A stretch of 32,000 nucleotides of DNA from Candidatus Helarchaeota ASGARD archaeon Hel_GB_B. Lineage in GTDB: Archaea; Asgardarchaeota; Lokiarchaeia; Helarchaeales; HEL-GB-B. How positions within the stretch are numbered: the stretch's first letter is position 1; the number at the start of each line of letters is the position of its first letter. The notes under the pieces were generated by a model, which saw only the letters and a program-made list of their open reading frames with translations, did not search any database and was not told where the DNA came from. Of this stretch, positions 1-32,000 are shown piece by piece. Position numbers and translations under genes: made by a program. Location: contig SUPR01000023.1 of assembly GCA_005191425.1 (NCBI GenBank), positions 1-32,000 of the forward strand, given 5' to 3'.

Positions 1-513
1 ACTCCAATCAATGATACTTGTAATAATAGCACCGGATTGTGATATTAAGGCAATATTACCTTCCAATGGATAAACATTAGTGAATGATGCATTTAAATTA
101 TTATGGACATCGATAAATCCCAATACATTGGGACCTAAAGCATTTATCCCATATTTTTTACATGTTTTATATAACTTTTTCTCTAAATTTGCACCTTCAA
201 TCCCAATCTCTTTAAAACCCGCAGTAATTATAACAATTTTTTTAATACCTTTTTTACCACATTCTTCTGCGACTTGAACACAGAATTTGGCTGGAATTAC
301 AAAAATTGCAAGGTCAATATTATTTGGGATCGAAAGTACGCTTGGATAACATTTTAATCCAAGTATATTTTCTTCTTTTAAATTGATTGGAAAGACTTCA
401 CCTTTAAATTTCTCGATTATATTTTTTAATATGGCAAATCCTACTTTTTTTGGATTTTTTGAAGCCCCAATTATAGCTACCGAATTGATATCAAAGAAAT
501 TCCCAAGTCGCAT
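1..513 (-). CDS. ADP-forming acetate/acyl-CoA ligase alpha-type subunit (CoA-binding domain); runs off the window start
   Basis: Not in the ORF track; translated by hand from ATG at 513: MRLGNFFDINSVAIIGASKNPKKVGFAILKNI...FPIN...CYPSVLSIPNNIDLAIFVIPA...IITAGFKE...LGPNVLG...IALISQSGAI. The GAS, SQSGA and GPN motifs are typical of the AcdA family. Confidence 0.88.
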   Translation of the reverse strand, partial: MRLGNFFDINSVAIIGASKNPKKVGFAILKNIIEKFKGEVFPINLKEENILGLKCYPSVLSIPNNIDLAIFVIPAKFCVQVAEECGKKGIKKIVIITAGFKEIGIEGANLEKKLYKTCKKYGINALGPNVLGFIDVHNNLNASFTNVYPLEGNIALISQSGAIITSIIDWS

Positions 514-643
514 TAACTTAAAATAGTAAGTTATTTGCTTAAATATAATTTGGTTAATATAACTAATACAAAGAAAATAGATCAAAAATAAAAAAATTTT
601 AAAAGAGATATATAAATGAAAAGAGATACAATAAAATACCTAT

Positions 644-1051
644 TTATTTTGAGTTATTTATCTTTTTTTCAATTTTTGGACATATAAAGGATATTAAACC
701 TGCTGAAATTCCCCAAAGTATTGATACCCAGAAGCCGCCACCACATATTATTGAGAAAATTGAGATTACCATGACAATAATACCCCCGATAAAATATTTT
801 CTCATAAAAATTAGAACTCCACCAACGATAATAATTGCTGCACTTAAAAAAGAGAGAACTACAGCTAATATTACACCGGAAACACCAACATAGAGAAAAT
901 TAAAAGGGGCAGTTAAATCTTGTACCCATGATTCACCAAGCGCTAAGTCAAATACCATATATAAGATACCCTCTAATATTAACCAAAATCCTGAAACTAT
1001 AGCTAAAGTAGCAGTTGCACCTGCTGTAGCGGGTTTTTTAATTTCAGTCAT
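644..1051 (-). CDS. Small integral membrane protein (about 4 hydrophobic segments), function unknown
   Basis: Track ORF 644-1063. The likelier start is ATG at 1051, 9 nt after a GAGGTG Shine-Dalgarno next to the hdrA stop. The sequence is hydrophobic and Gly-rich (LIVGGVLIF, IICGGGFW). Confidence 0.75.
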   Translation of the reverse strand: MTEIKKPATAGATATLAIVSGFWLILEGILYMVFDLALGESWVQDLTAPFNFLYVGVSGVILAVVLSFLSAAIIIVGGVLIFMRKYFIGGIIVMVISIFSIICGGGFWVSILWGISAGLISFICPKIEKKINNSK

Positions 1052-1070
1052 TAAATATAACACCTCTTTA

Positions 1071-3056
1071 TTATAATTCTTCTAAAGCGGAAAGAATTTG
1101 AGCAAAAACTTGTTGATCATTAAAGTGACATTGTGATATTGCGCTATTTGGACAAGCAGCTGCGCATGTTCCGCAGCCTTTACATAGAACTTGATTGATT
1201 GAGGACACTAAATGACTTTTTCCAGGGGCTCTTACCATAGAAATAGCTTGATATGGACATAAATTAACACATGTTCTGCAACCTGTACATTTTGTTATGT
1301 CTACCACTGAATAATAAGGTTCAATTTCAACTTTGCCTTTGCCCATTAGAGCTATAGCACTTGCTGCGGCACCTTTGGCTTGAGCGACTGTATCAGGTAT
1401 ATCTTTGGGCCCTTGAGCAACACCTGCAACAAAAATACCGTCTGATAGTGTATCTACAGGTCTTAATTTAGGATGTGCTTCCATAATAAAGCCCATATCA
1501 GTTGATAACCTCAAAATACCGATAATTTCTTTAGCATCTTCTCTTGCCACGATTGCTGTTGCTAAAACTACCATATTTACCTCTAATTCTATTAAACGAT
1601 TTAAAAACGTGTCTTCCAATCTAGCAATTAAATTTTTCGTTTTTGGGTCTTCTCTAATTTCTGCGACTCTACCTCTAATATAATTTACACCATATTCTCT
1701 TTGAACAATCTCATAAAATTCTTCATAGCCTTTACCGAATGCCCTAACATCGATAAAAGACACATAGATTTCTGCTTCAGGATGTTTTTCTTTATATTGT
1801 CTTGCTTGTTTTGCGGTATACATACAACAGACTCTACTACAATATGGCATCTGTCCATCTTGTAGATTTCTTGACCCTACACAATGAATAAATAATACTT
1901 TTTTAGGTTCAGTAAGGTCAGAAGGACGTTTTACTTTACCACCAGTTGGTCCGAAACTACTAAGTAATCGTTCCATTTGAATTCCGGTAATAACATTTTC
2001 ATATCGTCCATATCCATATTCCTCTATTTTTGGAATATACGGGTCATAACCAGTGGTAATAATAATTGTTCCGATTTTTAAGGTAAGTGTTTCGGGTTTT
2101 TGGTCAAAGTCAATAGCTTTAGATTCACATACGCGTATGCATAATCCACATTCTATACATTTATCTCTATCAATAGTATAAATTAGGGGTACAGCTTGTG
2201 GAAATGGTAAATATGCGGCTTTTCGTGGTGCCATACCTTGATCAAATTCATTTGGTGCATAAACTGGGCAAATTTGAGCGCATTCACCACAACCTGTACA
2301 TTTATCTTCAATAATATATCTAGGCTTTTTTTCAACAGTAACTTCAAAATTGCCAACAAATCCTTCTACATTTTTAACTTCAGAATATGTTAAAAGTTCA
2401 ATATTTGGGTGTTGCCCAGTATCGACCATTTTTGGTGTTAGGATACATGCACTACAGTCCATTGTGGGAAAAGTTTTGTCCAGTTGTGCCATTCTACCCC
2501 CGATTGTAGTGTCTTTTTCGATAATATATGTTTTATATCCAGCAGTTGCAAGATCTAATGCTGCACTAATACCAGCGATACCCCCACCGACAATTAGACA
2601 AGTCGGTTCTACATCGACCTCTTGAGCTAATAATGATTGAAGATTTTTCGCTTTAGCAACTGCTATTCGTACGTGATCTTTTGCTATTTGTAGAGCTTTA
2701 TCTGGTTGTTTCATATGTACCCAACTATCTTGTTCTCGTATATTGGCTTGTTCAAAGAGGAATTGATTAAGACCAGCTTCTCTACATACTCTTCTAAAGG
2801 TCGCTTCATGCATTCTAGGTGAACACGCTGCCACAACTACCCTATTAAGATTTTCTTCCTTTATCTTTTGTTTTATCAATTCTTGACCGGGGTCAGAACA
2901 CATAAAACGATAATCAGTGGCAAATACAACTCCTGGAATTTTTTTAGCATATTCAACTAATTTTTCAGGAGAAACTACCGCAGCAATATTTGTACCACAA
3001 TGACAAACAAAAACCCCGACTCTTATTTCATCATTTTTATCAGTTTTTTCTACCAA
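1071..3056 (-). CDS. hdrA: Heterodisulfide reductase subunit A (FAD, multiple [4Fe-4S])
   Basis: N-terminal CHCG...CS...ACSP, FAD motif GGGIAG, DKTFPTMDCSAC, four CxxCxxCxxxC ferredoxin motifs and CVGSR...CSRVCCMYTAK. TTG start after AGGTG. Confidence 0.95.
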   Translation of the reverse strand: MVEKTDKNDEIRVGVFVCHCGTNIAAVVSPEKLVEYAKKIPGVVFATDYRFMCSDPGQELIKQKIKEENLNRVVVAACSPRMHEATFRRVCREAGLNQFLFEQANIREQDSWVHMKQPDKALQIAKDHVRIAVAKAKNLQSLLAQEVDVEPTCLIVGGGIAGISAALDLATAGYKTYIIEKDTTIGGRMAQLDKTFPTMDCSACILTPKMVDTGQHPNIELLTYSEVKNVEGFVGNFEVTVEKKPRYIIEDKCTGCGECAQICPVYAPNEFDQGMAPRKAAYLPFPQAVPLIYTIDRDKCIECGLCIRVCESKAIDFDQKPETLTLKIGTIIITTGYDPYIPKIEEYGYGRYENVITGIQMERLLSSFGPTGGKVKRPSDLTEPKKVLFIHCVGSRNLQDGQMPYCSRVCCMYTAKQARQYKEKHPEAEIYVSFIDVRAFGKGYEEFYEIVQREYGVNYIRGRVAEIREDPKTKNLIARLEDTFLNRLIELEVNMVVLATAIVAREDAKEIIGILRLSTDMGFIMEAHPKLRPVDTLSDGIFVAGVAQGPKDIPDTVAQAKGAAASAIALMGKGKVEIEPYYSVVDITKCTGCRTCVNLCPYQAISMVRAPGKSHLVSSINQVLCKGCGTCAAACPNSAISQCHFNDQQVFAQILSALEEL

Positions 3057-3443
3057 ATTTGTGCACCTGTAATTATATACTTCAAATTATCGTAATGAAA
3101 ATTATTCTAATTATATAATCGTATATGGCTAAATTTTTATTCGTCTCGTTATAATACTAAATATTAGATTTAAAACTTTTACTGAATTTAAGATTTTTTA
3201 TGTTAATAATAAAATCAGCCAGATTCATTTCAAAAATGTCCTATAAAATAAAGGTTAAATTTTTACCCGAGATTAATAATAAAATAAGTAAATTTAAAGG
3301 TGTTAAAAAATTAATTTTTTTTTTAATATATTATTATATAACAATGAACAAAAGATTTAATTAATTTAATGATTTTAACACATTAAATCCGTCTCATCTT
3401 AATTGGAAAAAATAAAAGAAATAAAAATAACACAAAAAATTGG

Positions 3444-4412
3444 ATGAAAATAATGAAGTTATCGGAATTATTATTAAAAGATTCAATGAAATTTACATTA
3501 TTTGGAGGTAAGGGGGGTGTAGGAAAAACAACTTGTGCTTCTGCTAGTGCTATATGGGCTGCAGATCATGGGAGAGAAACTTTAATAATAAGTACCGATC
3601 CTGCTCATTCACTTAGCGATAGTTTTAATTTGGACTTAAGTGGTGGAGAGGTAATACCAGTTCCAGGATTTGAAAATCTTTATGGGCTAGAGATCAACCC
3701 AAAATTAGAATTTAAAAAATATCAAGAAACAGTTCAAGCATCACCAGTAGATATCCCAGAAGAATTATCTGGATTTATGGGTGGTATGGACGAGTTTTCA
3801 TCGTTAACACCTCCAGGGTCTGATGAAGCATTAGCTTTTTCAAAAGTACTAGAATTTATTCAGAGCGGTGAATATGAATATATAATTTTTGATACTGCAC
3901 CCAGTGGACATACTTTAAGATTATTAAGTTTACCAGATGTCCTTGACAGCTTTTTTGGTAAAATCATTAAAATGAGAATGAAATTTGGACAAATATGGGG
4001 AAAATTAAAAGGTTTATTTAGTAGGGGACAAGATGAAGGCCCAAGTAAACTTGAAATGCTAGAAGATCTGAAGGCAAAAATTGAAGCGGCATCAAATGAA
4101 CTCTCAGATCCAAGTAAAACAGAATTTGTCATCGTTATGATCCCGGAAATGATGGCTATTCTTGAGACGGAACGACTTTTATCTACATTATATGAATATG
4201 AAATTCCAGTCCATAACATCATTATAAATATGATCTTACCACCGAACCCAGATTGTAAATTTTGTAGTTCTAGACGAATAATGCAACAAAAAAATCTGGT
4301 AGAAATTAGAAATTTATATGACGATTTTAATTTAATAGAGCTATTACTCCAACCGAATGAAATAAGAGGGTTAGACTCGCTTAGGGACTTAGGAAAAATT
4401 TTAATTGAATAA
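3444..4412 (+). CDS. TRC40/GET3/ArsA family ATPase, single-domain Get3-like
   Basis: Deviant Walker A GGKGGVGKTT, STDPAHSLSD, DTAPSGHTLRLL and a C-terminal CKFC. Confidence 0.92.
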   Translation: MKIMKLSELLLKDSMKFTLFGGKGGVGKTTCASASAIWAADHGRETLIISTDPAHSLSDSFNLDLSGGEVIPVPGFENLYGLEINPKLEFKKYQETVQASPVDIPEELSGFMGGMDEFSSLTPPGSDEALAFSKVLEFIQSGEYEYIIFDTAPSGHTLRLLSLPDVLDSFFGKIIKMRMKFGQIWGKLKGLFSRGQDEGPSKLEMLEDLKAKIEAASNELSDPSKTEFVIVMIPEMMAILETERLLSTLYEYEIPVHNIIINMILPPNPDCKFCSSRRIMQQKNLVEIRNLYDDFNLIELLLQPNEIRGLDSLRDLGKILIE

Positions 4413-4423
4413 AAATAAAATGT

Positions 4424-5104
4424 TCAGTCCTCTATTAAAGATCCACTTTTTAATTTTAAAATTCGAGAGGCAAAAGACGCAATCATTGAATCGTGGGTCA
4501 CCATAACAAGTGTTTTTCGTTCTTTTTTGATAATATCACATAGTATTTTTATTATTTTTATACCAGTGTCTTCATCTAAATCACCAGTAGGCTCATCAGC
4601 AAGGATTAATAATGGATCATTAGCAAGAGCACGAGCTATTGCGACACGTTGTTGTTCACCGCCCGACAGTTCGTCAGGTTTGTGATAAATTCGTTTATTT
4701 AGCCCAACAATTTTTAAAAGATATTCAGCCCTTTTTAACCTATCATGCTTTTTTATTTTGCCTGCTATTAACATTGGTAACTCTACATTATCTATCGCAG
4801 TCATAAATGGGATTAAATTATAAAATTGAAAAATATGTGCAAGATAAAATCGCCTTAATTTAACTAGCTCTTTTTTATTAAGTTCAGTTATATCTTCACC
4901 GTTAATATATATTTTTCCAGAAGTAGGTGTATCAAGACACCCAATTAAATTAAGAAGGGTTGTTTTTCCACTACCTGAGGGGCCCATTATGGCTAGGATT
5001 TCCCCGTTTTTTATGGACATATTTATATTTTTCAATGCAAATATTTCCAAATCACCTAATTGATATTTTTTGTATAAATTACGGATTTCTACAATGTTTT
5101 CCAT
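4424..5104 (-). CDS. ABC transporter ATP-binding protein, LolD/MacB type
   Basis: Walker A GPSGSGKTT, Q-loop HIFQFYNL, signature LSGGEQQR, Walker B LILADEPTG and H-loop VTHD. Confidence 0.93.
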   Translation of the reverse strand: MENIVEIRNLYKKYQLGDLEIFALKNINMSIKNGEILAIMGPSGSGKTTLLNLIGCLDTPTSGKIYINGEDITELNKKELVKLRRFYLAHIFQFYNLIPFMTAIDNVELPMLIAGKIKKHDRLKRAEYLLKIVGLNKRIYHKPDELSGGEQQRVAIARALANDPLLILADEPTGDLDEDTGIKIIKILCDIIKKERKTLVMVTHDSMIASFASRILKLKSGSLIED

Positions 5105-5136
5105 ATTTTCACGCTTATTTTTTATTTTTTAACAAA

Positions 5137-5556
5137 TTATTCTCCAATTATCGTAATTATTAACTTACGAGACCTGTTCCGAGTATCTAACTCTACAAAA
5201 CAGATTTGCTGCCAAGTCCCCAATGTAAGAGAGGAATTTGAAAAAGGCACCGTTAAAGAGGGGCCTAATAAACTTGCTCGTACATGTGAATGACCATTGT
5301 CATCGTGCCACGTTTCATGATGATAATAATATTCCTTTTTAGGAGCAACTCGCTCTAGCATCAGTGGAAAATCTTTTTTTAACCCAGGTTCATATTCAAT
5401 TGTAATGATACTACCAGTAGCGCCTGGAATAAAAATATTAATAATACCGTTTTTAACACCAGATTTTAAAACTACATTTTGAACCTTTGATGTTATATCG
5501 ACCATATCAACTTCTCCAGAAGTTGAAATATTAATTGTATCTTTAACTACAACCAT
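5137..5556 (-). CDS. yjbQ: YjbQ/UPF0047 family protein (secondary thiamine-phosphate synthase family), GATG variant
   Basis: DMVDIT, GATGSIITIEYEPGL, DNGHSHVRASLLG and LGTWQQICFVELD. Confidence 0.88.
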   Translation of the reverse strand: MVVVKDTINISTSGEVDMVDITSKVQNVVLKSGVKNGIINIFIPGATGSIITIEYEPGLKKDFPLMLERVAPKKEYYYHHETWHDDNGHSHVRASLLGPSLTVPFSNSSLTLGTWQQICFVELDTRNRSRKLIITIIGE

Positions 5557-5633
5557 TTCCTATTCACGTCCTTATTTTTTATTTAAAAGAAATAATTTTT
5601 ATTATATATTAAAGATATTAATTTTTGGTGATT

Positions 5634-6044
5634 ATGATAAATATTGATATTAAAAAATTACAAATAAAAACAAATAAATCTATTGAACTGATTGATATAA
5701 CACAAAAAATAAACGATTTCATAAGAGAATCAGATATAAAAAATGGATTTCTATTAGTTTATACAAAACACACAACAACTGGGATAATAATAAACGAGAA
5801 TGAAGGTAGATTACTAGAAGATATTAAAAATACACTACAAAAATTGGTGCCTCGTGGTATAGGATATAAACATGACCAGATAGATAATAATGCCCATTCA
5901 CATATTTTAGCCACATTAATTGGTAATTCAATAAGCATTCCCATTATAAATAGCTCTTTAGCGCTGGGTACATGGCAATCTATTTTATTTGTCGAATTAG
6001 ATGGCCCTCGGAATAGGACTATTATATTACAACTATTTTTCTAA
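5634..6044 (+). CDS. yjbQ: YjbQ/UPF0047 family protein, canonical HTT variant
   Basis: ELIDIT, HTTTGIIINENE, NAHSHILATLIG and LGTWQSILFVELDGPR. ATG at 5634 follows GGTGA (track start 5625). Confidence 0.88.
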   Translation: MINIDIKKLQIKTNKSIELIDITQKINDFIRESDIKNGFLLVYTKHTTTGIIINENEGRLLEDIKNTLQKLVPRGIGYKHDQIDNNAHSHILATLIGNSISIPIINSSLALGTWQSILFVELDGPRNRTIILQLFF

Positions 6045-6086
6045 AATAAAAGTAAAGAAAAAATCATTTTTTCAAAAAAATATAAA

Positions 6087-7280
6087 TTAGAAGGAATTAA
6101 TTATCTTTGAGAATATTTCAATACAATATTTTAAATTGTCCCAAGATTGTCCATATGTTGAAAGCTTTATGGTTTTTGTAAGACCTGGTTGGATTCCCCA
6201 AATTTTATTTCTCTTTAATTCTTCATATAAAAAAAATCCTTTTCGAGGATGTTTATCACTAATTTTTTGAAATGCAGGAGTTTCAAATTTTAAAATATCG
6301 TGCTGATGTGGTTTTTGACCCATTTGATATATTTCACCAAGATTTTCCATAGCTTTACTGAAAAATTGAGCTTTTTTAACTTCATCATCCCATTTTTTTA
6401 CTCTATTAATTACATGCGGAAAAGCTGCCATAATCCCCATCGTTATTACTCCAGGAAGAGTACAACCTAGTAGTTCTATTTCTTTATTATGAAATGTTCG
6501 TTTACTCCATTCACTTTGAATTTCCGAACTCTTAAAAATTATTTTATCATAAGGTTCATTTACTAAAAGTAGTCCACTAGGCGCAGGAGATGCGAATGAT
6601 TTATGGAGTGATGCAGTCATTACATCGGCGCCTAATTTTTTCCCAGAAATTGGCATACGTCCAATACTATAGGCGCCATTTATAACTAATGGAATATCAT
6701 TTTCATGAGCAATTTTAGATATTTCTTTAGTATCATTTAGATTTCCATAATTATAATCTACGTGAGTTAAAAAAAGTAATTTCGGTTTTTTGCCCGTGTT
6801 ATTTTTAATTTTTTGAATTAAATCACTAACAATATCAAAATTTAATTCATAGAGTGGTCCACCATTATGAGGTATTTCTACAATATTAACTCCAGCGCGT
6901 TCGGCACTGATATAGGTGGTATAATGAGCAAGAGAATCTACGATTATAGTGTCATTTGGAGATGTTAATGCATGTATGGTAGAAAATTGTGCTTGGCGGC
7001 AGCCAGGTGTTAACCGTGCTGAATCCATATCACAAAATATAGCTAAATCTTCATGTAAATCACAGATTGGTGGGGTAGAAATTTCATTTAATTTGCCTGT
7101 TAAACAAAAATCACAAGTAGAATATCCATCAATAAAATCAATAATAGTCTGTAAAACTTTTGGGTCATTAGGTATTCTTCCACCGGCTTGTATAGGATGT
7201 AAATTAATATAATTTTCCTCTATATCTCTAGATATATTTCTATATTTTTGGAGATAGCCTTTTGTAAATTTATTCATCAT
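6087..7280 (-). CDS. pscS: O-phospho-L-seryl-tRNA:Cys-tRNA synthase (SepCysS)
   Basis: INLHPIQAGGRIP, DGYSTCDFC, AHYTTYISAE, PLP-lysine motif ASLHKSFASPAPSG and ELLGCT. Confidence 0.92.
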   Translation of the reverse strand: MMNKFTKGYLQKYRNISRDIEENYINLHPIQAGGRIPNDPKVLQTIIDFIDGYSTCDFCLTGKLNEISTPPICDLHEDLAIFCDMDSARLTPGCRQAQFSTIHALTSPNDTIIVDSLAHYTTYISAERAGVNIVEIPHNGGPLYELNFDIVSDLIQKIKNNTGKKPKLLFLTHVDYNYGNLNDTKEISKIAHENDIPLVINGAYSIGRMPISGKKLGADVMTASLHKSFASPAPSGLLLVNEPYDKIIFKSSEIQSEWSKRTFHNKEIELLGCTLPGVITMGIMAAFPHVINRVKKWDDEVKKAQFFSKAMENLGEIYQMGQKPHQHDILKFETPAFQKISDKHPRKGFFLYEELKRNKIWGIQPGLTKTIKLSTYGQSWDNLKYCIEIFSKIINSF

Positions 7281-8160
7281 GAGGATTACCTTTTTTATAA
7301 AGAATATTTTCGATTATCAATGAACATGCTAATTTTGCTGTTATTAGCGAAGAATCCATTCTTGGGTTGTATTCAACTATGTCCATTCCATTTGAAATGG
7401 GACCTAAAGACCGAATTATCTGTAATATTTCTCGCGATGTAAAACCACCAGGCTCAGGAACTGAAACTCCAGGAGCAAATGCAGGGTCAATTACATCAAG
7501 GTCTAAACTTAGATATAGATATTTTATATTTTTAAATTGATTTTTTAAAATTGATATGATATTATTTAGACCAATTTTCTCAATATAATTCATAGAATAA
7601 ATTGATGGGATTGTATCCTTAGCACTTTTAATTTCTTCAGCTCCTTGTGTATTCCCATGAACCCCAATAATTGCAATATTATCAGGTCTAATATTTTCAA
7701 TCTCAATAATTCGACGTAAAGATGTAGCCATATTATATTTTTGACCTTTAGGATATTCGTCCATAAAATCTAAATGAGAATCAATCCAAATAAGTCCCAC
7801 ATCTTTTTTGTGACAATTTAAACCTTTAATAATAGGGTATGTAATAAGATGAGTCCCACCAATATAAATTGGATATGCATTTATTGAAGAAATTTGAGAA
7901 GATATCTTTTCTATTTCTTCCATAAAAGATTTTAAGTCATTATAATGTTTAATATCACCATAATCTAATACATTAAAATCGTAAAAATTTTTGAATATTT
8001 CATAATTCACTCCAGAAAATTGAAGTGATGCTTCACGTATTGTTTTTGGGCCATCTATTGCTCCATTTCCATAAATTGCCCCATAATCTGAAGACACGCC
8101 AATTATTACAGTATCATTTTCTGTTAAATTTTCTATCTTATCTAAATTGTATGTACCCAT
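7270..8160 (-). CDS. Ureohydrolase (agmatinase/arginase family), substrate uncertain
   Basis: GAIDGPKTIREAS, GGTH, WIDSHLD, SLDLDVIDPAFAPGV and DIVEYNP. Overlaps the pscS start by 11 nt. Confidence 0.88.
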   Translation of the reverse strand: MGTYNLDKIENLTENDTVIIGVSSDYGAIYGNGAIDGPKTIREASLQFSGVNYEIFKNFYDFNVLDYGDIKHYNDLKSFMEEIEKISSQISSINAYPIYIGGTHLITYPIIKGLNCHKKDVGLIWIDSHLDFMDEYPKGQKYNMATSLRRIIEIENIRPDNIAIIGVHGNTQGAEEIKSAKDTIPSIYSMNYIEKIGLNNIISILKNQFKNIKYLYLSLDLDVIDPAFAPGVSVPEPGGFTSREILQIIRSLGPISNGMDIVEYNPRMDSSLITAKLACSLIIENILYKKGNPHDE

Positions 8161-8406
8161 GAAAATGATAATACACCTCTTGAAATTATCTTTATTTTAT
8201 AGTTATATATTTTATTACTATCTTTAAGAAAAGTTTTTTAATCTCTAAATATTTATTTTGGATAAATAGGTTTATTTCCATTAATAAATACATTTTATTG
8301 ATTTGAACTAATTTATTTAATAAAATGAGTAATCTTTAAAAAAGAATTTTCTTTTAATACTACTCTAAACTATTCACATTCAAAACTAAAACTAGGATTG
8401 AATAAA

Positions 8407-9417
8407 ATGGGTCATAGAAAATTTCACGCACCAAGACATGGAAGTTTGCAATATTATCCAAGAAAAAGAGCTAGAGACCATGTTGGAAGATTTAGATCAT
8501 GGCCTGAAATTGATGGGCCTCCAAGAATTCTTGGATTTGCAGGTTATAAAGTTGGAATGACACATATTATAGCTATAGAAAATCGCAAAAATAGCCCATT
8601 CTATGGTCATGAACGATTTTTTGCAGTCACCATAATTGAATGTCCACCTTTAGTAGTTTTTGGTCTGAGATTATATAAAAATACTCATGATGGGCTGAAA
8701 TGTATCGGGGAAGCTTGGGAAGGTGAATTTAAAGATGAATTGGTCAGGTTAATAACTCTTCCTAAAGAATATGATAGTGATAAAGCACTTTTAGACTTGG
8801 AAGATAAATTAAAAATGGCAGATGAAATTAGAGTATTAGTCCATACGCAACCTAAATTGACTGGCATAGGTAAGAAGAAGCCCGAAATAATGGAATTTAA
8901 TGTTGGCGGCGGTACAATACCAGAAAGATGGACATATGTGAAAGAATTATTGGGTAAAGAATTAAAAGTTAGTGAAATTTTCGAATTGGGTAGTTATATT
9001 GATGTATCAGCAGTTTCAAAAGGCAAGGGTTATCAAGGAGTTATTAAAAGGTTCGGAATAAAAAGAAAACAACATAAATCTAATAAAACTGTAAGAGAAG
9101 TAGGGTGTATAGGGCCGTGGAAACCATCTCGCGTTATGTGGACTGTTCCACGAAGTGGTCAGATGGGATATCACCAGAGAGTGGAATATAATAAACAAAT
9201 AGTCAAGATTGGAATTGACCCTAAAGAAATTACACCTAAAGGTGATTTCCTCAAATATGGAGTGCTAAAAAACGATTACATTGTTATAAAAGGGTCAGTC
9301 CCAGGGCCCAGAAAAAGATTGATTAGGATGAGATTTCCTATAAGACTCCCGAAAAAGGCAACTTTAGCTACTCCAGAAATTGTTTATATCTCATTAGAAA
9401 GTAAACAAGGGAACTAA
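8407..9417 (+). CDS. rpl3: 50S ribosomal protein L3 (uL3)
   Basis: MGHRKFHAPRHGSLQYYPRKRA, FAGYKVGMTH, SKGKGYQGVIKRFG and GQMGYHQRVEYNK. ATG at 8407 (track start 8398). Confidence 0.97.
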   Translation: MGHRKFHAPRHGSLQYYPRKRARDHVGRFRSWPEIDGPPRILGFAGYKVGMTHIIAIENRKNSPFYGHERFFAVTIIECPPLVVFGLRLYKNTHDGLKCIGEAWEGEFKDELVRLITLPKEYDSDKALLDLEDKLKMADEIRVLVHTQPKLTGIGKKKPEIMEFNVGGGTIPERWTYVKELLGKELKVSEIFELGSYIDVSAVSKGKGYQGVIKRFGIKRKQHKSNKTVREVGCIGPWKPSRVMWTVPRSGQMGYHQRVEYNKQIVKIGIDPKEITPKGDFLKYGVLKNDYIVIKGSVPGPRKRLIRMRFPIRLPKKATLATPEIVYISLESKQGN

Positions 9418-9431
9418 CAAGAGGTTTAAAA

Positions 9432-18088: not shown

Positions 18089-18781
18089 TTGGATAAAGAA
18101 ACAGAAAAGGTGAATGCTGCAAAGGCGAGCTTAGAAAATATAAAAGATGGAATGGTCATTGGGATTGGTTCGGGTTCTACTGTTGCTAAATTGATAAAAT
18201 TATTAGGTAATAAAGCAAAAGAAGAAGAATTAGAAATATTAACTGTACCTACATCATTTCAAGTCCGGCAATTGCTGGTGGAAGCAAAAATTCCGATTAC
18301 AACATTAGATGAACATCCATTTTTAGATATCGCAATAGATGGTGCAGATGAAGTGGATAGAAATCTAAATTTAATAAAAGGTGGAGGTGCAGCATTAACT
18401 CAAGAAAAAATAATTGATTCGTGTACCAAAAATTTAATAATAATTGTAGATAGTGGGAAATTAGTGAATAATCTCGGTGAGAAATTTGCTGTCCCTTTAG
18501 AAATTATTCCACAAGCATTACCTTTAGTAAATGATAGATTAAAAATCTTTTCAGATAACTTTGAACTGAGAATGGCAAAAAAGAAATTAGGGCCGATAAT
18601 AACAGACAATGGTAATTTTATTATCGATATGAGAATACCCGACCTATCAAATAGAAATTTAAAAGAACTAGAGAAAGAATTAAATGTAATACCAGGTGTA
18701 ATAGAAAATGGGTTGTTTATTGACATGACAAAAATCGTTTATGTCGGAACTCAAGATGGGGCAAAAAAAATTACTATATAA
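18089..18781 (+). CDS. rpiA: Ribose-5-phosphate isomerase A
   Basis: IGIGSGST, AIDGADEVD, LIKGGGAALTQEKI, ITDNGNFIID and PGVIENGLF. Confidence 0.97.
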   Translation: MDKETEKVNAAKASLENIKDGMVIGIGSGSTVAKLIKLLGNKAKEEELEILTVPTSFQVRQLLVEAKIPITTLDEHPFLDIAIDGADEVDRNLNLIKGGGAALTQEKIIDSCTKNLIIIVDSGKLVNNLGEKFAVPLEIIPQALPLVNDRLKIFSDNFELRMAKKKLGPIITDNGNFIIDMRIPDLSNRNLKELEKELNVIPGVIENGLFIDMTKIVYVGTQDGAKKITI

Positions 18782-18784
18782 AAA

Positions 18785-20611
18785 TTATATTAAAAAAAGC
18801 TCAAATGGCTCTTGTTTTTTATATAAATTAATAATTGTCCTACCATTTTTAGAATTTTTTCTTATTTTAATATCGCCCCTATAATCTGATTTAATTGAAA
18901 GCAATTTATTACCTTTATGGACAATTTGGAAATATCGATTTGGATATTCATCGACTTCAAAATGGATGTATTTCTTGGTTAATTTAAATTGAAATTGGAC
19001 TTTTTGAGGAATAGTCGTAGTATCTTCTTTATCATAGAAAGTCCGCACATCAATATTAAACCCGAGTTTTGATTCTAATTTGTTAATATTAATACCATTT
19101 TTACCAATTATATTTGGTCGCATGGACTTATCAACATAAATTCTGATTCGCTGGTCAGATAAAATTTCTACATCAATTTTTCCATTAGGGACATATTTTT
19201 TAATTTCATTTTTTACTTTTTCAATTACCAGTTTACTTGCGGGAGATATAAATTTCTTAACTAAAGGCATAACAACAATATTATCTCCAAAAGTATAGAT
19301 TTCATATAAAAGTTTATTAGTATTAAAATCATATACTTCGATAATGGGTCGAGCAAGGTCAGATTCCATCATTCCCTTGGGTACTCTTACAGTCATTTTA
19401 AGATAATATACAGATTCAATTTTACCTTTGTTAATATGAATTATTGTATCGATAATTTGAGGTATCATACCAAATTCAATTTTCCTATTTACAAGCATTC
19501 GTTGTATTGCATCAATAGGTGCTGTTGCATGAATTACACCTATCATGCCGATCCCTGCTAGTCGCATATCTGCGTAAATTCCGAAATCTTTTGTTTTTCT
19601 AATTTCGTCAAAAATAGTATAGTCAGGGCGGACAAGAAGTATAATACTAGCGGTTTTTTCAAGGTCATTTTCCAATGGAGCATATTGAGTAACTCCTTTA
19701 GGAACTTGGAGGTCCCGAGGATTTTCCATAGTTTTTACAATTTTGTTTTGTTGTTCATAAAATGTAGCTAATGCACCAGCAAATGTTGATTTTCCGGATC
19801 CAGGTGGTCCACAAATTAAAATTCCTTCGGCAAGAGACCCAAATCGGTTTATTAAAGTTGGCGGTAGGTCATAATCATTTAGAGTTAATTTTTTAATTGG
19901 CTTTATTGCTGTAATTTCAATTGAGTCAGAAAAAGGAGGCTCGGTAATTGTAATACGCAAGTCATTTAATTGAGCTACAATTGCTCCTTTATATTCAATT
20001 TCAAGAAAACAGCCCTTTTCAGATTTTGCTTTTTCTGTTATTACCCGAATTAATTCTTCAATTGTGTGTAAATCAATTGGTTTCTCTCTTAATTTTATTA
20101 ATTTCCAATTTCCGGGAGTACCAACTTTAGCCATTGGTGGAAGACCCTCTTTAAGATGCAATGACATCGTATCCTTGGTAAAATATTCATTAATATCAAC
20201 TTTTGGATGACTTTTTTCCTCTTTAATTAATTTAACCTCAATACCTTGAGCTCTCGCAATATCACTCTGGATTCTATCACTTGTTATTAGTATAGAACCC
20301 GAAGGCTTGGCAAAATCACGTATTATACTATCTAACTCTCCTCCAGATGCTAATTTAATCTGTTCAAGTGTGGGACGATTACCAGTAATATCCAATTTAA
20401 TTTGTTTTTCCTTACACAAATTACGAATATTATTTAATTCTTTTATTCCTAAATGTCCAGTAAGTCGTCCCATATTTGCATGATTTTCGATTTCGGCTAT
20501 TACAATTTGAGGTATAATGATTTCTGAATTTTCTTTAATAAAACCTTCCTTTATTAATTTAGATACCCGCTGGTTCATTATGACTGAGGTGTCAACTACA
20601 TATTTTGTCAT
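18785..20611 (-). CDS. PINc/VapC-family ATPase with KH domain (PINA, archaeal Holliday-junction branch-migration ATPase family)
   Basis: PIN domain (YVVDTSV...ITSD), ATPase (GPPGSGKST, IFDEIRK, GMIGVIHAT) and KH domain (IIGKNGINI). Likely ATG at 20611 (track start 20623). Confidence 0.92.
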   Translation of the reverse strand: MTKYVVDTSVIMNQRVSKLIKEGFIKENSEIIIPQIVIAEIENHANMGRLTGHLGIKELNNIRNLCKEKQIKLDITGNRPTLEQIKLASGGELDSIIRDFAKPSGSILITSDRIQSDIARAQGIEVKLIKEEKSHPKVDINEYFTKDTMSLHLKEGLPPMAKVGTPGNWKLIKLREKPIDLHTIEELIRVITEKAKSEKGCFLEIEYKGAIVAQLNDLRITITEPPFSDSIEITAIKPIKKLTLNDYDLPPTLINRFGSLAEGILICGPPGSGKSTFAGALATFYEQQNKIVKTMENPRDLQVPKGVTQYAPLENDLEKTASIILLVRPDYTIFDEIRKTKDFGIYADMRLAGIGMIGVIHATAPIDAIQRMLVNRKIEFGMIPQIIDTIIHINKGKIESVYYLKMTVRVPKGMMESDLARPIIEVYDFNTNKLLYEIYTFGDNIVVMPLVKKFISPASKLVIEKVKNEIKKYVPNGKIDVEILSDQRIRIYVDKSMRPNIIGKNGININKLESKLGFNIDVRTFYDKEDTTTIPQKVQFQFKLTKKYIHFEVDEYPNRYFQIVHKGNKLLSIKSDYRGDIKIRKNSKNGRTIINLYKKQEPFELFLI

Positions 20612-20694
20612 TAAAATCATCAAAAATTTAGAAAATACAAATTATAATGTAATTTTATTATTCTAATTCATCATTTCTTTTAAAAATAGCTTTT

Positions 20695-21597
20695 TTATAT
20701 AATCCTTATATTAAATTTCAACTTACATTTTGAGCATTTAACTTGTTTAATATTATTGATACCACTTTTAATTGGTATTTTTAACAATGAAATTTTAAGA
20801 CTCTCATTTTTACACCTTGGACATTTCCAATAATTTGTAATTTCTTTATTAATTTCAATATATTTGTCATTATCTTTATCATAAGACCGAATTTGAATTA
20901 TTTTTTCGAGTTTATCAGGTATTTTATTTTTAATATTTGGGTCATTTTTTAACTGTTTAATTATACTTATACGTATCGTCTGATAAAAATCGTCCAGATT
21001 TCTAGCTATCATTTTTCCTTTTAAAGTTAAAACATAAAAATCGTTTTCTTTATTAATATAATTCTCGTTAATTAATTCATTTATGTGTTTATAGGTCATA
21101 CTATTACTTAATCCCATTTTATATGCAATATCTTTAAGGTTATTGACACCTCTATTTATTAAATCGATAATATCTTTTTTAGGTTCAGTGATTTCCCATA
21201 TTAATATGGGAATATCAATTAATTCATTTTTTTCTTCTGTTAAATAAAATAACCTGTTTATCTTATTATATTCAATATAACATGCTAATTGGGTACCAAA
21301 TGCAAGAGTTTTTCTCCCGCTTGAAATATTTACAAAAATTGTATTCCCCTCTAAATATTCTTGATTTATTATTTTTCTTACTTTTTTTATAATAGAAACT
21401 ATATCATAATGATCTACTTGAATAAACTGACTCGGAATGAAACTTGAAGGGATGGCATCTTTCACCTTTTTAATTTCATTACTAACTCTTTCATTTGGAA
21501 CACCATGAAATATGAATAATTTATCTCCACCAAACATTTTAACAGTATTTATTATTACATTTGCCTTATATCCTAGAGTACAAATTATAGATTTCAT
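20695..21597 (-). CDS. CARF-domain winged-HTH transcriptional regulator (Csa3-like) with a C-terminal zinc ribbon
   Basis: CARF motif I ICTLGY and motif II VNISSGRK. wHTH: LKDIAYKMGLSNSMTYKHINELINENYI...YVLTLKG. C-terminal CPRC-x25-CSKC. Confidence 0.8.
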   Translation of the reverse strand: MKSIICTLGYKANVIINTVKMFGGDKLFIFHGVPNERVSNEIKKVKDAIPSSFIPSQFIQVDHYDIVSIIKKVRKIINQEYLEGNTIFVNISSGRKTLAFGTQLACYIEYNKINRLFYLTEEKNELIDIPILIWEITEPKKDIIDLINRGVNNLKDIAYKMGLSNSMTYKHINELINENYINKENDFYVLTLKGKMIARNLDDFYQTIRISIIKQLKNDPNIKNKIPDKLEKIIQIRSYDKDNDKYIEINKEITNYWKCPRCKNESLKISLLKIPIKSGINNIKQVKCSKCKLKFNIRII

Positions 21598-21880
21598 TTA
21601 TTTTCATATTAATTAAAAAAAAATGGTATATATATAATTTATGGAATTTTGATAACAGATGTAAGTTTTATATATGAAGGTAAGACTTTCAATATTAGCT
21701 AGATAAAGTTTATATAAAATGCTTCTAAAATTAAGTATATCTAGAAAACTTGTTCAAAATAAATTGATAAAAATAAAGAAGAATTAGCTTCCAAAAAAGA
21801 TGATATTAATCAAAAAAATATACCCAAAAAAAAATTTCCGAATATTCAAAAAGTGAGGGGTATATATAGATTAAATTAAA
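21598..21880. promoter_or_regulatory. Divergent promoter region between the CARF regulator and nurA
   Basis: 283-nt gap between head-to-head genes. TATA-like elements at about 21627-21637 (positioned for the minus-strand gene), 21663-21675 (AAGTTTTATATAT) and 21706-21719 (AAGTTTATATAAAA). The background is AT-rich, so individual boxes are uncertain. Confidence 0.45.
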
Positions 21881-23152
21881 GTGAGATTTATGCCAGAATT
21901 CATTAAAGAATTTATTGATGCATTAAATACCAAAAAACCTAGAATTATTGAAGATTTTAAAAGTATAAAATTGGTTGATATTTTTAAAGATGAGTTTGCG
22001 AAATTTTGGATAGATTATAATTTGAAAAAAGCTCGACCAGGTCAAAATATACTAGCAATTGATAGTAGTCGAGGATTAATACCATTTGGTAATGGGGGCT
22101 TTTTTCACGTTGTTAGAGCCTTGGGCATCGTTAGAAATATTAGATATCCATATGTTTTTACAGACTTTGATTTTGGACAACCACTAAGAATGTATAATTA
22201 TATTGGAAGAGTAATGGAATGGGCTGAACATAAAGTGGCTATAAATGCCATAAAAGATGGGTTCAATGGTTATATATTGGTCGATGGCTCAATATATGGT
22301 AGATTAGTGCATCTTCCTTTAGAATTAGAACTTATAAATAATAAATCTTTTATGATACATTATTTTGAAACATTAATCGAACTACTTGATCTGTGTAAAA
22401 ATAAGAATATTCCGTTTATAGGTGTAAGTAAAGAAAGTAGGACTGGATTTTTTAAGGAGTTTTTAATCAAGGAAATTCTTAAGAAAATAATTCATGATGA
22501 ACAATTTTTGGGAGAATTAGTAAGTTTAGGACTTGAAAATAAACGCAAAGCTATTGAAATTGCTAGAAAAACTGGAGACGATCAGATAATTTCTTTAATA
22601 AATGAACTTGTATATAAAAAGCCCGATGCCTTATTGATTTTAAATAACGCCCTTAATTCGGGATATACACACCCACTTTTATTAGGGGCAAGTCAGAGGT
22701 GGAGGAGAGCTTCAAAAATGATTTCGAGAGATCCAAAAGAATATATTCGTAAAAATTTTCCATTATCTTCTTTAGACAATAATTTTTTAAATTTCGCGCA
22801 GGATATTGTCAAAAAAATGTTGGATTTTCCTGCAATTGTCTCATTTCATTTATTACCCCAAATTAATGATACACCTATTCGGATTGATATCCCAGATTGG
22901 TATTTCGACCTTGATTCTAAACTTATAGAAATTGGATGGCCTCAAATTGTTGACATTGATTTAGAAGAAATTTTAAATTTAATTTCGGCTGGATATTGTG
23001 GGCTGGACAATTATAATATTTGGTTGAAATTTGTTGATGATAATGTTAAATTAAAAAGAAATATTTTAGAAAATATTTATTTACAAAAATTTGAAGAAAT
23101 TATTAGTAAAAAAGCAACCTCAAGGGGGTATAGACGTGTTAGATATCCATAA
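21881..23152 (+). CDS. nurA: DNA double-strand break repair nuclease NurA
   Basis: LAIDSS, LVDGSIYG, IGVSKES and GYTHPL; first gene of the herA-mre11-rad50 cluster. Confidence 0.9.
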   Translation: MRFMPEFIKEFIDALNTKKPRIIEDFKSIKLVDIFKDEFAKFWIDYNLKKARPGQNILAIDSSRGLIPFGNGGFFHVVRALGIVRNIRYPYVFTDFDFGQPLRMYNYIGRVMEWAEHKVAINAIKDGFNGYILVDGSIYGRLVHLPLELELINNKSFMIHYFETLIELLDLCKNKNIPFIGVSKESRTGFFKEFLIKEILKKIIHDEQFLGELVSLGLENKRKAIEIARKTGDDQIISLINELVYKKPDALLILNNALNSGYTHPLLLGASQRWRRASKMISRDPKEYIRKNFPLSSLDNNFLNFAQDIVKKMLDFPAIVSFHLLPQINDTPIRIDIPDWYFDLDSKLIEIGWPQIVDIDLEEILNLISAGYCGLDNYNIWLKFVDDNVKLKRNILENIYLQKFEEIISKKATSRGYRRVRYP

Positions 23153-24725
23153 AATTGGTTTAATTATAGGTGAATCAACACCTACTGAATTTTTATTTGC
23201 AGTTGATGAGTCAATTGGAAGATTAGAATATGTTTTAGTAAAGTCTAAAGAAATTTTATTGGAAAAGTCGGGTAATAGAATAGAAGAAATAGAGGCAGAT
23301 GTAGAAATTGTTGCCCAGATCTACAAAATTTTTGCTAACTCGATGGCATTATTAGAAGGATTAAATTTAGAAAGTGCTGAAAAAATAGTGGAAGCTGGTC
23401 TTTCGGATAATCGAGTATTTGCTAAAGCTAGAGTACTTGGATTTTTATATAAAGGCACGATATATGAACCCAGAAAAGCTATTAAACCAGGAAATATTGT
23501 TTATAGAGCACCTAAAGAACTACTTGAACAATTCTATTCCTATAGTAAAGATGAAGGTTTACACATTGGAAATTTAATTACGAGACATGATGTCCCAGTG
23601 AGTTTAAGTATTAAAGGATTTAGGAGGCACCTTGCAATACTAGCTCAAACTGGGGCAGGTAAAAGCTACACAGCTGGGGTTTTAATAGAAGAATTATTAC
23701 AGAAAGGAGCTACAATTATTATAATAGACCCGCACGCAGATTATGTTTTTATTGGTAATAAAAAAGATGGTACTAAAATAGATAGAGTAGATATTTTCAG
23801 AACGCCTGAAAGTACAGGCAGGTATGATGAAAGTGAAATAGGAAAAAAAGTCGAAAATTATTCGATCAAATTTTCTGATTTAAGTCTAACTGAAATAGAA
23901 ATAATTTGTGGCATAAATGAAAAATGGACAAATATTACAAGTGCTATTCAAAATACAATTGATAACTTTAAACAAAATAATCAAGATTATTCTCTTGAAG
24001 ATTTATTAAATGAGCTTATAAATGGAGATAAAAATGATAAGAGCGCTTCTAAATATATTAATAGATTGAACAAAATAAAAGTTTGGGGCGATGCTACAAC
24101 GGATATTGGGAAATTTCTCAAGCCAAAACATATTTCAATTATGGACCTATCGGGATTAAATGACACCATCTCAGACTATGTTAATTATAAAATTTTAAAT
24201 GATATATATTATCAAGTGGAAAGTAAGAATTTCGAATATCCAGTGTTTATTTTTATTGAGGAGTCTCATAAATTTATACCCAATAAAGAAAATAAATTGT
24301 CTAAATCAATCATTAAGAAGATTGCCTCTGAAGGTAGAAAATTCGGTATTTTTTTGGTCTTAATCACTCAACGACCATATAAAATAGACCAAGATGCCTT
24401 AAGCCAGTGTAATAGTCAGATTATAATGCGTATGACAAATCCTACGGACCAAAATGCTATAAAAACAAGTTCTGAACGGATAAGTGAAAATTTGTTAAAT
24501 GATTTACCTGGTCTAAATATTGGTGAAGCAGTCGTTGTGGGAGAAATAACAAGAGCACCAGTTATGATTAAAGTTCGGGAACGAATAACCGAAGAAGGCG
24601 GCGCAGATATTGATATAATAACTAAATTAAAAGAAGCATCTGAAGAAGCTGAACATGAAAAGGAAAAAAAGGAAGATGGATTACAAGAGTCAGTTTCAGA
24701 AATTAGAGATTTAGTGGAGAGTTAA
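23136..24725 (+). CDS. herA: DNA double-strand break repair helicase HerA
   Basis: N-terminal HAS-barrel-like region, RHLAILAQTGAGKS, FIFIEESHKF, IASEGRKFG and ITQRP. Likely GTG start at 23136 after GGGGG, overlapping the nurA stop (track start 23091). Confidence 0.94.
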   Translation: MLDIHKIGLIIGESTPTEFLFAVDESIGRLEYVLVKSKEILLEKSGNRIEEIEADVEIVAQIYKIFANSMALLEGLNLESAEKIVEAGLSDNRVFAKARVLGFLYKGTIYEPRKAIKPGNIVYRAPKELLEQFYSYSKDEGLHIGNLITRHDVPVSLSIKGFRRHLAILAQTGAGKSYTAGVLIEELLQKGATIIIIDPHADYVFIGNKKDGTKIDRVDIFRTPESTGRYDESEIGKKVENYSIKFSDLSLTEIEIICGINEKWTNITSAIQNTIDNFKQNNQDYSLEDLLNELINGDKNDKSASKYINRLNKIKVWGDATTDIGKFLKPKHISIMDLSGLNDTISDYVNYKILNDIYYQVESKNFEYPVFIFIEESHKFIPNKENKLSKSIIKKIASEGRKFGIFLVLITQRPYKIDQDALSQCNSQIIMRMTNPTDQNAIKTSSERISENLLNDLPGLNIGEAVVVGEITRAPVMIKVRERITEEGGADIDIITKLKEASEEAEHEKEKKEDGLQESVSEIRDLVES

Positions 24726-24728
24726 AAA

Positions 24729-25832
24729 TTGAGAATTGCGCATATATCAGACACTCACTTAGGATATAGACAATATAATCTTGATGAACGCGAACAAGAT
24801 ATTTATGACGCTTTTGACGAAGCTATTTCAAAAATTATTGAGGAAAGAGTCGATGTATTGATACATTCAGGAGATTTATTTGATTCACCAAACCCACAAA
24901 TTAAAGCTTTAAAATCTTTTAAGAATTCAATAGAAAAATTGGAAGGAAAAGTAAAAATTTTTAGCGTTTTGGGTGACCACGATATGCCTAAGAGGAGAGG
25001 AATACCACCTCATAAACTTTTTAATGTTAATGTGCTTGGAATAGGTAGATTACAATCAGAAGAATACAAAGGAGTTTTATTTAGTGGGATTTCAAATTTA
25101 AAAGGGAATAATATCATACTTCTTAAAGAAGAATTAAAAAAATTTGACCATGAAGCGGAAAAATATAAAAAATCGGTTCTTATTTTACATCAAGCTCTCA
25201 AAAAATATCTGCCTTTTGAAGGGGCTTACGAATTAACTGCAGATGATTTGCCTAGAAGTGCAACGTATTATGCTCTGGGACACATTCATTCTCGATTATT
25301 TACTAAATTTGGAAGTGGAAAACTTGCTTATGCGGGGTCAACTGAAATTTTAAGAAAAGATGAAATAAGTTCATGGGAAAAAAATGGTAAAGGTTTTTAT
25401 ATTATAGATCTAGAGGACGATGAAGTGGCTATAAATAAAATTGACTTAGATATCAGACCACAAATTAATATCGATATTAATACTGATGAATTAGAAGAAA
25501 TATCAGACAAACTGAACTATGGTAAAAAACCTATCCTTCATGCGCGAGTTATTGGAGAACATATTGATATGAAAGCAATAATTGAAAAATTTAATGAATT
25601 ATATAGAAATAAGACCTTAAGTATTAAACTAAGTTTTAAGGATACTTCGTCAAAAATGAATCTAATTCCTCAAAAAGACTGGAATTTAAAGAAACTAATG
25701 TCAGAATATCTTAATGATGAAATTCTTGCGGACCTTGCGTATAATTTATACCAATTATTGATTGATAACAATATAGAAGAGGCAAAAAAGGTTGCAGAAA
25801 AGTTTTTGGAGGAAAATAAAAATGATCTTTAA
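24729..25832 (+). CDS. mre11: DNA double-strand break repair nuclease Mre11
   Basis: Phosphoesterase motifs HISDTHLG, HSGDLFD, GDHD, LHQ and LGHIH; YAGS. Confidence 0.95.
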   Translation: MRIAHISDTHLGYRQYNLDEREQDIYDAFDEAISKIIEERVDVLIHSGDLFDSPNPQIKALKSFKNSIEKLEGKVKIFSVLGDHDMPKRRGIPPHKLFNVNVLGIGRLQSEEYKGVLFSGISNLKGNNIILLKEELKKFDHEAEKYKKSVLILHQALKKYLPFEGAYELTADDLPRSATYYALGHIHSRLFTKFGSGKLAYAGSTEILRKDEISSWEKNGKGFYIIDLEDDEVAINKIDLDIRPQINIDINTDELEEISDKLNYGKKPILHARVIGEHIDMKAIIEKFNELYRNKTLSIKLSFKDTSSKMNLIPQKDWNLKKLMSEYLNDEILADLAYNLYQLLIDNNIEEAKKVAEKFLEENKNDL

Positions 25833-28413
25833 AAAAATAATTTTGAAAAATTTTATTTCCCATAATGAAACCGAGATTGATTTTCCTCTGGGAGTCACTG
25901 TGATTGTGGGCGAGAATGGTGCAGGGAAATCTTCAATTCTAGATGGTCTAATTTTTGCATTATTTGGAGATAAAGTGAGGGGGGATACCATTACAGATAT
26001 TATAAGGTGGGGTACTTCTTCTGCTGAAATCATACTTGATTTTGATATGGATTCAGTAGAATATGAAGTTAAATGGACTCGGACAAAAAGAAATGTAAAT
26101 GCTAAATTAATAAGGAAGGATATTGGTGTTATTGCTACTCATAAAGATAATGTAGTTAATGAAATCCCTAAAATTTTAAAAATGGACAAAGAGACAATTA
26201 TTAACTCGATATTTATACGCCAAGGAGAAATTGCAAGTCTAATAGACGCCGACCCAAAAGTAAGAAAAAATTTAATTGGAAAATTAATTGGCCTGGATAA
26301 AATGGAAAAATCATGGGAATTAATGAAAAAAGTGATAGAACATTTTGAAGAAGAAAAAAAGGATTTAAAAAATAGAAAAAGTGAACTTGATATAGAGATA
26401 AAAACAAAGACCAAAAACATTGAAAAAATAAAAATTGAAATCGATGACTTGAAAAATAAAATAACATCACTTGAAAAAGATTTTAAATTAGTAAATAAGC
26501 AATTTAAAAATATTGATGAAAAATTAAATGAATTGAACAAAAAAAAGGAGATATATAATAAGCTTCATACATCAATAGAAGTAATCAGTGGAGAACTTTC
26601 TTTAATAGAAAAGGAGATAGAAGACTTTAAAGTTTCGGTAGCTGAGAGTAAAGAAGCAAAAGAAAAGATGAAAGAATTAGAAAAAAAAATAGAAAGAATT
26701 CCACTAATAGAACAATATGTTGAGAAATTTCGAAAATTAAATGATGAAAATGAGAATTTGAATGATTTTACTAATGAAATTAATGAAATTCAAAATATAG
26801 ATAAAAATTTACGTAAAAAATTTGAGGAATATAAAGAATATAAATCGAATATTGAAGTTGATTTAGAAATACAGGATGATTTGTGGCAGATAAAGGAAAT
26901 ATATTCAAATTTAATTTATGATTTAGATAGCCATTTTTCACAAATTTCTGAAATGAAGGACGAACTTAAAAAATTAATAGAAAAAGCTAAAAAAGTATTA
27001 ACAGATATTACGCCACAAGGAAAAGAAGACAAAATAAATGAATTAGAAAAGAGAATAAAAGAAATTGAAACTAAAATAAGAAATCTACAGGAGAGTTATG
27101 GACAAAAAATTGGTAGAATTCGTGAAATTGATGAATTCTTAGATTTATTAAAAGAAAAAGATATTTGTCCAGTGTGTAAATCAAAACTGACTATAGACCA
27201 TAGAAAAAAAGTGACAAATGAACTACGGGATGAGAAAAAAAGGCATATTGATGAACTAAAAAAAATTCAAAATGAACTTGAAGGGTTAAATAAATCTAAA
27301 TCTGAATTAAACCAGAAAATCAAAGAAGTTACGGAAATAAATGTGAAAAGAATTATTAAACTAAAGAAAGATATCGATAAAAAGTCATTAGAATCTAAAA
27401 AATTATATAAGAAACTTCAATTAATTGAAGTTAAACTCGCTAAAATTAAAACTAATATTGAAAAAGACATATCAGACATCAATGTATTAATTAGGAAACT
27501 ATCGGATGATATTCAAGAAATTATCACAAAAATTGGATACGAACCTACGAAGCCCGAAAATGAATTAAAGAGATTGAGAGAAAAAGAAAATGAATATAAT
27601 AATCTCAAACCGATTGCTGGCCGATATAATGAATTAACTCAAAAACTTGAATTAAAAAAATCCAGGAAAAGCATTTTATTGTCTAATTTGAATGATACTA
27701 ATCAAAATATAAAAGAGTTAGGCTATAATAAGGAAGAACATGAGAAAATAGGGGAAGAACGGGATAAATTACTCCAAAAACAGATTAAAATAAAAACGGA
27801 ATTAAATGAAAAAAAGGAATTACTTGAAAAAAGAATAGAAGAGATGAAAGAATTAGAAATAGAACTAAAAAAATATGCTGCTGATCTTAAAAAAATAGAA
27901 AAAAGTCTTAATAAAATCGAAGAATTTCTAAATAAATTAGAAAGAGTAAGAGGTTCATTCTCGAGAGATGGAGGACAAAAATTGGTCCGAAGAGTGATCG
28001 CTCCAATTATCTCGGAGTATGCGAAGACATATGTTGAACATTTTAATCTTGACATAATGAACATAGAAATATCAGAAGATTTTGATATTTCAATTGTAAA
28101 AGGTGGAAATGAAGTATCAATTAAATCGATGAGTGGTGGGGAGAAGGTCGCGATAGCTATTGCTATAAGATTAGCACTTGCTAAGACTATTTCCGGGAAT
28201 TTATCCTCAATAATAATGGACGAGCCAACAATACACCTTGACGATGAGAGACGTAGAGAACTTGTTGATATAATGAAGGATTTTCTGATGGACAATAGAA
28301 TAGTGCCGCAAATGATAATTATTAGCCATTTTGCAGGTTTAGAAGATGTTGCAGATACAATTTATCAAGTAAAAAAAACAAATAACGTTTCAAGGGTCGA
28401 ATTAATTACGTAA
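25822..28413 (+). CDS. rad50: DNA double-strand break repair ATPase Rad50
   Basis: GENGAGKSS, RQGEI, long coiled coils, zinc hook CPVC, signature MSGGEK and IMDEPTIHLD. Likely ATG at 25822 after GGAGG (track start 25792). Confidence 0.95.
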   Translation: MIFKKIILKNFISHNETEIDFPLGVTVIVGENGAGKSSILDGLIFALFGDKVRGDTITDIIRWGTSSAEIILDFDMDSVEYEVKWTRTKRNVNAKLIRKDIGVIATHKDNVVNEIPKILKMDKETIINSIFIRQGEIASLIDADPKVRKNLIGKLIGLDKMEKSWELMKKVIEHFEEEKKDLKNRKSELDIEIKTKTKNIEKIKIEIDDLKNKITSLEKDFKLVNKQFKNIDEKLNELNKKKEIYNKLHTSIEVISGELSLIEKEIEDFKVSVAESKEAKEKMKELEKKIERIPLIEQYVEKFRKLNDENENLNDFTNEINEIQNIDKNLRKKFEEYKEYKSNIEVDLEIQDDLWQIKEIYSNLIYDLDSHFSQISEMKDELKKLIEKAKKVLTDITPQGKEDKINELEKRIKEIETKIRNLQESYGQKIGRIREIDEFLDLLKEKDICPVCKSKLTIDHRKKVTNELRDEKKRHIDELKKIQNELEGLNKSKSELNQKIKEVTEINVKRIIKLKKDIDKKSLESKKLYKKLQLIEVKLAKIKTNIEKDISDINVLIRKLSDDIQEIITKIGYEPTKPENELKRLREKENEYNNLKPIAGRYNELTQKLELKKSRKSILLSNLNDTNQNIKELGYNKEEHEKIGEERDKLLQKQIKIKTELNEKKELLEKRIEEMKELEIELKKYAADLKKIEKSLNKIEEFLNKLERVRGSFSRDGGQKLVRRVIAPIISEYAKTYVEHFNLDIMNIEISEDFDISIVKGGNEVSIKSMSGGEKVAIAIAIRLALAKTISGNLSSIIMDEPTIHLDDERRRELVDIMKDFLMDNRIVPQMIIISHFAGLEDVADTIYQVKKTNNVSRVELIT

Positions 28414-28565
28414 TTGAATAGCTATTAATAAATTTAGATAAATAGATAAGTCAAACTAATTTATAAAAAGGGTATCGATTTTTTACAATAAAATCAACGT
28501 AACTTAGAAAATTATTTTTAAAATAATTTTAGGCATCAAAATTTTGATAATTTTAAATAAAAAAA

Positions 28566-29162
28566 TCATAGTAAGACTTCCTTGCATTGATAATATGTGA
28601 CTTCCCCTTGGCGGTCGACTACGGTTAAGACCAGTTTTTTTCTCGAGCTTTTAGCTATTTTTGTAATTTTAGCTAGATCAACTAATTTAAGTGGAGTACC
28701 TTCAGTGATCGGATGTAATAAATATTTTGCTGCGGATTCTCCAGCGATTACACCTCTATCATATACTCTAAATTCGATACTTTCGCCGAAGCCCTGACGT
28801 ATTATATAACCTCTACTCCGAATATCTTTATAGACTAAATATTTTGTCCAGAAGTTAGGAATATTTTTTACAAAATATTCAGATAACTCTCTAAAATTAT
28901 AATTTTTATCATTTTCATCATATATATTGAGCCTTTTTCGTTCTAAGAGTAGAAGTGCTTCGAGTGGTTCTAGGATTAAAATATTATTTTCGAAATTTCC
29001 GTAATAACCTTTTTCATATAGTTTTTTAGATTTTTCGTCTTCAATATGGACTTTTAATCCTTTAAGAATACCATTATAGACTTCAATTTCTTTAGATTTT
29101 TCTTTTTCCGTGTTATTCGAGGACTTTAATTCCTTATTTTCGTTCAAATTTACCACATTCAT
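28566..29162 (-). CDS. endA: tRNA splicing endonuclease subunit, probably the non-catalytic structural (beta) subunit
   Basis: LEPLEALLLL, YLVYKDIRSRGYIIRQGFG, EFRVYDRG and LTVVDRQGEVTYY. The catalytic His position reads ESAAKY instead of xHSxY. Confidence 0.85.
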   Translation of the reverse strand: MNVVNLNENKELKSSNNTEKEKSKEIEVYNGILKGLKVHIEDEKSKKLYEKGYYGNFENNILILEPLEALLLLERKRLNIYDENDKNYNFRELSEYFVKNIPNFWTKYLVYKDIRSRGYIIRQGFGESIEFRVYDRGVIAGESAAKYLLHPITEGTPLKLVDLAKITKIAKSSRKKLVLTVVDRQGEVTYYQCKEVLL

Positions 29163-29222
29163 TTTAAGTATTAGATAAACGTTAATATAATAGAAGACAG
29201 ATGATTTTTTAGATAAATTTTT

Positions 29223-30284
29223 TTAACTATTAATTATTTTTACAATATTTTCGTTATATGGAGGATAAATTATACCTTTTTCACAAATTATGGCTGAAAC
29301 TAATTCAGGTGGTGTAATATCGAATGCGGGGTTAATAACATCGGTATTTTTTGGTACAATCAATTTCCCATTAATTGTGGTAACTTCAGTGTGGTCTCTT
29401 TCTTCAATAACTACATTTTCAATTTGAGTAGTAAGGTCAAATGTAGAAGAGGGTGCAACTACATAAAATGGGATTTTATAATGTTTAGCAATTATAGCAA
29501 CACCTGAAGTTCCAATTTTGTTGATTACATGTCCAGTTGCTAAAATTCTATCAGCGCCGAGTATAACGCAATTAACTTCTTTTTTATAACAGATATATGA
29601 GAACATATTATCGGAAATTACCTTATGAGGTATACCTTCATAGGATAACTCAAAAGCAGTTAGTTTAGCACCTTGTAATCTTGGTCTTGTTTCATCCGCA
29701 TAAACAAAAATATTCTTTCCTAATTCATGAGCACGTTTAATTACACCTAAAGCAGTTCCATAAATTCCAGAAGTGGCTAATGCACCTGCATTACAATGTG
29801 TAACTATTTTATAATTTTGTTTAACAAGTGTAGCGCCAATATCAGCCATTTTTTTATTAATTTCATAATCTTCTTTTGCAATTTTAAGTGCTTCATCGAC
29901 AATTAATTTTTTTAAATTTAAAATATCTGTGTTATTATTTTTAATTAATTTCATGATCCTATTCAGTGCCCAAAATAGGTTTACGGCAGTGGGGCGAGTC
30001 TTACTCAAAATATTGTATGCTTCAGTTATTTTGCTCAGAAACTCGGTTTGTTCAGCGGAGTCAGGTATTTGTAAGGCTGCTAATGCCATTCCAAACCCAG
30101 CAGCTACACCAATTGCAGGAGCACCTCTTATGTTCATAACTTTTATAGCTTTAGCCATTTTTTTATAATTGTCAATTGTAATGTACTCCAATTTACCTGG
30201 TAATTTTGTTTGGTCAATTAAAATTGCCTTATTATTTTTCCAATAAATAGTCCTAATTCCGTGATCGGTATTTTTATCGCTCAT
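29223..30284 (-). CDS. mtnA: S-methyl-5-thioribose-1-phosphate isomerase (eIF2B alpha/beta/delta superfamily)
   Basis: IRGAPAIG, TRPTAVNL, THCNAGALAT, ETRP, GAD, NKIGT and NPAFDITP. Likely ATG at 30284 (track start 30293). Confidence 0.9.
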   Translation of the reverse strand: MSDKNTDHGIRTIYWKNNKAILIDQTKLPGKLEYITIDNYKKMAKAIKVMNIRGAPAIGVAAGFGMALAALQIPDSAEQTEFLSKITEAYNILSKTRPTAVNLFWALNRIMKLIKNNNTDILNLKKLIVDEALKIAKEDYEINKKMADIGATLVKQNYKIVTHCNAGALATSGIYGTALGVIKRAHELGKNIFVYADETRPRLQGAKLTAFELSYEGIPHKVISDNMFSYICYKKEVNCVILGADRILATGHVINKIGTSGVAIIAKHYKIPFYVVAPSSTFDLTTQIENVVIEERDHTEVTTINGKLIVPKNTDVINPAFDITPPELVSAIICEKGIIYPPYNENIVKIINS

Positions 30285-30422
30285 TTTTAACATTTTAGAA
30301 CATTATTTATAAAATAAATTAAAGATTATTAAAATAAATTATTGATTTTTTTTGATTGATTATAATTCAATTTTTCAATAAAAATATTTTTTATTCTAAA
30401 TTTTTTGCTTAATAAGATATAA

Positions 30423-31307
30423 TTATGGTTCAGGAAGATTTATGAAAACATTTATGGTCTCATTTTTTATTAAACTTTCTATAAGGTCGTTAATATAATC
30501 AGTTACATTCTCTTTTTCGACCAAATTTTTAAGTAAATCAAATTTATGCGCATGAAATGCTGAAATTATAGCTTTTTGTTTATCATCTTTTATGTTTGAA
30601 TAATTTAGATAATTTAAGAGAATAGTTTCCTTTAATTGTTCCTTCCATTTATTTTCCCCAATGCCAATTAGAGTAAAAATACCCGAAATTAAAGCTTTGG
30701 ATTTAGTGACCAATCGGCAGAGGGCGCGTTGAGTTTCTCCAGACCGAATAATGTCTTCGACAATTAATATACGATCTTGATTAGAGAGCAAATTTGCAGG
30801 CAAATATAAAGGAATGATGATACCAGTTCTGCCAGGAGAATAATTTTCTTCAAGAAATCTGGAAACACCAGCTTCTTTAGTTTTTTTAGCAATAATAGTA
30901 TCAATACCCAATTCATTTGCAGTTAAAACAGCTAAAGGCACACCATCAACAGCTGCAGTTAAGACTTTAGTAATATTTTTCTTATAGTATTTGTTAAAAA
31001 TCTCAGAAGCCACAATTTCTAATATAAAATTATTACCAACAATGTTTGAATTGTCAAAATAACCATTCTCATCAAAAGTTATATTCTTACGAATTTCATC
31101 TTTTACATCAAAAAATTCTGCAAAAACTTCGAAGATCTCCCTAGCTCGCGTATAAGAGGGGAGGACATGACCTTTAATATATCTATTCAATACAGTCATT
31201 GGTAAATTAAAAATCTGACTAAGTTTATTGTAAGTAAATTTATTCTTTAATTGCGTAAGATATTTTATTGACTTTAATCTATATTCAATAGATTGTAAAT
31301 GATTCAA
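30423..31307 (-). CDS. HTH-fused purine phosphoribosyltransferase-like protein (Apt/PurR-like regulator)
   Basis: N-terminal HTH TYNKLSQIFNLPMTVLNRYIKGHVLP; PRTase motifs TAAVDGVPLA and ILIVEDIIRSGET. TTG start after GGAGGAG. Confidence 0.85.
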   Translation of the reverse strand: MNHLQSIEYRLKSIKYLTQLKNKFTYNKLSQIFNLPMTVLNRYIKGHVLPSYTRAREIFEVFAEFFDVKDEIRKNITFDENGYFDNSNIVGNNFILEIVASEIFNKYYKKNITKVLTAAVDGVPLAVLTANELGIDTIIAKKTKEAGVSRFLEENYSPGRTGIIIPLYLPANLLSNQDRILIVEDIIRSGETQRALCRLVTKSKALISGIFTLIGIGENKWKEQLKETILLNYLNYSNIKDDKQKAIISAFHAHKFDLLKNLVEKENVTDYINDLIESLIKNETINVFINLPEP

Positions 31308-31475
31308 ATATTAGCTCCTCCATGGACATTATTTATCATCTCAGTTTACACCAATATCCCAAATTTTTAAGCAATAATTCTAATATATTTGAGATTAAAT
31401 TTATACTAAAAAAAAATTGAAAAGAGTATTTAACATTTATGTGTTAAAAACATTTTTATGTTAAAATGATAGAAA

Positions 31476-32000
31476 ATGAAGAAAATTAAATCTATAGAGC
31501 AACATACGTATTATACAGGAAATTTACCAGAAGGATGCAAATATTGCTTGGAAGGAAGTAAGCTTGTACTATTTGTAACCGGGTTATGTCCAAATCCGGA
31601 GTTTTGTAGTTGGTATTGCCCATTATCAGACAAAAGAAAAGGTCATGATATTATTTTTGCAAATGATGTCGAAGTTCACGGAGATGAAGACATTATAAAG
31701 GAAGTCAATTTAATGGAAGCTAAAGGTGCAGGAATTACCGGTGGAGAGCCGTTAGTTAAATTAGATAGGACTATTCACTACATAAAACTCCTAAAAAAAG
31801 AATTTGGAACAAAGTTTCATATCCATTTATATACAACAGGCACAATTCTTGAGAATAAAAAAGATTTATTTGCCTTAGCAGAAGCTGGATTGGATGAAAT
31901 AAGGTTTCATACAGGAAAAAAAGATAGACGTAAAATTGAATGGGCAACAGAAACTAATATGGATGTAGGAGCAGAGATACCAGTTTTACCAGATAAATTT
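31476..32000 (+). CDS. Radical SAM protein of a conserved uncharacterised archaeal family; runs off the window end
   Basis: Not in the ORF track; translated by hand from ATG at 31476: MKKIKSIEQHTYYTGNLPEGCKYCLEGSKLVLFVTGLCPNPEFCSWYCPLS...GAGITGGEPL...FHIHLYT...GLDEIRFH. Confidence 0.88.
   Translation, partial: MKKIKSIEQHTYYTGNLPEGCKYCLEGSKLVLFVTGLCPNPEFCSWYCPLSDKRKGHDIIFANDVEVHGDEDIIKEVNLMEAKGAGITGGEPLVKLDRTIHYIKLLKKEFGTKFHIHLYTTGTILENKKDLFALAEAGLDEIRFHTGKKDRRKIEWATETNMDVGAEIPVLPDKF

Follow-up and report, generated by a model that had tools for sequence, protein, structure and literature searches.

The closest described relatives of the protein analysed here are regulators that combine a CARF domain with a winged helix-turn-helix (wHTH). 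Csa3a of Sulfolobus islandicus binds the nurA-mre11-rad50-herA and nurA-herA promoters and activates them (PMC5587795); it also activates DNA-damage-response genes (PMC7515695). HFX_2341 of Haloferax mediterranei is a Csa3-like protein, unlinked to CRISPR, that represses many housekeeping genes. It reportedly acts globally, chiefly on transport and metabolism genes, its over-expression leads to repression of cas genes, and a link to repair-gene neighbours was not reported (PMC11434293). A preliminary description of the locus presented below stated the activation of repair genes by Csa3a correctly, and its term "undescribed system" was too strong, since both the action of Csa3a at nurA/herA promoters and the CRISPR-unlinked HFX_2341 are already published.

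We analysed a stretch of 32,000 nucleotides (the window) from a Helarchaeales metagenome-assembled genome (MAG; G000), which is 93.7% complete. The features of interest are:

18785-20623, minus strand: PINA (PIN-ATPase-KH; NF010335 748 bits), 71 nt downstream of the regulator gene and on the same strand
20695-21597, minus strand: Csa3/HFX_2341-family regulator gene (300 aa, P0001)
20698-20997, minus strand: C-terminal extension of the regulator, residues 201-300, with three predicted helices and a CPRC-x25-CSKC Zn ribbon
20998-21186, minus strand: wHTH of the regulator, residues 138-200, with HTH_45 and PDB profile matches
21193-21597, minus strand: CARF domain of the regulator, residues 1-135, with Thr7-Leu-Gly-Tyr10 after beta1 and Asn90-x-Ser-x-Gly-Arg-Lys96 after beta4
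21598-21880, no strand: divergent intergenic region, 283 nt, 19% G+C, with TATA-like boxes near both genes
21881-23152, plus strand: nurA (Pfam NurA 1.1e-9)
23091-24725, plus strand: herA, "type A" paralogue (DUF87/HerA 4.7e-37)
24729-25832, plus strand: mre11 (Metallophos 1.6e-14; Mre11_Sulfo 9.6e-84)
25792-28413, plus strand: rad50 (SMC_N, Rad50 zinc hook, SbcC Walker B; Rad50 models down to 1e-108)

The regulator scores above the thresholds of the TIGR01884 Csa3 model (70.8 bits, cut-off 60.2) and of PF22662 (Csa3; 33.0 bits, cut-off 27), and it has a Csa3_N Pfam match (7e-8). Its top match in Pfam is PF19810 (HFX_2341_N), which covers residues 5-122 (8.9e-16, 58.9 bits, gathering score 30). 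A wHTH Pfam match spans residues 142-206 (HTH_45, 3.3e-8), and PDB profiles of archaeal and bacterial wHTH repressors match the same domain. The AF2 model of the protein (pLDDT 89.7) contains a beta-alpha pattern at residues 2-128 and a wHTH at residues 138-197. The top Foldseek matches of the model are Csa3 (6wxq_A, 2wte_A) and Crn1 (7pq3), with cA4-bound Csa3 the best. The gene had been described as encoding a CARF domain with TLGY and NISSGRK motifs plus a wHTH, and the Pfam, TIGR01884, AF2 and Foldseek results all bear this out; as modelled, the CARF Rossmann fold joined to a wHTH is real. The C-terminal extension (pLDDT 56-86) carries the Zn ribbon CPRC...CSKC at residues 259-291, both Cys pairs of which recur only in the orthologue from the same genus and in a single metagenomic copy. 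Searches with this tail returned a weak Elf1-like match and generic Zn-ribbon look-alikes, and nothing more.

The two CARF motifs occupy residues 6-10 (CTLGY) and 90-96 (NISSGRK). T7, N90, G94, R95, K96, T97, Y118, E122 and P130 are among the top-conserved columns in an alignment of 81 homologues. The CARF superfamily signature, as Makarova and colleagues reportedly defined it in 2014, combines a polar residue (Ser/Thr) that follows beta1 with [DN]x[ST]xxx[RK] following beta4; in the regulator, T7 ends beta1 and N90-I-S92-S-G-R-K96 ends beta4. Motif 1 (T7-L-G-Y-K-A-N-V-I-I-N17) keeps the Thr, Gly and aromatic residue, with Asn/Asp-Glu and Arg absent, and motif 2 (I91-S-S-G94-R-K96) keeps the Gly, with Lys replacing Arg. 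The regulator is predicted to be a homodimer with a two-fold pocket (ipSAE 0.57; 0.00 for the best control). Among solved structures, 21 of 30 homodimers and none of 23 single chains reach the ipSAE mark that the prediction passed; because Csa3 dimers have already been solved, the pass is a likeness and not an independent proof. The prediction runs had at least 87% of contacts in common, with a partner pLDDT of at least 88. The predicted interface, on which the well-conserved pocket residues lie, is formed by residues 91-100 and 118-135, and K96 faces K96 of the partner on the two-fold axis.

By position, the Thr after beta1 and the pocket-floor Lys (K96) mirror the Ser/Lys pair of ring nucleases, the Lys of which is absent from Csa3a (PMC8699464; PMC9638899). 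Moreover, the structural matches to the Crn1 proteins Sis0811 and Sso1393 equal those to Csa3. Both observations would fit a protein that works chiefly as a ring nuclease of the Crn1 type (CARF7 plus HTH), degrading a cyclic oligonucleotide, and not as a transcription factor. However, Card1 has the identical Ser/Lys pair and yet does not cleave cA4 (PMC9638899), and a source of cOA was not detected in G000. The wHTH residues, in addition, are strongly conserved throughout the family, with Y169, L175, T191 and G194 almost invariant. We regard the nuclease reading as highly improbable and interpret the protein as a putative Csa3/HFX_2341-family transcription factor that would act as a homodimer.

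The window was originally described as free of cas genes and CRISPR arrays, and it is: a Pfam scan of 20 of its larger ORFs identified no cas gene, and a k-mer scan of the whole G000 assembly identified no CRISPR-like array. Four repeat candidates from the array scan were coding tandem repeats, not CRISPR. Searches of G000 for Cas1, the Cas10 types Cmr2 and Csm1, RAMPs and SMODS cyclases detected none, with the positive controls recovered. Cas-like tblastn matches on contig C116 correspond to a Cas6-like gene standing alone and a helicase (DEAD/MrfA) amid metabolic genes, with no cas operon. Cmr2-type Cas10 and RAMPs were also not detected in G001, G003 and G006, the relatives with close regulator homologues; RAMPs were detected in the order-mates G004 and G005.

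Alternatively, the regulator could be an ordinary CRISPR-associated Csa3, with its cas or type III partner encoded in the unassembled ~6% of the MAG. Its ligand would then be cOA produced by Cas10, and adaptation and the repair genes would come under joint control, as they do in Sulfolobus. CRISPR loci are frequently missing from MAGs, an orphan Cas6 is present in G000, the regulator passes the Csa3 model, and most Asgard homologues adjoin type I-A cas genes. However, the negative searches of G000 and of the three relatives, the lack of repeat arrays in the G000 assembly, and the position of the regulator outside the cas-linked clade make this explanation very unlikely. The proposed independence from a CRISPR locus agrees with the searches of G000 for Cas1, Cas10, RAMPs and SMODS, and it is not proven, because all genomes compared are incomplete MAGs.

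The genes on the opposite strand represent all four families of the nurA-herA-mre11-rad50 set, and they are co-oriented, with boundaries that overlap or are 3 nt apart. Judged by the Pfam and NCBIfam matches, the set is the archaeal NurA-HerA-Mre11-Rad50 end-resection operon, and the matches and coordinates confirm that it is complete and lies across the 283-nt divergent region from the regulator gene. The top NCBIfam matches of HerA are double-strand-break-repair HerA models. This HerA shares 47-56% identity with the HerA proteins from several other Asgard families and only ~30% with HerA of the operon in G003. The product of 18785-20623 has the PIN, ATPase and KH layout (Pfam) and passes the NF010335 cut-off of 340; its score with the PINA equivalog model (433 bits, E 1e-129) is under the strict cut-off of 800 of that model. 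By these matches it is PINA, a Holliday-junction branch-migration ATPase (PMC6061704). Within the 71-nt spacer between the regulator gene and PINA are a run of five T residues and a TATA-like box. The surroundings consist of housekeeping genes, including those for ribosomal protein L3, GMP synthase, RpiA, EndA and eIF-2B.

The divergent region would measure 292 nt instead of 283 nt if nurA started at the ATG at 21890. Direct reading identifies the TATA-like sequence TATATATA at about 21627-21640, ~30 nt ahead of the regulator start, and the TATA-like sequence GTATATATAG at 21860-21869, ~25 nt ahead of the ATG at 21890. The two boxes are separated by about 200 nt. Searches for operators, run on DNA of 16-36% G+C, yielded no inverted or direct repeats in 21560-21920, and no k-mers or palindromes common to eight upstream regions of relatives, above shuffled controls.

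In G003, which belongs to another family of the order, the regulator homologue is divergent from an HNH/beta-CASP/NurA-HerA-Mre11-Rad50 gene set. The repair operon of G003 is of a different HerA/Mre11 paralogue type, the true orthologue of which in G000 is located on contig C158. Therefore, it is less likely that the two arrangements were simply inherited from a single ancestral one. The regulator orthologue in G006 adjoins a Rad51-like gene. In G001, a sister species of the same genus, the regulator gene and nurA each end at a contig end, which is compatible with adjacency; a join of contigs C322 and C413 would bring the two genes side by side. Repair-gene neighbours occur three times in the four order-level homologues with visible context. 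No CARF-wHTH gene lies within ~8 kb of any of 20 other Asgard nurA-herA-mre11-rad50 loci, which represent both paralogue types. The adjacency is also lacking in the closest metagenomic relative that has a long contig (48% identity, 12 kb), where no repair gene occurs in the 8 kb upstream and the 3 kb downstream. PINA was not found beside the regulator in G001 or G003. The conservation of synteny raised in the preliminary description was thus found inside the order (G003, G006) and not beyond it: the adjacency recurs solely within Helarchaeales, with a non-orthologous repair operon, a pattern that is thin but not trivial.

We did not claim a join of contig C138, which ends inside a beta-CASP gene, to contig C158, which starts inside herA, in the arrangement seen in G003, because the beta-CASP gene of the same-genus G001 has no repair genes downstream. 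A weak A1-profile/BLAST match in G279 near a beta-CASP gene (37% local identity to the regulator of the window) was dropped; it has no CARF or HTH Pfam match. A related-locus search among the genome contigs found no relative, and the sequences in the broad alignment differed too much to derive a search pattern from them. The sole return of the metagenome scan was a near-duplicate of L087, and the contigs for P0005, P0008, P0009 and P0020 are too short to inform on synteny. The clade of the window regulator is separate from that of the homologues linked to cas genes or helicase-PLD clusters (SH-aLRT 98). The tree does not settle whether the G003 homologue groups with the window clade; an AU test, in which this grouping was named after the tree had been seen, does not reject it (p 0.40).

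The distribution of the adjacency bears on another explanation, in which the protein is a global or otherwise unrelated Csa3-like regulator, comparable to HFX_2341 of haloarchaea, and the position of its gene next to the repair operon is an accident of this lineage that means nothing for regulation. HFX_2341 provides a published precedent, PF19810 is the best Pfam match of the regulator, and the nearest long metagenomic contig and the 20 other repair operons lack the adjacency. Furthermore, the neighbours of close homologues vary and include an XcyI-type restriction-modification pair and small unknown ORFs. However, an accident does not readily explain repair neighbours recurring in three of four homologues of the order, with non-orthologous partners. 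The divergent layout with a long common promoter region is also typical of local regulators. We consider an accident somewhat unlikely.

Based on the predicted structure and the gene arrangement, a mechanism of local regulation can be proposed. The regulator would be a homodimeric transcription factor in which the two-fold CARF ligand pocket is coupled to two winged helices, followed by the genus-specific Zn-ribbon tail. It most likely works locally, at the divergent promoter region of 283 nt. On sensing a small ligand of nucleotide type, it may there tune its own expression, perhaps that of PINA too, and that of nurA-herA-mre11-rad50, in one direction or the other. We give this explanation as a whole, a ligand-responsive Csa3/HFX_2341-family dimer acting on the divergent promoter, an even chance of being correct, and the control of nurA-herA-mre11-rad50 by the regulator seems equally balanced between true and false. 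We further speculate that Csa3-type CARF-wHTH proteins of Helarchaeales have been freed from CRISPR and sense a nucleotide signal whose source is not Cas10, such as end-resection oligonucleotides or the product of an unrecognised cyclase, to switch double-strand-break repair nucleases on or off in an SOS-like circuit. A second pair of CARF-like (DUF6293) and beta-CASP genes and the HNH/beta-CASP/repair operon of G003 would follow the same logic. This extended proposal is quite unlikely.

To our knowledge, the control of homologous-recombination genes in archaea, and especially in Asgard archaea, is largely unknown. A ligand-gated regulator wired to nurA-herA-mre11-rad50 would provide a concrete, testable entry into archaeal recombination control, made up of a single protein, the 283-nt region and a limited set of nucleotides, and would indicate that CARF sensors can function outside CRISPR immunity. 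The SOS-like circuit, if real, would be a DNA-damage circuit in archaeal relatives of eukaryotes. If the adjacency is merely a local accident, the gene encodes another orphan regulator similar to Csa3 and HFX_2341.

The regulator resembles several known proteins and differs from each of them. Crn1 enzymes (Sis0811, Sso1393; CARF7 plus HTH) have the same two-domain fold (Foldseek E about 1e-8) and, like the regulator, a pocket-floor Lys and a hydroxyl residue after beta1, but they act enzymatically in type III CRISPR signalling, and the searches of G000 found no source of cOA. The Asgard Csa3-like genes of loci L048-L082 belong to the same family (profile E 1e-13 to 1e-27) and have equal core length, but they form the separate clade, lack the Zn-ribbon tail, and adjoin type I-A cas operons or SF1-helicase/PLD clusters, that is, defence genes and not repair genes. 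HFX_2341 is, like the regulator, a Csa3-like CARF-wHTH protein of ~300 aa encoded far from CRISPR, and it has homologues in CRISPR-negative species; the regulator passes the PF19810 gathering score, and its gene is, in the genome context described, unlinked to CRISPR. Csa3a of S. islandicus and Saccharolobus solfataricus (PDB 2WTE, 6W11, 6WXQ) has the same combination of CARF and wHTH with a homodimeric pocket, and its motif 1 (Thr-h-Gly-aromatic) and motif 2 (h-x2-Gly-x-basic) match those of the regulator in position. In contrast to Csa3a, the regulator lacks Asn/Asp-Glu and Arg in motif 1, has Lys96 in place of the pocket-floor Arg98, and carries the additional 100-aa Zn-ribbon tail; the structural identity is 13-15%. 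The CRISPR-cas linkage of the Csa3 family does not extend to the regulator, with no cas genes in the window and no Cas1, Cmr2, Csm1 or RAMP match and no repeat array in G000. Csa3a is encoded in a type I-A locus and binds cA4 made by Cas10, whereas the regulator, with no detectable cas or cyclase genes, is paired with a repair operon. This pairing looks like a hard-wired version, in a few related genomes, of the link between Csa3a and repair genes in Sulfolobus.

The source metagenome-assembled genome (MAG) of Hel_GB_B (G000) comprises 3.54 Mb in 182 contigs, is 93.7% complete, and has a G+C content of 28%; the window is part of contig C98. The regulator, a protein of the Csa3/HFX_2341 family with CARF and winged helix-turn-helix (wHTH) domains, is encoded by the following gene:

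20695-21597, minus strand, regulator gene, open reading frame (ORF) of 300 residues

The genes nurA, herA, mre11, and rad50 are located on the opposite strand, 283 nt from the regulator gene, and overlap or are 3 nt apart; Rad50 contains a zinc hook. The Pfam and NCBIfam domain matches and the ORF layout therefore bear out the preliminary description of a CARF-wHTH gene divergent from, and 283 nt from, a complete nurA-herA-mre11-rad50 operon. Located 71 nt downstream of the regulator gene is that of PINA (Pfam/NCBIfam), an archaeal Holliday-junction branch-migration ATPase (PMC6061704). The remaining genes of the window are housekeeping, and Pfam and NCBIfam scans identified neither a defence island nor a mobile element. 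TATA-like boxes can be read in the divergent gap at about 21627-21640 and 21860-21869; a search of the divergent region and of the upstream regions of relatives found no operator motif. Elsewhere in the window (10001-12353), a 1-kb stretch at 21.6% G+C precedes a 437-residue ORF (11040-12353) with no Pfam match.

The regulator matches HFX_2341_N (residues 5-122, 8.9e-16), Csa3_N, and Cas_APE2256, with the wHTH at residues 142-206 (Pfam), and passes the NCBIfam Csa3 model TIGR01884 (70.8 bits, cut-off 60.2). The AlphaFold model, calculated from an alignment of 81 homologues, is confident (pLDDT 89.7, pTM 0.85). The PDB structures closest to it are Csa3 bound to the cyclic oligoadenylate (cOA) cA4 (6wxq, 2wte, 6w11) and the CARF7-HTH ring nucleases Sis0811/Sso1393, followed by Can2, Card1, Cami1, and Csm6. 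CARF proteins in the PDB were also reached by sequence with the family profile. The expected CARF Rossmann fold is thus predicted, and the previously noted TLGY and NISSGRK motifs are present: Thr7-Leu-Gly-Tyr10 follows beta1 and Asn90-Ile-Ser-Ser-Gly-Arg-Lys96 follows beta4. T7, N90, G94-R95-K96-T97, Y118, E122, and P130 are among the best-conserved columns of the family. The homodimer is predicted with an ipSAE of 0.57 (best control 0.00); among proteins with solved structures, 21 of 30 homodimers and none of 23 single chains reached this mark. At least 87% of contacts are common to the runs, and the partner pLDDT is at least 88. Because Csa3 dimers have already been solved, this result is a likeness and not independent proof. 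The predicted interface is formed by residues 91-100 and 118-135, with Lys96 opposite Lys96 on the two-fold axis. Ring nucleases and Card1 typically have a lysine on the pocket floor (PMC8699464, PMC9638899). This residue and the ring nucleases among the closest structures would fit a Crn1-like ring nuclease, a reading that we regard as very improbable. The tail of the regulator (residues 201-300) consists of three helices and a CPRC...CSKC Zn ribbon; the only other proteins with this tail are the orthologue from the same genus and a single metagenomic copy, and Pfam and similarity searches found no informative relatives of it.

Searches of G000 for Cas1, Cmr2, Csm1, RAMPs, and SMODS returned no matches, with control genomes positive, so that the proposed search for Cas10 or other cyclases found none, and a repeat scan for CRISPR arrays returned coding repeats only. 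Cmr2 and RAMPs are also absent in searches of G001 (same genus), G003, and G006 (same order), three relatives with close homologues; RAMPs were detected in the order-mates G004 and G005. The absence of the genes searched for in each of these genomes is likely, not proven, because all of them are MAGs. Contig C116 of G000 carries a lone Cas6-like gene (16301-17071, L089; PF10040, 4.9e-14) in metabolic surroundings: its neighbours are HdrD-like and pyruvate-formate-lyase-like genes, and neither an array nor a further cas gene lies close by.

An exhaustive search placed the family in 204 clusters, mostly of ~200-residue CARF-wHTH proteins, and matches at E ≤ 1e-12 occur in 48 of 400 Asgard genomes, from which 40 loci were fetched. 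Twelve loci adjoin type I-A cas genes (Csa5-Cas7-Cas5, Csa1), and these copies are therefore genuine Csa3; the G004 homologue adjoins type I-D-like cas genes. Nine others adjoin a cluster that encodes an SF1 helicase (AAA_11/12, ~920 residues), a PLD nuclease, and an uncharacterised protein of ~366 residues, and that often includes a radical-SAM gene; its layout may resemble that of the helicase-plus-PLD defence system 'Mokosh':

L048, L049, L050, L052, L056, L062, L063, L070, L073, helicase-PLD-linked Csa3-like loci

In the maximum-likelihood tree, the regulator groups with proteins of G001, G006, and four metagenomic proteins (SH-aLRT 98), and falls outside a separate 40-row clade (support 92) that contains all cas-linked and helicase-PLD-linked copies. 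The regulator might be a normal Csa3 whose cas partner sits in the unassembled part of the MAG, as genuine Csa3 copies in other Asgard genomes might suggest; considering its clade and the searches of G000 and its relatives, we find this improbable. The G003 protein has no resolved position in the tree, and its grouping with the window clade, a group named post hoc from the tree, is not rejected (AU p 0.40). In one Asgard family, every Csa3-like gene at a type I-A locus (seven loci: L061, L064, L065, L067, L068, L076, L082) precedes that of a ~535-residue protein with two wHTH domains, which itself weakly matches the Csa3-like profile. Among small ORFs without Pfam matches, 5 kb from the closest Csa3-like relative of the regulator, a 640-residue metagenomic protein (L085, 1224-3146) carries a tandem pair of HFX_2341_N/CARF-like domains.

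Repair-gene neighbours recur inside the order. The homologue in G003, from a different family (~30% protein identity), is divergent from an extended repair operon:

G003 contig C103, L006 8183-19000, co-oriented, HNH, beta-CASP nuclease, NurA, HerA, Mre11, Rad50, AAA_5 ATPase

The G006 orthologue, whose codon 39 is an in-frame TAA, has a Rad51-like gene on one side and a LigT 2H phosphoesterase on the other (contig C61, L008 3-2256); LigT-type enzymes act on 2',3'-cyclic or 2',5' phosphate linkages. In G001, the regulator contig stops 250 nt upstream of the gene, and NurA(254-423)-HerA-Mre11 occupies a 3-kb contig truncated on either side; these breaks are compatible with the adjacency without showing it. 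The divergent neighbour of the homologue in metagenomic L087/L130 is the N-terminus of the G003-type beta-CASP family. The suggested synteny conservation does not extend further: no gene for a CARF-wHTH protein, a beta-CASP nuclease, or PINA lies within about 8 kb of 20 other Asgard repair operons, and the closest relative with long sequence around it, on a metagenomic contig of 12 kb, is surrounded by small uncharacterised ORFs only. Outside the order, no fetched homologue lies directly beside nurA-herA-mre11-rad50; in G386 such an operon is about 6 kb away. Break-repair genes are thus linked with this regulator family in a single order only. In the same-genus genome G001 (L009 691-2955) and a metagenomic locus (L088 1194-3458), an XcyI-type restriction endonuclease and an N6/N4 methyltransferase replace PINA downstream of the regulator.

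The repair operons of G000 and G003 are non-orthologous (HerA, Mre11, and Rad50 of the window are about 30/26/31% identical to the G003 proteins), and G000 holds a second set, 61/46/30% identical to them:

G000 contig C158, 3-4665, second herA (C-terminal part; the contig starts inside the gene), mre11, rad50, true orthologues of the G003 genes

One inherited arrangement thus poorly explains the recurrence within the order. The two HerA/NurA-Mre11-Rad50 operon types are patchily distributed across Asgard families (HerAs about 30-37% identical) and occur together in G386, G135, and G000; in two other Lokiarchaeia families (27 genomes), a search at E ≤ 1e-60 detected neither. That the regulator is global, like HFX_2341, and neighbours the repair operon by accident is possible, if rather unlikely. 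A further stretch of G000 (C138, L013 7445-10721) encodes a second CARF-like regulator (383 residues, HFX_2341_N and a DUF6293 winged helix), with a HAD/PNKP-like phosphatase gene upstream and, directly downstream, a beta-CASP nuclease running past the contig end, an orthologue (38-41%) of that inside the G003 repair operon. The DUF6293/beta-CASP pair is also present in G214 (L120), and in G280 (L122) and G055 (L128) a gene of the same beta-CASP family has a Mre11-like or Rad50-like gene nearby.

The most likely reading, to which we give an even chance, is that the regulator is a local, ligand-gated regulator of the repair operon and of itself, possibly also of PINA. Bound between the two TATA-like boxes, the dimer would control nurA-herA-mre11-rad50 and its own gene, and perhaps PINA. 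The conserved pocket argues for the binding of some ligand, though no recognised cOA synthase was detected in G000. Searches of the accessible literature found no description of a Csa3-like gene either in a physical pair with an end-resection operon or in Asgard archaea; CRISPR-unlinked Csa3-like regulators (HFX_2341, PMC11434293) and Csa3-type control of nurA/herA are already published. The direct precedent is Csa3a of S. islandicus, which binds the promoters of nurA-mre11-rad50-herA and of nurA-herA and activates them (PMC5587795), as it does DNA-damage-response genes (PMC7515695), in agreement with the activation of repair genes cited in the preliminary description. Like Csa3a, the regulator has its two motifs at nearly identical residue numbers. 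Unlike Csa3a, it has Tyr for Phe, its motif 1 contains neither Asn/Asp-Glu nor Arg, and its pocket floor carries, in place of Arg98, a lysine, K96, which Csa3a lacks (PMC8699464).
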